Source: an uncultured Chloroflexia bacterium
GTDB lineage: Bacteria > Chloroflexota > Chloroflexia > Thermomicrobiales > JALYUS01
Length of the DNA: 64,000 nt
Assembly: GCA_963763655.1 (NCBI GenBank)
Contig: CAVXPY010000036.1
Span: 113,320 to 177,319 of the forward strand
Direction of reading: 5' to 3'
Position numbers and translations under genes: made by a program. The notes beneath the pieces were generated by a model that had not been told where the DNA came from, did no database searches, and was given only the letters and a program-made list of their open reading frames with translations. How positions within the stretch are numbered: position 1 is the stretch's first letter; each line of letters begins with the position of its first letter. Below are positions 1 through 64,000 of this stretch, in pieces.

Positions 1-330
1 CTCGATGCCGGCACGGTTATCACCACCGAACTGCCCGATCCGCTCTGCCACATAGGCCAGATCGGCGCGCGTCACTTCGCCTTCCGTCAGGGTGATCTCG
101 TCCCCCTCATAGCGCGCCTCCGGGCGGCGGCCAAGGTCCAGCACGATTTCGAGGAGGGCATCGCGATTACCGAGCTCCGTCAGCGCCGCCGCGATATGCG
201 GTGGCAGCACCGAGAGTAAATCTTCGAGGTTGTCGGTCACTTCCTGCTCATATAATCGGCGCTGGGACGACGATTGGGGTGCACGCTCAACAGGCTCCGA
301 TGACTCGAACGGCACATAGACATTTTCCAA
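1..330 (-). CDS. Ycf45/SpoIIIAA-like AAA+ ATPase, N-terminal part; runs off the window edge
   Basis: Manual translation gives VTDNLEDLLSVLPPHIAAALTELGNRDALLEIVLDLGRRPEARY...ERIGQFGGDNRAGIE. The EIVLDLGRRPEARY and FGGDNRAGIE motifs are typical of Ycf45. Start is TTG 330 or GTG 240. Confidence 0.8.
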   Translation of the reverse strand, partial: MENVYVPFESSEPVERAPQSSSQRRLYEQEVTDNLEDLLSVLPPHIAAALTELGNRDALLEIVLDLGRRPEARYEGDEITLTEGEVTRADLAYVAERIGQFGGDNRAGIE

Positions 331-457
331 GGTTGCACCTTCTTACCCGCAGGTGGCTGGGGAATCCCGGTACGGCGCGGGCCCGTTCCGGGCATCGAGT
401 TGGGAGACCAGGGGGAGCGCTCCCGCGGACCTACGAGAGATCCCCGTCATACCTGGG

Positions 458-1546
458 TCATGGCGACCGAATGATCCGGTGCCACAACCGGATCGGGGGT
501 ATACAACGTGCCGACAACGACGGCACACGCCCGGCGACGACCTTCCGAAGACCCGGAATGGGAGAAAATGCCGGTACCGCCTCCCGAACCGAGATGGTGG
601 TGTACTTCACGAGCAAGGACTGGCGCATCAAGACCGAAAAGCCAAGCTCTCCGAGGATGCTGCCGAGTTCCTCCTGATGCCCAAGGGTGCGCACATAGAC
701 GAGATCGCCCTCACTCGCAGGCAAGGCCGCGAGCACACGCTGCACGAAGCCGGGTACCTGGTCGAGCGCTTCGGGATGAAAGAGCACGTCGATCACATGG
801 GAATGCTCGCCGCTCAATGTCCGCGCATAGGCGATGACTTCGTGTGCCTCACCGATCCAGTAGCCTGCTTGCGTTGCGCCGCTACGCGGCAAATCCCAGT
901 AGCTACTCGTCCGCGCTTCCGCGAACTGCAGCGCCTTGGGCGTCGTGAGTGTGTAGAGTTGGTGGATTGCCCATGTCTCACCTCCTTGCTGACGCCGAAG
1001 CGTCGGTTGTTCGACCGCCAGTTGCACATCTTTGTGATAGGGCGCGACGTACAGCATTTCCCGGCCATACGCCATGTACCCCGCATCGCGGAGTGCGATC
1101 ATCGCATCGGCATTGTCCGGCACGCGCGCGAACAAGCGCGTCGCGCGGCGACGGCCCGCCGTGCGGGTGACTGCGTCGAGAAGCGCCGACCACATCACAT
1201 TGCGCGTTTCCGCCGAACCGATCCGATCCTTGCGGCCAAACGCGAGATAGACGACATCCCACGTATGACTATCCCGCCGGGGGCACGCCTGCGCGAAGGC
1301 CCGGATCTCACCCTCTTGTACGAGGACCACCGTCCAAACGTTGCCGAGCGACGGAATAATCCCCCGCAGGGCAGTACGCATCGGACGCAGCCCGGCAACG
1401 ATCCCTTCCGGCATATCAAGCCGCGCCGTCTCGCCACGCAAGCTGCGAAGGGTCGGTAAATCCGTCCAGTGGACCGGGCGAATTTGAATAGGGGTGACGC
1501 TGCGGCGAGGGTATCAGTGTGTCCTTACGTTGACGAGTTCTCGTCA
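458..1546 (-). CDS. Hypothetical protein, probable tandem GNAT-like fold; likely 1-nt indel near 1491-1494
   Basis: 327-aa ORF 458..1441. The frame extends upstream as IQIRPVHWTDLPTLRSL, a GNAT-like 'IRP...DL' start. An ATG at 1546 with a GAGG RBS lies in another frame across a G4 run. Confidence 0.55.
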
Positions 1547-1597
1547 TCCGCGCTGTCCTCGGTCGTTTCTTACGGCCCGCACCGCAAGTATACCCGA

Positions 1598-1609
1598 GAA
1601 CAAGCGTTC
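1598..1609. promoter_or_regulatory. Putative LexA (SOS) box GAAC-AAGC-GTTC
   Basis: Exact GAAC-N4-GTTC about 50 nt upstream of the 458..1546 gene. Confidence 0.55.
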
Positions 1610-1670
1610 CGCCTAGGGGTGTACGTACATCTTCATCAAATGTTTACACACGCGTCGACTGCACGGGGTC

Positions 1671-1793
1671 GAAACCGGGGAGAACCACAAAGACGCGAAG
1701 AGCGCGAAGAACGCAAAGAAAAGAGAAGAACATAATCTTTCCCTCTTTGCGCTCTTTGTGTCCTTTGCGTCTTTATGGTTCTCCCCGGTTTCG
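1671..1793. repeat. Family B inverted repeat (AACC(G/A)CA(A/G)AG-ACGCA(A/G)AG type)
   Basis: gaaaccggggagaaccacaaagacgcgaag...ctttgcgtctttatggttctccccggtttc; related copies at 4459, 20732, 24425, 28989 and 62387. Confidence 0.85.
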
Positions 1794-1804
1794 ACCCTCG
1801 GTTG

Positions 1805-2416
1805 TTAGGCAGCCGTGGATGTGGCGTGCGCCGCGAGGCGCGGGGTGACGAAGTCGGCCACGAAGTAGCGATGCAGCCGATCATCGGCGGTCAGTTCGGG
1901 GTGAAATGAGGTCGCGAGCAGGTTGCCCTCCCGCGCCGCGACGATCCGGCCGTCGGGCAACTGTGCGAGGATTTCCGCAGCGCCATGAACCGCATGAATG
2001 AGCGGCGCGCGAATGAAGATGGCATGAAACGGCTCATCGCCAATCGCGGCGATACGCAGATCGGTCTCGAACGAGTCCAGTTGCCGCCCGAAGGCGTTGC
2101 GCTCGACGACGATGTCCATCACCCCGATCAGGGGCTGGCGAAGACCGCCGATGTCCTTGGCAAGCAGGATCATCCCCGCGCAGGTGCCCCAGATCGGGAA
2201 GCCGTCACGTGCCCGCGCGCGCAGCGGTTCATCGAGACCGTACTGAACCATGAGCTTGCCAATGGTCGTGCTCTCGCCACCGGGCATGATGAGGCCATCG
2301 AGGCCCTCCAGATCGCGCGGCAGCCGCACCTCGCGCGCCTCGACCTCAAGCCGGTGCAGCGCGTGTACATGCTCGATAAATGCGCCCTGCAAGGCAAGCA
2401 CGCCGATCGTCGTCAT
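1805..2416 (-). CDS. pdxT: Pyridoxal 5'-phosphate synthase glutaminase subunit
   Basis: GVLALQGAF, PGGESTT, GTCAGMILL, RNAFGRQ and SFHPEL motifs; adjacent to pdxS. Confidence 0.97.
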   Translation of the reverse strand: MTTIGVLALQGAFIEHVHALHRLEVEAREVRLPRDLEGLDGLIMPGGESTTIGKLMVQYGLDEPLRARARDGFPIWGTCAGMILLAKDIGGLRQPLIGVMDIVVERNAFGRQLDSFETDLRIAAIGDEPFHAIFIRAPLIHAVHGAAEILAQLPDGRIVAAREGNLLATSFHPELTADDRLHRYFVADFVTPRLAAHATSTAA

Positions 2417-2429
2417 GGCAAATCTCCTA

Positions 2430-2530
2430 CCTAACCCCCCGGCCCCCTTCCCTAAAAGGAAGGGGGAGAAATGCGGGGAGATGCCGAGATCAAGTTCCCC
2501 TTCCCTTTAGGGAGGGGGTCAGGGGGTAGG
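2430..2530. repeat. Family A REP-like palindromic doublet (CCTAACCCCCCGGCCCCCTTCCC...GGGAAGGGGG)
   Basis: Two inverted units, each with an internal hairpin; close to the reverse complement of 19647-19771. Confidence 0.9.
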
Positions 2531-2535
2531 CGGTC

Positions 2536-3465
2536 CTACCAGCCCCGCGAGGCCATGAGCGCCTCTTTCGGCAGCTTGCCGATTTCGAGGCCGCTCATCG
2601 GCTCGCCGAGGCCGCGCGAGACGTCCGCGATAATCTGCGCATCGCGGAAGTGCGTGACTGCCTCGACGATCGCCTTACCGCGCCGCGCCGGGTCGCCACT
2701 CTTGAAGATACCGGAGCCCACGAAGACGCCCTCCGCGCCGAGTTGCATCACGAGTGCGGCATCGGCGGGCGTCGCGACGCCACCGGCACAGAAAAGCACG
2801 ACAGGCAGTTTGCCGGTCTTCGCGACTTCACGCACCAGTTCGTACGGCGCGCCAAGTTCCTTCGCGATGGACATCTGCTCCTCAACCGGCGCGACGGTCA
2901 GACGGCGGATGCTGTCGGTGATCGTGCGCAGATGGCGGACCGCCTCGACAATGTTCCCCGTGCCCGGCTCCCCCTTCGAGCGGATCATCGCGGCACCCTC
3001 ACCGATCCGGCGTAGCGCCTCCCCGAGATCGCGCGAGCCGCAGACGAACGGGACATTGAAGCCGTGCTTCTCGATATGATACTGCTCGTCCGCAGGCGTC
3101 AGCACTTCGCTCTCGTCGATGTAATCGACACCGAGCGCTTCGAGTATTTGCGCCTCCACGAAGTGACCGATCCGTGCCTTCGCCATCACCGGGATCGAGA
3201 CCGCTTCCATGATTCCCCGGATCAGATCGGGGTCACTCATCCGTGCGACGCCACCCTGCGCGCGGATGTCGGCGGGGACACGTTCCAGTGCCATCACCGC
3301 GCACGCGCCTGCTTCCTCAGCGATCTTCGCCTGGTCGGGCGTGACGACATCCATAATGACGCCGCCCTTAAGCATCTGTGCGAGACCCGCCTTCGTCGCC
3401 CAGGTCGATTTCGCAACACCGTTCTGCTGCCCGTTTGTGCCGGTGTGACCGTTCGTACTTGTCAT
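2536..3465 (-). CDS. pdxS: Pyridoxal 5'-phosphate synthase lyase subunit
   Basis: [39 protein letters not shown] and [11 protein letters not shown] motifs; ATG 3465 preceded by a GGGGAG RBS. Confidence 0.97.
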
Positions 3466-3607
3466 GGTGCTGACTCCCCTTCCGTCTGCTGGATGATTCT
3501 CCGCACATCGCGTGGGATGATTGTACTGCATCACACCCAGCAATTACAATACTTTTCGCAGTATTGCTCATATTGTATCTATTGTGACTGCCGCGTAAGG
3601 GATGCTG

Positions 3608-3744
3608 GCCCCCACCCCCGGCCCCTCCCCCGCAAGCGATGGAGGGGTGTCTCACTGCGACATCCGTGGCGATGATTCACCGTGACCGCTCCCCATCAAG
3701 CCCCCTCTCAGCCGCACGGCGGGGGAGGGGCCGGGGGTGGGGGC
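3608..3744. repeat. Family A REP-like palindromic doublet
   Basis: gcccccacccccggcccctccccc...gggggaggggccgggggtgggggc. Confidence 0.85.
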
Positions 3745-3785
3745 GCATTGAGCCCTAAACCCTAAAGATTGTCGGTTTAGTTATT

Positions 3786-4397
3786 TCAGAGTTCGCGGCG
3801 ACCGGTTAGCGCGCGGCCCAGGGTGACTTGATCGGCATATTCGAGGTCACCACCGACCGGGAGGCCGCTGGCCGGGCGCGTGACGCGGATACCGAGCGGG
3901 TTGATCGCGCGGAAGAGATACATCGTCGTCGCTTCGCCGTTCGTGTTCGGGTTCATGGCGAGGATCACTTCGTTGACTTCGGGCCGTTGCAGGCGCACGA
4001 AGAGTTCGCGAATGCGCAATTGATCCGGCCCGATGCCCTCGATCGGGTTAATCGCGCCATGCAGGACATGATAGAGGCCCCGATACTCGCCGGTTCGCTC
4101 CAGGGCGACGAGATCGAGCGGTTCTTCGACGACGCAGATGATCGCGCGGTCGCGGCCCGGATCGGTGCAGAAGTCGCAGGGATCGTGCTCGGTCAGGTTG
4201 TAGCACTCGGAGCAGAAGCGCACCTTCTCCTTCACCTCAAGCACCGCCTCCGCGAGCGCAACGGCCTGCTGCTTCGGCGCACGCAGCAAATGATAGGCGA
4301 GCCGCGACGCGGATTTCGGCCCGATGCCCGGCAACCGCCCCAGCTCTTCGATCAGTCGTGTGACAGGCTCGGCAATCGAGCGCGGGCGGCTACTCAC
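3786..4397 (-). CDS. recR: Recombination protein RecR
   Basis: LPGIGPKSA HhH motif, C4 zinc finger, TOPRIM ICVVEEP, YHVLHG and [12 protein letters not shown]; GTG start at 4397. Confidence 0.97.
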
Positions 4398-4427
4398 AAT
4401 CCTCTTCCTTCCGGGACCACCGCGTAC

Positions 4428-4450
4428 GGACACCTGTTCGCAGTATACCA
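4428..4450 (-). promoter_or_regulatory. recR extended -10 (TG-G-TATACT) with an adjacent imperfect LexA box GAAC-AGGT-GTCC
   Basis: Minus strand reads tggtatactgcgaacaggtgtcc. Confidence 0.55.
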
Positions 4451-4458
4451 AAAGATTG

Positions 4459-4622
4459 CACCGCAGAGGACGCAGAGATACGAGAGATTGAACCGCGAAT
4501 ACTGCCCAGAGGGCGCCCGGAAGGACACGAAGAGGGGGAGAGAAATGAGAAAGAATTCTTCTTTTCTTCTCCTGCCTTCGCGCCCTTCCGGGCGCCCTCT
4601 GGGCAGTATTCGTGGTTCAATT
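4459..4622. repeat. Family B half-element plus a long (about 45 bp) inverted repeat
   Basis: ttgaaccgcgaatactgcccagagggcgcccggaagg... / ...ccttccgggcgccctctgggcagtattcgtggttcaa. Confidence 0.85.
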
Positions 4623-4720
4623 CCCCGTCGAGAATTGACGCAGGTGGTTGGCTCTGTCATGCTTTGGGGATGAGGGAGCGGCGCGTTGCCGCACAGCGGT
4701 TGGGAAGGAGCACGAAGGCA

Positions 4721-5479
4721 ATGCAAAGCGCGCGACCGATCATTGGCATTACTCCATCACCGGTCCACGAAACGCACCCCGCGTTCGGCACGGTGACGAT
4801 GCATCGGATGACGAACACCTACACGAGCGCGGTCGAGACGGCGGGCGGTATTCCCATCGTGCTCCCGGCGACGGACCCGACAGCGGCGGCACAAGTCGTC
4901 GCGCGCCTCGATGCGCTCCTGCTCAGTGGTGGCGGCGATATCCGCCCCTCCCGCTACGGCGACACTGGCCCGCAGCACGAGAAGACCTACGGCATCGACG
5001 ACGCCCGAGACGAGTGGGAAGAGGCGCTCCTGGCGGCGGCCTTCGCCATCGACTTGCCGGTTCTCTGCATCTGCCGGGGCATCCAAGTGCTCAATGTCTT
5101 CTGTGGCGGCACGCTCTGGCAGGATATCCCAACGCAGATGCCGGGCGCATCATCGCACAGGCAGCCCGAAGGTGGATCGCACCTGACCGCACACGAAGTC
5201 GCGGCAACCGGCCTCCTCGCGGATGTCTACGGCGCATCAACGATTGGCACGAACTCCTTCCACCATCAGGGTATCAAGGACCTCGGTGCAGGACTCATCG
5301 CCTGCGGTCAAACGTCGGATGGCCTCGTGGAAGCCGCCTCGATGCCCGCGCATTCGTTCGTGCTCGCGATGCAGTGGCACCCGGAAGCGATGTTCGCGGA
5401 GCGCCCCGCGCATGAAGCGCCCTTCCGCGCCCTCATCGGTGCCGCCGTCCGCCGCGGTGCGCTCTCCGTCGCTGACTGA
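4721..5479 (+). CDS. Gamma-glutamyl-gamma-aminobutyrate hydrolase family (peptidase C26, PuuD-like)
   Basis: RPIIGIT, LLLSGGGDI, CICRGIQVLNV, NSFHHQG and QWHPE motifs. Confidence 0.9.
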   Translation: MQSARPIIGITPSPVHETHPAFGTVTMHRMTNTYTSAVETAGGIPIVLPATDPTAAAQVVARLDALLLSGGGDIRPSRYGDTGPQHEKTYGIDDARDEWEEALLAAAFAIDLPVLCICRGIQVLNVFCGGTLWQDIPTQMPGASSHRQPEGGSHLTAHEVAATGLLADVYGASTIGTNSFHHQGIKDLGAGLIACGQTSDGLVEAASMPAHSFVLAMQWHPEAMFAERPAHEAPFRALIGAAVRRGALSVAD

Positions 5480-5512
5480 CAAGATATCGCAGCGATGGGG
5501 AAGCCTGGGATG

Positions 5513-6289
5513 CTATTCATCCCAGGCTTCCCCCATTAAAGCGCGAAAGAGGTTGTCGAGCGGGGCATGGTCTGATACGGCCCCCTCTTTTGGCAGTTCT
5601 TGGGCAAGTGCTTTATATTGCCCGATACCTTCCTCGACGAAGGCATGAATGAACGGGATACGAGGCTCCAACGCCAATTCATCACCGGCGAGCTTGCGCC
5701 GAAGCAAGTCCCGAATCGCTCTCGTCAGGTCACTCTCTTCTGGAAGCTGCTGCATAAGCGTCTCAAAATCAAGCGGTGGGAATGTCCCATGCGCCACCAA
5801 CCAGCGACATGCGAGCACGGGTCGGAGTACGTAGAAGTACTTCTTCACGGGCACATTCTCACCTTGCATGTACCGACTGAACTGCCCTTCGGCAAGACTG
5901 ATGTAATGGTACATGCTGGATCGAAGCGTGACATAGCGGGGTTCGAGCGTGCGAAATCGCTCACCTGTGTTGAGACGTTCGAAATAGTGCGTCGATGAAT
6001 GCAACCACTCAAGAATCGACGGATTCGATTTCTGAAATAGCTGGAGCGCCTTGCGGAGATCCCAGCCGCTGATGTCGAGATCGTCGGCAATCGGCTTCTC
6101 GATCACATCCCGCCCGGTAATAATTGACAGGTAGAATGTCGCGGGGCGGACATAGATGAAGCGCACATCGTAGTCGCTATCCCGCGAGGGAAAACCCCAT
6201 GCCCGACTACCGGACTCCACCGCATAGAGTACACGGACATTCTCTTCCGCCTCGATCCCCTTCAATTCGCTCAAGATACGCTCGTGCAT
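5513..6289 (-). CDS. Pol-beta superfamily nucleotidyltransferase (COG3541/YcgL-like)
   Basis: AVESGSRAWGFPSRDSDYDVRFIY, GWDLRKAL, KSNP, KKYFYVLRP motifs. Confidence 0.9.
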   Translation of the reverse strand: MHERILSELKGIEAEENVRVLYAVESGSRAWGFPSRDSDYDVRFIYVRPATFYLSIITGRDVIEKPIADDLDISGWDLRKALQLFQKSNPSILEWLHSSTHYFERLNTGERFRTLEPRYVTLRSSMYHYISLAEGQFSRYMQGENVPVKKYFYVLRPVLACRWLVAHGTFPPLDFETLMQQLPEESDLTRAIRDLLRRKLAGDELALEPRIPFIHAFVEEGIGQYKALAQELPKEGAVSDHAPLDNLFRALMGEAWDE

Positions 6290-6341
6290 CGCCGTTTCCT
6301 TCTGCACTCGTGCTGTAGAGGGTTGGCAGTATAACTATACA

Positions 6342-6377
6342 CAAAAGGACCGGACGGAGTTTCCTCCGCCCGGTCCT
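6342..6377 (-). terminator. Intrinsic terminator downstream of lon
   Basis: Hairpin aggaccggacggag-tttc-ctccgcccggtcct followed by a short T run on the minus strand. Confidence 0.65.
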
Positions 6378-6397
6378 GATCTGTCTCGTAAATGATG

Positions 6398-9028
6398 CTA
6401 TGCGACGACGGCGATTTCCGGCTGCCGGGCCGCGATGGCGGGCTCGACCTTATCCAGTTTTTCCGTCACCAACGGCAGGTCCGGGATCGGGCGTTCGAGC
6501 GCGACCCGGAGTACCTCGTCGATGTGCTCCGCGAGGATGAAGTGCATCGCCTTGTGCGCGTCCTTCGGCAAATCATCCAGGTCACCCTCGTTGCGCTTCG
6601 GCAGGATGACGGTTGTCAGCCCCGCCCGCCGCGCCGCGAGCACCTTGTCCTTGACGCCGCCGATTGGCAGCACCTGACCGCGCAGCGTGATCTCGCCCGT
6701 CATCGCGAGGTCATCCCGCACCGGAATGCCGGTGAGAAGTGAGGTAATCGCGGTCGTCAGGGTGATACCGGCCGATGGCCCGTCCTTCGGCACCGCGCCC
6801 GCCGGGACATGGACGTGGATGTCGCTTTCCGCGAAGACCTTCGGGTCGATGCCGAGCGCCACCGCCCGTGCCCGGACGTAGCTCATCGCCGCCTGCACGG
6901 ACTCCTTCATCACATCGCCGAGTTGACCCGTCACCATCAGGTTGCCCTTGCCCGGCATCTTCGTCGCCTCGAAGAACATAATGTCGCCACCGACCGCTGT
7001 GACCGCGAGACCCGTCGCGACGCCCGGCATCTTCGTCCGCTCGCGGATTTCCTCGCGCTGGAAGCGGGGCCGCCCGAGATAGTGGCGTACCTGCTTCGGG
7101 TTGATGACCTTCTTCGTTCCCCGCTTCGTGCCCCCCGCCACCTCGGTCGCCACCTTGCGGGCAATCGCCCCAAGTTCACGTTCGAGGTTGCGCACGCCCG
7201 CCTCGCGAGTGTACCCCGCGATGACGGTGCCAATCGCCGCGTCCGTCAAGGAAATCTCGTCCGCCCGCAACCCGTTCGATGCGATCTGCTTCGGCAGGAG
7301 GTGGCGCTTGGCGATATGCACCTTGTCTTCCTCGCTGTAGCCCGCCAGTTCGATGATCTCCATCCGGTCCCGCAAGGGCGCGGGGATCGTATCCAGCACA
7401 TTCGCGGTCGCGATGAAGAGCACCTTCGAGAGATCGAACTCAACATCGAGGTAATGATCGCGGAACGTGCTGTTCTGCTCCGGGTCGAGCACTTCAAGGA
7501 GGGCCGAGGAGGGATCGCCGCGCCAATCCGAGCCGATCTTGTCCACCTCATCGAGGATGAAGACGGGATCGTTCGCCCCCGCGCGCCGGATCGACTGGAG
7601 GATGCGGCCCGGCATCGCGCCGATGTAGGTGCGCCGGTGGCCGCGAATCTCCGCCTCGTCGCGCATCCCGCCCAGCGCCATGCGCGTGAACTTCCGCCCC
7701 AGCGCCGTGGCGATGCTCTGGCCGAGCGAGGTCTTGCCGACACCGGGAGGGCCGACGAAGAGCAGGATCGGATCGCGGTTCGGCTGCTTCTCGCCCTCGA
7801 CGGCGCGATCCTGCTTCAACTTGCGTACCGCGAGATACTCCAAAATGCGCTGCTTGACCTTCTCCAGGTCGTAGTGATCGTCGTTCAGTTGCTTGCGTGC
7901 CCGCGCGATGTCGATCGGCTCTTCGGTAGAGACGTTCCAGGGCAGGCTGACCATCCAGTCCAGATAGGTCTTGATGATGCCGTATTCCGCTGCCTGCGGG
8001 GGAAGTTTCGCCAGGCGATCGAGCTCCCGGTCCGCTTCCTTGCGCGCATCCACCGGCATCCCGGACGCTTCGAGCTTCTCGCGGATCATCGTGATTTCCG
8101 CTTCCTGGTCGCTCGCCTCGCCCAGTTCCTTCTGAATCGCCTTCATCTGCTCGCGCAGGAAGTACTCGCGCTGGCTCTTGCCAACCTCGTCCTGCACCTG
8201 CTCCTGCAACTTCTTGCCGAGTTCGAGGACTTCAAGCTCCTTCGAGATGAAGCCGTTCAGCCAGCGAAACTTCGCGGAGATATCGTCGATTTCGAGGAGT
8301 TCCTGCCGCTGCTCGACATCCATGCGGAGCGTGCCCGCGACGAGATAGAGCAACTGGCGCGGGTCATCGAGGTTGACCGCAACGGTCACGAGATCGTCAT
8401 TGAGATACGGCACGAGTTCGACCAGTTGGCCGAAGAGTTTGACGGTGTTGCGCATGAAGGCTTGCAATTCCAATCCCTCGACAACCGTCTCCGGGATGCG
8501 CTCGACCTTCGCGAGCAGATAGGGCTCTTCCTGTGTGTAGGCACCGATCCGCACGCGCTCCATACCCTGCACGCCGAGGCGCACATTGCCGTCCGGCATC
8601 CGCAGCATCTGCTGGATCGCACCGAGGGTGCCGATCTCGTAGAGGTCCTTCGGGCCTGCGCCCTCGACTTCCTTATCCTTCTGCGCGACGAAAACGACGC
8701 GCCGGTCGCCATTGACGACCGCATCGATCAGCCGCAGCGAGCGCGCCTGTGACGCCTCAAGAGGCAGCCCCGTCATGGGAAAGAGCACCGCGTTCCTGAG
8801 CGGCAAGATCGGGAGCGACTCCGGGATGGTCGCTTCGTCCGGAGGGGTGGTGCCGATCTCGATGCGCTCCTTGCGCGAGCGACGCTTGATCGCTATCGGC
8901 GCGGGCGCTTCAGTTTCCGCCGCTTCCGCCGTCGTTGTCACGGTCGTTGCCGCAACTGTGGGCGTCTCCAATTCTGTCTGTTCGCTTTCGATTGGCTTCA
9001 CGTCGATTGGCTTCTTCTTGCCCGCCAT
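6398..9028 (-). CDS. lon: Endopeptidase La (Lon)
   Basis: LON N-domain LPILPLRN, Walker [21 protein letters not shown] and protease PKDGPSAG motifs. Confidence 0.98.
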
Positions 9029-9507
9029 TATTCACTATCCTTTCCCATATCACCGGGACTTGCCTCATCATCCGGCGCACCAACGGCTACCGTCGCCGTG
9101 GCCCGCGTTGCCTGGATACGCACGCGTTGCGCCCGTGGGAGGACGATCGTCAGTAAACCATGTTCGTAATTTGCTTCCACGCCATCCCGCATCACGGGAA
9201 ACGGCACCATGACCTGCGCACGAAACGGGCCATACGAAATGCCCATCTCGTGATACGAGCGTTGCTCCGGCGCGTCCGCCGCACTCCGCGATGTCGGCGC
9301 ACGTTGCCCTTGGATCACCAGGGTGTTGCCATCGAGCGCGACCCGCAGATGCTGCTCATCGATCCCGGCCAGTTCCGCACGGACGACAAACGCTGCCTCA
9401 GTCTCGTAGACCTCAAGCGCGGGTCGCCAGGCATCCGTATGCCCGGTCATCCGCAAACTGAACGAAATCCCGTATGCCGCATGGATATCGCGATTGCGCT
9501 GCGACAC
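9028..9507 (-). CDS. Small heat-shock protein (Hsp20/alpha-crystallin)
   Basis: WRPALEVYET, AELAGI and ANYEHGLLTIVLP motifs; TAATG overlap with lon. Confidence 0.92.
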   Translation of the reverse strand: MSQRNRDIHAAYGISFSLRMTGHTDAWRPALEVYETEAAFVVRAELAGIDEQHLRVALDGNTLVIQGQRAPTSRSAADAPEQRSYHEMGISYGPFRAQVMVPFPVMRDGVEANYEHGLLTIVLPRAQRVRIQATRATATVAVGAPDDEASPGDMGKDSE

Positions 9508-9614
9508 CTTACACCCCCCGCGTTCCTGTGTGTGCGATCATATTTCTCTCCATCATCGCCCCTACATTGGACGGTCAGCATTAACAACAGCACGGAGAGC
9601 ATTTTGTTCCAGAT

Positions 9615-9641
9615 TTAGCACTCTCATGCCACGAGTGCTAA
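9615..9641. promoter_or_regulatory. CIRCE element (HrcA operator)
   Basis: Perfect TTAGCACTC-tcatgccac-GAGTGCTAA upstream of hsp20-lon. Confidence 0.95.
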
Positions 9642-10105
9642 GGAGTTCCGCGTAGTGTACTCCGGTACGCCCGGTTTGGCAACGGGTTGTCTCTTTCAAG
9701 ACCTTATGGCGATATTCTTCAGGGATATTTGTCGCATATCTACCTTCCCTACTGACCACGAACGTCTGCTCGAAGTGGGGAGGGACTGACACGTATGGAA
9801 GATGGAGGTGTAGTTCAGCAAATTCGGAGAATTCTTCCTAAAAACATAGGGATTTCCCTGTTGCCCTATGCCACCGATTCCCTGCATAGTGGCGATAGAG
9901 GTTCGGCAAGATCGAGGACCAGCGAACGGCAACCGCGTGCGCCCGCAATGCAGATACGCAGAGCTAGGTCCGGATAGGCGGCTTATCCGTCCTCTTTGGC
10001 GCGACGTTTGTCCTCAAGGACAAGGTCAGCCCGCGGGTTCCATCACAAAGGAACCTGGCCTTTGAAAGGTCGAACAGGGCGACGTCGTTCAGTGGTGGGG
10101 CATGG

Positions 10106-11236
10106 ATGTCCAATGATTTCGACATCATTATCGCCGGGGCGTCGTACGCCGGGTTGGCGGCGGCGCGCCATCTCGCGGGTGTCGGCGCGCGCGTGCTCCT
10201 CATTGACGAGCATGCCATTGGGGCGATCCGACGCTCTGCCTGCGCCGTGCCGACGCGCACGCTCGCCGCCGTCAGGGGGTTGGTGAGCGCGTGCCAGGAG
10301 ACCGGGTGGGGCGTTGTCCACACACGGTATAACACCGTGCGATTTCGCTGGCCGGGGCCGTGGATGGTCGTGGACCATCGCGCGCTGTGTGTCGCACTCC
10401 GCGCGCAAGCGCCGGACGTGGCGTTTCTCCAGGCGCGCATCGCCGCGTTCGATGGCGCCAACGTGGTGACAAACAGGGGGCGATTCACGGCGCGCCAATT
10501 TGTTGATGCGAGCGGATGGCGCGCGGCGCTCGCGGGGTCGCTGGATCCTGCCTTCGTGGACCGTGGCCGTCTGACAGTCGGGATCGAAGTCACTGTGCCC
10601 GGTGGCACCGATGCGCTGCACTTTTATGCGAACAAGGAGATCGTCCGTGAGGGATACGGGTGGGTCTTCCCGTGCGGGGAGGAGCGACGCATCGGGTTGG
10701 TCGCGTTCGACAATGCGAAGGGGATGGCCGACCGCTTACGTGCCTTCCTCGCATGCCTCGGCATCACGACCGACCTGCGCGATCTCACGCGGAACGGTGG
10801 CATGTTGCCGGCGCAGGCCCGGCCGTCGGTGGTCGGCGCCCTCTGGGTCCTTGGCGACGCGGCGGGCCACTGCTTGCCGCTGACCGGCGAGGGGATCCGC
10901 TTCGCCTTGCAGGACGGCGACATGGCTGGCCCGCTGCTGCGGATGGCGCTCGATGGGACAATATCGTGGGACGCGGCACGCTCCGCCTACGCGCGCGCGG
11001 TCGCGGGCCACCGGGCGCGCGTAGGCGCCTACGCACGGATGCAGGCGGTGGCGTGCGCGCTCCCGAATTTCGCGTACGCGCCCGTTGTTTGGACACTGGG
11101 CAGGCGCGGCGCGCATCCGCGCATCCTGCGCCGCTACATGGCATGGGAGCATACGCTACCAGCGTGTGGACCATTCCAGGCATCGTGGCAGGGGAGCGAC
11201 GTTCGCCGCCTGGAAGGCGGTCTCTCCGCCGATTGA
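10106..11236 (+). CDS. FAD-dependent oxidoreductase, geranylgeranyl reductase/lycopene cyclase-like
   Basis: DIIIAGASYAG Rossmann motif, VDASGW, GYGWVFP, LGDAAGHCLPLTGEGIRFAL. Confidence 0.85.
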   Translation: MSNDFDIIIAGASYAGLAAARHLAGVGARVLLIDEHAIGAIRRSACAVPTRTLAAVRGLVSACQETGWGVVHTRYNTVRFRWPGPWMVVDHRALCVALRAQAPDVAFLQARIAAFDGANVVTNRGRFTARQFVDASGWRAALAGSLDPAFVDRGRLTVGIEVTVPGGTDALHFYANKEIVREGYGWVFPCGEERRIGLVAFDNAKGMADRLRAFLACLGITTDLRDLTRNGGMLPAQARPSVVGALWVLGDAAGHCLPLTGEGIRFALQDGDMAGPLLRMALDGTISWDAARSAYARAVAGHRARVGAYARMQAVACALPNFAYAPVVWTLGRRGAHPRILRRYMAWEHTLPACGPFQASWQGSDVRRLEGGLSAD

Positions 11237-11405
11237 CGAAGGGGGTAGAATGAATCTGCGAGGCGGGCAACAGATTCAGGGACAAAGCGGTGTCATACGG
11301 CTCAATGGAGCGCGCATCATGGCGCTTGGTGCTCGCCGGGTCGGTGTCCGCCGACCGGCGCCTGCGCGCGATTCGGGACGGTATGCGGCGGGATGGAGGT
11401 GTGCG

Positions 11406-12314
11406 ATGGTGTCTGACGGGGGAGTTATCAGTGGCATGCGTGCGGCGGGGAGCAGCGCGCTCATCCGGGACGACCGTGTCCTCCCCGAGACGCGCTGGCT
11501 CTCGGCGTTCATCGTGCCCTTCCTATTCGTGGCCTTCGTGATGCTCTACCTCTTCCCCGGCCACACCGACCGCCTCTTTGCCTGGACGATCCGCCCCGAT
11601 ATGACGCCGCTGATCATGGGCGCGGGCTACATCTCCGGCAGCTATTTCTTCGTCCACGCGTTCTTCGCCCGGCGCTGGCACACGGTGCACCTCGGCTTCC
11701 TGCCGATCACCGCCTTCACGATCTTCATGGCGATCGCCTCCTTCATGCACCTGGACCGCTTCCATCACGGGCACGTCTCGTTCTATGCGTGGATCGGGCT
11801 CTACATCATCACGCCCGTCCTCGTCCCGCTCGTCTGGTACCGCAACAGCCGCACCGACCCGCGCACGCCGGAACCGGACGATGTGCTGCTCTCACCGGTA
11901 GTCCGCGGCGTCCTCGGCATCGGCGGCGCGGCGCAGTTCCTGATCGCGCTCTTCCTTCTCCTCTTCCCCACTACGATGATTGATCTCTGGCCTTGGAAAC
12001 TGACGCCGCTCACGGCGCAGGTGATCGGCGGTTGGTTCGCCCTACCGAGCGTCGTGGCGATGCTGATGGCACTCGACCACCGCTGGAGTGCGATCCGGAT
12101 CACGCTGCAGAGCCAACTGATCGGCCTGGCGCTGATGCTAATCGCCGTCGTCCGGGCGTGGGGCGATTTCGACCGATCGAATGGAATGACGTGGGTCTTC
12201 GTCGGCGGCATCGGCGGCATGTTCGTCGGCCTGCTCGCGCTGGATATCGTGCTGGATTCCCGCTATCGCGCCAACAGCCGGGCGGGCGCGGCGCAGCCCC
12301 GGCACGCCGGGTAA
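11406..12314 (+). CDS. Integral membrane protein of unknown function (about 8 TM, internal duplication)
   Basis: Hydrophobic helices with duplicated halves (FAWTIRPDMTPL / WPWKLTPLTA); GGAGGT RBS before ATG 11406. Confidence 0.75.
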   Translation: MVSDGGVISGMRAAGSSALIRDDRVLPETRWLSAFIVPFLFVAFVMLYLFPGHTDRLFAWTIRPDMTPLIMGAGYISGSYFFVHAFFARRWHTVHLGFLPITAFTIFMAIASFMHLDRFHHGHVSFYAWIGLYIITPVLVPLVWYRNSRTDPRTPEPDDVLLSPVVRGVLGIGGAAQFLIALFLLLFPTTMIDLWPWKLTPLTAQVIGGWFALPSVVAMLMALDHRWSAIRITLQSQLIGLALMLIAVVRAWGDFDRSNGMTWVFVGGIGGMFVGLLALDIVLDSRYRANSRAGAAQPRHAG

Positions 12315-12401
12315 CGCCAGGTGCGTGAGGGTCGAGAAGCGTTCCGCAGCGGCGCCGGAATGCACGCGCGAATCCCTGCACGCGCAGACTAGGAGCGACT
12401 G

Positions 12402-13500
12402 ATGGGCCCACGCATGTTGCCGGCGACGATTGCCGGCCAACCGGAGCAGTACCGTCGCTTCGGCCTCCGTACGGAAATGATTGAGACCTGGGAAGATGGG
12501 ATGCGCACCGACGGGAGTTCGGGGACCTACGAATGGTGGTACTTCGACACCCACCTCGACGACGGCGCGAAGCTCGTCATTACCTTCTACACGAAGCCCG
12601 TCACGGACGTCGGCAAGCCCCTCACGCCATATATTACGCTGAACTTCGATTATCCCGACGGCCGGAGCGTGCAGAAGGCGCACTTCTGGAAACGGCATGA
12701 ATTCTCCGCCTCCAAGGAGCGCTGCGATGTGCGCATCGGCGCGAGCACCTTCCGGGGTGACCTGCATACGTACACGATCCACGTCGAGATTGACGGCATC
12801 GTCGCCGATGTCACGCTGACCGGTCAGGTGCCGCCGTGGCGACCGAGGACGGGCCACGCGCTTTTTGGCACGCGCGAGGAGCATCTCTTCGCATGGTTGC
12901 CGTCCGTGCCGCAAGGGGCTGTCGAGGCGACGATCCGTGTAGGGGGCGAGACGCGATCCGCGCGAGGGATCGGCTATCACGATCACAATTTGGGGCAACA
13001 TCGCCGTGCAGAAGCTCGTCCATCATTGGTACTGGGCGCGCGGGAAGATCGGCGGCTACACGATGATCGCGTCGCAGATCATTGCCGAAAAGGCCTATGG
13101 CTACACCCCACTGACGGTCTTCATGCTTGCGCAGGATGGTACGGTGATCGCCGATGATGGCGACAAGGTGCAATTTCACCTCGCCGACCTGTACACCGAC
13201 ACGCTCACCGGCAAGCCGGTGGCGAATACGGTCGTGTTCGACTACCGGGAGCGCAACCGGCGCTATACGCTGACATTCCGGCGCGCGACGGACCTGACGC
13301 GCATGAAGTTGGTGGATGAGATTCATGGTGTCACGCATCTGCTGGCGAAGATGATCCGTTTCGACGGAGCGTACCTCCGCTTCGCGGGAGAGTTGTGCAT
13401 CGAATGCGCCGACGGCGAGTGGGTGACGGAGACGCAGTGCGACGAAGCGATCTGGGAGTTGATGTACTTCGGGAAGGTTCGCGCGCATCCATCCCAGTAG
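12402..13500 (+). CDS. CrtC (hydroxyneurosporene synthase)/lipocalin-like double-barrel protein; +1 indel at about 12990
   Basis: WEDGMRT..TYEWWYFD motif. Removing one T from cacaatttgggg restores GYHDHNWG and joins ORFs 12402 and 13006. Confidence 0.75.
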
Positions 13501-13547
13501 GTTCTTCGCATTGTGCGGCATGACCGGAAGGCAGGGAGGAGGAAGGC

Positions 13548-14069
13548 ATGTCGCTCTTGTTACCGCCCGAAGTAGAGGGAGTCTTCCAGGAGTTCCGCGC
13601 CTGCGAGTTCACGACTCTCGCCAAAGACGGCACGCCGATCACCTGGCCGACGCTCCCCTTCTACGACGCGGAGGCGGCCCAATTCGTCGTCACCACCTCG
13701 ATCGCCTTCCCCCAGAAGGCATTCAATGTGCGGCGCAATCCGCGCGTCTCGCTGCTCTTCTCCGATCCCACCGGCTCCGGCCTGACGGACCCTCCCGCCG
13801 TCCTCATCCAGGGGGACGCCGCCGCGCCGGACGAGGTTGACACCTCGATCCGGGGCTACGAGGAGCGCCTGACGATGGTCTTCCAGCGGCAACCCTCCGG
13901 CGGGATCTACAGCAGCAACCCCCTCATGCGCCGCTATTTCGACTGGTACTATATGCGCCTGCAGATCATCGTCACGCCCCGGCGGATCCGTTGGTGGCCG
14001 AAGGGCGATTTCACCCAGGCGGCGCGCGAGCTCGAACTCAGGGAGGCGCATGATGTTCCCGTGGGATGA
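13548..14069 (+). CDS. Pyridoxamine 5'-phosphate oxidase (PPOX) family split-barrel protein
   Basis: EFTTLAKDGTPITWP and KAFNVRRNPRVSLLF motifs. Confidence 0.85.
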   Translation: MSLLLPPEVEGVFQEFRACEFTTLAKDGTPITWPTLPFYDAEAAQFVVTTSIAFPQKAFNVRRNPRVSLLFSDPTGSGLTDPPAVLIQGDAAAPDEVDTSIRGYEERLTMVFQRQPSGGIYSSNPLMRRYFDWYYMRLQIIVTPRRIRWWPKGDFTQAARELELREAHDVPVG

Positions 14070-14526
14070 GATGGTCCGGCTGATGTCGGAGTTCCGGAAT
14101 GCCGTCCTGACGGCGAGCGGGATGGACGGCTATCCGTGCAGCGTCCGGTGCCAGCCGGAGCCGGATGCCGCCGCGCAACGGGTGCGCGTGCGCATACCGC
14201 CCGATGCGACGCTACGGCCCGGCCCGGCGTCCCTGCTCTGGCACTCGCACGACGAATTACTCTGGCATCAGAAGAGCTTCCTCGTGCGCGGCACACTGGC
14301 GCAGGACGCGCAGGGCTGGCATCTCCAACCCGCGCGGCTCATCTCCGGCGTCGGGTTCGGCGGGGTCAGAGGGATGGTTCGCTTCGCGCGGGAGGCGCGC
14401 CACACGGCGGACCGTTACCTCGCCGCCCGCCATCTCGCCCGCCCGCCCGTGCCCTGGGACGAGATCATCGCCGTGAAGAAAGCGGCGAAGCGGGCGAGCA
14501 AGAACGATTCGTCCCGTCGTCGCTGA
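14050..14526 (+). CDS. Hypothetical protein, PPOX-like split-barrel partner
   Basis: AVLTASGMDGYPCSVR motif; overlaps the upstream PPOX gene. Confidence 0.65.
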   Translation: MMFPWDEMVRLMSEFRNAVLTASGMDGYPCSVRCQPEPDAAAQRVRVRIPPDATLRPGPASLLWHSHDELLWHQKSFLVRGTLAQDAQGWHLQPARLISGVGFGGVRGMVRFAREARHTADRYLAARHLARPPVPWDEIIAVKKAAKRASKNDSSRRR

Positions 14527-14613
14527 TTGGTCGCAGATGGCGGTTCGTGAACCTCCCAGCCGAGGGCACCACGGCGCTGACCGAAAGGGTATAACCAAGG
14601 GACGAGGGGTCGA

Positions 14614-15561
14614 TCAGCGTGCGTACAGAATGACGACGCTCGTGATACCCCAGAGGAGGATGCAAATGAGGAGAGGGCGGTCGGCGAAAAGGGCGTCCTC
14701 GGGGTTGCCGCCCTCGCCCTTGCGATAGACAAGGTAGAGGTAGCGGAAGACCGCATAGAGGACGAAGGGGATCGTGAACATCATCGCATGGTTGCGCGGG
14801 AGGTTCTCGGCATTGAAGGTGTAGAGCGCGTAGGCCATCACGGTCGCGCTCGTCACAACCGCGATGATCTCTTCGAGGAGGGTGGCGGAATACTCATCGA
14901 GTACCGAGCGATGGCTGCCCGCGCCCGCTTCGAGGAGCATCAACTCGTGCCGCCGCTTGGCGAAGCCGAGGCAGAGTGAGAGAAGCACCGTGCAGACATA
15001 GAGCCACGGTGAGATCGGCGCGGCGATGACGACCGCGCCCGCCATCGCGCGCAGGACGAAACTCGCGGCGAGGGCAAAGACATCGAGCAGCACCTGCTCC
15101 TTCAGCCAGTAGGTATAGGCGAACTGCAGCGCAACGTAGCCCGCGACAATTGCCCCGAACATCGGCCGCAGGAGAAAGGCGAGCGGGACGGCGATACCGA
15201 GGGCGACGAGCGCGAGCACCCAGGCGAGCGGCACGGGGATCTCTCCCGCCGCGATCGGCCGGAAGCGCTTTTTCGGGTGGAGGCGGTCTGCCTCACGATC
15301 CCCGAGGTCGTTGATGAAGTAAATCGCACTCGCCACCACGCAGAAAAGCACGAAGGCGGCGAGGACTTGCCAGATCGCGGTGCGGTTCGTCAGTTGCTTC
15401 GCGAAGACGATCCCCGCGAAGAGGAAGCCGTTCTTGACCCACTGCTTTGGCCGCGCCTCTTTGAGCAGGGCGCGCCCGAGTGACCGCCGCACATATGGTC
15501 GCTCCACCGCAGGCTCAACGGGGCGGAGAGGGCTCGGATCGGTGGCTATCGTCTCGCTCAT
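14614..15561 (-). CDS. Decaprenyl-phosphate phosphoribosyltransferase (UbiA family, DPPR synthase)
   Basis: RPKQWVKN, YFINDLGDREADRLHPKKRFRPIAAG and KRRHEL motifs. Confidence 0.92.
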   Translation of the reverse strand: MSETIATDPSPLRPVEPAVERPYVRRSLGRALLKEARPKQWVKNGFLFAGIVFAKQLTNRTAIWQVLAAFVLFCVVASAIYFINDLGDREADRLHPKKRFRPIAAGEIPVPLAWVLALVALGIAVPLAFLLRPMFGAIVAGYVALQFAYTYWLKEQVLLDVFALAASFVLRAMAGAVVIAAPISPWLYVCTVLLSLCLGFAKRRHELMLLEAGAGSHRSVLDEYSATLLEEIIAVVTSATVMAYALYTFNAENLPRNHAMMFTIPFVLYAVFRYLYLVYRKGEGGNPEDALFADRPLLICILLWGITSVVILYAR

Positions 15562-15592
15562 GGCAGCAGCGTACGCGGTCTTCCCTCACCCG

Positions 15593-17467
15593 TCAAACGG
15601 GTGGAGGCTTAGGGGGAAGCCACGCAGGGTCATAGTCACTGCCGATATTCCACAGAAGGTAGCCGCTGCTCTGCATCTCGTTGCACGCCTGAATCTGGGC
15701 GTAGACTTGTTGCGTGCCGTACTCCACACCTGGCCCGTAGGAGAATGCCTGAAGCCACGGGCGCGTCTTGCGGGCGATGCCCGGCACACGTTGGTCCCGC
15801 TCGATCAAGCTCTGCTTGATGACTTCATAGGGGTAGTTATTCGGGATATCCCACCCGTTGAAGCCACGCGAGTAGTGCGAGGGGTAATCCATCGGGCAGA
15901 TGACATCGACGAGCGCGACGAGGTCCTCGAACTGCTGACCGATGCCGTTATCCCCCTTCAGCCACGCGGTGATGCCGAATACGTCCGCGCCAAGGAGCGC
16001 GTGCGTTGGTGCCAGCCGGGTGTGGGCCATCTTGAGCAGGCTCGTAATAGCGTCTCGCCGCTCTTGCGCGCCGCCCGTAAAGCTGGGGCCATATTCGGCG
16101 CTTGCAAGCACGCCATCCGACGGGAAGCGGACGTAATCGAACTGAATCTCATCGAAGCCGAGGTTTGCGGCTTCGACCGCAAGATCTGTGACATATTGCC
16201 AGACCTGCGGGTTCGTCGGGTTGAGCCATGCCGCGCCGCCACTCGTCCGCCACACTTTGCCGGTACGATTATCCTTGATCGCCAGGTCCGGTCGCTTCGT
16301 CGCCGCGATCGGGTCTTCCATCACCACGATCCGACCGATTGCGTAGATCCCTTTCGCGTGCAATGTTTGGATGAGTTGCGGCACATTCAGCGTCGGATGC
16401 ACCGCGCCCACCTCGCGGGCCAGCGGCACCTTCGAGTCGTAGTAGACGACGCCATTATTGTCTTTGAGGTCCACAACCAATGCGTTCAGGTCACGGGTCG
16501 CAATCAGGTTCATCACGCGGTCGAACCGGGCAGGGTCCGCCGCGACAGTTGCCTCGGCGTAAATGCCTTTCGCAACGAACGGCTGAAGGGTGACATCCTG
16601 CGTGAGGTTCGCGCCGAGTGGGAGCGTTTGCGGCAGATAGCCGATCCCCTTGACGATCAGTTGCGCGCCATCATCGACACCGTCGAGCGTGTACTTCCCG
16701 TCCGCGCTCGTCTGCCCGACGGCACCGCCCGCCGCGACCGTGACACCCGCGACCGGCTGCCCCTTTGGATCGCGTATCACCCCGGAAACGACATCCGGGC
16801 GGAGCGCCAGGTCCATCGTCGTCGTGCGCTCCACCGGGTGCGGTCGACGGCTGATGTTCGGCGCATCGACGACAAGATTCGCGCCATCCGGCACGCCGGA
16901 GAGCCGGTAGCGACCATCCGGGTCTGTCGTCGCAGCGGTGCCCTGTTCCGTGCCGGGGAGAACCGCTTCGACTTTCGCATTGGCGACGGGCTGTCCAAGC
17001 GCGGTGACGCGCCCCGCCAGCCATGCGGGCCGGAGGGCCAGCGTCGCCGTTTCGGTGGGCGGCCAGGGCATCTCGATCTGCCGCCGGTCATACTCACGCA
17101 GTGCGGCGAAGACCGTGACGCGCTCACTCAAGAGACGGGCATGCACCTCACCCTGCGCGTTCGTCGTGAACATTCTGCCGACGGTTCCTTGCGGTGTCGA
17201 TTCCGCCGGATTACACGCACTGTCCGTGCACGCGAGGGGGACGACCGTCACCTGCGCGCCCGCGAGCGGCGTGCCGGAGTAGGCGTCTTTGATAACGAAG
17301 GTTCCCAACTGACCCGCCCCACTCCCCCCGGTGTGTCCGAGCAGGGTATATCCGCCATAGCCGATCACCGCGACAAGACCTGCCGCAATGAGCGCTCGCC
17401 ACGGGCCACCCGAAGACCGTCGATACGGTTGGGAGCGCACGGCGAAATGTCTTTCTCGTAACACCAA
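15593..17467 (-). CDS. Membrane-anchored putative glycoside hydrolase (DUF4015-like) with carboxypeptidase-regulatory-like repeats
   Basis: N-terminal TM; repeated G.P.AGA.V...TD.DG.Y.L units; NALVVDLK, GFDEIQFDYVRFP, PMDYPSHY and RPWLQAF motifs. Confidence 0.85.
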   Translation of the reverse strand: MVLRERHFAVRSQPYRRSSGGPWRALIAAGLVAVIGYGGYTLLGHTGGSGAGQLGTFVIKDAYSGTPLAGAQVTVVPLACTDSACNPAESTPQGTVGRMFTTNAQGEVHARLLSERVTVFAALREYDRRQIEMPWPPTETATLALRPAWLAGRVTALGQPVANAKVEAVLPGTEQGTAATTDPDGRYRLSGVPDGANLVVDAPNISRRPHPVERTTTMDLALRPDVVSGVIRDPKGQPVAGVTVAAGGAVGQTSADGKYTLDGVDDGAQLIVKGIGYLPQTLPLGANLTQDVTLQPFVAKGIYAEATVAADPARFDRVMNLIATRDLNALVVDLKDNNGVVYYDSKVPLAREVGAVHPTLNVPQLIQTLHAKGIYAIGRIVVMEDPIAATKRPDLAIKDNRTGKVWRTSGGAAWLNPTNPQVWQYVTDLAVEAANLGFDEIQFDYVRFPSDGVLASAEYGPSFTGGAQERRDAITSLLKMAHTRLAPTHALLGADVFGITAWLKGDNGIGQQFEDLVALVDVICPMDYPSHYSRGFNGWDIPNNYPYEVIKQSLIERDQRVPGIARKTRPWLQAFSYGPGVEYGTQQVYAQIQACNEMQSSGYLLWNIGSDYDPAWLPPKPPPV

Positions 17468-17479
17468 GCGATGGGCCTC

Positions 17480-18334
17480 CTACGATGCCGAAGGGGTTGC
17501 ATCCGCAGCGATGGACGCAGGCACGCGCCGCTCACTGCTGGCGATTGTCGGGCCATCGGGAGTCTGCACCACCCGTGGCACGACGGTACTACGGTGCGGT
17601 GACGCGCAATAGCGCACATCGTCAAGCCGCCCGGTCGTCGCGATGAAGCGCGGGCCGGCACCCTGAAGAAGGGCAGTCGTGAATGTCTCCGCGTCCGGCT
17701 TCGTCCCCTCACTGACAAAGGAGCGATAGAGCGTCAAGGCGGCGAGGGCGGACTCGTCGATGGTGCGCGGCGCGTCCTGCCGGTCCGGAAATGCCCACGG
17801 ACCATGCGACTCCCATGCACAGGCGACGAGAAAGCCCGCCGCCAGGAGATCATCGAGTGCAAAGACCGTGCCATGCTCCTGCCCGGCACAGACGATCAGC
17901 ACATCGAGCTTTCGCGTGGTCGCTTCCTCGATGGCCTCGGCGATCACTGCCGCACCATTGCGGATGCAGCCAACGAGGACCAGCGGCGCGGCAGAGAGCA
18001 AGGCGAGCGCGACCGTGCCGTTACTCGTCCGCATCACCACGCCACGCCCGGCGACGGCAGCCGTGGTGGCTGCCGTTGGCGAGTTATCGAGGTCGAAACC
18101 CGGCGCGATGATCCCGCCTTGCTCACCCACAAGCAGCGCGCGCTCGTTGCCGAACTGTGCGGCGCGGCGACGCGCCTCCTCCAGATCAATCGCGAAGCGA
18201 ATCGGCCCCGCCCCGCGCTCGCAGAGCGTCAGGAGCGTCGTACTCGCGCGCACCACATCCACGACGACACAAACACTGCCGCGGCTCTCGCCGATGGATG
18301 ACGCTGTCTGGGCTACCCGTAACCGCACACGCAC
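17480..18334 (-). CDS. comB: 2-phosphosulfolactate phosphatase family
   Basis: VVVDVVRASTT, GEQGG...GFDLDNSP, TSNGT and FALDDLLAAG motifs. Confidence 0.88.
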   Translation of the reverse strand: MRVRLRVAQTASSIGESRGSVCVVVDVVRASTTLLTLCERGAGPIRFAIDLEEARRRAAQFGNERALLVGEQGGIIAPGFDLDNSPTAATTAAVAGRGVVMRTSNGTVALALLSAAPLVLVGCIRNGAAVIAEAIEEATTRKLDVLIVCAGQEHGTVFALDDLLAAGFLVACAWESHGPWAFPDRQDAPRTIDESALAALTLYRSFVSEGTKPDAETFTTALLQGAGPRFIATTGRLDDVRYCASPHRSTVVPRVVQTPDGPTIASSERRVPASIAADATPSAS

Positions 18335-18523
18335 CTGCCTTCACAAAATCATATTCGCGCGTTCGTACTGTACGTTCACCAAGATAATTGCGTAACGCAA
18401 TCTCTGCCCCCACGGCGCGTACCGTATCATCTGATTTGGGCAAATGCAAGCAGAGAATCATGATCGTCTGGATTTTGCGTATCCTCCGCGCTTTTCTTGT
18501 TCGTGCACAGGAGGCTTCGCGCT

Positions 18524-18552
18524 TTGACGCACGTGCGCCAGGGGAGTATCAT
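18524..18552 (+). promoter_or_regulatory. Sigma70-type promoter TTGACG-N17-TATCAT for the polyprenyl synthetase
   Basis: ttgacg cacgtgcgccaggggag tatcat. Confidence 0.55.
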
Positions 18553-18656
18553 TTTCTGTGGTGGCAGAGAGTTTCTGCCACACTGTGCAGGGGTGGTACA
18601 CACAGTAACCACCCGCATCCTGCAACGGAGCAGGATAGAAAGCAGAGACGCTTCCC

Positions 18657-19646
18657 ATGCCCGCAATAAATATCGATGTCCTCCGCGATCCCACGATCAA
18701 TGCGGACCTCGCACGTGTCGAAGACGCGATTCGCGAGCGCATCGCGGTAAACTACCCGGTCATGACCGACCTGCTCAATGGCATCATTGCGGCGAAGGGG
18801 AAGATGCTCCGCCCGCGCGTGCTCCTCGCCGCCGCGCGCATGTTCGAGTACGACATCAGCCATCTCGCCCCCGCCGCCGCCGGTATCGAACTCCTGCATA
18901 TCGCCAGCCTGATCCACGATGACACCGTCGATAAGGCGCTCTTCCGGCGCGGCGCGGCGACGCTCAACTCCGTCCTGCCGACGACCATCGTCGTCCTGCT
19001 CGGGGATTACCTCTTTGCGCAATCGGCCGTCCTCGTCTCAATGTCGAACAATCTGCGCGCGATGACGCTCTTTGCGGAAACCCTCGGGGACATCTGCAAC
19101 GGCGAGTTGGATGAGATCTTCCAAACCCGACAGTGGGACCAGACACGCCAGCAGTATGACCAGCGTATCCACGGCAAGACCGCCGCGCTCTTCGCGACTG
19201 CCGCAGAGTTCGGCGGCGTCCTTTCCGGCGCACCCGCCGAGGCAGTCGAGGCGCTCCGGGCATACGGCACGGCGATTGGCATCGGCTTCCAGATCATCGA
19301 CGATGTGCTCGATCTGCGCGAAACCTCCGAGGACATCGGCAAGCCCGCCGGTTCGGACCTGCGTCAGGGCACGCTGACACTGCCAATGATGTTTTATCTC
19401 GAAAAGTATGCCGATGCCGCTGATACTGCGTTAATCCGTAAGGTCGTACTCGGCACCAAGACCGACGATACGCAGATCGACGCACTCGTTGGTCGCGTGC
19501 GGACATCCGGCGCCCTTGACGATGCCGTTGCGGAGGCGCAAGCCGCCGTGGACCGCGCGAAACGTTGCCTCGAAACCCTCCCCGCCGGTGAGGCACGCGG
19601 CTACCTCAGCGCGATGGCAGACTTCGTCACCGCACGGAAAAGCTGA
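18657..19646 (+). CDS. Polyprenyl diphosphate synthase
   Basis: GKMLRP, ELLHIASLIHDDTVD, GKTAALF, FQIIDDVLD and GKPAGSDLRQG motifs. Confidence 0.95.
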   Translation: MPAINIDVLRDPTINADLARVEDAIRERIAVNYPVMTDLLNGIIAAKGKMLRPRVLLAAARMFEYDISHLAPAAAGIELLHIASLIHDDTVDKALFRRGAATLNSVLPTTIVVLLGDYLFAQSAVLVSMSNNLRAMTLFAETLGDICNGELDEIFQTRQWDQTRQQYDQRIHGKTAALFATAAEFGGVLSGAPAEAVEALRAYGTAIGIGFQIIDDVLDLRETSEDIGKPAGSDLRQGTLTLPMMFYLEKYADAADTALIRKVVLGTKTDDTQIDALVGRVRTSGALDDAVAEAQAAVDRAKRCLETLPAGEARGYLSAMADFVTARKS

Positions 19647-19771
19647 CCTACCCCTCGCCCCCTCCCTAAAGGGAAGGGGAACGTGATCTTGGCATCGTGC
19701 TCTTTCTCACATACCGAGGCATTGCAGCGAGTCACCCCCTTCCTTTTAGGGAAGGGGGCCGGGGGGTTAGG
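19647..19771. repeat. Family A REP-like palindromic doublet
   Basis: Reverse-complement-like copy of 2430-2530 between convergent genes; supplies the TAA stop of the nucleoside hydrolase. Confidence 0.9.
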
Positions 19772-20705
19772 ACGGCTTCGGCAACCCCAATGTCTGCGTG
19801 AAATAGTCATTGAATCGCGCGGAGTCGACGGTTTTCGCCACCTTGGTTGCGAAGCCACCTTCGGGGCGACCGGGACGGGTGAGGATCGTCTGACCGGCGG
19901 CGTATTTGCCGCCCGTCTCGATCATCGCGCGCTCCTCGGGTGCATCGACAAGTTTCGGGTCCGCCGCAACGGCAACGGCGAGCGGATCGTGCAGATGGTT
20001 GAGTGGGCGATTGAAGGCGACGAACATCTGCGCGCCCGCCTTCCGCACGATTTGCGCGTTCGGCGCGGTTTCGCCTTCCAGCGCGTCCCACTGCGCGCGG
20101 GTAAAGGCTGCGTGCATCGTCACATCGAGACCGACCCACGTCGCATCGAAGCCCGCTTCCAGTACCTGTGCGGCCGCTTCCGGGTCCGCATAAATGTTGA
20201 ACTCGGCACTTGGCGTCGTGTTCCCCGGCACGCGGAACGCGCCCCCCATGATGACGAGTCGCTTGACGAGCCGCGGCAACTCCGGCTCCAATGCAACCGC
20301 GACCGCGAGGTTTGTGAGCGGCCCGACGAAAATGAAAGTCAGTGCTCCCGGAGCATTGCGCGCCGCATCGATGAGGTATTGTGGTGCGGAAAGCGCCTCG
20401 ACGGTGCGCCGGGAGTCCGGAATATCCGCCCCGCCGAGGCCATCCGAGCCATGCACATGTGCGGCGGTAAAGAGTGGCCGGTCCATCGGGCGGCTCATGC
20501 CCCGATAGACCGGAACCCTCGTCGCACCGACGAAATCGAGGACGCGCAGCGTATTGCGCGTCGTATGTTCCAGTTCGACATTGCCCGCGACCGTCGTGAC
20601 GCCGATCAGGTCAATCGTCGGCGCCGCAACTGCCAACGCAATCGCCATCGCATCGTCCACACCCGTATCAACATCGAGAATCGCGCGAATCGGTTCCAAA
20701 GCCAC
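19767..20705 (-). CDS. Nucleoside hydrolase (IUNH family)
   Basis: ILDVDTGVDDAMA, HGSDGLG, GPLTNLA, AEFNIYADPEAA and LHDPLAV motifs. Confidence 0.95.
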   Translation of the reverse strand: MALEPIRAILDVDTGVDDAMAIALAVAAPTIDLIGVTTVAGNVELEHTTRNTLRVLDFVGATRVPVYRGMSRPMDRPLFTAAHVHGSDGLGGADIPDSRRTVEALSAPQYLIDAARNAPGALTFIFVGPLTNLAVAVALEPELPRLVKRLVIMGGAFRVPGNTTPSAEFNIYADPEAAAQVLEAGFDATWVGLDVTMHAAFTRAQWDALEGETAPNAQIVRKAGAQMFVAFNRPLNHLHDPLAVAVAADPKLVDAPEERAMIETGGKYAAGQTILTRPGRPEGGFATKVAKTVDSARFNDYFTQTLGLPKPS

Positions 20706-20731
20706 AACATGCCTCCCCATTTGGTCAAATC

Positions 20732-20864
20732 GAACCGCAGAGACGCAGAGGACGCAGAGAGGGAAGGAGAAGAGAAACGAGATAGAGAAATACGGAACGG
20801 ATCAATCAGGATCCCCTTCTTCTTACTTCTCTCTTTCTCTGCGCCCTCTGCGTCTCTGCGGTTT
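20732..20864. repeat. Family B inverted repeat
   Basis: aaccgcagagacgcagaggacgcagag...ctctgcgccctctgcgtctctgcggtt. Confidence 0.85.
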
Positions 20865-20895
20865 AATCGGTTTTCGTGTTCAATCGGTTCCGCGA

Positions 20896-22647
20896 TTAAT
20901 CGTCGCCGGGTGCGCCTGCGGCGAGGGCTTCTTGCCAGGCCGCGACCGGGGGCGTCTCTACCATCGGTGGTGCGGTCAACACATCGAGGAAATACGGGCC
21001 ACCATCCGCGAAGGCGGTCTGGAGCGCCCGTTCGAGGTGCGCGGGATCGTCGATGCGGGCGCTCTTGAAGCCGAAGGCGCGGGCAATCGCGCCGTAATCC
21101 GTCTCGGTCGAGAAATCGACGGAATAGTAGCGGCGACTGTGATAAAGGTGCTGCAACTCCTTAATCCAGCCAAAGGAGCCGTTGTTGCAGAGGATGACGA
21201 CGACCGGCGCATTGATGCGGCTGAGGGTTTCGAGATCGCCGCACGACATGCCGAACGAACCGTCGCCCATCATCGCGACGACGCGCTGCCCCGGCCGGGC
21301 CGCCATCGCCGCCCCGACAACACCACCGATCGCGTAGCCAAGCCCGCCATGCGCGCGCGGAATGGCGAAGCCCCGCCCGGCGACGCGCGTCTGGAACTGC
21401 GCGGCAAGGTACGGGGTCGGCGTACCGGGATCAGCAACAATGAGCGGATCGTCGGGGAGCAGATCGCGCAGATGGCGGATCACACGCGCGGGATGAATCG
21501 GGCGCATCTCGCTGCGGGCATCGACCGCGACGCCCTCCCACCACGCGGCGCTTTCCTGCCCCAGCGCCGCGATGCGGGGTGCGTTCCGCTTGCCGACGCC
21601 GGTGGGATCGGCGATGGCGGCGAACACGTCTTCCAGGGCAAGGCGTGCATCGCCAACCAGCGGCACGGCGGCACGGTAGTTATTGCCGACTTCCCACGGC
21701 TCCATATCGAGTTGGATAACTGCCGGGCCACCTTGCTCCGGCTTGGCAGGCAGGGTCCAGTTCAGGGTCGTCACGCTGTCGGTGCGTGTACCGATCAGAA
21801 AGATCAGGTCCGCCGCCATCACGGCCCGGCGCGTGTACTCGCGCCCCCCGTTCCCGCCGACGACACCGAGGCTGACCGGGCTGGTCTCCGCGATGCTTCC
21901 CTTCCCGTTGATGCTCGTCGCAACGGGAATGTTCAGTGTTTCAGCGAAACGGGTGAGCGCATCCCAGGCGCGCGACGCATGGACGCCACCGCCCGCCACA
22001 ATGATGGGGCGCGCGGCACCCTCGATCAACCGCGCGGCGCGCTCAATCGCCGCCGGGTCCGGGCGGACCGGCGCGGCGGGTGTGCTCCCCCAGAGCGGAT
22101 CGGTATGCGTGGCGGCATCGCCGATGTCGCCCGCAAGAACATCGGCGGGGAGTGAGAGGTGGGTTGCACCGGGGCGACCGCTCGTGGCGAGTCGCAGGGC
22201 GCGGCGCAAGGCATCCGGCAATCCCTCGCTCGTCTTCACTTTCGTCGTCCACTTCGTGACTGCGGTAAAGAGCATGACCTGATCGAGTTCGGTGAGCACG
22301 CCGCGCCCCTCCTCAGAGACGGGCGTGTCCGTTGTCAGGCAGAGGAGTGGCACGGCGGAACCCTGCGCCTCCGCGACACCGGGCACAATGTACGTCGCGC
22401 CGCCGCCCGATGGCCCCTCTGTCACGCCGATCCGGTTCGTGAAGCGCGCATAGGCATCCGCCGCGAAGGAAGCGGAACGCTCGTCACGGAACATGACATG
22501 CCGGATCGCGTCGCCGCGATGATAGAGCGCGTCGTAGAGGGTCATACTCGTATCACCGGGCAACCCGAAAATATGCGTCACGCCGGTGTCGATCAGCATC
22601 TGCACCAGCGCTTCCGATGCGTTCATCCCCTGCTCCCTTCCCGTCAT
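20896..22647 (-). CDS. Thiamine pyrophosphate-dependent enzyme (acetolactate synthase large-subunit-like)
   Basis: IFGLPGD, RDERSASFAADAYAR, SGRPGATHLSLP and TPP motif GDGSF...NN. Confidence 0.9.
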   Translation of the reverse strand: MTGREQGMNASEALVQMLIDTGVTHIFGLPGDTSMTLYDALYHRGDAIRHVMFRDERSASFAADAYARFTNRIGVTEGPSGGGATYIVPGVAEAQGSAVPLLCLTTDTPVSEEGRGVLTELDQVMLFTAVTKWTTKVKTSEGLPDALRRALRLATSGRPGATHLSLPADVLAGDIGDAATHTDPLWGSTPAAPVRPDPAAIERAARLIEGAARPIIVAGGGVHASRAWDALTRFAETLNIPVATSINGKGSIAETSPVSLGVVGGNGGREYTRRAVMAADLIFLIGTRTDSVTTLNWTLPAKPEQGGPAVIQLDMEPWEVGNNYRAAVPLVGDARLALEDVFAAIADPTGVGKRNAPRIAALGQESAAWWEGVAVDARSEMRPIHPARVIRHLRDLLPDDPLIVADPGTPTPYLAAQFQTRVAGRGFAIPRAHGGLGYAIGGVVGAAMAARPGQRVVAMMGDGSFGMSCGDLETLSRINAPVVVILCNNGSFGWIKELQHLYHSRRYYSVDFSTETDYGAIARAFGFKSARIDDPAHLERALQTAFADGGPYFLDVLTAPPMVETPPVAAWQEALAAGAPGDD

Positions 22648-22758
22648 CTCGCGGCCTCAGCGCTCGTCGCCGCATTCTAGCATTGTGCTATACTGCCGCG
22701 CACGGGGTGCTTCGTACGTACAGTTTGCATAACGTAGAGGCTTTTGAGGGGACTTGTG

Positions 22759-24420
22759 ATGCAGCGTTCGTCCATCGCGTGGTTGCAGCGGCTTTCCGCA
22801 GGTTTGCTCTTGTTCACACTCATCGTCGGCCTGACACCCACACCAGTGGGGGCCGCAACGACCGACCCTTTCAATGTCAAGCCAGTGATGACTGCCGCCC
22901 CGACGGCGGATCAGACCGACCCGGTGATGGCGGGTACCGTCATTTCATGGGCAGACCGCCGGACCGGTATCTTCGATGTCGTCACCTACGATACCGATGA
23001 AGGTCAGGAGCAGCGCCTCGCGCTCGCGGTGCCGCTGCCGACCCCCGGCACCGAACGGAGCCAGCCCTCGCTCGATGGTCAAACCCTCGTCTGGGTCAAT
23101 ACCCCGCCGCCAGATGTCACACAGGGCGGGACACCGAGTGCACCGGCGCTGCAACAACAGACGATCGGTGCCTACGACCTCACGCGGCACCGGGTGATTG
23201 CGCTCCCGAACGTTGGCGCGGGCCCGAAACGTCGCCCGGCGGTCAGTGGGTCACTGATCGTCTATTCCGACAAGCGGAGCGGCGAGTGGGACATCTACGG
23301 CTACGATCTCAGCACAAATACCGAGTTCCCTATCGCGATTGGCGGCGGCGCGCACGGCTACACTGCCGTGAGCGGCAGCACGGTCATCTACGATGTCTAT
23401 CGGGATAACTCGTCGGACATCATGGGGTACACCGTCAAGGACAAGAAGACGTTCGCGATCGCGGCAGGCGGCGGCGATCAGGAGTACGCGCAGATTTCCG
23501 GCAACACCGTCGTCTATCTCGATCGTGGCATGACGGGAGGCAACCCGAGTCTCAAGCTGTACGACATCGAGACGAAGCAGACGAAGACGCTCGCGAAAGA
23601 TCACCTCGTCGCGCGCCCAGAGATCAGCGGCGATCTGGTCGTCTGGGAGGACTGGCGGAACGGCGCGCCGAATATCTTCGCGTACGACACGAAAAAGAGC
23701 ACGGAATACACCCTCACGCGCAGCGGCGATGCCCGCGTTCCCTTCGTTTCCGGTCAGTTCATCGGCTGGCTGAAGAGCGACGCCTTCGCTGCGCGCGTCA
23801 CGGCGGTGAAACTCATCCCGAAACTGCCTTCCGACCGCCTCGAACCGCCGACCGCCCCCGAACCGGATGTGACATACATGGCACAGACCGGCCATTACAT
23901 CAAATACGGTATCAAGGAGTTCTGGCAGTCCCACGGCGCTCTGGCCTACTTTGGCTATCCCGTGAGCGAGGAGTTTCCCGATATTTCGTCGGATAATCTG
24001 CAAGTGACGGTGCAATACTTCGAGCGGTCGAAGCTGGAATACGTCAAAGCGCTCAATATCACCCGTATCGGCCTCGTCGGCACCGAACTGACGCGGGACC
24101 GGAAGTTCGACACCGTCGCCCCCTTCCCCGATAGCGCGGATCGGCGCTACTTCCGCGAAACCGGCCATTCGCTGGCGACGGGGTTCAAAAAGTATTGGGA
24201 CGACAATGATGGCGTGAACCGGTTCGGCTTCCCGATCTCCGAGGAACTGACCGAGAACGGCGTCACGGTGCAATACTTCGAGCGCGGGCGGCTCGAATAT
24301 CACCCGGAACTGGAAGCAGGGAAACAGATCACCCTCGGTCGGCTCGGCGAAGAACTGCTTGAGGCGCGGGGCTGGATCCAACCCCCGCCACCGGACACGA
24401 CGCAGTTCCCGGAGCGATAG
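22759..24420 (+). CDS. Secreted protein: beta-propeller repeats plus Chloroflexota-type C-terminal surface repeats
   Basis: Signal peptide; repeated P.ISG..VVW.D.R.G..DIY.YD units; two TGH....F..FW...G...FG(Y/F)P.SEE...VQYFER..LEY units. Confidence 0.8.
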   Translation: MQRSSIAWLQRLSAGLLLFTLIVGLTPTPVGAATTDPFNVKPVMTAAPTADQTDPVMAGTVISWADRRTGIFDVVTYDTDEGQEQRLALAVPLPTPGTERSQPSLDGQTLVWVNTPPPDVTQGGTPSAPALQQQTIGAYDLTRHRVIALPNVGAGPKRRPAVSGSLIVYSDKRSGEWDIYGYDLSTNTEFPIAIGGGAHGYTAVSGSTVIYDVYRDNSSDIMGYTVKDKKTFAIAAGGGDQEYAQISGNTVVYLDRGMTGGNPSLKLYDIETKQTKTLAKDHLVARPEISGDLVVWEDWRNGAPNIFAYDTKKSTEYTLTRSGDARVPFVSGQFIGWLKSDAFAARVTAVKLIPKLPSDRLEPPTAPEPDVTYMAQTGHYIKYGIKEFWQSHGALAYFGYPVSEEFPDISSDNLQVTVQYFERSKLEYVKALNITRIGLVGTELTRDRKFDTVAPFPDSADRRYFRETGHSLATGFKKYWDDNDGVNRFGFPISEELTENGVTVQYFERGRLEYHPELEAGKQITLGRLGEELLEARGWIQPPPPDTTQFPER

Positions 24421-24424
24421 TGCG

Positions 24425-24556
24425 AAACCGGATCGACATAGAGACGCAGAAGAGAAAGAGAGATGTGAGCACAGAGGACGCAGAGGACACAGAGACCGCA
24501 GAGAAGAGGTTTTCTTCTTTTTCTCTTCTCGGTGATCGCTGTGTCCTCTGTGTTCG
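24425..24556. repeat. Family B inverted repeat
   Basis: gagacgcagaag...cacagaggacgcagaggacacagag...ctgtgtcctctgtgttc. Confidence 0.8.
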
Positions 24557-24680
24557 CATCTCGTTCTTCGCCCGCCCTTCCCCTGGCTGCACCATACCAG
24601 ATGCGACATATGACAATCTCCGTAAATTGTGGAGCACCGTTTCGTGCTTTCCAAAGGGGAAAAGTCGTGCCGTTGCCCCC

Positions 24681-24710
24681 TTGCAATCGGCAAGGGTTAT
24701 CTGGTATATT
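24681..24710 (+). promoter_or_regulatory. Promoter TTGCAA-N18-TATATT with extended TG, upstream of the zinc-ribbon gene
   Basis: ttgcaatcggcaagggttatctggtatatt. Confidence 0.5.
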
Positions 24711-24876
24711 TATGGTTAGCAACGTGATTAGAAGACAAGAGGGAGCGACAAACCGCCAATCAGCGGTGTGCGCTTCCGAATGAAACGATCACATTCTGTC
24801 AATATTGCACAAGGGCGGGCGTGGGGATGCTCGTCACGGGTTGTTCATTGGTTTGGGGAAGCAGGAGGGTTCTCGC

Positions 24877-25206
24877 GTGGACTTCTCAGATCGCACGCTC
24901 ACATGTCGGGACTGTGGAAAACCGTTTACCTGGACGGCGGGTGAGCAAATGTTCTATGCCGAAAAGGGGCTGGTGAACGAGCCTGCACGCTGCCCGGAAT
25001 GCCGTGCAGCCCGGAAGGCACGCCTCGGTCTCGAACCGCCGCGGATGATGCATACCATCGTGTGCGCCGAATGCGGCCAGGAGACGACGGTGCCGTTCGT
25101 CCCACGCAATGGCCGACCCGTGCTCTGCTCTTCCTGCTTTGCCAAGGCGAAGACGGCACCGGAGCTTATCGTCGAACCGATCCCGGAAGTCGCCATCGCG
25201 GACTGA
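24877..25206 (+). CDS. Zinc-ribbon protein (zf-trcl plus CxxC-x17-CxxC)
   Basis: DRTLTCRDCGKPFTWTAGEQMFYAEKG..EPARCPECR and CAECGQETTVPFVPRNGRPVLCSSCF; GGAGG RBS before GTG. Confidence 0.9.
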   Translation: MDFSDRTLTCRDCGKPFTWTAGEQMFYAEKGLVNEPARCPECRAARKARLGLEPPRMMHTIVCAECGQETTVPFVPRNGRPVLCSSCFAKAKTAPELIVEPIPEVAIAD

Positions 25207-25222
25207 CAACCGCACGAAGATC

Positions 25223-25253
25223 AAAAACGCCGGGCAGACATCGCCCGGCGTTC
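25223..25253. terminator. Terminator-like hairpin between convergent genes
   Basis: aaaaacgccgggc-agacatc-gcccggcgtt. Confidence 0.65.
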
Positions 25254-25281
25254 CTTGTGACTGTTCAAAAACTTCAATCTC

Positions 25282-25341
25282 GGTGGCGGCGGGCTTCAGC
25301 CTGCCATACCTTGCTGTAGCAGGCTGAAGCCCGCCGCCACC
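25282..25341. repeat. Family C REP-like palindrome (GGTGG(C/T)(A/G)GC(A/G)GGCTT.AGCCTGC)
   Basis: ggtggcggcgggcttcagcctgc...gcaggctgaagcccgccgccacc; copies at 40578, 42385 and 60976. Confidence 0.85.
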
Positions 25342-25375
25342 GTTACTGGATCACGCTTTCGAGACTCATGTGCGA

Positions 25376-27772
25376 TCACTCCTCTTCGTCATCGTCAGGA
25401 TAGTCATCGACGGTTTCGCCGTTGATGACCTGCCGCCGCCGCGCGCCGTCCTGTGGGCCAATGATGCCTTCGCGTTCGAGCGCCTCAACCAGCCGCGCGG
25501 CGCGGTTGTAACCGATACGGAGGCGGCTCTGGAGCATACTCGTGCTCGCCCAGCCTTGCTCGCGGACGATCTGCCGCGCCCGGTCGATGAGATTATCCCC
25601 GCCCGGTTGCTCGCGGATCGTCTTGCCGTCATTCGGCGGCTCGGCTACTTCCGGTTTGTACTGCGGTTCCGGCGCAAGGGTCCGCCAGTGCGAGACAATG
25701 GCGGAAATATCCTTGTCCGAGACGAACGCGCCCTGAATACGCTGCGGCTTGTCGGAGTCTGCCGCCTTGTAGAGCATATCGCCCCGCCCGAGCAAACGTT
25801 CCGCCCCCGGTGTATCGAGGATCACCCGGCTGTCGATCTGGCTCGTCACCGCGAAGGCGATCCGCGCCGGGAAGTTCGCCTTGATGAGGCCCGTAATCAC
25901 ATCCACCGAGGGGCGCTGCGTCGCGAGAATGAGATGCATTCCGGTGGCGCGTGCCTTTTGGGCGAGGCGGACGAGGGCCGTTTCGATGTCGTCCGGGGCC
26001 GTCATCATCAGGTCCGCGAGTTCGTCGATGATAATGACGACGTAGGGGATATTCTCGGGCTGCTTCTCGAGATGGGGGCCGAGTTCCTTGCTCCGCTTAT
26101 GATACGCCTCGATATTCCGCACGCCGGAACGCATGAAGAGTTGATAGCGGCGCTCCATCTCCGTCACCGCCCAACGGAGAATGCCGATCACTTTCTCCAT
26201 GTCGGTGACGACAGGCGCGAGCAGATGCGGGATGCCGTTGTACTCGGACATCTCGACCATCTTCGGGTCGACCATCACGAAGCGGAGTTCATCAGGTGTG
26301 CGATTAATGAGCATCGCGGCGATCAATACATTGACGAAGATGCTCTTGCCGCTGCCGGTCGATCCGGCGACGAGCAAGTGCGGCATCTTGGCGAGGTCCG
26401 CGATCTGATAATGTCCGTTGACATCCCGTCCGAGCGGGATCGGCAGCTTCGCACGGGCGGTAGCGAAATCGCCCGATTCGAGCGCCTCGCGCAGCCCGAC
26501 TGTCGCAATCGTGGTGTTCGGGATCTCGATGCCGATGCGGCTCTTGCCGGGGATCGGCGCTTCGATGCGGAGGGCGGGCACCGCGAGGGCGAGGGCGAGA
26601 TCGTTCTGTAGCTCCGTCACGCGCCGCACCTTGACGCCCACACCTGGCTCCAGCGCGTACTGCGTGACCGCCGGACCGGGGTTGATTTCCCGCACCGTCG
26701 CTTCCACGCGAAAGCTCGCCAGTGTCTGCTCGATGACCTGCGCCTTCTGTTCGAGGTCTTCTTCGCTCACCGTCACATCTGGGTAGCGGTCCATATGCGC
26801 GATTGTCGGGAGGGTCCAGCGCACCGGTTCCGGTTCCGGCAGCTCGATCCGCGCGGTGTCGGCCCTCGCGGGGGACGCGGCGGTCGGTGCGGGTGGCGGT
26901 GGTGGATCCTTGCGGACGGTGCGTTGCGGCACCTCGGGCGGCGGTTCCATCACCGGTTCCGGCCTCGGATCGGGGCGGCGGATGATCGGCGGTGGGACAA
27001 TCACCTGCTGCGGTGGTGGGCCGAAATCCTCCACCATCGCGGCGCGCCCGTTCCGCCCCTTCGGCACGAGCATGGCAGGTTCCGCCATCCGTGCAGGCAC
27101 GATGGGGAGGTCACCCAATGGGACATTCGCCCCCTGTGGGCCACGCAAACGCGCGAGCACGTACCGCAGTTCGTTATTCATGAAGATGCCGATGCCCGCG
27201 ATGAGGAGCGCGAGCAAGACGATGCCGGCCCCGAAATTCCCTAACCCCCGCGCGAGGAAGGCGCTGATGAAGTAGCCGATATAGCCGCCCCCCTTGTTCG
27301 TCTCCGCCCAGCGCAGCGGATCGTCTGCCAGGGTGTGCAGGAGGCCGAGTGTCGCGACGACCATCAGCCCGCTGCCGACAATCGCATGGTACGATGGGCC
27401 GACATGCGTCTCGTCTTTATCGAGAAAGGAGTCCGCCGCCCAGACCGCAATCAAGGCGGGCACGCCAACCGCCCCCCAGCCGAACATGGTGGCGAGCGCG
27501 CGCCGCCAGTAATCGAGCAACCCCGTCCGATCGCCCGCCAGGAGCGCGCCGATGGTGAGCAGGGCAAGGACGATGAGACCGACGCCAACGAGATCCCGCC
27601 GGAGGCCGGGATGCAGTGCCATCCACGGGTCCGGACGCGGACCACGCGCCGCAGGACGTTTTGCAGGCGTCTTCGGCTTCGGGCCGGGCCGCCGGGGCGC
27701 TTTGGTTGGTCGTCGGGGCGCGGGCGACGACGCATTCGACCGGCGCTTCGGTGATGTCGCTGTTCCCGCCAC
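25376..27772 (-). CDS. ftsK: DNA translocase FtsK
   Basis: 4TM N-domain, PHLLVAGSTGSGKS, IIIDELADLMM, ATQRPSVDVITG, GAERLLGRGDML and gamma-domain LRIGYNRAARL. Probable GTG start at 27772; the ORF extension upstream runs into a repeat. Confidence 0.97.
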   Translation of the reverse strand: MAGTATSPKRRSNASSPAPRRPTKAPRRPGPKPKTPAKRPAARGPRPDPWMALHPGLRRDLVGVGLIVLALLTIGALLAGDRTGLLDYWRRALATMFGWGAVGVPALIAVWAADSFLDKDETHVGPSYHAIVGSGLMVVATLGLLHTLADDPLRWAETNKGGGYIGYFISAFLARGLGNFGAGIVLLALLIAGIGIFMNNELRYVLARLRGPQGANVPLGDLPIVPARMAEPAMLVPKGRNGRAAMVEDFGPPPQQVIVPPPIIRRPDPRPEPVMEPPPEVPQRTVRKDPPPPPAPTAASPARADTARIELPEPEPVRWTLPTIAHMDRYPDVTVSEEDLEQKAQVIEQTLASFRVEATVREINPGPAVTQYALEPGVGVKVRRVTELQNDLALALAVPALRIEAPIPGKSRIGIEIPNTTIATVGLREALESGDFATARAKLPIPLGRDVNGHYQIADLAKMPHLLVAGSTGSGKSIFVNVLIAAMLINRTPDELRFVMVDPKMVEMSEYNGIPHLLAPVVTDMEKVIGILRWAVTEMERRYQLFMRSGVRNIEAYHKRSKELGPHLEKQPENIPYVVIIIDELADLMMTAPDDIETALVRLAQKARATGMHLILATQRPSVDVITGLIKANFPARIAFAVTSQIDSRVILDTPGAERLLGRGDMLYKAADSDKPQRIQGAFVSDKDISAIVSHWRTLAPEPQYKPEVAEPPNDGKTIREQPGGDNLIDRARQIVREQGWASTSMLQSRLRIGYNRAARLVEALEREGIIGPQDGARRRQVINGETVDDYPDDDEEE

Positions 27773-27851
27773 GGCCCGCCTCCCCAGTACACACAAAAAG
27801 CTTTCGACACATTCTACACATGTCCGTACACTCTTGTCACCTTTCGGGAGA

Positions 27852-27981
27852 CCTAACCCCCCATCCCCCTTCCTTTTAGGGAAGGGGGTGACGCGCCGCA
27901 ATGCCGTGGTGTTTGGAGGAACGCCTTGATATTCGTACTGAGTCACCCCTCCCTCTTTAGGGGAGGGGCCGGCTGAGAGGT
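27852..27981. repeat. Family A REP-like palindromic doublet
   Basis: cctaaccccccatcccccttccttttagggaaggggg...cccctccctctttaggggaggggccgg. Confidence 0.88.
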
Positions 27982-28049
27982 CGTATCCGTTATACTAGTC
28001 GCCCGGAGTGCCACGGTGTGCATTACGGCCATTAAGGAGGAATGGGGAT

Positions 28050-28985
28050 ATGAAGTTCTGCCTGTCGATCGAGATTCAGGAAGGTCTGAGTTACGCGGCG
28101 ACCCTCGCCTTGACGCGGGATGCCGAGGCGGTCGGCTTCGACGCCTCGCTCGTGGCCGAGCATTATTACTCCTCGTCGGGTCACTTCGACCGCATGGCCG
28201 CCGATGCGTGGGTATTTCTCGGCGCGCTGGCGCGGGATACGCAGCGCATTCGCCTCGGCACGCTGGTCAGCCCGGTGACCTTCCGCCCGCCCGCAGTGCT
28301 CGCGAAGATGGCGACCTCGCTCGATCACCTCAGCAACGGTCGCGCCGAACTGGGGATTGGTGCAGGCTGGATGGCTGCGGAGCACGCCGCGCATGGCTTC
28401 CCCTTTGGGTCCGGTCCCGAGCGCGTTGATATGCTCGAAGAGCAACTGAAGATCATCAACGGCCTCTGGTCCGAGGATCCCTTCAGCTTCACCGGGGAAC
28501 ATTATCAGCTTGCGGAGTGCCATTTCACGCCGCAACCGACGCAGCGGCCGCGCCTACCTATCATCGTCGGCGGAGGTACCGCCGCAAAGCGCCTGCCGCG
28601 ACTGGCCGCACGCTACGGCGACGAGTACGTGATGGGCCTGGGCACGCCGACCGAGTGCCGCGCGGTGCGCGAGCGCCTCGACCGCCACTGTGAGGAGGCA
28701 GGTCGCGATCCGCGTGCGGTCTCTCTCGCCTTGTTCGCGGGCGTCTGCGTTGCGGAGACGGAACGGGATGCCGAGCGCACCCTGGAGCAGTTGCAGGAGG
28801 GCTCCCGCCCGCACATGCGCAATCTGGATACCTGGATCTATGGCACGCCAGAGCAGGCGGCGGAACGACTGCGCAATTTCGCCGCAGCGGGCGTGGATCG
28901 AATGATGTTCTCGGTGGACCACGCCCTGCACCTGGAGATGGTGACACTCCTCGGTACACAAGTCGCGCCACTGGTCAGCGCATGA
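28050..28985 (+). CDS. LLM-class flavin/F420-dependent oxidoreductase
   Basis: RIRLGTLVSPVTFRPPAVLAK..LDHLSNGRAELGIGAGW motif. Confidence 0.9.
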   Translation: MKFCLSIEIQEGLSYAATLALTRDAEAVGFDASLVAEHYYSSSGHFDRMAADAWVFLGALARDTQRIRLGTLVSPVTFRPPAVLAKMATSLDHLSNGRAELGIGAGWMAAEHAAHGFPFGSGPERVDMLEEQLKIINGLWSEDPFSFTGEHYQLAECHFTPQPTQRPRLPIIVGGGTAAKRLPRLAARYGDEYVMGLGTPTECRAVRERLDRHCEEAGRDPRAVSLALFAGVCVAETERDAERTLEQLQEGSRPHMRNLDTWIYGTPEQAAERLRNFAAAGVDRMMFSVDHALHLEMVTLLGTQVAPLVSA

Positions 28986-28988
28986 GAC

Positions 28989-29103
28989 AAACCGGGAGAA
29001 CCGCAAAGAGCGCAAAGGACACAAAGGTCGCAAAGAAGACGAAGATGGATATCTTTTCTCACTTTGCGTTCTTTGCGCTCTTTGCCTCTTTGCGGTTCTC
29101 CCC
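28989..29103. repeat. Family B inverted repeat
   Basis: gggagaaccgcaaagagcgcaaag...ctttgcgctctttgcctctttgcggttctccc. Confidence 0.85.
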
Positions 29104-29120
29104 GATTTCAGGACCCGCTG

Positions 29121-30806
29121 TTAGACTTCCATCACCATCGGCATAATCATCGGGCGGCGGCGGGTTTGCTCGTAGAGATACGATCCCGCGACATCTTTGA
29201 TCTTGCGGGTCAAGAAGACTCCATTCCTGCGGGTGGTGGCCGTTCGACGAAATGAGCGAATCGCGCACGCGATCCTTCGTACCCTCGATCAGGTCCGTAC
29301 TGCGCCGCTGCGAGACGAAGCCGCGCGAGACGATGTCCGGCCCGGAGACCAGTTTGCCTGTCTCCTTATCCACCGAGACGACGACCATCAGGATACCGTC
29401 ACGCGCGAGCATCTGCCGGTCGCGGATCACGACTTCACCGACTTCGCCCGCGCCGACACCATCCACAAAGAGGAAGCCGGCATGGACCGTCTCGGTCATG
29501 CCCGCAAAGTCTCGGCGAACGAGACGACGCTGCCATTCTTCGCGAGAACGATCGCGTCTTCGTCCCAGCCCATGCTCTCCGCCAGCCGCTTGATAGAGAA
29601 TGAGATGCCGCTGCTCGCCATGCAGCGGCATGACGTACCGCGGTCGCGTCAGGTTGAGCATCAACTTCAGCTCTTCCGTGGCTGGCGTGCCCGGAGACAT
29701 GCACGGTAGTCAGGGCGGAATAGATGACGTCCGCGCCCTGCTGAAAGAGGTTGTTGATGATCCGCCCGACGCTCGTCTCGTTGCCGGGGATCGGTGTCGC
29801 GCTGATGACGACCGTATCGCCGCGCGATGATCTTCAATTGCCGGTGATCGCCGCCTGCGATGCGGCTGAGGGCGGCCATCGGCTCACCCTGACTGCCGGT
29901 GACGACATAGACGACGCGATCTGGCGGCAGTTCGGATGCGCGCTTGACATCCACGACGACCCGCTGACGGGTCTTGCAGATAATTCGATCCCAAGCGCCA
30001 TCTCGACGTTATTTTCCATGCTCCGCCCAATCGGGCAGACCTTGCGCCCGTACCGCCCCGCGACATCCACGACTTGCTGGATGCGTGAGATCAGCGAGGC
30101 GAAGGTCGCGACGATGATTCGCCCTTCGGCTTGCGCGAAGATGCGGTCAAAGGCGTCGCTCGACGATCCGCTCCGAGGGGGTGAAGCCCGGTCGTCTCGA
30201 CATGCACGCAATCGGACACGAGGGCGAGTACGCCGCGCTTGCCGAACTCGGCAATCTTGCCGAAGTCCGTCGGGTGTCCATCCACGGGCGTTTGATCGAA
30301 CTTGAAGTCGCCGGTATGGACGATCAGCCCGGCAGGCGTCGTGATGCCGAAACCGACGCGAATCCGGGATCGAATGGCAGACGCGGAATGGCTCGATGCT
30401 TGAATGGCCCCGCCTCGATCACATCGTCCATCGCGAGCGGTGATGAGAGCGCCTTGTCGAGCAAACGGCGCTCGCGCAGTTTGACGCTGATCAGGCCGAG
30501 GGTGAGCGGGGTGCCGTAGATCGGCGGATTGCCGAGATCATTGAGCAGATAGGGCTAGCGAACCGATATGGTCCTCATGCCCGTGGGTGATGAAGATACC
30601 GCGAATGCGGTGCAGTCTTGTCCGCGAGATAGGTGATGTCGGGGATGACGAGGTCAACACCGAACATCTCTTCTTCGGGGAATCCGACACCGACATCCAC
30701 GATGATGATGTCGTTCACCATACTCGTAGACGATCATATTTTTGCCGACTTCGCCCATCCCACCAAGCGGGATAATGCGCACGCGCTTTTTTGTTGTCTT
30801 TGCCAA
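29121..30806 (-). CDS. rnj: Ribonuclease J (many frameshifts, likely sequencing indels)
   Basis: Fragments in successive frames: [73 protein letters not shown]. Confidence 0.93.
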
Positions 30807-31015
30807 GGGGAGTATGCCTCCAAACGTGTCGTAATGCGTCCTGCGGCGATCATATTTTGTACCAGACACGCCTCTGCGGGATGCGGCGTGCATGGTTTCG
30901 AGTCCAAAGATTAGTGAACAGTGGACAGTGAGCAGAGCGATGCACTATTCGTCATCGCGTGGTGTCGCAGAGGATCGTCTCGGCTGCCCACTGACTCCGA
31001 CTACCTACTGTCCAC

Positions 31016-31676
31016 TCAGAAGAGCGACAACTGCTCCGGCGGCTCCTCGTCCGATTCCGGTGCCGCCATCGCTTTCGCCTCTTCGAGCAGGGCCGGAATC
31101 TTCGTGATGTCTGCCTTCACATGCTCCATGAAGGCGGGCTGATGCAAGGCGGCAGCGGGATGGATCATCGGGAAGTAAATTCGCCCATCTGCCCGCTTCG
31201 GTTGCCCATGAATCTTCATAATCTTCTCGCCGGGAAAGAACCGCTGCATCGAGAAACGCCCGACAGCGACGATCATGCGGGGGTTGATCAGCGCGATCTG
31301 CCGGTCGAGGTAGTTGCTCGTGCAGGTACTGACCTCGTCCGGCAGCGGATCGCGGTTCCCCGGCGGGCGGCACTTGACGAGGTTCGTGATGAAGACTTGG
31401 CTGCGACTCGATGCCAACGGAGGCAAGGAGATCGTTGAGCAGATTCCCGGCCGCCCCAATGAATGGGCGACCCTGCTGATCTTCATGGAAACCGGGGGCT
31501 TCACCGATGAAGAGGATGGGGGCATCGAACGGGCCATCACCGGGCACGGCTTTCGTGCGCATCTTGCAAAGATCGCATTTCGTGCAGACGCGGATCTCGT
31601 CCGCGATTGCTGCAAGTTGCGCCGCCACATCGTCCCGTATCGCGCTGACCGACCGTCTCTCCTCGTCCTCCTGCAT
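31016..31676 (-). CDS. Uracil-DNA glycosylase family 4 (one frameshift near 31410)
   Basis: CTKCDLC, FIGEAPGFHEDQQGRPFIG, ITNLVKCRPPGNRDP and HPAAAL motifs. Confidence 0.92.
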
Positions 31677-31899
31677 CGTTCTCGCTCACTCTCATCTGAT
31701 TTCGAACAGTCATCACTCACATACTATTCCGCGGTGGAACGGCACGCTGCCAGTATAGCATGGCGATGTGCCGTACACCTCACTCGCCGCGTGTACGTAC
31801 TGATCGCCCGTGCCGCGGGCGTGGCACCGATTTCGGTCTCGCTTCGGTGCAGTCGCTCCCGCGTTGCTCCCGACGGACGAAGCGGGAGCAAGGGGGTAA

Positions 31900-33359
31900 G
31901 GACGTACGCCGCGCAGGAGCGACTGCCCATAGCGCGATCAGCGCATCACGGTCTCGGGTTCGCGGGCCTCGGCATAGATGCGGGCGAGCGGTTCCGTGCC
32001 GCTCGTGCGGACGAGGAGCCAGCGCCGGTCTTCCCCGATCAGCTTGATGCCATCCAGCGTGACCGTTTTCGTCACGGGCGTACCCGCGAGGTCATTGCCT
32101 GCCGTGTCGATCGCGGCGAGACGGGCTCGCACATGCATCCATCGTCTGCGGCAGCGAGTGGGACATCTTCCCGGCGGTAATGCCACTCGCCCGTGCGGAT
32201 TTCTACGCCGTAGCGCAACCCGGCGATATCCGTGCCCCGTCGCTGCAGCAGATCGAGGATATAGAGTGCGGCAACGAAGGCGTCGCGCTCCGGCAAGTGC
32301 GTGCCGAAGGCGAAGCCGCCGCTCTCCTCCCCACCGAGCATTGCTGTATGCTCGACCATTGCCGGGGCGATATGCGCGTAGCCAATCGGCGTCTCGATCA
32401 GCGGCACGCCGTAGCGCTCCGCGAGAATATCGAGCATCACCGAGCCATTCACAGATGCGGACAATCGCGCCATCGGGCACATCTTCCCGCTCGCCGAGGT
32501 ACATCGCGAGCATGGCGAAGGTGTCCTGACTGCTGACGATACTGCGCCTTTGATGTCCACAAGCGCGATGCGGTCTCCATCGCCATCGAAGGCGATGCCG
32601 AGGTCGGCCCCATGTGCCTTCACCGCCTGCCATCAGCGGGCCGAGCGTCTCTGCGAGCGGCTCCGGCCCTTTCATGCCGGGGAAGAGCGGGTTGCGCTCG
32701 CTGCGGATTTCGATGATCGGGCGCGATGCCCCGTGCCGAGCAGCTTCTGCAGCACGCCTGCTCCCGCACCATACATCGCGTCCACGACGATGCGCAGGTC
32801 CGCTCGCCGGATCGCTTCGATATCCACGAGGTTGCCGTACGCCGTCTGAACGCCGGGAACGGATCAATCGGCATATATCGCCCATCGATATAAGGCTCGC
32901 CGAAGCGAGATGAGCGGGATCTCATCGCCGCTCAATCGCCGCGTATCCGCGTACGTCTCGATCACCGTTGATCGCCGTGCGGTCAGCGGGCGCGCCGATG
33001 GCTGGTCTTCACCTTGATCCCGTTGTAGATCCGCCGGGTTGTGGCTCGCGGTAATCATCACGCCTGCTGCTGCCTGCGTATGCGGCACGGTGAAGGTGAC
33101 AACGGGCGTCGGCACCGGGCCATGATCGCAATAGAGCACGCGCACGCCCTGCCCAAGGAGCGCTTCCGCGACTGCCTGCGCGAACTCCTCGGACATGAAT
33201 CGCCGGTCGTGCCCGACAACGACGCCCCGCTGATCTGCACCTTCGCGTTTGCTTCACCCAATCGGCAATCGCGGCGGCGCAGAGGCGAACATTTGCCAGC
33301 GTGAACTCGTCCGCGATGACCGCCCGCCAGCCATCGGTCCCGAAACGTATCATCGTCAC
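31900..33359 (-). CDS. Phosphoglucomutase/phosphomannomutase family (frameshifted; 3' end approximate)
   Basis: IRFGTDGWR, MITASHNP, FDGDGDR, GGEESGG and RTSGTEPLARIYAE motifs. Confidence 0.92.
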
Positions 33360-33382
33360 TGTGCTCCCTTCTAAGGACGATG

Positions 33383-33403
33383 GACTGAGGACTGAGGACT
33401 GAG
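33383..33403. repeat. Heptamer tandem repeat (GACTGAG)3
   Basis: gactgag gactgag gactgag; related heptamer runs at 30913, 40203, 44339 and 57640. Confidence 0.8.
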
Positions 33404-33691
33404 CGGGATGCACCACATTCGTGGCCCGCCATTGCCAATACCATCAGAACCCGCAGCCGATTTCGCTCATGCCATCAGCGTGGCAGCGTAGCATACTGAG
33501 CAGTTTATCGTCTGTAGTGGATCGCTGACATCCGGACATACAGGAGCGTAAACACAAGGAAACAGGGTGGAAAGGCGCGTGGGGTGCGCTCTACGCAGAT
33601 CGTGCGGGTAGCTGTCCGATGCGTTATCTGTACCGTATTGGGCAGATACCCGCCTCCATCGGGAGAACCATGTTCTAGGCACAAGACGCTA

Positions 33692-34903
33692 TTATCCGGG
33701 GGCGGCCCCCTGGGTGTTCACATAGACGGCATAGATCGACTGGCTGGCGGTCATGAAGAGGCGGTTCCGCTTCAGGCCACCAAAACAGAGATTGGCGCAG
33801 ACCTCCGGTAGCCGGATGCGCCCGATGAGCTTGGCCTGTGGGGTGAAGACGACCACACCATTGTAGCCAAGCGTACTGCCGGTATTGCTGGAGCACCAAA
33901 GATTGCCGTCCACATCGACGCGGATACCGTCCGGCCCACAATGAACGCCGTCGATCATCATGTCGCTGAACACTGCCCCATTGGCGAGTTTGTTGTCTCC
34001 CGTCACATCGAAGGCGAGGATATTGCCCGGCCCGCCCTTCGTATCTCCCGGCCCCGCGCCCGTATTGCAGACATAGAGCCGCTTGTAGTCCTGCGAGAAA
34101 CAGAGCCCGTTTGGGTCCTCAACCTGATCGGTGACGAGATCAACCCGGCCACTCGGATCGACGCGATAGATCGAGTTCGGCAACTGTCGGGTCTGCCCAC
34201 CGCCATCCGGTGCACCGAGCTTGGGGTTGAGCGGCCCCCCGGCATCCGGCTGACCCTCGAACAGCGACTCGCCATAGGGCGGGTCCGTGAACCAGACGCT
34301 GCCGTCGGGATGCGGGACGATATCGTTGGGCGAGTTGAGCCTCTTGCCGTTATAGGAGTCCGCAAGCACGGTCATCGAGCCGTCGAGTTCCCAGCGTACG
34401 ACGCGGCGGAAGAAGTCCTGACAGGAGAGTTGGCGACCCTGGAAGTCAAAGGTGTTGCCGTTACTATTGTTTGACGGCGTGCGGTAGGCGGTCACACGAC
34501 CATCCTCCTGTATCCAGCGATACTGGACGTTGCCGCCGACATCGCTCCACAGGAGATAGCGCCCCTCGCTGTTCCAGGCCGGCCCCTCCGCCCATAGCGC
34601 CCCCGTCCAGAGTCGCTGGATCGGTGAGTTGAACACCCGATATTTCTCGAACGAGGGATCAACGGCAAGGACATCGGGATCGGGATAGATGTTCGGTGGC
34701 GCGTCAGGCCCCCACTGGCGCGGCGGATTCGAGACAACGCTCGGTGGCGTTGCCTGACCGGGGGCCTGGGCGTGGGCGGCAATGGGCGTCATCATCGCCG
34801 CAGTGCCGACCATCCCCGCGGCCGCTTTGATCAGCGTGCGCCGTGGCATCGAGCGAGTGCTATGGCGGTTGGACATTTCCTGCGTCACGGACTCCTCCTC
34901 CAT
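33692..34903 (-). CDS. SMP-30/gluconolactonase family protein with Tat-like signal
   Basis: RRTLIK twin-arginine; WAEGPAW, LNSPNDIV, FTDPPYG, PNGLCFS and PDGIRVDVDGN motifs. Confidence 0.93.
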   Translation of the reverse strand: MEEESVTQEMSNRHSTRSMPRRTLIKAAAGMVGTAAMMTPIAAHAQAPGQATPPSVVSNPPRQWGPDAPPNIYPDPDVLAVDPSFEKYRVFNSPIQRLWTGALWAEGPAWNSEGRYLLWSDVGGNVQYRWIQEDGRVTAYRTPSNNSNGNTFDFQGRQLSCQDFFRRVVRWELDGSMTVLADSYNGKRLNSPNDIVPHPDGSVWFTDPPYGESLFEGQPDAGGPLNPKLGAPDGGGQTRQLPNSIYRVDPSGRVDLVTDQVEDPNGLCFSQDYKRLYVCNTGAGPGDTKGGPGNILAFDVTGDNKLANGAVFSDMMIDGVHCGPDGIRVDVDGNLWCSSNTGSTLGYNGVVVFTPQAKLIGRIRLPEVCANLCFGGLKRNRLFMTASQSIYAVYVNTQGAAPG

Positions 34904-35263
34904 CGGTCATCAGTCAGAGTGAAGCATCAATCGCCGCCACCACGAAAGCGATTCGTGGCGGAACACAGGCCCATAGCTGACCATGACGGTCAGCTATGGC
35001 GGATGGCGGGCGCGATCGTACCCTCGATGAGAGCCGCACCACACGATCGGCATCGCCGCATCCCCTCCGCGCTATACAGGGAGTGATCGATAGATTGTCT
35101 GGATCAGAAGTCACCAAGGGACCTACTGCAAGGGTATGCACTCACAGCGCACGTAACGTGGCGAGATATGACGACGAGAGCATTGGTCACTTTGCGTGCA
35201 CTTCGCACAATAGACTATTTCTCATGCGTGTGCAAGCGTCGGGCGAAATGGATTCCCTGTGCC

Positions 35264-37466
35264 TTACTCTTCGCCGGGTGGCAATTCGTCATCGTCGTCC
35301 GCGAGCACGGCATCGAGATCCGCCTTCGTCCAATCCTCGGCGGCGGCATCGTACGAGACGAGCAATTCCGCGAGCGCCCACCACCCGGCAGCAGATTCGC
35401 GATCCTCGGGCAGCGGGAACTGCCCCGGCTCCTGCGCGTGATGGTGAAGCCACCGCTCGATGATATGGAGTTCATCGACATCGTCCTGCGCGATGACGGG
35501 ATGGCCCCCTCCCTGACCCTCCCCCGCCGTGCGGGAGAGGGAACCGCGCCACCATCGTCCTCGCGCTCTTCTTCGCTCTTTTGTACTTCCCTCTCCCGCT
35601 TGCGGGGGAGGGGTGGGGGAGGGGGCCGACTTCCACCGCTCGCCGATAGGCAGCGATTAGCCATTCTGCGACGAAAGCGACCGGCTCATTCCGCTTTATC
35701 CGCCGCTGCGCGGCCATCCGACCATGGACAATCAGCAAGCTTCGGTACGATTCCGGCTCCGCCGATGGCAGCGCGAGGACGAGATTGCCCCGATTCCACC
35801 TGCCTGGCGAGTGTTTGATGGACCGCCGCGACCGAGGTCACCGTGCGCATCGCATCGCGCAGCCGCGCGGCATCCTCGAAATCGAGCCGTTCCGCCGCCA
35901 ACTCCAGTTTTGCCTGAAGCCGGTTGCGGATGCTGTCATGCCGCCCTTCGAGGAAGGCCATCGCGTCGTCAATGAAGGTGAAATACTCCTTAGGGTCGCC
36001 TTGCGCCGACGCACGGGCCGAGGCACTTGCCCATGCCGAGCCGGGGGCACGGGTTGCCCCACTTCTTCGGGTTCGAGAAGCCGCGCGTGCAGGTGACGAG
36101 CGGCAAGATTTCCGCAAGCACATTGACGGTCCGCTCGGCGGCGCTACGCGAGCGGAAGGGGCCGAAGTAGCGCGCGCCATCGTCCTTGACCGTCCGCGCG
36201 AGGTGGATACGCGGCCACGGCTTCTGCACCTCGATCTTGATATACGGGTAGAGCGCGTGGTTCTTCATCGCCCGGTTGTAGCGCGGCTGATGGCGATGAA
36301 TGAGTCGGGATTCGAGCAGTAATGCCTCGAGCTCGCTCCCCACAACCTCGATCTCGATCCGCGCGATCGCTTCAAGGAGGCCATCCATCTTGCGCGTCAG
36401 GCCCATGTGCTGCGAGTAGTACGAGGAGACGCGATCGTGCAGGCTCTTCGCCTTGCCGACATAGATGATCCGCCCATCCTCATCGAGCATCCGGTAGACG
36501 CCCGGTGCGTACGGTACGGTCTTCAGCCAGGCGCGGTCCAGATACGCCTTGCCACTGCCGACCGCCTCGACGCCGCTCGCGTTGCCGTGCGGTTCTGCCG
36601 TTGCGGGGATCGCGAGCGCCTGCATTGCCTCCAACGTCGGCAACCCGGCCTGCTTGGCGAGGGGCAGGAGCCGATGCAGCGATTCCGCCGTCAGCCGGGC
36701 ATCCCCCTCCGCACGATGCCGGTGCGCGATCGGCACACCGAGCGTCGCGGCCATCCGTTCGAGGTTCGGTTTCTTCAACCCCGGCAGGAGCCGGACGGCG
36801 AGCGAGAGCGTATCGAGGCGCGCGTTGACGAGCGGCGGCTTACCGACACGCGCCAGTTCCGCATTGACGAACGAGACATCGAAGCGGACATTGTGCCCGA
36901 CGATCAGCCGTTCTCCGATGAAATGCAGGAGGTTATCGGCGACAGCGGCGAACCGCGGCGCGTGCTGCACCATCTCATCCGTGATGTGCGTCAGCTCGGT
37001 GATGAAGCGCGGTAGCGTCTTTTCCGGGTTAAGAAGGGTCGTGAAGATGTCGATAATCTCACCCTCGCGGATTTTCAGCGCGCAGACCTCGATCAATCGT
37101 TGCCGGAAAGGGCGGAGGCCGGTCGTCTCGACATCGAGCACGATGTATTCGCCCGTGCCCGCCAGATCATCCACCGTGGCGGGGACGGCGATCTCTTCCA
37201 CGAGCGCCCAATGCATATCGGGCCGGAGGCGAAAAGTTGCCGGTTCATCAAGGACCGTGCGGATCAGCGTCCGCCAGAGCGCGGGCGGCCCGCCGGAACC
37301 GAAGACATGCCGGATGACCGCGTCTTCGTGCGCCGCGCCGCCCTGCGCGCGCAGATAGAGATACGTCCGCTGCCGCAGCCATGCGTATTGATCGCCTCCC
37401 TCCTCCGTATGAGTCTGCGATTGCCCTGATCGGCGTTACATCTCGTCATCATCTGGCTGTGGTCAT
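35264..37466 (-). CDS. DEDDh exonuclease-GIY-YIG (UvrC/Cho-like) fusion, frameshifted, with an internal repeat-derived insertion
   Basis: VLDVETTG, GHNVRFD, HRAEGDA; PGVYRM..IIYVGKAKSL..RVSSY; FGPF; UVR AAERLDFEDAARLRD; C-terminus DDVDELHIIERWL...PPGEE* ends at 35264. Confidence 0.88.
35503..35627. repeat. Family A doublet inside the exonuclease-UvrC CDS
   Basis: ggccccctccctgaccctcccccgccgtgcgggagaggg...ccctctcccgcttgcgggggaggggtgggggagggggcc. Confidence 0.85.
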
Positions 37467-37486
37467 CGTTTCTCCCAGTGCGATGT

Positions 37487-37498
37487 GAACGTACGTTC
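37487..37498. promoter_or_regulatory. LexA (SOS) box GAAC-GTAC-GTTC
   Basis: Perfect palindrome 20 nt upstream of the DNA-repair fusion gene. Confidence 0.8.
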
Positions 37499-37551
37499 TA
37501 TCATGTCAGCGTACCCCACCGTCATGCACGCTGCAAGCCCGCGCGGGCGAT

Positions 37552-37999
37552 TCAAAACCGCAGGACACACCGACGCCCGCAAGGAGGAGCACCGCCCCAA
37601 CGATCCGACCGGGGCTGACGGATGCGCCGTGATACCGAGCAGGCCAAAATGGTCGATGGTGACCGACGCGACGAGTTGCCCTGCGATCACGCACGCGACG
37701 AGCGCCGCCGAGCCGAGCCGGGGGCCACTGACGACGCTGACAACGACATAGAACGCGCCAAGCAATCCACCTGCCCATATCCACCATGGTGCGTGGACGA
37801 ACTGTCCACCAGGCGGCCATGCGCGGCGCGTTGCGACGAAGCAAAGCAGAAGTGCGAGCGTCCCAACTGCGAAGGAGATCATCGAGGCCCAGATCGGCTG
37901 GCCGGAGAATCGCCGTAACTGTCCATTGACCCCGAACTGCACCGTCGCACCAATCCCGGCAGCGAACGCAAGCAGTAAATATTGCGGCCCCATTTTCAT
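37552..37999 (-). CDS. DMT family transporter (DUF606/YdcZ-like); 3' frameshift
   Basis: QFGVNGQL, ISFAVGT, PWWIWAGGLLGAFYV and GQLVASVTIDHFGLLG motifs. Confidence 0.88.
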
Positions 38000-38126
38000 T
38001 GTTTCCCTATTACGGTATGACCGGAGACGGAATTGGAGCCGCGCATGGGAAAATCTCGCCGACAGTTCATGTACGTTCATGATATACTTTCCGTGAATGA
38101 ATTGCGACGATTCAAGAGAGCGATAA

Positions 38127-40202
<2,076 letters not shown>

Positions 40203-40210
<8 letters not shown>

Positions 40211-40243
40211 TGAGTAGCGAGTAATGAGTAACGAGTAACGAGT
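40203..40243. repeat. Heptamer tandem repeat (A[T/C]GAGT[A/G])n with an inverted partner at about 40258-40298
   Basis: atgagtg atgagta gcgagta atgagta acgagta acgagt. Confidence 0.75.
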
Positions 40244-40331
40244 GGATACGGACCCTTCTCGTTACTCGATACTGTACTTTTCTCTCATTGCTCATTGCTG
40301 TGAAGAAAGGTTACTGGATTGCCACGCAACG

Positions 40332-40559
40332 ATGAGGCACGGTTTACGCCCGGGTACGCGCATCCCGTCCGTGAAGACGATCCCGTACCACACGGTACGG
40401 ACCATCGGGCGACTCTGCCAGATGATCCTCGAACTGCGCGACGAGTACGAGCGCCGCCCGCGCCCGGACCTGCTCGATCAGATCGAGCAGCGCCTGACCG
40501 AACTCGCCAACCTGCACATCGAACTGCGCGAGCGCCGCCATCTGCATCCGGAGTCGTAA
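40332..40559 (+). CDS. Small hypothetical helical protein (75 aa)
   Basis: MRHGLRPGTRIPSVKTIPYHTVRTIGRLCQMILELRDEYERRPRPDLLDQIEQRL...; codon usage resembles the host genes. Confidence 0.55.
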   Translation: MRHGLRPGTRIPSVKTIPYHTVRTIGRLCQMILELRDEYERRPRPDLLDQIEQRLTELANLHIELRERRHLHPES

Positions 40560-40577
40560 GCGCAATAGATTTTTCCT

Positions 40578-40644
40578 GGTGGTAGCAGGCTTTCCAGCCT
40601 GCCCACTCGCCGCAGGAAGGCAGGCTGGAAAGCCTGCTACCACC
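40578..40644. repeat. Family C REP-like palindrome
   Basis: ggtggtagcaggctttccagcctgcc...ggcaggctggaaagcctgctaccacc. Confidence 0.88.
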
Positions 40645-40676
40645 GATTCTTCCCTTATTGACAAGCCGGGACCACG

Positions 40677-41264
40677 TTAGCGTGGCCCCGGCTTCGCGGT
40701 CGTGCCGGGCTTGATGAGGGGAACACCGGCCGCACAGAGGGGGCAGGAATCGGGCGGGTAGGCGGCGATGGCTTCCGCATGGAGCGCGACGAGCGGCACG
40801 CCGAAGTCCACCTTCCCGCCGGAACGATCCCAGAGCACCCCGATACCCACAACCTCCACCTCATACGGTTCGAGCGCCGCCAATGTTTCGCGCACACTGC
40901 CGCCCGTCGTGAGGATGTCATCGACCAGCAGCACGCGGGTGCCTGGTGCTAAGGTCGTCCCCCGGCGAATCGCGCGCCCGCTCTCCCCCTCGCGCTCGGC
41001 ATATGCCGCCAGGACGCCCATCTGCCGTGCGGTCTCGAAGGCGATCAAAATACCGCCCGTCGTCGGGCCGACGACCACTTCGACACCCGCATCTGCGAAG
41101 GCACGGACGAACCCCGTGCAGATCTGCTCTGTCGCGCGCGGGTTGCGCAGCAGATCGAACTTCTCGACGTAGGTATCGCCGTGAAGCCCCGACGAATAGA
41201 GGAAATGACCCTTCTTGATCGCCCCTGCCGCGCGAAGCACCTCACCCGCTGTCGGTTCGCTCAC
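40677..41264 (-). CDS. pyrE: Orotate phosphoribosyltransferase
   Basis: GHFLYSSGLHGDTY, GPTTGG and LLVDDILTTGGSV motifs; end of the pyr operon. Confidence 0.93.
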   Translation of the reverse strand: MSEPTAGEVLRAAGAIKKGHFLYSSGLHGDTYVEKFDLLRNPRATEQICTGFVRAFADAGVEVVVGPTTGGILIAFETARQMGVLAAYAEREGESGRAIRRGTTLAPGTRVLLVDDILTTGGSVRETLAALEPYEVEVVGIGVLWDRSGGKVDFGVPLVALHAEAIAAYPPDSCPLCAAGVPLIKPGTTAKPGPR

Positions 41265-41278
41265 ACACCACCCCTCTC

Positions 41279-41771
41279 TCATTCATCAAGCCGCCATACC
41301 GCCGTCCGCGTTTCGTAGACTGTAAACCCGACGCGCCGATGCAGCGCGAGCGAGGCCGCATTGTCGATGTGGATGCCCGCGAGGATTACCGTCGCGCCCG
41401 CCGCCCGCGCCCAATCGTGCAGGGTCCGATAGAGCGCGCTGGCAACGCCGCGCCGGTGCTGTGCGGGTTGGACGGAGATGTCCTCCACCCAGACCGCGAG
41501 CGGTTCGAGGTCGAAATGGTGCAGCGTCTGCGCCATGACGTAACCGACGAGTGCGCCGCTCTCTTCCGCGACGAAGGAACAGCCCGTCTGCACATAGAAG
41601 GTGAACGCGTCCGGCGTGATCGCCCGCTGCCCCTCGCGTCGCTCAGGCGTCGCGCTCTCCCAATCGAAGCCGAGAAAGGTACGAGCGGCATAGCGCATCA
41701 CATCGTCATCAAGCGTGCGGAGTGCATCGTAATCGCCTGCGCTGCATCGGCCGGACCGCGACTGCCGCCAT
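41279..41771 (-). CDS. GNAT N-acetyltransferase (probable 5' indel; ORF track start at 41701)
   Basis: VQPAQHRRGVASALY and NAASLALHRRVGF motifs. Confidence 0.85.
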
Positions 41772-41777
41772 CAGGTG

Positions 41778-42368
41778 TTATGCGCCCGTGCGACCGTAGC
41801 GGGCGAACACCGCCTGCACCTCGGGCGCGGTCGCCAGTTCGAACGGGGTCTTGCCGTTGTAGTCCTGCACGGTCGTATCGGCACCCGCTTCGAGCAGCAC
41901 ATCGACCACATCGGCGTAGCCGCGCCGCGCCGCGCCGTGCAACGGCGTTGTCTGGTAAGGCACGCGGGACATCGCGTTGACATCCGCTCCTCGCTCAATC
42001 AGTAGTGCCGCGAGGTCGCCATCCGTGGCGAAGCTGAGGATCGGGATCTGATGAATACCGGGCATCTTCGCGAGGCCCGGATTCGCGGCGAGGAAGGCTT
42101 CAACGCGCGCGCGATCGCCGATGAAGGTCGCGGTGTAAATGTCGTGTTCCGCGCCGTGTGCCAGGAGCACATCCGCGATAGCGCGGTTATGGGTGTGCGA
42201 TGCGGCGGCCAGCGGCGTCTCGCCGCCGAAATCGCTACCGACGCCCGGTTCGTTGATCAGTTCCGGTCGCTGCCCGACGAGTTCCCACACCGCTTCAAGC
42301 CGCCCGTGAGAAGCGAGCACTAAGGCATTGCGCTCCTGAATCTGGGCATCGGTCATCTCTGCCATCAT
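41778..42368 (-). CDS. Ankyrin-repeat protein
   Basis: ETPLAAASH, TTPLHGAARRGYADVVDVLLEAGAD and GKTPFELA motifs. Confidence 0.9.
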   Translation of the reverse strand: MMAEMTDAQIQERNALVLASHGRLEAVWELVGQRPELINEPGVGSDFGGETPLAAASHTHNRAIADVLLAHGAEHDIYTATFIGDRARVEAFLAANPGLAKMPGIHQIPILSFATDGDLAALLIERGADVNAMSRVPYQTTPLHGAARRGYADVVDVLLEAGADTTVQDYNGKTPFELATAPEVQAVFARYGRTGA

Positions 42369-42384
42369 ACCCTCTCTCATTTCT

Positions 42385-42449
42385 GGTGGTAGCAAGCTTT
42401 TAGCCTGCCCTCTTGATGCCGGAGAGGCAGGCTAAAGGCCTGCTACCAC
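42385..42449. repeat. Family C REP-like palindrome
   Basis: ggtggtagcaagcttttagcctgcc...ggcaggctaaaggcctgctaccac. Confidence 0.85.
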
Positions 42450-42452
42450 TGG

Positions 42453-43458
42453 TCAATCATCGGTGCGGAGCATCGCGAGCAAATCGGCTTCGACATTGAC
42501 CCCGCCTGCGGTCCTGAGCGGCATCGGCCCCGGCAGTGCGACGCCGATGATCTCGTTCAGCGAGTCCAACCCTTCCGCATCAAGCCATGCGAGGAGGCCA
42601 TCGAGGACTTCGAGGGCGGCGTACGGGTTGATAAATGATGCCGTGCCGACCTGGATCGCCGTTGCGCCCGCCATGAAGAACTCCAGTGCGTCCTCCGTCG
42701 TGGCGATGCCCCCGATGCCGATGACGGGCACCGGGACGGCCTGCGCGACCTGCGACGTCATCCAGACCGCGACGGGCTTCACCGCAGGGCCGGAGAGGCC
42801 GCCGCCGCCCATCGCCAGTTGCGGGCCGCCGTCGCTTCGTGTCGATCCGCATTCCTTTGAGCGTATTGATGAGCGTGATCGCGTCCGCGCCCGCCGCGAC
42901 AACGGACTCCGCGATGGCGACGATGTCCGTCACATTCGGTGAGAGCTTGACGAGCACCGGCAGCGTCGTATTGGCGCGGACCGCCGCCGTCACCTCGCCC
43001 GCCATCACGCAATCGACACCGAACTGCATTCCGCCGACATCGACATTCGGGCAGGAGATATTGACCTCGATTGCCGCGATACCGGGCGCTTCATCGAGGA
43101 GGTGCGCCATCGCGGCGTAGTCATCGACATGCTCGCCGCTGATATTGACGAGCACCTTCGTCTGCCAGCGCTCCCAGATCGGGCCGTACTTGCGGATCGT
43201 CTCGTGAATGCCGGGGTTCTGGAGGCCGATGCTATTGAGCATCCCCGCGTGCGTCTCCGCGATCCGGGGCATCGCGTTCCCTTTGCGGGCGCGGAGCGTC
43301 GTCCCCTTTGAGACGATGCCACCGAGACGCTGAATATCCATGATCCGCGCGTATTCGATGCCGTAGCCGAAGGTGCCGGAGGCGACAAGCACGGGGTTCG
43401 CGAGGACGAGTTCGCGCGAGTTGCGCGGCGCGAGATCGGTTGCCAGGTTCACGACCAT
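42453..43458 (-). CDS. pyrD: Dihydroorotate dehydrogenase 1B catalytic subunit (one frameshift near 42820)
   Basis: [38 protein letters not shown] and [10 protein letters not shown] motifs. Confidence 0.95.
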
Positions 43459-43533
43459 AGCAGATCCTCCATCCGTTTCAATCCTCACCTGATGCGGGAC
43501 ATCAGATGCAAAACACCCTCTTGCGATGATGCG

Positions 43534-44322
43534 TTACCACGCAACCTCGTCCATCGCGAACACCGGCCCCTCGGTACATGTTCGCAGATACCCGCGTTTC
43601 GTCTCCACCACGCAGCCGAGGCAGACACCCATACCGCAGCCCATCTGCTGCTCGATACAGATCTGTACTGGCGGCGTGCGGACGCCGCGATGCTGCTCGA
43701 CTTTCGTCCGCAGCGAGCGGAACATCGGGTTGGGGCCGCAGGCGAAGATGCCGTCCGCCCAATCGAGGTAGTCCGGCATGAGATCGGTGACGAAGCCGAG
43801 ATGCCCGAGGGTGCCATCATCGGTCGCGCGGATCACCTCGACCTGTTCAGGGAGATAATGCAGCGGCAGATGCTTCTCTGCGGTTTGCGCGCCGATCAAT
43901 AGCACGATCTCCGCGCCCTTCGGCAACTCCTCATCCGCCAGCATGACGAGCGGCGCGATGCCCACCCCGCCCGCCACCATCAGTAGGTGTCGTTGGTTCC
44001 CCGAGACGGTAAAGGCGCTCCCGAGCGGCGCGAGGAGGTCCAGTGTGTCACCCGCTTTCCGATCCAGCAGCCATGCCGAGCCACGCCCGACATTCTGCAC
44101 GAGGATCAGCCCTTCATCCGTCGCCGGGTCCACGCCGAGGAGCGACATCGGGCGACGCAGCAGCGGGTCCCACTGATCCCCACTCTCTGCTGTGCGGATA
44201 TGGACGAACTGCCCGGCGCGCGCCTGCGTCGCAACATTGTGCGGCAACCGCACGCGCAGCACGACACTCCCGCGCCCCGCAGGCTCATTCTCGATAACTG
44301 GCGCACTGAACATCTGGGTCAC
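43534..44322 (-). CDS. pyrK: Dihydroorotate dehydrogenase electron-transfer subunit
   Basis: LLRRPMS, AGGVGIAP, ACGP and MGCGMGVCLGC..CTEGPVF motifs. Confidence 0.95.
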   Translation of the reverse strand: MTQMFSAPVIENEPAGRGSVVLRVRLPHNVATQARAGQFVHIRTAESGDQWDPLLRRPMSLLGVDPATDEGLILVQNVGRGSAWLLDRKAGDTLDLLAPLGSAFTVSGNQRHLLMVAGGVGIAPLVMLADEELPKGAEIVLLIGAQTAEKHLPLHYLPEQVEVIRATDDGTLGHLGFVTDLMPDYLDWADGIFACGPNPMFRSLRTKVEQHRGVRTPPVQICIEQQMGCGMGVCLGCVVETKRGYLRTCTEGPVFAMDEVAW

Positions 44323-44338
44323 GACGATGGCGCTCCCA

Positions 44339-44369
44339 CTCAGTCCTTAGTCCTCAGTCCTCAGTCCTG
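44339..44369. repeat. Heptamer tandem repeat (CAGTCCT)n
   Basis: ctcagtccttagtcctcagtcctcagtcct. Confidence 0.8.
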
Positions 44370-44370
44370 C

Positions 44371-47300
44371 TCAATACCCCCGACCGACCGTGCTCCGGTA
44401 CGCGGGCAGCGGTTGCACGGTGTATGCCTCGTTGCCGACGCGCATTGCCTCGATCATCGCGCGGGCGGTATCCATGCTGGTGATGCAGGGAACGCCACGC
44501 TCCACCGCCGCCCGGCGCATCAGGAAGGCATCGGCGACCTCGCGGTCCACCGGTCCCGGTGTATTGATGACTGCGTGCACGGTGCCACTGGAGATCAGGT
44601 CGAGCATATCCGGAGACCCCAGACCGATCCGGTGGGCGATACCCTGCACCGGGATGCTGTGCGCTTCCAACCACGCGGCCGTCCCCTCGGTCGCGTAGGT
44701 ATGGAAACCCATCCGCACGAGCGATTCCATGATCGTCGCGTACTCATCTGTTTTGTCGCTATCCTGCAAGGAGACGACGACGCTGCCGCGCTCCGGCAAG
44801 GACATTCCGGCGGCGGCGATTGCCTTGATGAAGGCGGGGGCGAAAGTGCGGTCGATGCCCATCGCCTCGCCGGTGGACTTCATCTCCGGCCCGAGGCCGA
44901 CCTCGACACCGCGCAGCTTCGCCATCGAGAAGACGGGCGCTTTGACCGCGACGAGCGGGCCGCGCGGCCACAAGCCCCCGTCGTACCCCTGATCCTTGAG
45001 GCTCTTACCGAGCATGATATTCGTCGCCAGCTTGACCATCGGCACGCCCGTCACCTTCGAGAGGAAGGGGACTGTCCGGCTGGCGCGCGGGTTCACTTCG
45101 ATGACGTAGAGGCGCGCGCGATAGATCACGTACTGAATATTCATCAGACCGCGCACGCCCATCGCCAGCGCGATCCGCGTCGTGTACTCGACGACTTGCT
45201 CGACTTCGGTCGGGTAGAGATTGACGCCGGGATAGACCGCGAACGAATCACCGGAATGGACGCCCGCGCGCTCGATATGCTCCATCACGCCGGGAATGAG
45301 GACATCGGTGCCGTCGCAGATCGCGTCTACCTCGACCTCTTTGCCGGCGAGGTATTTATCAATCAAGACCGGCTTATCCGAGAGCAGCACCGCGCGGCTG
45401 AGGTAGTTCCGCAAGTCATCTTCGGTATGCACGACCTCCATCGCCCGCCCGCCGAGCACGTACGAGGGCCGCACGAGCACCGGGATAGCCGATGGCTTCC
45501 GCCGCCATCTCCGCATCAAGGAGCGTGCGCACTGCGGTGCCCGGCGGCTGCGGAATACCGACCTGCCGCAGGAACTTCTCGAACCGCTTGCGATCCTCCG
45601 CGAGGTCAATCGCCTCCTGCCCGGAGCCGAGAATCGGCACCCCAAGCGCCGCCAGCGGCCCCGCGAGATTGATCGCCGTCTGCCCGCCAAACTGGAGCAC
45701 GACGGGCGGGGTGTTGGCAGAGGCTCCCCCCACCCCCGGCCCCACCCCCGCCGTGCGGGAGAGGGGAACTAACGCCGCGTCCCCTCCATCACCCATCGAG
45801 GGCAACGTAGCCACGGATGCGGCCACCGCAGCACCCACGGCACTTGCGGCAGCAACAAGGCTCCCCGCATTCTCTCCCCTTCCCCCGTGGGAAGGGGGTT
45901 GGGGGGTTAGGGTATCCCGTCCCCTCATGGTAGAGAATATCCATCACGCCCTCTTCATCGAGCGGGCCGATGTAGAGGCGGTCGGAGGTATCGAAGTCGG
46001 TGCTGACCGTCTCCGGGTTGTTGTTGAGCATGATCGAGCGGACATTCGCGGCGTGGAGGGCGTGCGCGGCCTGCACACAGGAGTAATCGAACTCGATTCC
46101 CTGCCCGATGCGGATCGGCCCGCTGCCGATCACGACCGCCTTGGGGCCGGGCGAGCGGCTCCGCTTCATTCTCATCCTCGTAGGTAGTGTAGAAGTACGG
46201 CGTCGCGGCATCGAACTCGGCGGCACACGTATCGACCATCTTGCAGACGGGCACGATGCCGACCGCGCGCCGTCGCGCCGCAATCTCCGCCTCCGGTGTC
46301 TCGGTGATCCGCCCGAGCGAGGCATCACCGAAGCCGATCCGCTTCGCTTCCCACAATAACTCATCCGTCAGCGGTTCACGTGCCAACCGCTCCTCCATCG
46401 CCACGATGGCGGCGAGGCGGCGCGTGAACCACGGGTCGATCCCCGTATCGGCGGAGAGTGTTTCCGCCGACATACCGCGCCGCAGGCGGGCCATCAGCGC
46501 CCATAACCGCTGATCGTTCGGGCGGCGCACGAGATCATCGAGGAGATCGGCGACCCTCGGGGCCATCCCACGACTGCTCTTCCCAACCGAGATCGCGCTG
46601 ATCCCATTCGAGCGAGCGCACCGCCTTTTGCAGTGCCGCCTCGAAGGAGCGATCAATCGCCATCACTTCGCCCGTCGCCTTCATCTGCGTGCCAATCGTC
46701 CGCTCGGCGCGATAGAACTTATCGAACGGCCAGCGGGGGATTTTGAGTACGCAGTAATCGAGCGCCGGTTCAAAGGCGGCGGTCGTCTTCGCGGTGACGG
46801 CGTTCGGGATGTCCCGCAGGAGCTTGCCGATGGCGATCTTCGCCGCGACCCGCGCGATCGGGTAGCCCGTCGCCTTCGAGGCGAGCGCGGAGGAACGACT
46901 GACGCGCGGGTTCACCTCGATCACGTAATACTGGGAGGAGCGCGGGTCGAGCGCGAACTGGATATTGCAGCCACCCTCGATGCCGAGCGCGCGGATGATC
47001 CGCAGTGAGGCGGAGCGCAGCATCTGGTAATCGCGGTCCGACAACGTCTGCGAGGGTGCAACGACGATGCTATCCCCCGTATGAACGCCGACCGGATCGA
47101 AGTTTTCCATATTGCAGATCGTGATGCAGGTATCCGCGCTGTCGCGCATCACCTCGTACTCGACTTCCTTCCAGCCAAGCAGTGATCGTTCGAGAAGAAT
47201 CTGATGGATCGGGCTGGCATGGAGGCCCGCGAGCACTCGGGCATCGAGTTCGTCCCAGGTGTCCGCGATGCCGCCGCCGGTGCCGCCGAGCGTGTAGGCG

Positions 47301-47824
47301 GGGCGGATAATGAGCGGCGGCGGGACGAGCCGCGCGAACGCGTGCGCTTCCTCAAGGGTGTGGCAGATCGCACTCGCGATGGACGGTTCGCCGATACTCT
47401 CCAACGTCTCTTTGAAGAGCGCGCGGTCTTCCGCCTTCTTGATCGACTCCAGCGGCGTGCCGAGCATACGGACGTTGTACTTTTCGAGAACGCCCGCTTC
47501 GGCCAGTTGCACCGCGAGATTGAGCCCCGTCTGCCCGCCGAGCGTCGGCAGGAGGCCATCGGGCCGCTCGCGCTGAATGATGCGCCGGAGAACATCGACC
47601 GTCAGCGGTTCGATATAGACGACATCCGCGACATCTTCGTCGGTCATGATCGTCGCCGGGTTGGAGTTGACGAGGACGACACGCACGCCCTCTTCGCGCA
47701 GGGCACGGCACGCTTGCGTTCCCGCATAGTCAAATTCCGCCGCTTGCCCGATGACTATCGGGCCGGAACCGATCACGAAGACCGTCCGGGGCGTCTCAGG
47801 CACATTCGATGCGGGCGTCGTCAC
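44371..47824 (-). CDS. carB: Carbamoyl-phosphate synthase large subunit (frameshifts; about 70-aa repeat-derived insertion)
   Basis: [84 protein letters not shown] and an MGS domain. Confidence 0.96.
45722..45913. repeat. Family A doublet inside carB
   Basis: ctccccccacccccggccccacccccgccgtgcgggagagggg...ccccttcccccgtgggaagggggttggggggttaggg. Confidence 0.88.
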
Positions 47825-47843
47825 AGGTACTACTCTCCTACGT

Positions 47844-48607
47844 TCAGCCGATCAGCAGGTCGGCGATGCGGGTAATGGGCGGGAAGCGGTCGAAATCCGA
47901 GTGCGGCACGGCGGCGAGCGTCACGTAGTTCATGCCGCAATGTGCCCATCTCCATCTCACGGTACGGCTCGATGATCGCTTTGATCTGCGGCGTCGGGTA
48001 GTGCTCGCGGTAGTAGCAGAGCGACATATGCGGCAGGAAGGGCGGTGCATTGATCGGGTCCGGCTGATCGTGCGGCGCTTCACCCTCCGGTGAGGGTGAT
48101 TCGGCGGAGAGGGCAGCCGGACCAAAGCCCGGCAAACCGATCTGATGAAGGACGTGGACGAGCGCATCACGCAGCGGCGCGAGGCCATTTCGCTCATCGT
48201 GGACCTCGACAAATGCGGCGTTGCCAAATGAGTTGACACCCCGGAGCGTCAGCATCAGCGGCTGAACATCGCGCAGCGCGCGGCTGGCCCGATCCATAAT
48301 CCGGGCGATATTGCCGTTCGTCGTGCGGATTGCGGACTCCAAGCCCGATGCCGAGCACCGTGATATGCAGGAAGTGCGAGGGCAGGACATCGTCGATGCC
48401 CGCCTCAGTCAGCGCCTCGCGCACAGGCCGTGCCGCCTCGACGATACCGCGGCCGGTGATCGGGATGAGGAAGGCGATATAGGACGATTTCTCGTCACGG
48501 GCACGGTAATCCAACTCGTGTGCATTCTCATCGTTCGTCGTCGGGCGCGTGACGAACTGCTGCCAGGCTTCATCGTAGGTCGTTGCGAACTCTCGTGTAG
48601 CTGTCAT
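47844..48607 (-). CDS. 2H phosphoesterase (2'-5' RNA ligase/LigT family), two probable indels
   Basis: FLHITVL and [10 protein letters not shown] (two HxT/S motifs). Confidence 0.8.
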
Positions 48608-48684
48608 TGATGTGGTCGCTCCTCCCGTGTGTAGACGCACATCGTATTGCTGGCAGGATACCACTTCCCCGCACGGAAACCCTC

Positions 48685-49374
48685 TCATACCCCACCCCCG
48701 AGCGCGATTCGCCGCACCGTCTCCATCGGCGGGTACGGTGCGCCATTCCCGGCGATGCGCACAAGCTCGATCGCCTCGATCGACACGCTGCCGCAATCCG
48801 CGCGCCGGTTCGGCGCGAGCGCGCGGACCACCGTGTCGGCAGGGTAGGCGCGGTCGTAATAGCAGAGGGAGAGATGTGGCAGGTAGGGTCGCTCCGGGTG
48901 GCGCACGGGCACGCGATCCGCTGCCACGAGTGCGTCTACGACCCGGCGCTGCATCCGCTGAAGCGGCAGCGATGGGTCCTCTTCATGGACGCCGACGAAT
49001 GCCGCCGCGCCGAAGGAGTTGACCCCGTACAGACGGAGCGCGAACGGTGGTGTGTCGGCGAGGGCCGCTGCCACGGTATCCGCAAGTGCATCCGCAATCG
49101 CTTCGGTCAAGCCGCTCTCACCGAGGTTGCCGAGGCTCTGCACAGTGATATGGAGGAAGTCCGGCGGGATGCAATGCATAATCCCTTCCTGTTGAAGCGG
49201 TGCTTCGAGTGCCACGACACACGGGAGGATCGCGGCATCGGGCCGAAGAACGAAGACAGAGAAGGGTGTGGCGGTCGCGCTCCACAGGCCAAAGATGCGC
49301 GTCGCGGCATCGACAGTCTCGCGCGCCGCCAGCGCCGCCCAGGCGTCATCGAGGAGGTTCGCTATGCCGCTCAC
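48685..49374 (-). CDS. 2H phosphoesterase (2'-5' RNA ligase/LigT family)
   Basis: FLHITVQ and [10 protein letters not shown] motifs; GTGA overlap with the carA stop. Confidence 0.85.
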
Positions 49375-50533
49375 GCGGTCTGCCCCTGCACCGGCTCTTG
49401 CCGCCGCGCCCCCCGATACTGCTCGACCATCGCAAGGAAGCGGTCGAAGAGGTCCTGGCTATCCTGCGGGCCGGGCGCGCCTTCCGGGTGATACTGGATA
49501 CTGAAGGCGGGCAAGTGCGTCGTGCATCAGCCCCTCGACCGAGCCGTCGTTGAGGTTGAGATGCGCGACGCGCCAGCCGTCCGCCGTCGGAATCGAATCC
49601 GGCTCGACCTTGAAACCGTGATTCTGGCTCGTCACCCGCACCTGCCCGGTGACGAGATCGAGCACCGGGTGATTGCCGCCGCGATGCCCGAACGGCAAGC
49701 GGCTCGTCTTCGCGCCGATCGCCAGGGCGAGCAATTGATGGCCGAGGCAGACGCCCGCATACGGCGTGCCGCTCTCCAACACCTGCCGCACCGTCTCGAC
49801 CGCCTCCTGCGCATTCTCCGGGTCGCCGGGGCCGGGCGAGCAGAGCACGCCGTCCGGGTCGAGCGCGCGGACCGCCGCGTACGGCGTGTCGTGCGGCACG
49901 ACGGTCACGCGCGACCCCGCGCGCGACGAGCGAGCGGACGATGTTCTCCTTCAGTCCGCAATCGAGGACGACGACATGCGGCCCGTCGAGCGGCGCCGTC
50001 GTAATCGCGCGATGCGGTCAGCGCGCTGACATCACCGACCGCGTCGATGTCCGAGGTGAGCGACGCGCGGCGCGCCCGCTCGATCAGTTCCGCATCGGTC
50101 ATGCCCGTGCGATCCGGCACGAGCACGCCGCGCACGAGACCGTGCGTGCGGATATGGCGGGTGAGGGCGCGTGTATCCACATCCGCGATGCCGGGGATGC
50201 CGTGCGCGCGTGAGATAGTCATCGAGCGTGCCGGTCATCTGCCAATGGCTCGGCTCGTCCACGTATTCGCGCACGATCAGGGCGGAAACCCACGGCTGGC
50301 GCGACTCGTCATCGCCCGGCGTGACGCCATAGTTGCCGATGATCGGGTAGGTCAGGCAGACGAGTTGACCGCGAAACGAGGGGTCGGTAGCGATCTCCTG
50401 ATAGCCCGGTCATGCAGGTCGTGAAGACGACCTCGCCGTCGGTCTCGACGCGCGCGCCGAATGGACGGCCCGGAAAGATCCGCCCGTCTTCGAGCGCGAG
50501 CGCGGCGATCCGACCGGCAGCCTGAAACGGCAT
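49371..50533 (-). CDS. carA: Carbamoyl-phosphate synthase small subunit (frameshifted)
   Basis: [53 protein letters not shown] and SQNHGF motifs. Confidence 0.95.
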
Positions 50534-51932
50534 TACGCGCCCTCCTCCAATGAAACGCCGGCTCCCGCCGGGCGTCGTAGACAACGCGACCACCGATCAA
50601 TGTCGCGCGCACCGCGCCCGTCAGCCGCATCCCGAGGAGCGGCGTATTCGGCGACTTCGAGACGAGCGTCGTCTTCCGAGACGATGAACGACGCGTTCGG
50701 ATCGAAAATCGTCACATCCGCGGTCGCGCCGGTGCTGCAACGCGCCACCCGAGCAGATTGAAGACGCGCGCCGCATTGACGGTCAGGTGCGCGCACGATC
50801 TCCGGGATCGTCAGCAAGCCCGCCTTGCACCATCTCCATCAGCAGCGGCAGCGCGGTTTCGGAGGCGGTGAAGCCGGAGGGCGCGGTGGCGAGGTCTTGC
50901 GCCTTCTCCGCCATCGTGTGCGGCGCGTGATCGGTCGCGATGCAATCGAGCGTGCCGTCCTTCAGCCCGGCGAGCACGGCGGCGGCATCCTCGCTCGTCC
51001 GCAGCGGTGGATTAACCTTCGCGAGCGGGTCGAGCGTCGGCCAGCCGGGATGATAGGGCTTCTCCCATGCCCATGCCCGCCCGCCCGCGACCCATTCGTC
51101 CGTCAGCGTCAGTGGTGCGGCATCGCCTCACCCGTCGCCCGTACGCCGCGCGCCTTCGCCTCGCGCAGCAGTTGCACGCCGCCTGCCGTACTGACATGGC
51201 AGAGATGCAGGAGGCCGCCCGTCTCCTCCGCCAGCCGCAGATCGCGCGCGATGATCGCTTCTTCCGCCTCGCGCGGGATGCCCGGCACGCGCATTCGGCG
51301 CGAAACGATCCCCGCATTCATCCCCGCACCCTCCGGGATCAGCGCCTTGTCCTCACAATGAACCGCGAGCGGCTTGCCGTGCTCCCGCGTCGCTTCCAAG
51401 GCGGCCGCGCATGATCGTCGTCGCTCATGCAACTGTCGCCATCATCGGAGAAGGCGACCGCGCCCGCCGCCGCCATCGCCGCCCACGGCGCGGGTGCCTC
51501 GCCTTGCCGCCCGATGCTGATCGCGCCAATCGGCGAGACGCGCACGATGCCTTCGAGAATCGCGCGCTCCTGCACATCACGGATGATCGCCGCGCTATCG
51601 AGCGCAGGCGAGGTATTCGGCATACAGCAGACGTGGGTGAATCCGCCGCGCGCCGCCGCCCGCGTACCCGGTCGCGAGCGTTTCCTTCTGGGTCTGGCCC
51701 GGATCACGCAGGTGGACATGGATATCAATCAGCCCAGGGCAGACGATGCAGCCCGTCGCGTCCAGCTTCGTCAGGCATCGGCGTGCGCAGGCCATCGAAA
51801 CGGTTCGCGACCGCACCGAGCGCGGCGATCCGACCGTTCGTGATGATGACATCCGCGATGCCATCGAAGCCGGACGCCGGATCGATCACGCGCCCGCCGC
51901 GAATGACGAGGCTCGTGCCCGCTCGTACTCAT
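50533..51932 (-). CDS. pyrC: Dihydroorotase (frameshifted)
   Basis: [36 protein letters not shown] and IATDHAPH motifs. Confidence 0.93.
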
Positions 51933-51959
51933 CGGTAGCTCGCCCCGCCCGTCGGACAG

Positions 51960-51989
51960 AAAAAAAGCCTCCCGGAAAAACCGGAAGGC
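51960..51989 (-). terminator. Intrinsic terminator in the pyr operon leader
   Basis: GCCUUCCGG-UUUUU-CCGGGAGGC-U7, 28 nt upstream of the pyrC ATG. Confidence 0.8.
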
Positions 51990-52147
51990 GCGAGCGCTGC
52001 GTGCAGCGGATCTCCTCCGGGTCTGCCCGGCGGACGACGGCGCGGTGATTCTGCGATTTGCCAGTTTGCTGCACCCAGCTGTTGCGCCTCGCAATCGCGA
52101 ACGCGTGGTCATCGTGCGGCGGGATCATGCCCCTGCTCCGACTGCAC

Positions 52148-52175
52148 AGTATACGATGATACACGCGGGCGTCAA
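52148..52175 (-). promoter_or_regulatory. pyr operon promoter TTGACG-N16-TATACT
   Basis: Minus strand reads ttgacg cccgcgtgtatcatcg tatact. Confidence 0.7.
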
Positions 52176-52272
52176 CCCCTTTTCCACAGATGAACGTACA
52201 GTCGCGGATAGCTGTGCGTTCGCGGTATGCTGCGGAATGATACGCCGATGCTCCGCAGGAAAGGATCGTCCG

Positions 52273-53100
52273 ATGTCTGAGATCGAGCCGATCTCGCGAC
52301 CGTCCGGCAACGAGAAGATCTGCCTCCGCATACGCAGTGTTCCGTTTGTCCGTACCAAGGCGGCGAATGCAACGTGCTGTGGGCGATCGGCGCCGCGGCG
52401 CTGATCCTCGTGCTTATTGTATCGTCGGGCATTCGTCGCTGACGCGTGATCAGCATCGCGGCGGCAATCATGCGGCCGCCGGAGTCGCACAGACGTTCGC
52501 CGCACCGCGAGCTGGCAATACGGCAAGATCGACGCTGACCGCGAATGCCGCGACAGTCGCGCTCCATCCGCTCGACACTGGCAATCCGAACCTCCTGCAA
52601 GGCTCGTTCACGCCGGGCAAGGACCGGGGCGACGCGATCCTCGCAACATAAGGGCGACACCTGGACAACTGCGCGAGGAGAACGGCTCGAGCGAACAGCA
52701 GCCGATTCCGCCATCGTGGGATGTCGGCATTGCCTCCGGCATCGCCCTCGATCTGTCGCTGACCCTCGACGCAACGAGCAGCGATGTCGACCTGAAGGCG
52801 ATCGACCCTTACCTCGCTCGACGCCGAGGCGAACGCGAGCACGCTCCGCCTCGATCCTCCCGACGACATATAGCGGCGACGTGAAGGGCAAGATCAACGC
52901 GGCGGCGGGCAATGTACAGGTGACGGTGCCGCCCGGCGCGGCGGTGCGCATCGTGATCGAGACGAAAGCGGGCAGCCGCGACATGCCCACCCGCTTCGTG
53001 CCAGAAAAATGGCGGCTACGAGACGCCCGAATATGCAAGCGCGAAGAACCGCCTCACCCTCACCATCTCCGCCCACGCCGGGCGCGTCACGGTGATTTGA
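52273..53100 (+). CDS. Hypothetical membrane-anchored protein with a LiaF/toast-rack-like beta-solenoid (frameshifted)
   Basis: One N-terminal TM (GAALILVLIVS); C-terminal KINAAAGNVQVTVPPGAAVRIV-type strands. Confidence 0.5.
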
Positions 53101-53110
53101 AACGCTCGCC

Positions 53111-53213
53111 GCCCCTCCCCCGACCCCCTCCCGCTGTGCGGGAGAGGGGAGCTGTTACTCCCCTTCGGGTGCCGCTTTGGGCAGGACCTGGGGAAGGGGC
53201 CGGGGGTTAGGGC
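53111..53213. repeat. Family A REP-like palindromic doublet
   Basis: gcccctcccccgaccccctcccgctgtgcgggagagggg...ggggaaggggccgggggttagggc. Confidence 0.85.
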
Positions 53214-53397
53214 TGAAACCGGACGTTTGCAATCCCGAATGCGTGGCGCGGCCGTCTTATGTTATGCTGCGCGGAACCCGCCAGGGGCGGGTGTGGACGA
53301 CCATGCGGAGGGCGGCGCGCGCGGTCCGGCGCGACGATGACCGGGCAGGCTGGCATGGTCAACGCGGAAAGGGAAGCGCTCGCGGGGGATGGAACAC

Positions 53398-54338
53398 ATG
53401 AGGGAGCGGATATTTCCGCCGTGGTCACGAGCGGCCAGCGGCGCGGCAGGACGATCCGCCACACCGCAATCGAAGTTCAAGCCCGAGCCACGCGCCGCTG
53501 GCGGACGACGGCACCTCGTCGGCCATCATCGTGGCCTGTACCACGTGCAAAGAACCCCTCTATGTCAAGGAACTGGAGAACAACCTCCATGTCTGCCCGA
53601 AGTGCGGCGACGCATTTTCGCCTGAACGCGCGCCAGCGTGTTGCTACACCCTCGATGAGCCGACCTTCGAGGAATGGGACATGACCGTCCGCCCGACGGA
53701 TCCCCTCGGCTTCGCCGTCGGGTGCGGAGCGCTATCAGGACGAAACTCGAGCCGGCGCGCAAGAAGACCGACTGAGACCGAAGCGATGATCACCGGGCGC
53801 GGCACGATCAATGGCGAGCCCGTCGCGATCGCCATCGCGGATTTCGCCTTCATGGGCGCGACGATGGGTAGCGTCTATGGCGAGAAACTTGCCCGTGCCG
53901 CCGAGCGCGCCGTCTGCGAGCGATTGCCACTCGTCACCTTCAATGCCTCCGGCGGCGCGCGGATGCAGGAAGGGCTCTTCTCCCTCATGCAGATGGCGAA
54001 GACGACCGCCGCAGTCGCTCGACTCGGTGACGCTGGCCTGCCGCACATCGCGGTCCTGACCGACCCCTGCTACGGCGGCGTGACGGCCTCCTACGCGACG
54101 GTCGCGGACATCATCCTCGCCGAACCGGGCGCACGCATCGGCTTTGCCGGGAAGACGATGATTGAGCAGAATCATGAAGCCAGAAGTTGGCCGATGACGT
54201 GCAGACTGCGGAGTTTCAACTGAAACATGGCATGATTGATGATGTCGTCCATCGGCGCGATTTGCGGCAGACGCTCACGTACGCTGCTCGCGCTCTACCG
54301 TACACCACGCGGAGCGAGCGAAGCCGCGCAAGGAGTGA
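53398..54338 (+). CDS. accD: Acetyl-CoA carboxylase carboxyltransferase beta (frameshifted; ends approximate)
   Basis: [47 protein letters not shown] and GGVTASYA motifs. Confidence 0.93.
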
Positions 54339-54341
54339 CCG

Positions 54342-55229
54342 ATGAACCGCGCATTGTCGCGGAACCCATCCTCATTGCCCGTGGTTAGGGCGGGAGCGGC
54401 GGCAGCGACCTGGGAGCGGGTGCAGCGGGCACGACACGCGAACAGGCCGCGTACGCTCGGCTACATCAGCGGTCTCTGCACCGAGTTCGTGCCGCTCCAC
54501 GGTGATCGCCTCTACGGAGACGATCCCGCGCTTGTCGGTGGTGTCGGGCGGTTCAATGGTCGGAGCGTGATGCTGCTCGGTCATCAGAGCGGCGCAGACA
54601 CCAAGGAAAACCTCAAGCGCAACTTCGGCATGTCGAAGCCGGAGGGGTACCACAAGGCGAAACGGCTGATGCTGCACGCGGAGAAGTTCGGCTTCCCGGT
54701 CATCAGCTTCATCGACACGATGGCGGCGGACCCGACGCTGCCCTCCGAGGAGCGCGGTCAGGCGATTGCGATTGCGGAGTCGATCCTGACGATGCTCGGC
54801 CTGCGCGTGCCGACGGTGTCGGTCGTCATTGGTCAGGGTGGGAGTGGCGGCGCACTGGCAATCGGCGTGACGGATCGCATCATCATGATGGAGAACGCGG
54901 TCTACTCCGTCGCCCCGCCGGAAGCCGCCGCCCTGATTCTCAAACTCGATCCCTCAACGAAGCAGGAAGTCGCCGCCGCGATGCGCATCACCGGCCCCGA
55001 GTCGCATATCTTCGGCGTCATCGACGAAGTCGTACCGGAACCGACGCCCGCCCACGAGGACCCGCTCGGGGCGATCGACGCGGTCGGCAACGCGCTCGAC
55101 CGCCACCTGACCGCGCTCGACGCGATGTACGGGGTCGGGGTCGATCTTCAGGTCGATCGGCTCCTCGCAGATCGTTACACCAAATACCGCAACGTCGGGC
55201 AGTGGGTCGAGGAGACGGCGGGCCGCTAA
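54342..55229 (+). CDS. accA: Acetyl-CoA carboxylase carboxyltransferase alpha
   Basis: [33 protein letters not shown] and [10 protein letters not shown] motifs. Confidence 0.95.
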
Positions 55230-55299
55230 GATCGGCCCGCCGTCTCCCCGAGCGAGCGAGGGTGAATTCCTGCCACTCAGACGGGTTGGCATACCAGTT

Positions 55300-55641
55300 C
55301 TAGAGACGGTTGACCAGCGGTCTATCGCTACTCAGGAGTTGGATAATTGGCTCCGTCAGTTCAGGAACGAGTGGTCCCTGATCGAGTGCCAGAATCCCGC
55401 TATGCTCTGAGCGGATATTCCATGCCGCCGTCCATGTGAGCCATCCCTCGTGCAATGGCTCGAAATCCTTACGGTACTGGGTCACAAGAACCCATCCCTG
55501 GCCGGCACAATGCAACAACTGATCGGCATCAAGTGCGCCGAGACGACTCTCCTCGCGTGTGGTACGCACGTCCACGCCGCGTTCTCTCAGGGTAGTCGCC
55601 AGCTCGAGTTTGATATTCTCATCAAAGAAGAGGATGGACAC
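55300..55641 (-). CDS. DUF5615-family PIN-like toxin
   Basis: FFDENI...LRERGVDV...D...L..C...GWVLVT...DF pattern. Confidence 0.8.
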   Translation of the reverse strand: MSILFFDENIKLELATTLRERGVDVRTTREESRLGALDADQLLHCAGQGWVLVTQYRKDFEPLHEGWLTWTAAWNIRSEHSGILALDQGPLVPELTEPIIQLLSSDRPLVNRL

Positions 55642-55940
55642 TACGCTACCCGGTTCTCAGCAAGACGGCGGTCAAGGGCTTCGCGATGACGTAAATAGTA
55701 TGCCCAAACCGCCTCGACCGCAGCAACAGACACTTGATATTCTTCCGCGATGAGCTCCGAGGTGCGGCCGGGGGGAAGGAGATCACCAAGCACTGCCCAG
55801 ACCGCGTATCCGTAGTCGCGTAGTCGCGCTTCCTCCGCACGACGCCCACGAGGTCCAGGCTCGATGTACTGCTCGATCAAGCGCCCTAGAGAGTCATGCT
55901 GCGATATTTCCATGCTTGGAGGAGAAGTATTGGCATCCAT
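55641..55940 (-). CDS. DUF433-family antitoxin
   Basis: AVWAVL...IAEEYQVS..AVEAVWAYY pattern; 1-nt overlap with the toxin gene. Confidence 0.75.
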   Translation of the reverse strand: MDANTSPPSMEISQHDSLGRLIEQYIEPGPRGRRAEEARLRDYGYAVWAVLGDLLPPGRTSELIAEEYQVSVAAVEAVWAYYLRHREALDRRLAENRVA

Positions 55941-55958
55941 CGCGCATCATTCTTCCTT

Positions 55959-57590
55959 TTAGATGCCGACCGCGCAACCATCTGCGCGCGGCTCACTCCC
56001 CGCGACGTAGACGCCGTTCTTCAGGCGGCGGATGATCTGCCCCTTGCCGAAGCTGCCACCCTGATAGCGCACCTCAAGCTGGTGACCGCGCGCCCCAAGA
56101 CCACTGAGAACGTGCTGCGGCGCGGCCTGCTCAATCGCCACTTCCTTGTCCTTCAGCCATTGCCAGCGCGGCGCATCGAGGCTCGTTTGCGGGTTCATCC
56201 CGTAATCGACCTGATTGACGACCATCTGCAGATGGCCCTGCGGTTGCATATAGCCACCCATCACGCCGAAGGGCCCGAGCGCCTCGCCACCCTGCGTGAG
56301 GAAGGCGGGGATGATGGTGTGGTAGGGCCGCTTGCCGGGCGCAACGCAGTTGAGGTGATTAGGATCGAGGCGGAAACCGGCACCCCGGTTCTGCAAGGCG
56401 ATCCCCGTGCCCGGAACGACGATGCCGCTGCCGAACCCCTGGTAGTTCGACTGGATCATCGAAATCATCATGCCGTCGCCATCGACGGCGCAGAGATAGA
56501 CGGTGCCACCACGCGGCGGTTCGCCCGCTTCGGGCTGCATCGCGCGGTCGGTGATGAGCCGTCGCCGCTGCGAGGCGTATTCCTTATCGAGTAAACCCGC
56601 CATCGGCACGTCGGCGCGCTCCATGTCCGCCACATAGCGCATCGCGTCCGAGAAGCCGAGTTTCATCGCCTCGATCTGCAGGTGATAGCTCTCCGAGGAC
56701 TCGCGCGGGATCGCACCGAGTTCGAACCCTTCGAGGACGTTGAGGGCGGCAAGGGCAGCGATCCCCTGACCGTTCGGCGGGATCTCCCAAACCTCGTGAC
56801 CCCGGTATGAGACACTGATCGGGTCGACCCAGGTGCTGGTGTGCGCGGCGAGGTCTTCGCGCGTGATGTAGCCATTCGTCTTGGCGGCGAAGTCCGCGAT
56901 CCGCCCGGCGATCTCGCCCTTGTAATAGTCCTCCGCGCCGCTCTCCGCGATCCGGCGGAGCGTCCGGGCGTGATCGGGCAGCTCCCAGATTTCGCCTGCG
57001 CGCGGGGGGGTGCCATCCTTCGTGAAGGTCGTGAACCAGTGCGCGAACTCGGGACCGACATTGCGCACCGCGTAGTTACGGGCCGATCCGCCCCACCCCT
57101 CGGCGACGACCGGAGCGAGCGGATAGCCGCCGCTCGCATAGCGGATGGCGGGCTCGAAGAGCGTCGCGAAGGGCAGTTTGCCGAATCTGTCATGCAAATC
57201 ACGCCAAGCGGCGGGAGCGCCCGGTATCGTCACAGGCAACCAACCGTTGGTGGGGTACTCGGTGTGACCGAGCTTCTTGAAGAGTTCCGGCGTGTGGGTG
57301 GCGGGAGCGCGACCCGAGCCGTTGAGGCCGTGCAGTTTCTTACCGTCCCAGATGAGCGCGAAGGCGTCCGAACCGATGCCGTTCGAGGTCGGCTCAACGA
57401 CGGTGAGCGTCATTGCGGTCGCGAGCGCCGCATCGACGGCATTGCCACCCCGCTGCAGCATCTCCAGCCCCGCTTGCGCGGCGAGCGGTTCACTCGTCGC
57501 GACGATGCCGCGCGACGCGACGACCGGCATCCGCCGCGACGCATAGGCATAACTCTCCGGACGCAAGTTTTCCGCGGAATCCTTTGCCAT
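55959..57590 (-). CDS. ggt: Gamma-glutamyltransferase
   Basis: GGNAVDAA, PPNGQG, catalytic Thr in GGTVY, PGKRPYHTIIP and GVMGGYMQPQGH motifs. Confidence 0.95.
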   Translation of the reverse strand: MAKDSAENLRPESYAYASRRMPVVASRGIVATSEPLAAQAGLEMLQRGGNAVDAALATAMTLTVVEPTSNGIGSDAFALIWDGKKLHGLNGSGRAPATHTPELFKKLGHTEYPTNGWLPVTIPGAPAAWRDLHDRFGKLPFATLFEPAIRYASGGYPLAPVVAEGWGGSARNYAVRNVGPEFAHWFTTFTKDGTPPRAGEIWELPDHARTLRRIAESGAEDYYKGEIAGRIADFAAKTNGYITREDLAAHTSTWVDPISVSYRGHEVWEIPPNGQGIAALAALNVLEGFELGAIPRESSESYHLQIEAMKLGFSDAMRYVADMERADVPMAGLLDKEYASQRRRLITDRAMQPEAGEPPRGGTVYLCAVDGDGMMISMIQSNYQGFGSGIVVPGTGIALQNRGAGFRLDPNHLNCVAPGKRPYHTIIPAFLTQGGEALGPFGVMGGYMQPQGHLQMVVNQVDYGMNPQTSLDAPRWQWLKDKEVAIEQAAPQHVLSGLGARGHQLEVRYQGGSFGKGQIIRRLKNGVYVAGSEPRADGCAVGI

Positions 57591-57639
57591 TCTTTTGCTC
57601 TCCCAGCACTGCAATACGAACTGAGCACCTGACGCGTGA

Positions 57640-57671
57640 TACTCAGTACTCAGTACTCAGTACTCAGTACT
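57640..57671. repeat. Heptamer tandem repeat (TACTCAG)4
   Basis: tactcag x4 immediately 3' of the tRNA. Confidence 0.85.
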
Positions 57672-57680
57672 GGTCGAGGA

Positions 57681-57766
57681 TGGTGCCGAAGGAGGGACTC
57701 GAACCCTCATGCCCTTGCGGACAACGGTTTTTGAGACCGTCGCGTCTGCCATTCCGCCACTTCGGC
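57681..57766 (-). tRNA. tRNA-Leu(CAA)
   Basis: GCCGAAGTGGCGGAATGGCAGACGCGACGGT-CTCAAAA-ACCGT, long variable arm, GGTTCGAGTCC, ending TTCGGCACCA. Confidence 0.97.
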
Positions 57767-57988
57767 ACAGCATCACGGAGAATACCAGCCATCGCGGGCA
57801 CGGTCAATTTGTCCGACACGCCGCCACGAATCGGCGCGCAAATCTGCGCATCACCCTGCACGCCGCGCGAAGAGCAAAACTGCCTCTCACTCACCGCACA
57901 GGTGCCCGGAGCGTTTGCATCAAGCGCGGGCGTTGCTGGAGGCAACCGACCCTTCAAAGGTCCAAACTGTCTCTGCTAGACTGTCTGT

Positions 57989-58621
57989 ATGAGTAATGCC
58001 ACACCCCATACGGAACCGCTTCTTTCCGATGCCACGTATCACGCAGGTGTTCGCCGTGGGCTCCTGCTTGAATACCTCACCCTTGGCTGGAATGTCGTTG
58101 GCAGTGTCATCGTCCTTGTTGCGGCAATCATCGCCCACTCGGTCGCCTTAGCGGGCTTCGGGCTCGACTCGCTCATCGAAATCTCCGCGTCCCTCATCGT
58201 TGTCTGGGAACTGACCGGCACGGGGAAGGAACGCGAGCAGCGCGCGCTCAGACTGATCGGGATTGGCTTCTTCTGCCTGGCCATCTATATCCTCGGCCAA
58301 TCTGCATACACGCTCATCAGCCGGTCCCGTCCCGACAGTTCCCCTGGCGGGATTATCTGGCTCACGGCAACGCTGATTGCGATGCTCCTCCTCTCGCGGG
58401 GCAAGAAGGTGACGGGAGAGAAGATCCAAAACCCCGTCCTCATGACCGAAGCACACGTGACACTCATTGATGCACTGCTTGCGGCGGCGGTACTCGTCGG
58501 CTTGCTCCTCAATACCGCCTTCGGTTGGTGGTGGGCCGATCCCCTGGCCGGTCTCGTCATCGTCTATTACGGCTGCAAAGAAGGGCTCACTGCGATGCGC
58601 GCGGGGAATAGTTCGCAGTGA
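57989..58621 (+). CDS. Cation transporter (CDF transmembrane domain only)
   Basis: LEYLTLGWNV, SVALAGFGLDSLIE and GWWWADP motifs. Confidence 0.85.
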   Translation: MSNATPHTEPLLSDATYHAGVRRGLLLEYLTLGWNVVGSVIVLVAAIIAHSVALAGFGLDSLIEISASLIVVWELTGTGKEREQRALRLIGIGFFCLAIYILGQSAYTLISRSRPDSSPGGIIWLTATLIAMLLLSRGKKVTGEKIQNPVLMTEAHVTLIDALLAAAVLVGLLLNTAFGWWWADPLAGLVIVYYGCKEGLTAMRAGNSSQ

Positions 58622-59184
58622 TTGCGACCGCCATCATCTTTCTTTCCCTCGGCTTCGATACACTCGCCGTTTCGCTCGGTCTCGGTTTGTCAGGATTGCC
58701 GCGCTCCCGCTGGGTGCGCGTCGGGCTGACTTTCGCCTGCTTTGAAGGATTGATGCCGATCGTCGGGCTACTCGTCGGACAACGACTCGGAACGGCGTTG
58801 GGTGAGATCGCCGCGTATGTCGCCGCAGCCATCCTGATCGTCATTGGCGGGTTGGAAATCAGGGAAGCAATCCTGGGTGATGACGATGAAATCGTCGGTC
58901 ATCCCGAGGCGGAAAAGATGCGCCCCCTGATGCTCATGGGCCTTTCAGTGAGCTTGGATGAACTGGCGGTAGGATTTGCCCTCGGGGTGCTGAACGTCCC
59001 ATTGGGCCCGGCGCTGGCGTACATCGCATTGCAAGCGTTCGTGCTGACCTTCGTCGGGCTACAGCTCGGTCAGCGTCTTGGCCATCATTTCGGGGAGCGT
59101 GCGGAACTCGCAGCCGGGATCGTACTCGCCCTTCTGGGTGTTGCGTTGGCTATCAGTGAAGTCACCGGCAGTCATTTCATCTGA
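58618..59184 (+). CDS. mntP: MntP-family manganese efflux pump
   Basis: SLGFDTLAVSLG, FEGLMP.VG and SVSLDELAVG (duplicated DUF204 motifs). Confidence 0.82.
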   Translation: MIATAIIFLSLGFDTLAVSLGLGLSGLPRSRWVRVGLTFACFEGLMPIVGLLVGQRLGTALGEIAAYVAAAILIVIGGLEIREAILGDDDEIVGHPEAEKMRPLMLMGLSVSLDELAVGFALGVLNVPLGPALAYIALQAFVLTFVGLQLGQRLGHHFGERAELAAGIVLALLGVALAISEVTGSHFI

Positions 59185-59248
59185 TACCCTGATTGCGGCT
59201 AACCATTCACGGCACCGCCCACTGGCGGATAACGCGAAAGCGACGGGC

Positions 59249-60967
59249 ATGAGCGCGGCACACGTTAGCGTAATAGCATCCGCGACCTCCGGGTCGGGCG
59301 CGATCATCACGACGATGCTCTGGCTCCTGGTCGCGGTGCTCGCCGTCGCGGTCATCACCCACTTCCTGCATCTCCCGTATACGGTCGCACTCGTCGTGGC
59401 GGGGCTCGCGCTAGGGATTACCGGCGGCCCCTTCTCCGTCTCGCTCACGGAAGGGCTGATTCTCGACGTCTTCATTCCCGCGCTGCTCTTCGAGGCGGCA
59501 TACAACCTGCCGTGGTCGCGGTTGCGTCGGGAAATCCGCTCCGTCACCGCGCTGGCGATCCCCGGTGTGATCGCGGGCACGGCGATCGTCGGGGCGATCG
59601 TGCATTTTGCCGGGTTGCGCTGGCCCGTCGCGCTCCTCTTCGGGGCGCTCATTTCGGCGACCGATCCCGTCTCCGTCCTCGCCACCTTCCGCCAACTCGG
59701 TACGGACCGACGGCTCTCGATGATCGTGGAGGGCGAAAGCCTCTTCAATGACGGCACTGCGCTCGTCATCTTCAAGCTCGTGCTGACGCTCGCCATCGCG
59801 GGCAGCGTCTCTGTCGGTGTGACTGCGGTCGCCTTCATCGGTTCGATTGCCGGGGGCATCGTGGTCGGTCTCGTGGTTGGCTACCTCGGCGCGCTCGCCC
59901 TCCGACAGATCGATGAGTATCTCATCGAGATCACCGCGACCCTCCTGATGGCCTATGGCACCTTCATTCTCTGCGAGCGGGTGGAGGTGACGACGCGCGG
60001 CGTCGCACTCGGCGCATCGCCGGTGATCGCGGTCGTCGTTCTCGGGCTGGTGATCGGCAACTATGCCTCACGCGCGAGTATGTCCGCCGCGACGCGCATC
60101 TCGATGCACGGCACCTGGGAACTGATCGGCTACCTCGCCAACTCGCTCATCTTCCTGCTCATCGGGCTGCAAATTCACGGCGCGACGATCCACCGCGCGG
60201 ACATTCCCCTGATCGTCTGGGGGATCATCGGCGTGCTGATCAGCCGCCCACTCGTCGTCTACGGCGTCAGCCTGTACACGAACGCGCGCGCATCGCGGGC
60301 GAACCGCCTGCCGCTCGCCTTCCAGCATGTCATCGTCTGGGGCGGCTTGCGCGGCGCGATTGCGCTGGCAGCCGCGCTCAGTATCCCCGCCGCCGATGTG
60401 CCGGAACGCCCGACACTCCTGCTGATGACCTTCGGCGTCGTCGTGTTCACCCTGCTCGTCCAGGGAATCACGATCCGACCATTCGCCGCACGGCTCGGAT
60501 TGAGTGGGAGGCAGCAATCCGCGCCAATTATCGCCTTCGAGCGGTTACAGGCAGAACTCGTCGCCGTGCAGGCGGCCCGACGGGTGCTCGCGGAATCGCA
60601 CGAGAGCGGCGAAATCGGCCCGGACGCCTACGCGGAGCTTGCCGGTGCGTACGAGCAGCGTTCCGTCGCGATCCGTGCAGCGCTGGCGGGCTTGCAGGTA
60701 TCGGACGAGGACCTGCGCGCCGAGCGGCTGCGTATCGCCCAGCGCAAAGCGTTTCAAGCGGAGAAGGACGCCCTGCGCTCCCTGCGCAACCGTGGGACGA
60801 TCACCGGCGCGATTTTCCGTACACTCAATGCCGATGTAGACCGACGCACACTCGCGTTGGAGTCCGGCGACAATGGCGATGACGAACGCGACATCACTGA
60901 TGTACTGCCTTCCACAGAAGTGGCGGAATCCGGCCACGCGGCGGATGGCGCGACCCCAAAGGCGTAA
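59249..60967 (+). CDS. CPA1 Na+/H+ antiporter
   Basis: FIPALLFEAA, GALISATDPVSV, EGESLFNDG and WGGLRGAIALA motifs. Confidence 0.92.
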   Translation: MSAAHVSVIASATSGSGAIITTMLWLLVAVLAVAVITHFLHLPYTVALVVAGLALGITGGPFSVSLTEGLILDVFIPALLFEAAYNLPWSRLRREIRSVTALAIPGVIAGTAIVGAIVHFAGLRWPVALLFGALISATDPVSVLATFRQLGTDRRLSMIVEGESLFNDGTALVIFKLVLTLAIAGSVSVGVTAVAFIGSIAGGIVVGLVVGYLGALALRQIDEYLIEITATLLMAYGTFILCERVEVTTRGVALGASPVIAVVVLGLVIGNYASRASMSAATRISMHGTWELIGYLANSLIFLLIGLQIHGATIHRADIPLIVWGIIGVLISRPLVVYGVSLYTNARASRANRLPLAFQHVIVWGGLRGAIALAAALSIPAADVPERPTLLLMTFGVVVFTLLVQGITIRPFAARLGLSGRQQSAPIIAFERLQAELVAVQAARRVLAESHESGEIGPDAYAELAGAYEQRSVAIRAALAGLQVSDEDLRAERLRIAQRKAFQAEKDALRSLRNRGTITGAIFRTLNADVDRRTLALESGDNGDDERDITDVLPSTEVAESGHAADGATPKA

Positions 60968-60975
60968 CAATCCTT

Positions 60976-61162
60976 GGTGGTAGCGGGCTTTCAGCAAGGT
61001 TACCACCGTAGGTGTGTAGGGGGCACCCTTTGTGGGTGTCCTCCCGAGATTGGGCATCCGCCGATGATTGGGCCGCGATGCGGGAAGAGGGCACCCACAA
61101 GGGGTGCCCCCTACACAGTGGGTCAATGCTTCGACAATGTGCTGTAAAAGCCTGCCACTACC
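60976..61162. repeat. Family C palindrome with a nested GTAG-type REP doublet (61013-61117)
   Basis: Outer arms ggtggtagcgggctttcagc / gctgtaaaagcctgccactacc; inner arms tgtgtagggggcaccctttgtgggtgtcct / agggcacccacaaggggtgccccctacaca. Confidence 0.85.
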
Positions 61163-61167
61163 CTTAT

Positions 61168-62364
61168 CTACCCGACTGCGCCCCCGGCACGAAATGAGGC
61201 GATGGTCTCGGCATCGTAGCCGAGTTCAGCGAGCACGGCATCGGTATGCTCGCCAAGCAGGGGCGGCGGCAAGGTCACTTCGAGGTCCGCTGTCTGGAGG
61301 TGATACGGCATTCCCGGCACGGTGAGCGGCCCGATGGTTGGGTGCGCGATGGTGCGAGCGAGCCGCTCGTGCTGCACCTGCGGGTTCGCGAAGACGTCGT
61401 CGATGCCCGAAATCGGCCCGCACGGTACACTCACCGAGCCAAGGAGCGCGAGCAGTTCTGCCGTCGTCATTGTGCCGAACCGCTCGGTAATCATCGCGGT
61501 CAACTCCTCGTAGCGCGCGAGGCGATCCTGATTGCGGGCGTAGCGCGGATCGCTCGCCAGTTCCGGCCAGCCCATGACGCCACAGAACCGACCCCATAGG
61601 CCGTCGTTGCCGATGGCGAGACAGATGAAGCCGTCTGCGGTGGGGTAGGTATCGTACGGAGCGATCGTCTGATGGCGGTTCCCGACGCGTTTGGCGACCA
61701 CACCCGCCATATGGTAGTTGACGGTGTAGTAGACGAGCATCGAGACCTGCGCGCCGAGCAGCGATGCATCGATGAACTCGCCCCCGCCGCCGTTCGCCTT
61801 GCGGTAGAGCGCGGCGACGATGGCGTACGCCGCGAACATGCCCGCCGTCATATCGGCAATCGGGATGCCGACACGGGTCGGTGGACCATCCTCCTGCCCG
61901 GTCAGGCTCATGATGCCGCTCATCCCTTGCAGAATGAGATCGTAGGCGGTCCAGTTCTTGCCCGGCCCCGTCTGACCGAAGCCGGAGATGGAGCAATAGA
62001 CGATCTCCGGGCGACGCGCGGCGACTGCGTCATAGGCAAAACCGAGGCGGCCAATCGTGCCGGGGCTGAAGTTCTCGATGAAGACGTCCGCCGTCTCGAT
62101 CAACTGCCAGAGGATCGCCTTGCCCGCCTCGCTCTTCAGATCGAGCGCGATGGAGCGCTTGTTCCGGTTGATGCTCAGATAGTAGTTCGCCTCCCCCGCC
62201 GAGAACGGTGGCCCCCAGGCGCGCGTATCATCGCCCTTGCCGGGCTGCTCGATCTTGATGACCTCCGCGCCCATATCCGCGAGCATCATCGTGCAGTACG
62301 GCCCCGTCATCACCCGCGTCAAATCCACCACCCGCACGCCCGAAAGCGGCAACTTCCCTTCCAA
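61168..62364 (-). CDS. CaiB/BaiF family III CoA-transferase
   Basis: PLSGVRVVDLT...GP, NRNKRSIALDLK, ENFSPG, SISGFGQTGP and PPLLGEHT motifs. Confidence 0.95.
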   Translation of the reverse strand: MEGKLPLSGVRVVDLTRVMTGPYCTMMLADMGAEVIKIEQPGKGDDTRAWGPPFSAGEANYYLSINRNKRSIALDLKSEAGKAILWQLIETADVFIENFSPGTIGRLGFAYDAVAARRPEIVYCSISGFGQTGPGKNWTAYDLILQGMSGIMSLTGQEDGPPTRVGIPIADMTAGMFAAYAIVAALYRKANGGGGEFIDASLLGAQVSMLVYYTVNYHMAGVVAKRVGNRHQTIAPYDTYPTADGFICLAIGNDGLWGRFCGVMGWPELASDPRYARNQDRLARYEELTAMITERFGTMTTAELLALLGSVSVPCGPISGIDDVFANPQVQHERLARTIAHPTIGPLTVPGMPYHLQTADLEVTLPPPLLGEHTDAVLAELGYDAETIASFRAGGAVG

Positions 62365-62386
62365 CGGTCACTCCCCTTCCTGGATC

Positions 62387-62511
62387 GAAACCGGGGATGA
62401 ACCGCAAAGGCGCAAAGAGCGCAGAGGACGCAAAGAGGGAAAAGAGTATGATTCTTGTCTCTTCTTTGCGTTCTTTGTGTCCTTTGCGCCTTTGCGGTTC
62501 AATTGGTTTCC
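62387..62511. repeat. Family B inverted repeat
   Basis: tgaaccgcaaaggcgcaaagagcgcagaggacgcaaag...ctttgcgcctttgcggttca. Confidence 0.85.
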
Positions 62512-62514
62512 GTC

Positions 62515-63999
62515 CTACTTATGTTTATAAAGCGCGTAGGTGAAGCCATCGTCGATTGCTGCTTGCACATCGGTGTCCGGGGTGAGGATGAGGACGAGGC
62601 TGGGTGACACGACGGAGTCCGTCATCTGCACGAGCGCGACGCGGGTATATTGCGCGTCGAACCCCGGCAGGTCGAGGCCACGGCCCGGCCTGCCACCACT
62701 CGTCACCTTGCTCATGCCGACCGCGATGTAGGTCGGGTGCTGCGCGAGGATGTATGCGGGATCGGTTTTCTCGTGACCGGGCAGCCCGTCGCCCAACGCC
62801 ACGACGGTATGGGCGATGTGGTAGTCACTGAGGCCAAGCATGTCGAGCGTCGAGAGGCGGGAGATATACGGGACAACACCCGCCGCGTCAATCGCCAATG
62901 TGGCATCGGGCGGCGCGGTATCGCGCAGGTAGTCGCCAAGCGCCGTCAGCCCGGTGACCACGCGCATATGCGTACTCCCCACCCGCTGCTTCAGGAAAGT
63001 ATTGGGCGGCACGAGAGGCAGAAAGAGCCACGCGGCAATCAGCGCGACCGATAATGCCGCGAGGGGCGAGGCGGAGCCATCCCACGCCCGCCGATCCACC
63101 GTGGCTGACGCATCGGTCGGACGCCGCCGCGCCAGCCACGTCAGCCACGTCAGCCACGTCAGCCACGGTGCGCGCAGGAGCGCGCGGATGCCCGCGACCG
63201 CGAGTACGATCAGGAACGGAAAGACATGGAAGAGGAAGCGCGGGCCGATGAAGTCTCCACCGACGAGGATGATATAGCCGGTGAAGGTGACCGCGAGGAG
63301 CGCGATATAGCGCGCAGCCCGGTTCCACGTCACGGCGGAGGGGACGAGGATCAGCAGCGCAATGATGAGAAGCAGCGTCAGAGGGTGCAGCTGGGGCAAG
63401 CTGTGGGCGACGTACTCGATGCCGCGCCGCACCTGCTGGGTCGTTGAGCCGACCTTGTCGTAGAAGGTGTTCGGCAACGGCGAGTGATAATAGGCGAGCC
63501 GCCAGATTTCGTGTATGCCCGCGATCACGACGAACGGCACCGCGAATGCGAAGACATCGCGTGGGCGGGGCGCGGTCTCGTCATCCGCTGCGTACAGCGC
63601 GGGAATGCGCCGCGCGATGCGCGGGCCGATCCAGAGTTGCCAGATCAGCCAGCCGAGGGTGACGGCCCACATGCCCGCCCCCTCGGGGCGCGTGAGGTAT
63701 GCCGCAGCGAAGACGGTACCTGCCCACGGCCATCGCCGCGTGAGGATCAGGCAAGCCCCAATCGTGATGAGCAGAGCGAAGAGGTGCGTCTCCAAACCGA
63801 TAGCGGCATAGAAGGCGAACCAGCCACAACCCGCGATGACGAGGCTCGGCGTCGCCCGCAGCAGCCCCGACGCCTTCGGCAGCACGAGCGTCGTCAGCCA
63901 GTAGGTCACGACCACGACCCCGAGCGCCGCACCGATGGAGACGATCTTCGCCATGACGAGGAGCGGCAAACCAACCTTCGCGCATCCGGCGAGGAAGAC
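62515..63999 (-). CDS. GT-C-type integral membrane glycosyltransferase (AftB-like); 5' part outside the window
   Basis: GLET.LF, LTRPEG, WRLAYY..PLPNTFY.K, VGGDF..PRF, DMLGL.D.HIA and PGHEK motifs. Confidence 0.75.
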   Translation of the reverse strand, partial: VFLAGCAKVGLPLLVMAKIVSIGAALGVVVVTYWLTTLVLPKASGLLRATPSLVIAGCGWFAFYAAIGLETHLFALLITIGACLILTRRWPWAGTVFAAAYLTRPEGAGMWAVTLGWLIWQLWIGPRIARRIPALYAADDETAPRPRDVFAFAVPFVVIAGIHEIWRLAYYHSPLPNTFYDKVGSTTQQVRRGIEYVAHSLPQLHPLTLLLIIALLILVPSAVTWNRAARYIALLAVTFTGYIILVGGDFIGPRFLFHVFPFLIVLAVAGIRALLRAPWLTWLTWLTWLARRRPTDASATVDRRAWDGSASPLAALSVALIAAWLFLPLVPPNTFLKQRVGSTHMRVVTGLTALGDYLRDTAPPDATLAIDAAGVVPYISRLSTLDMLGLSDYHIAHTVVALGDGLPGHEKTDPAYILAQHPTYIAVGMSKVTSGGRPGRGLDLPGFDAQYTRVALVQMTDSVVSPSLVLILTPDTDVQAAIDDGFTYALYKHK

Positions 64000-64000
64000 G

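What the first reader, a model, noticed from the sequence alone, without database searches (positions are those of the whole stretch)
45700..45930. Palindromic repeat domesticated inside carB as an in-frame insertion of about 70 aa
Seen: between ILYHE and [16 protein letters not shown], where CarB normally has only a few residues, there are about 210 nt bounded by two inverted family A units. One frame is open across the whole insert ([14 protein letters not shown]...[14 protein letters not shown]) and continues into QFGGQT; only a single indel at its upstream edge is needed, in an indel-rich zone. The same element is intergenic at 2430, 3608, 19647, 27852 and 53111. Known analogy: Rickettsia palindromic elements inserted in protein-coding genes. 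Inference: a mobile non-autonomous palindrome is creating peptide insertions in surface loops of core enzymes in this lineage.
Basis: partly seen in the sequence, partly recalled or inferred. Interest (0 to 1): 0.72.

Follow-up and report, generated by a model that had tools for sequence, protein, structure and literature searches.

The report
Translated palindromic repeat inside carB
A copy of this bacterium's commonest hairpin-forming "junk" repeat sits inside the essential enzyme gene carB and is read through as an extra 54-77 amino-acid loop in all relatives examined, a Rickettsia-like case of selfish DNA tolerated inside a protein.

Summary
carB (minus strand, 44371-47824) carries a 214-nt insert at 45710-45923, where E. 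coli CarB has 5 residues (632-636). Its two inverted arms belong to a palindromic repeat family with 269 loci in this genome.

The insert is old and is read through. Eight congeneric genomes have it at the same site inside one continuous CarB frame. All 13 relatives' inserts examined are multiples of 3 nt and free of stops.

In the window the insert is out of frame (214 nt). This is one of four single-base indels in this carB, and they look like assembly errors. No reads of this strain were found to test that.

"Domesticated" is not supported: I found no evidence of a function. The wider inference is only partly supported. I found one further in-gene copy (a DUF2079 membrane protein). None of the 12 other flank-tested copies was in-gene; most lie between clearly separate neighbouring genes.

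In a sister family the same CarB loop holds other palindromic elements built from 7-nt repeats, each typical of its own genome. So the site is either a hot spot or is renewed in place.

The kind is known (RPEs; REPs inside genes). This scan has reported similar in-frame heptamer hairpins on other DNA.

The parts
44371..47824 (-). carB (carbamoyl-phosphate synthase large subunit), the only full copy found in this assembly. In the window it is broken into five overlapping reading-frame pieces.
   Evidence: ORF list. Own-genome search finds one full match plus its internal paralogous half and weak ATP-grasp hits. E 5e-287 to E. coli CarB chain 1bxr_A for the G004 orthologue.
45710..45923 (-). The insert: 214 nt between the codons for ...ILYHE and [11 protein letters not shown]. 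It replaces the 5-residue loop 632-636 of E. coli CarB.
   Evidence: Mapping on 1bxr_A: query residues 607-678 are unaligned between chain residues 631 and 637.
45876..45911 (-). Gene-5' arm: a family A unit (C-rich tail plus local hairpin). Relatives read it as PNPPxPFPxxEGG. The frame-breaking length error of the window lies in its C and G runs.
   Evidence: matches to dispersed copies. (comparison with congeners: the window's hairpin has one C and one G fewer than that of G006).
45767..45875 (-). Central spacer, Ala/Val/Gly-rich when translated. It cannot be aligned among congeners and varies in length.
   Evidence: mean pairwise identity 49%; middle lengths 52-121 nt.
45726..45766 (-). Gene-3' arm: the inverse family A unit. 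Relatives read it as SPLSRxAGEGxGVG.
2429..2530 (.). Family A copy, intergenic.
   Evidence: nhmmer.
3610..3742 (.). Family A copy, intergenic.
   Evidence: nhmmer.
19647..19772 (.). Family A copy, canonical, starting right after a stop codon.
27850..27979 (.). Family A copy, canonical.
53105..53212 (.). Degenerate family A-like pair, found by the unit pattern only and not by the profile. Coordinates are approximate.
   Evidence: absent from the nhmmer list.

Best explanation
A non-autonomous palindromic element of this genome's main repeat family landed in carB before the genus radiated. The family has two inverted units of about 40 nt, each a C-rich tail plus its own hairpin, around a spacer of about 57 nt, and occupies 269 loci.

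The element sits in the short loop between a helix and a strand of the N-terminal subdomain of the second ATP-grasp half of CarB. In E. coli numbering this is between residues 631 and 637.

It is inherited vertically and translated with the enzyme as a Pro/Gly/Ala-rich loop of 54-77 residues. It persists because that loop tolerates extra length, and I saw no sign that it gained a function. Only indels in multiples of three and stop-free variants survive.

The frame break seen in the window is most likely a consensus error in homopolymer runs of the arm. It is one of four single-base indels in this carB copy.

Shown: family membership, position, age, and frame and openness in relatives. Inferred: translation, tolerance, and that the break is an assembly error.
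For: Family membership:
- 431 unit matches against 53 in the reversed-genome control.
- 89 pairs, all tail-out, 0 divergent; 61 of 89 have a 55-59 nt spacer.
- 269 distinct profile loci, 190 of them at least 100 nt.
- Both carB arms match dispersed copies at 88-95% identity.

Age:
- Of 10 other genomes of the genus, 8 have the insert at the same site (G001, G003-G006, G008-G010).
- In G007 the contigs break inside the insert.
- No carB match was found in G002.

Reading through:
- CarB frames are open across the insert (589-1123 aa within the fetched loci; the shorter ones are cut by locus or contig ends).
- Insert lengths are 210, 231, 207, 207, 204, 231, 189 and 162 nt in the genus, and 162, 147, 111, 114 and 183 nt in other genera. 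That is 13 of 13 multiples of three without stops.

Tolerant site: the same loop is 2-14 residues in lineages without an element, for example G031, G020, G018, G013 and G025.

Assembly error: the four G000-specific 1-nt indels in carB lie at about 46553, 46153, inside the arm, and 45484. Short-read contigs of relatives lack one base at 46153/46155. Codon positions 1 and 2 of the flanks stay 96% identical among the 9 genomes, G000 included.

A second case: DUF2079 carries a family A element in frame in G000, G004 and G008.
Against: - The window's own copy is out of frame as assembled, and no reads of this strain were available (best share of words 0.09). A real frameshift cannot be excluded.
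- pyrD next door is also frame-broken.
- There is no RNA or protein evidence.
- Surface exposure of the loop was not shown. The AlphaFold model had mean pLDDT 54, with residues 1-157 under 50.
- Hairpin potential is kept in most relatives (z from -1.9 to -5.2 in the genus). Pure neutral decay would not obviously give this.
- Two of the eight in-frame congeners (G005, G006) are unpublished genomes.
Confidence: 0.8

Rival explanations
1. History A: one ancient element insertion in this loop, followed by renewal in place. Later repeat families insert into, or overwrite, the resident hairpin, so each genome's carB copy wears that genome's current repeat.
For: - The same loop holds family A in the genus. 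It holds GTCGAAG-type 7-nt arrays in G012 and G024, ATGACGA arrays in G028 and GGCCGTT/GGCCCAC arrays in G032.
- These arms are genome-wide repeats in their own genomes: 100, 101 and 64 BLAST matches.
- The same turnover is seen at orthologous sites outside carB. The gap|pgk spacer has family A in three genomes, a solo hairpin in G004, GGACTGA arrays in G008, and is empty in G010.
- G002's DUF2079 site is a hybrid: a family A tail followed by GCAATGA arrays. G010's carB insert holds an extra internal unit.
Against: - The CarB tree does not resolve whether the two insert-bearing families are sisters; 7 of 18 inner branches are open.
- G012's and G028's inserts are complete canonical elements of 111 and 114 nt that align end to end with intergenic copies at 68-76% identity, as fresh insertions would.
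- Three genomes of G012's own genus have only 2-15 residues in the loop, with no remnant of an element recognised.
Confidence: 0.4
2. History B: the loop is a hot spot, hit independently by different element families. The cause could be a target preference of the elements or the fact that few places in CarB tolerate 40-70 extra residues.
For: - G020 and G016, of the same genus as G012, lack both the carB insert and the whole repeat family: 0 matches.
- The elements in G012 and G028 are full-length and canonical.
- An empty site exists in G010 for two intergenic positions, so elements do come and go.
- Di Nocera et al. 2013 report different REPs at about the same site in recB of two Xanthomonas species (PMC3733652, passages read).
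Against: - At least four independent hits in one loop of a protein of about 1100 residues would be needed. No other CarB position showed an element in the order survey.
- No target-site duplication or shared target motif was evident at the two filled/empty comparisons.
Confidence: 0.4
3. The insert has been co-opted. Either the mRNA/DNA hairpin or the extra loop does something useful for carB, such as a translational pause, an effect on mRNA stability, or an interaction surface.
For: - It is retained across a genus, with hairpin potential kept: z from -1.9 to -5.2 in 9 congeners and -5.1 to -6.5 in G024, G012, G028 and G032.
- Stems differ between species yet still pair.
- Many intergenic copies abut start codons.
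Against: - Arms are no better conserved than synonymous sites.
- The middle is free to vary from 52 to 121 nt.
- G011's insert has lost the fold (z -0.4).
- Close relatives do without it: G031 has 2 residues in the loop.
- The same structure-keeping evolution is seen in intergenic copies, so it is a property of the element, not of carB.
Confidence: 0.12
4. carB of this organism is a true pseudogene, so the insert here is no longer translated.
For: - There are four frame-breaking indels in 3.45 kb, and a broken pyrD beside it.
- Other G000 genes that I translated were open over 300 residues or more.
Against: - This is the only carB found in the assembly.
- There are no in-frame stops other than those caused by the shifts, and no large deletions.
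- Positions 1 and 2 are 96% conserved.
- At least one indel sits in a homopolymer run.
- Estimated completeness of 74% for a 52-contig assembly of 5.2 Mb fits an indel-prone assembly.
Confidence: 0.1
5. Artefact: misassembly or a chimeric join through a repeat.
For: Repeats do break short-read assemblies here. G007's contigs end inside the insert, and G114's contig starts at its edge.
Against: Eight independent assemblies of other species carry it in the same place. One metagenome contig of a relative also bridges it, with both arms present and 156 nt in place of 121.
Confidence: 0.01

Closest known systems
Rickettsia palindromic elements (RPEs; Ogata et al. 2000, as summarised in the MITE review PMC10969869 and in PMC3733652; passages read)
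   Same: A dispersed palindromic repeat of about 100-150 nt inserted in frame in conserved metabolic genes. It is translated as an extra peptide and thought to be tolerated in loops.
   Different: The lineage is different: a free-living soil bacterium with a 5.2 Mb genome. The sequence family is unrelated. In-gene copies are rare here (2 of 269 loci found), whereas nearly half are in genes for some RPE families. The same loop carries other repeat families in sister lineages.
REPs, BIMEs and REPINs, including REPs inside genes (Di Nocera et al. 2013, PMC3733652, passages read; Bertels and Rainey 2011, PMC3116915, search listing only)
   Same: Short hairpin units occur mostly as inverted doublets at fixed spacing, between co-directional or convergent genes. 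Some lie within ORFs. Different REPs are reported at about the same site of recB in two Xanthomonas species.
   Different: There is no GTAG or CGTC tag as a consensus at the unit end. The only Y1-transposase (RAYT-like) gene found is flanked by a different, GTAG-tagged hairpin, with no family A locus within about 10 kb.
Heptameric simple-sequence repeats, some as inverted pairs (Rehm et al. 2015, PMC4692102, passages read)
   Same: The inserts of G012, G024, G028 and G032, and the elements at gap|pgk (G008) and DUF2079 (G002), are inverted arrays of a 7-nt unit. They lie close to gene ends and are species-specific in sequence.
   Different: Family A itself is not a clean 7-nt array: it is a tail plus a covarying hairpin. 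That paper treats G-quadruplex formation, not in-frame palindromes in enzymes.
MITEs with in-frame fusions (ERIC, BOX, Anabaena MITEs; review PMC10969869, passages read)
   Same: Small, non-coding, with terminal inverted repeats, many copies, and occasional in-frame intragenic copies.
   Different: No target-site duplication was seen at two filled/empty comparisons. No parent insertion sequence was identified. Spacers are poorly conserved between species at orthologous sites.

Membership tests
In-frame intragenic palindromic element (RPE-like) | Member of a dispersed repeat family of the same genome | tested here: met
   269 loci. Both arms match other copies at 88-95% identity. Control: 431 against 53.
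In-frame intragenic palindromic element (RPE-like) | Lies inside a conserved gene whose homologues elsewhere lack it | tested here: met
   E. coli CarB has 5 residues there. G018, G013, G025, G031 and G020 have 2-14. All 150 rows listed in the order survey cover the site in one stretch of 630-699 nt.
In-frame intragenic palindromic element (RPE-like) | Length a multiple of three, no stop, host frame continues | tested here: inconclusive
   Met in 13 of 13 relatives. Not met in the window as assembled (214 nt). Likely an assembly error, but no reads were available.
In-frame intragenic palindromic element (RPE-like) | Hairpin-forming (palindromic) | tested here: met
   Inverted arms. Folding z-scores are -1.9 for the window, -2.1 to -5.2 for congeners, and -5.1 to -6.5 for G024, G012, G028 and G032. 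G011 is -0.4.
In-frame intragenic palindromic element (RPE-like) | Sits in a surface loop compatible with the fold | tested here: inconclusive
   Maps between a helix end (residue 631) and a strand start (residue 637) of 1bxr_A. The AlphaFold model from 18 sequences was too poor to use (pLDDT under 50 for residues 1-157).
In-frame intragenic palindromic element (RPE-like) | Retained in mRNA and protein | not testable with these tools
   No RNA holder was listed. One bridging contig comes from a library whose RNA label is a guess.
REP/REPIN with cognate RAYT | Inverted doublets of a hairpin unit at fixed spacing | tested here: met
   89 tail-out pairs, 0 divergent, 61 of 89 with a 55-59 nt spacer.
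REP/REPIN with cognate RAYT | GTAG or CGTC tetranucleotide tag at the unit end | tested here: not met
   Outer ends read CCTAACC, CCTACC, CCTCACC or CCCCACC in the alignment of 69 copies. GGTAGG occurs only in a subset.
REP/REPIN with cognate RAYT | A RAYT gene flanked by the same units | tested here: not met
   There is a single PF01797 hit (24.3 bits). It is flanked by a different GTAG hairpin, and no family A locus lies between 20 and 42 kb of that contig.
MITE | Terminal inverted repeats, no coding capacity, many copies | tested here: met
MITE | Target-site duplication | tested here: inconclusive
   No direct duplication is evident at atpD|atpC or gap|pgk when G010 (empty) is compared with the filled genomes. 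Only two sites were compared.
MITE | Parent insertion sequence with the same ends | not tested
   No search was made for a transposase gene bounded by family A ends.
Inverted heptamer-array hairpins | Arms are tandem copies of one 7-nt unit, with the inverse array on the other side | tested here: not met
   Not met for the window's family A, which has a tail plus a local hairpin and only a loose 7-nt spacing of C runs. Met for the carB inserts of G012, G024, G028 and G032.

The most novel reading that the evidence does not exclude
Hairpin repeats of this order are self-renewing residents of fixed sites. Once a palindrome is lodged at a site, including loops of essential proteins such as CarB and a DUF2079 membrane protein, later repeat families target or overwrite it. 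Templated repair keeps the arms paired. The site then outlives any one sequence family, and the protein loop is rewritten again and again without breaking the gene.
Probability: 0.35. Interest if true: 0.7.

Novelty: new member of a known kind. Interest (0 to 1): 0.5.

Why it matters
It extends the Rickettsia phenomenon of selfish palindromes translated inside working enzymes to a free-living soil lineage and to an essential, well-studied enzyme with solved structures. CarB here offers a natural series of loop lengths, from 2 to 77 residues at one position, which could be used to test how much foreign sequence an ATP-grasp subdomain tolerates.

The finding that one loop, and orthologous intergenic sites, carry different repeat families in related genomes makes a question testable: do bacterial hairpin repeats target each other, or renew in place?

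Practically, such inserts break short-read assemblies and attract homopolymer errors in long-read ones. Annotators should expect false 'pseudogenes' at these sites.

Tried and rejected
- Reads. No public run holds this strain (best share of words 0.09; no RNA holder listed). Laying four runs gave only two near-identical 151-nt pieces away from the insert, plus relatives' contigs. The frame could not be checked and expression could not be judged.
- Structure. AlphaFold on an 18-row alignment gave mean pLDDT 54, with the whole N-terminal subdomain under 50. I did not use it for exposure or disorder.
- Rfam at gathering thresholds found only a tRNA in the window and nothing on the elements.
- Coding-potential screens. 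A codon-usage classifier on the flanks could not tell 'inside a gene' from 'between two co-directional genes'. A count of same-strand frame switches as a measure of assembly quality was invalid, because stop-to-stop frames of neighbouring genes overlap anyway. I dropped both.
- In-gene screen, and its limits. There were 44 open-frame spans over elements. I sent the 6 best to Pfam as whole spans, plus both flanks of 12 further loci. Two fetched loci (L026, L036) were not sent. Old, diverged in-gene copies would be missed by the profile. The indel-rich assembly hides open frames. So 2 of 269 is a lower bound.
- Naming the organism. The search for related loci returned only distant CarB genes from many phyla, none with the insert, and did not return the close relatives.
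- CarB tree. Deep branches were unresolved, so the number of insertion events could not be counted.
- Considered and rejected: an intein or intron. The insert is low-complexity, varies from 111 to 231 nt, and is in frame in all relatives.
- Literature. Searches listed no paper on palindromic or heptamer elements inside carB or in this lineage. Most subscription journals are not in the library.
Full report
**What is there**

carB lies on the minus strand from 47824 to 44371. In the window it is split into five overlapping frames. It is the only full carB in the 5.19 Mb, 52-contig assembly. The other matches are its own internal paralogous half and weak ATP-grasp relatives.

Between the codons for ...DILYHE and [11 protein letters not shown] lie 214 nt, at 45710-45923. 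I aligned the orthologue of genome G004 with E. coli CarB (1bxr_A, E 5e-287). Its 72 extra residues fall between chain residues 631 and 637. These are the end of a helix (...LEIVR) and the start of the strand GVIVQYGGQT, in the second, carbamoyl-phosphate-forming half of the enzyme.

**The repeat family**

The insert ends in two inverted units, at 45876-45911 and 45726-45766. Each unit is a C-rich tail followed by its own short hairpin.

- A loose pattern for such units finds 431 in the genome against 53 in the reversed genome.
- Of 393 units of at least 26 nt, 178 form 89 pairs. All pairs have the tails outward, none is the other way round, and 61 of 89 have a spacer of 55-59 nt.
- An alignment of 69 canonical copies shows an element of about 120-130 nt. 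The tails are conserved. The hairpins differ in sequence between subfamilies but still pair. There is a short conserved motif after the first hairpin and a loosely conserved spacer.
- A profile built from this alignment finds 269 distinct loci, 190 of them at least 100 nt. The fifth, near 53111, is degenerate.
- Both carB arms match dispersed copies at 88-95% identity. The profile hits 45856-45913 at E 4e-6.
- Rfam has nothing on these elements.

**Age and reading frame**

Ten other genomes of the genus were searched.

- Eight (G001, G003, G004, G005, G006, G008, G009, G010) carry an insert at the same place. CarB is one open frame across it, 589-1123 residues within the fetched loci.
- In G007 two contigs end inside the insert. 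In G002 no carB was found.
- The eight inserts measure 207, 231, 207, 210, 204, 231, 162 and 189 nt in that order.
- A second genus of the family (G011, 162 nt) and four genomes of a second family also have inserts there: G024 147 nt, G012 111, G028 114, G032 183.
- All 13 are multiples of three and free of stops. The several different lengths within the genus mean repeated indels, each in threes.

The relatives read the gene-5' arm as GxGxPNPPxPFPxxEGG and the gene-3' arm as SPLSRxAGEGxGVG. The window's upstream frame gives the first of these, and its downstream frame gives the second. So the length error lies in the C and G runs of the 5' arm. There the window has one C and one G fewer than G006.

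G005 and G006 are flagged unpublished. Two of the eight in-frame observations, two rows of alignment A1, and the DUF2079 remnant in G006 rest on them.

**Is the window's break real?**

Against five congeners, this carB has four private single-base indels: at about 46553, 46153, inside the arm, and 45484. Short-read contigs of relatives lack one base at 46153/46155.

Positions 1 and 2 of the flanking codons are 96% identical among the nine genomes, G000 included, and third positions 64-69%. So selection on the protein held until very recently, if it is not still holding. pyrD beside it is also frame-broken. I read these as consensus errors of an indel-prone assembly (completeness 74%).

No run holds this strain, so a recent pseudogene cannot be excluded.

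**Domesticated?**

I found no sign of it.

- Arm identity among the nine congeners is 69% (5' arm) and 62% (3' arm). This is like synonymous sites. The middle is unalignable (49%) and varies from 52 to 121 nt.
- The inserts do keep hairpin potential. Z-scores against dinucleotide shuffles are -1.9 for the window, -2.1 to -5.2 for congeners, and -5.1 to -6.5 for G024, G012, G028 and G032. G011 has lost it (-0.4).
- The same structure-keeping change is seen at an orthologous intergenic site, atpD|atpC. So it belongs to the element, not to carB.

**How general?**

Most copies are not in genes. There were 44 open frames spanning an element. I sent the six best to Pfam as whole spans, plus both flanks of 12 further loci whose flanks looked coding on one strand.

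- In none of the 12 did one Pfam family continue across the element. In 10 of them each flank held its own complete or end-to-end domain, so the element lies between two genes: gap|pgk, atpD|atpC, trpC|trpF, argB and an aminotransferase, and ABC transporter genes.
- In the other two one flank was uninformative: L033's right flank had no hit, and L023's right flank had only a hit below Pfam's cut-off.
- One whole span was a true in-gene case: a DUF2079 membrane protein (G000 contig 50, 66944-68569, minus strand).
- Its orthologues in G004 and G008 have a family A element in frame at the same place, within open frames of 670 and 673 residues.
- G002 has a hybrid there, a family A tail followed by inverted GCAATGA arrays. 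G006 has a short remnant.

So in-gene copies exist beyond carB but are rare: at least 2 of 269. This is a lower bound, for the reasons given under Tried and rejected.

**The unexpected part**

In the second family the CarB loop holds quite different palindromes, whose arms are tandem 7-nt units.

- G012 has GTCGAAG and G024 a variant of it. G028 has ATGACGA. G032 has GGCCGTT against GGCCCAC.
- Each is a genome-wide repeat in its own genome: 100 and 101 BLAST matches for G012 and G024, and 64 for G028.
- G020 and G016, of G012's genus, have neither the insert nor the repeat: 0 matches.
- G031, also of G012's genus, has only two residues in the loop.

I surveyed 192 genomes of the order with an insert-free 220-residue CarB segment. 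All 150 listed rows cover the site in one stretch of 630-699 nt. The split or weak cases that I followed up outside the two families (ten genomes) were contig ends or frameshifts elsewhere. The exception is G114, whose contig starts exactly at the insert's edge.

The same turnover occurs between genes. At gap|pgk three genomes have family A, G004 has a solo long hairpin, G008 has inverted GGACTGA arrays, and G010 has nothing.

The CarB tree recovers the window's family (support 99/98) but not the deeper order. I therefore cannot tell one old insertion that is renewed in place from repeated hits on a hot spot. The G002 hybrid and an extra internal unit in G010's carB insert favour nesting. The canonical, full-length elements of G012 and G028, and insert-free close kin, favour fresh hits.

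**Mobility**

The only Y1-transposase-like gene (24.3 bits) is flanked by a different, GTAG-tagged hairpin and has no family A copy near it. No target duplication was evident at two filled/empty comparisons. How family A moves is unknown.

**What is known**

- RPEs in Rickettsia genes, and in-frame MITEs, are reviewed in PMC10969869 (passages read).
- Di Nocera et al. 2013 describe REPs inside genes in several species, and different REPs at about the same place in recB of two Xanthomonas species (PMC3733652, passages read).
- Heptameric repeats, some as inverted pairs and some intragenic, are described by Rehm et al. 2015 (PMC4692102, passages read).
- My four searches listed nothing on carB or on this lineage.

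Earlier notes of this scan report in-frame heptamer hairpins in other genomes. They include cases where 'every relative has one at the same spot with different 7-letter words', which is the same pattern as here.

One note said that larger versions carry the small gene known from rRNA intervening sequences. I checked this. The single PF05635 gene of this genome (contig 28, 43460-43774) is indeed flanked by inverted GAGTAAC-type arrays.

**Verdict**

'Domesticated' and 'core enzymes in general' go beyond the evidence. The result is a new member of a known kind. The open and more interesting question is why one loop hosts a succession of different hairpin repeats.

Noticed in passing
window 42453-43488 (minus strand): pyrD (dihydroorotate dehydrogenase) is split into two overlapping frames, 42580-43488 and 42453-42902. 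This is another single frame break next to carB.
   Followed up: no
G000 contig 28: about 43380-43860 (locus L086): The genome's single PF05635 gene (23S rRNA intervening-sequence protein family, 113 bits) is flanked by inverted arrays of a GAGTAAC-type 7-nt unit. It looks like a gene-carrying version of the heptamer hairpins.
   Followed up: partly
G000 contig 3: about 30500-31100 (locus L075): A RAYT-like Y1 transposase ORF of about 170 residues has a GTAG-tagged hairpin on each side. This is a second repeat system, unrelated to family A.
   Followed up: partly
genome-wide (89 paired elements); for example atpD|atpC in locus L025: The G-rich outer end of family A often sits where a ribosome-binding site would. 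49 of 176 element ends have the start codon of a coding frame within 40 nt outward, many at 4-13 nt. In G010, which lacks the element at atpD|atpC, a similar G-rich stretch precedes the ATG.
   Followed up: partly
L080 (G008, gap|pgk spacer) and L090 (G002, DUF2079): Inverted arrays of GGACTGA and of GCAATGA occupy sites that hold family A in sister species. In G002 a family A tail is still attached to the array.
   Followed up: partly
alignment of 69 canonical copies: Family A falls into subfamilies whose local hairpins differ in sequence and loop but keep pairing, while the outer tails stay the same. This suggests a constraint on structure or templated correction.
   Followed up: no
L012 (G010 carB insert) and L007 (G008 carB insert): G010's insert contains an extra internal unit. 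G008 and G010 share a small additional hairpin inside the 5' tail, read as PPKGHP or PAQRAPG. These are nested additions inside the insert.
   Followed up: no
window 45302-46022, run X3: A 776-nt contig of a relative, from a library labelled RNA-Seq (the RNA label is a guess), bridges the insert with both arms present and 156 nt in place of the window's 121.
   Followed up: no
window 57684-57766 (minus strand): A tRNA gene (Rfam, 60.3 bits).
   Followed up: no
L059 (G114 contig 170): In a distant family of the order, a contig begins exactly at PVIVQFGGQT. This is the right edge of the insertion site, as would happen if a repeat sat there too.
   Followed up: no
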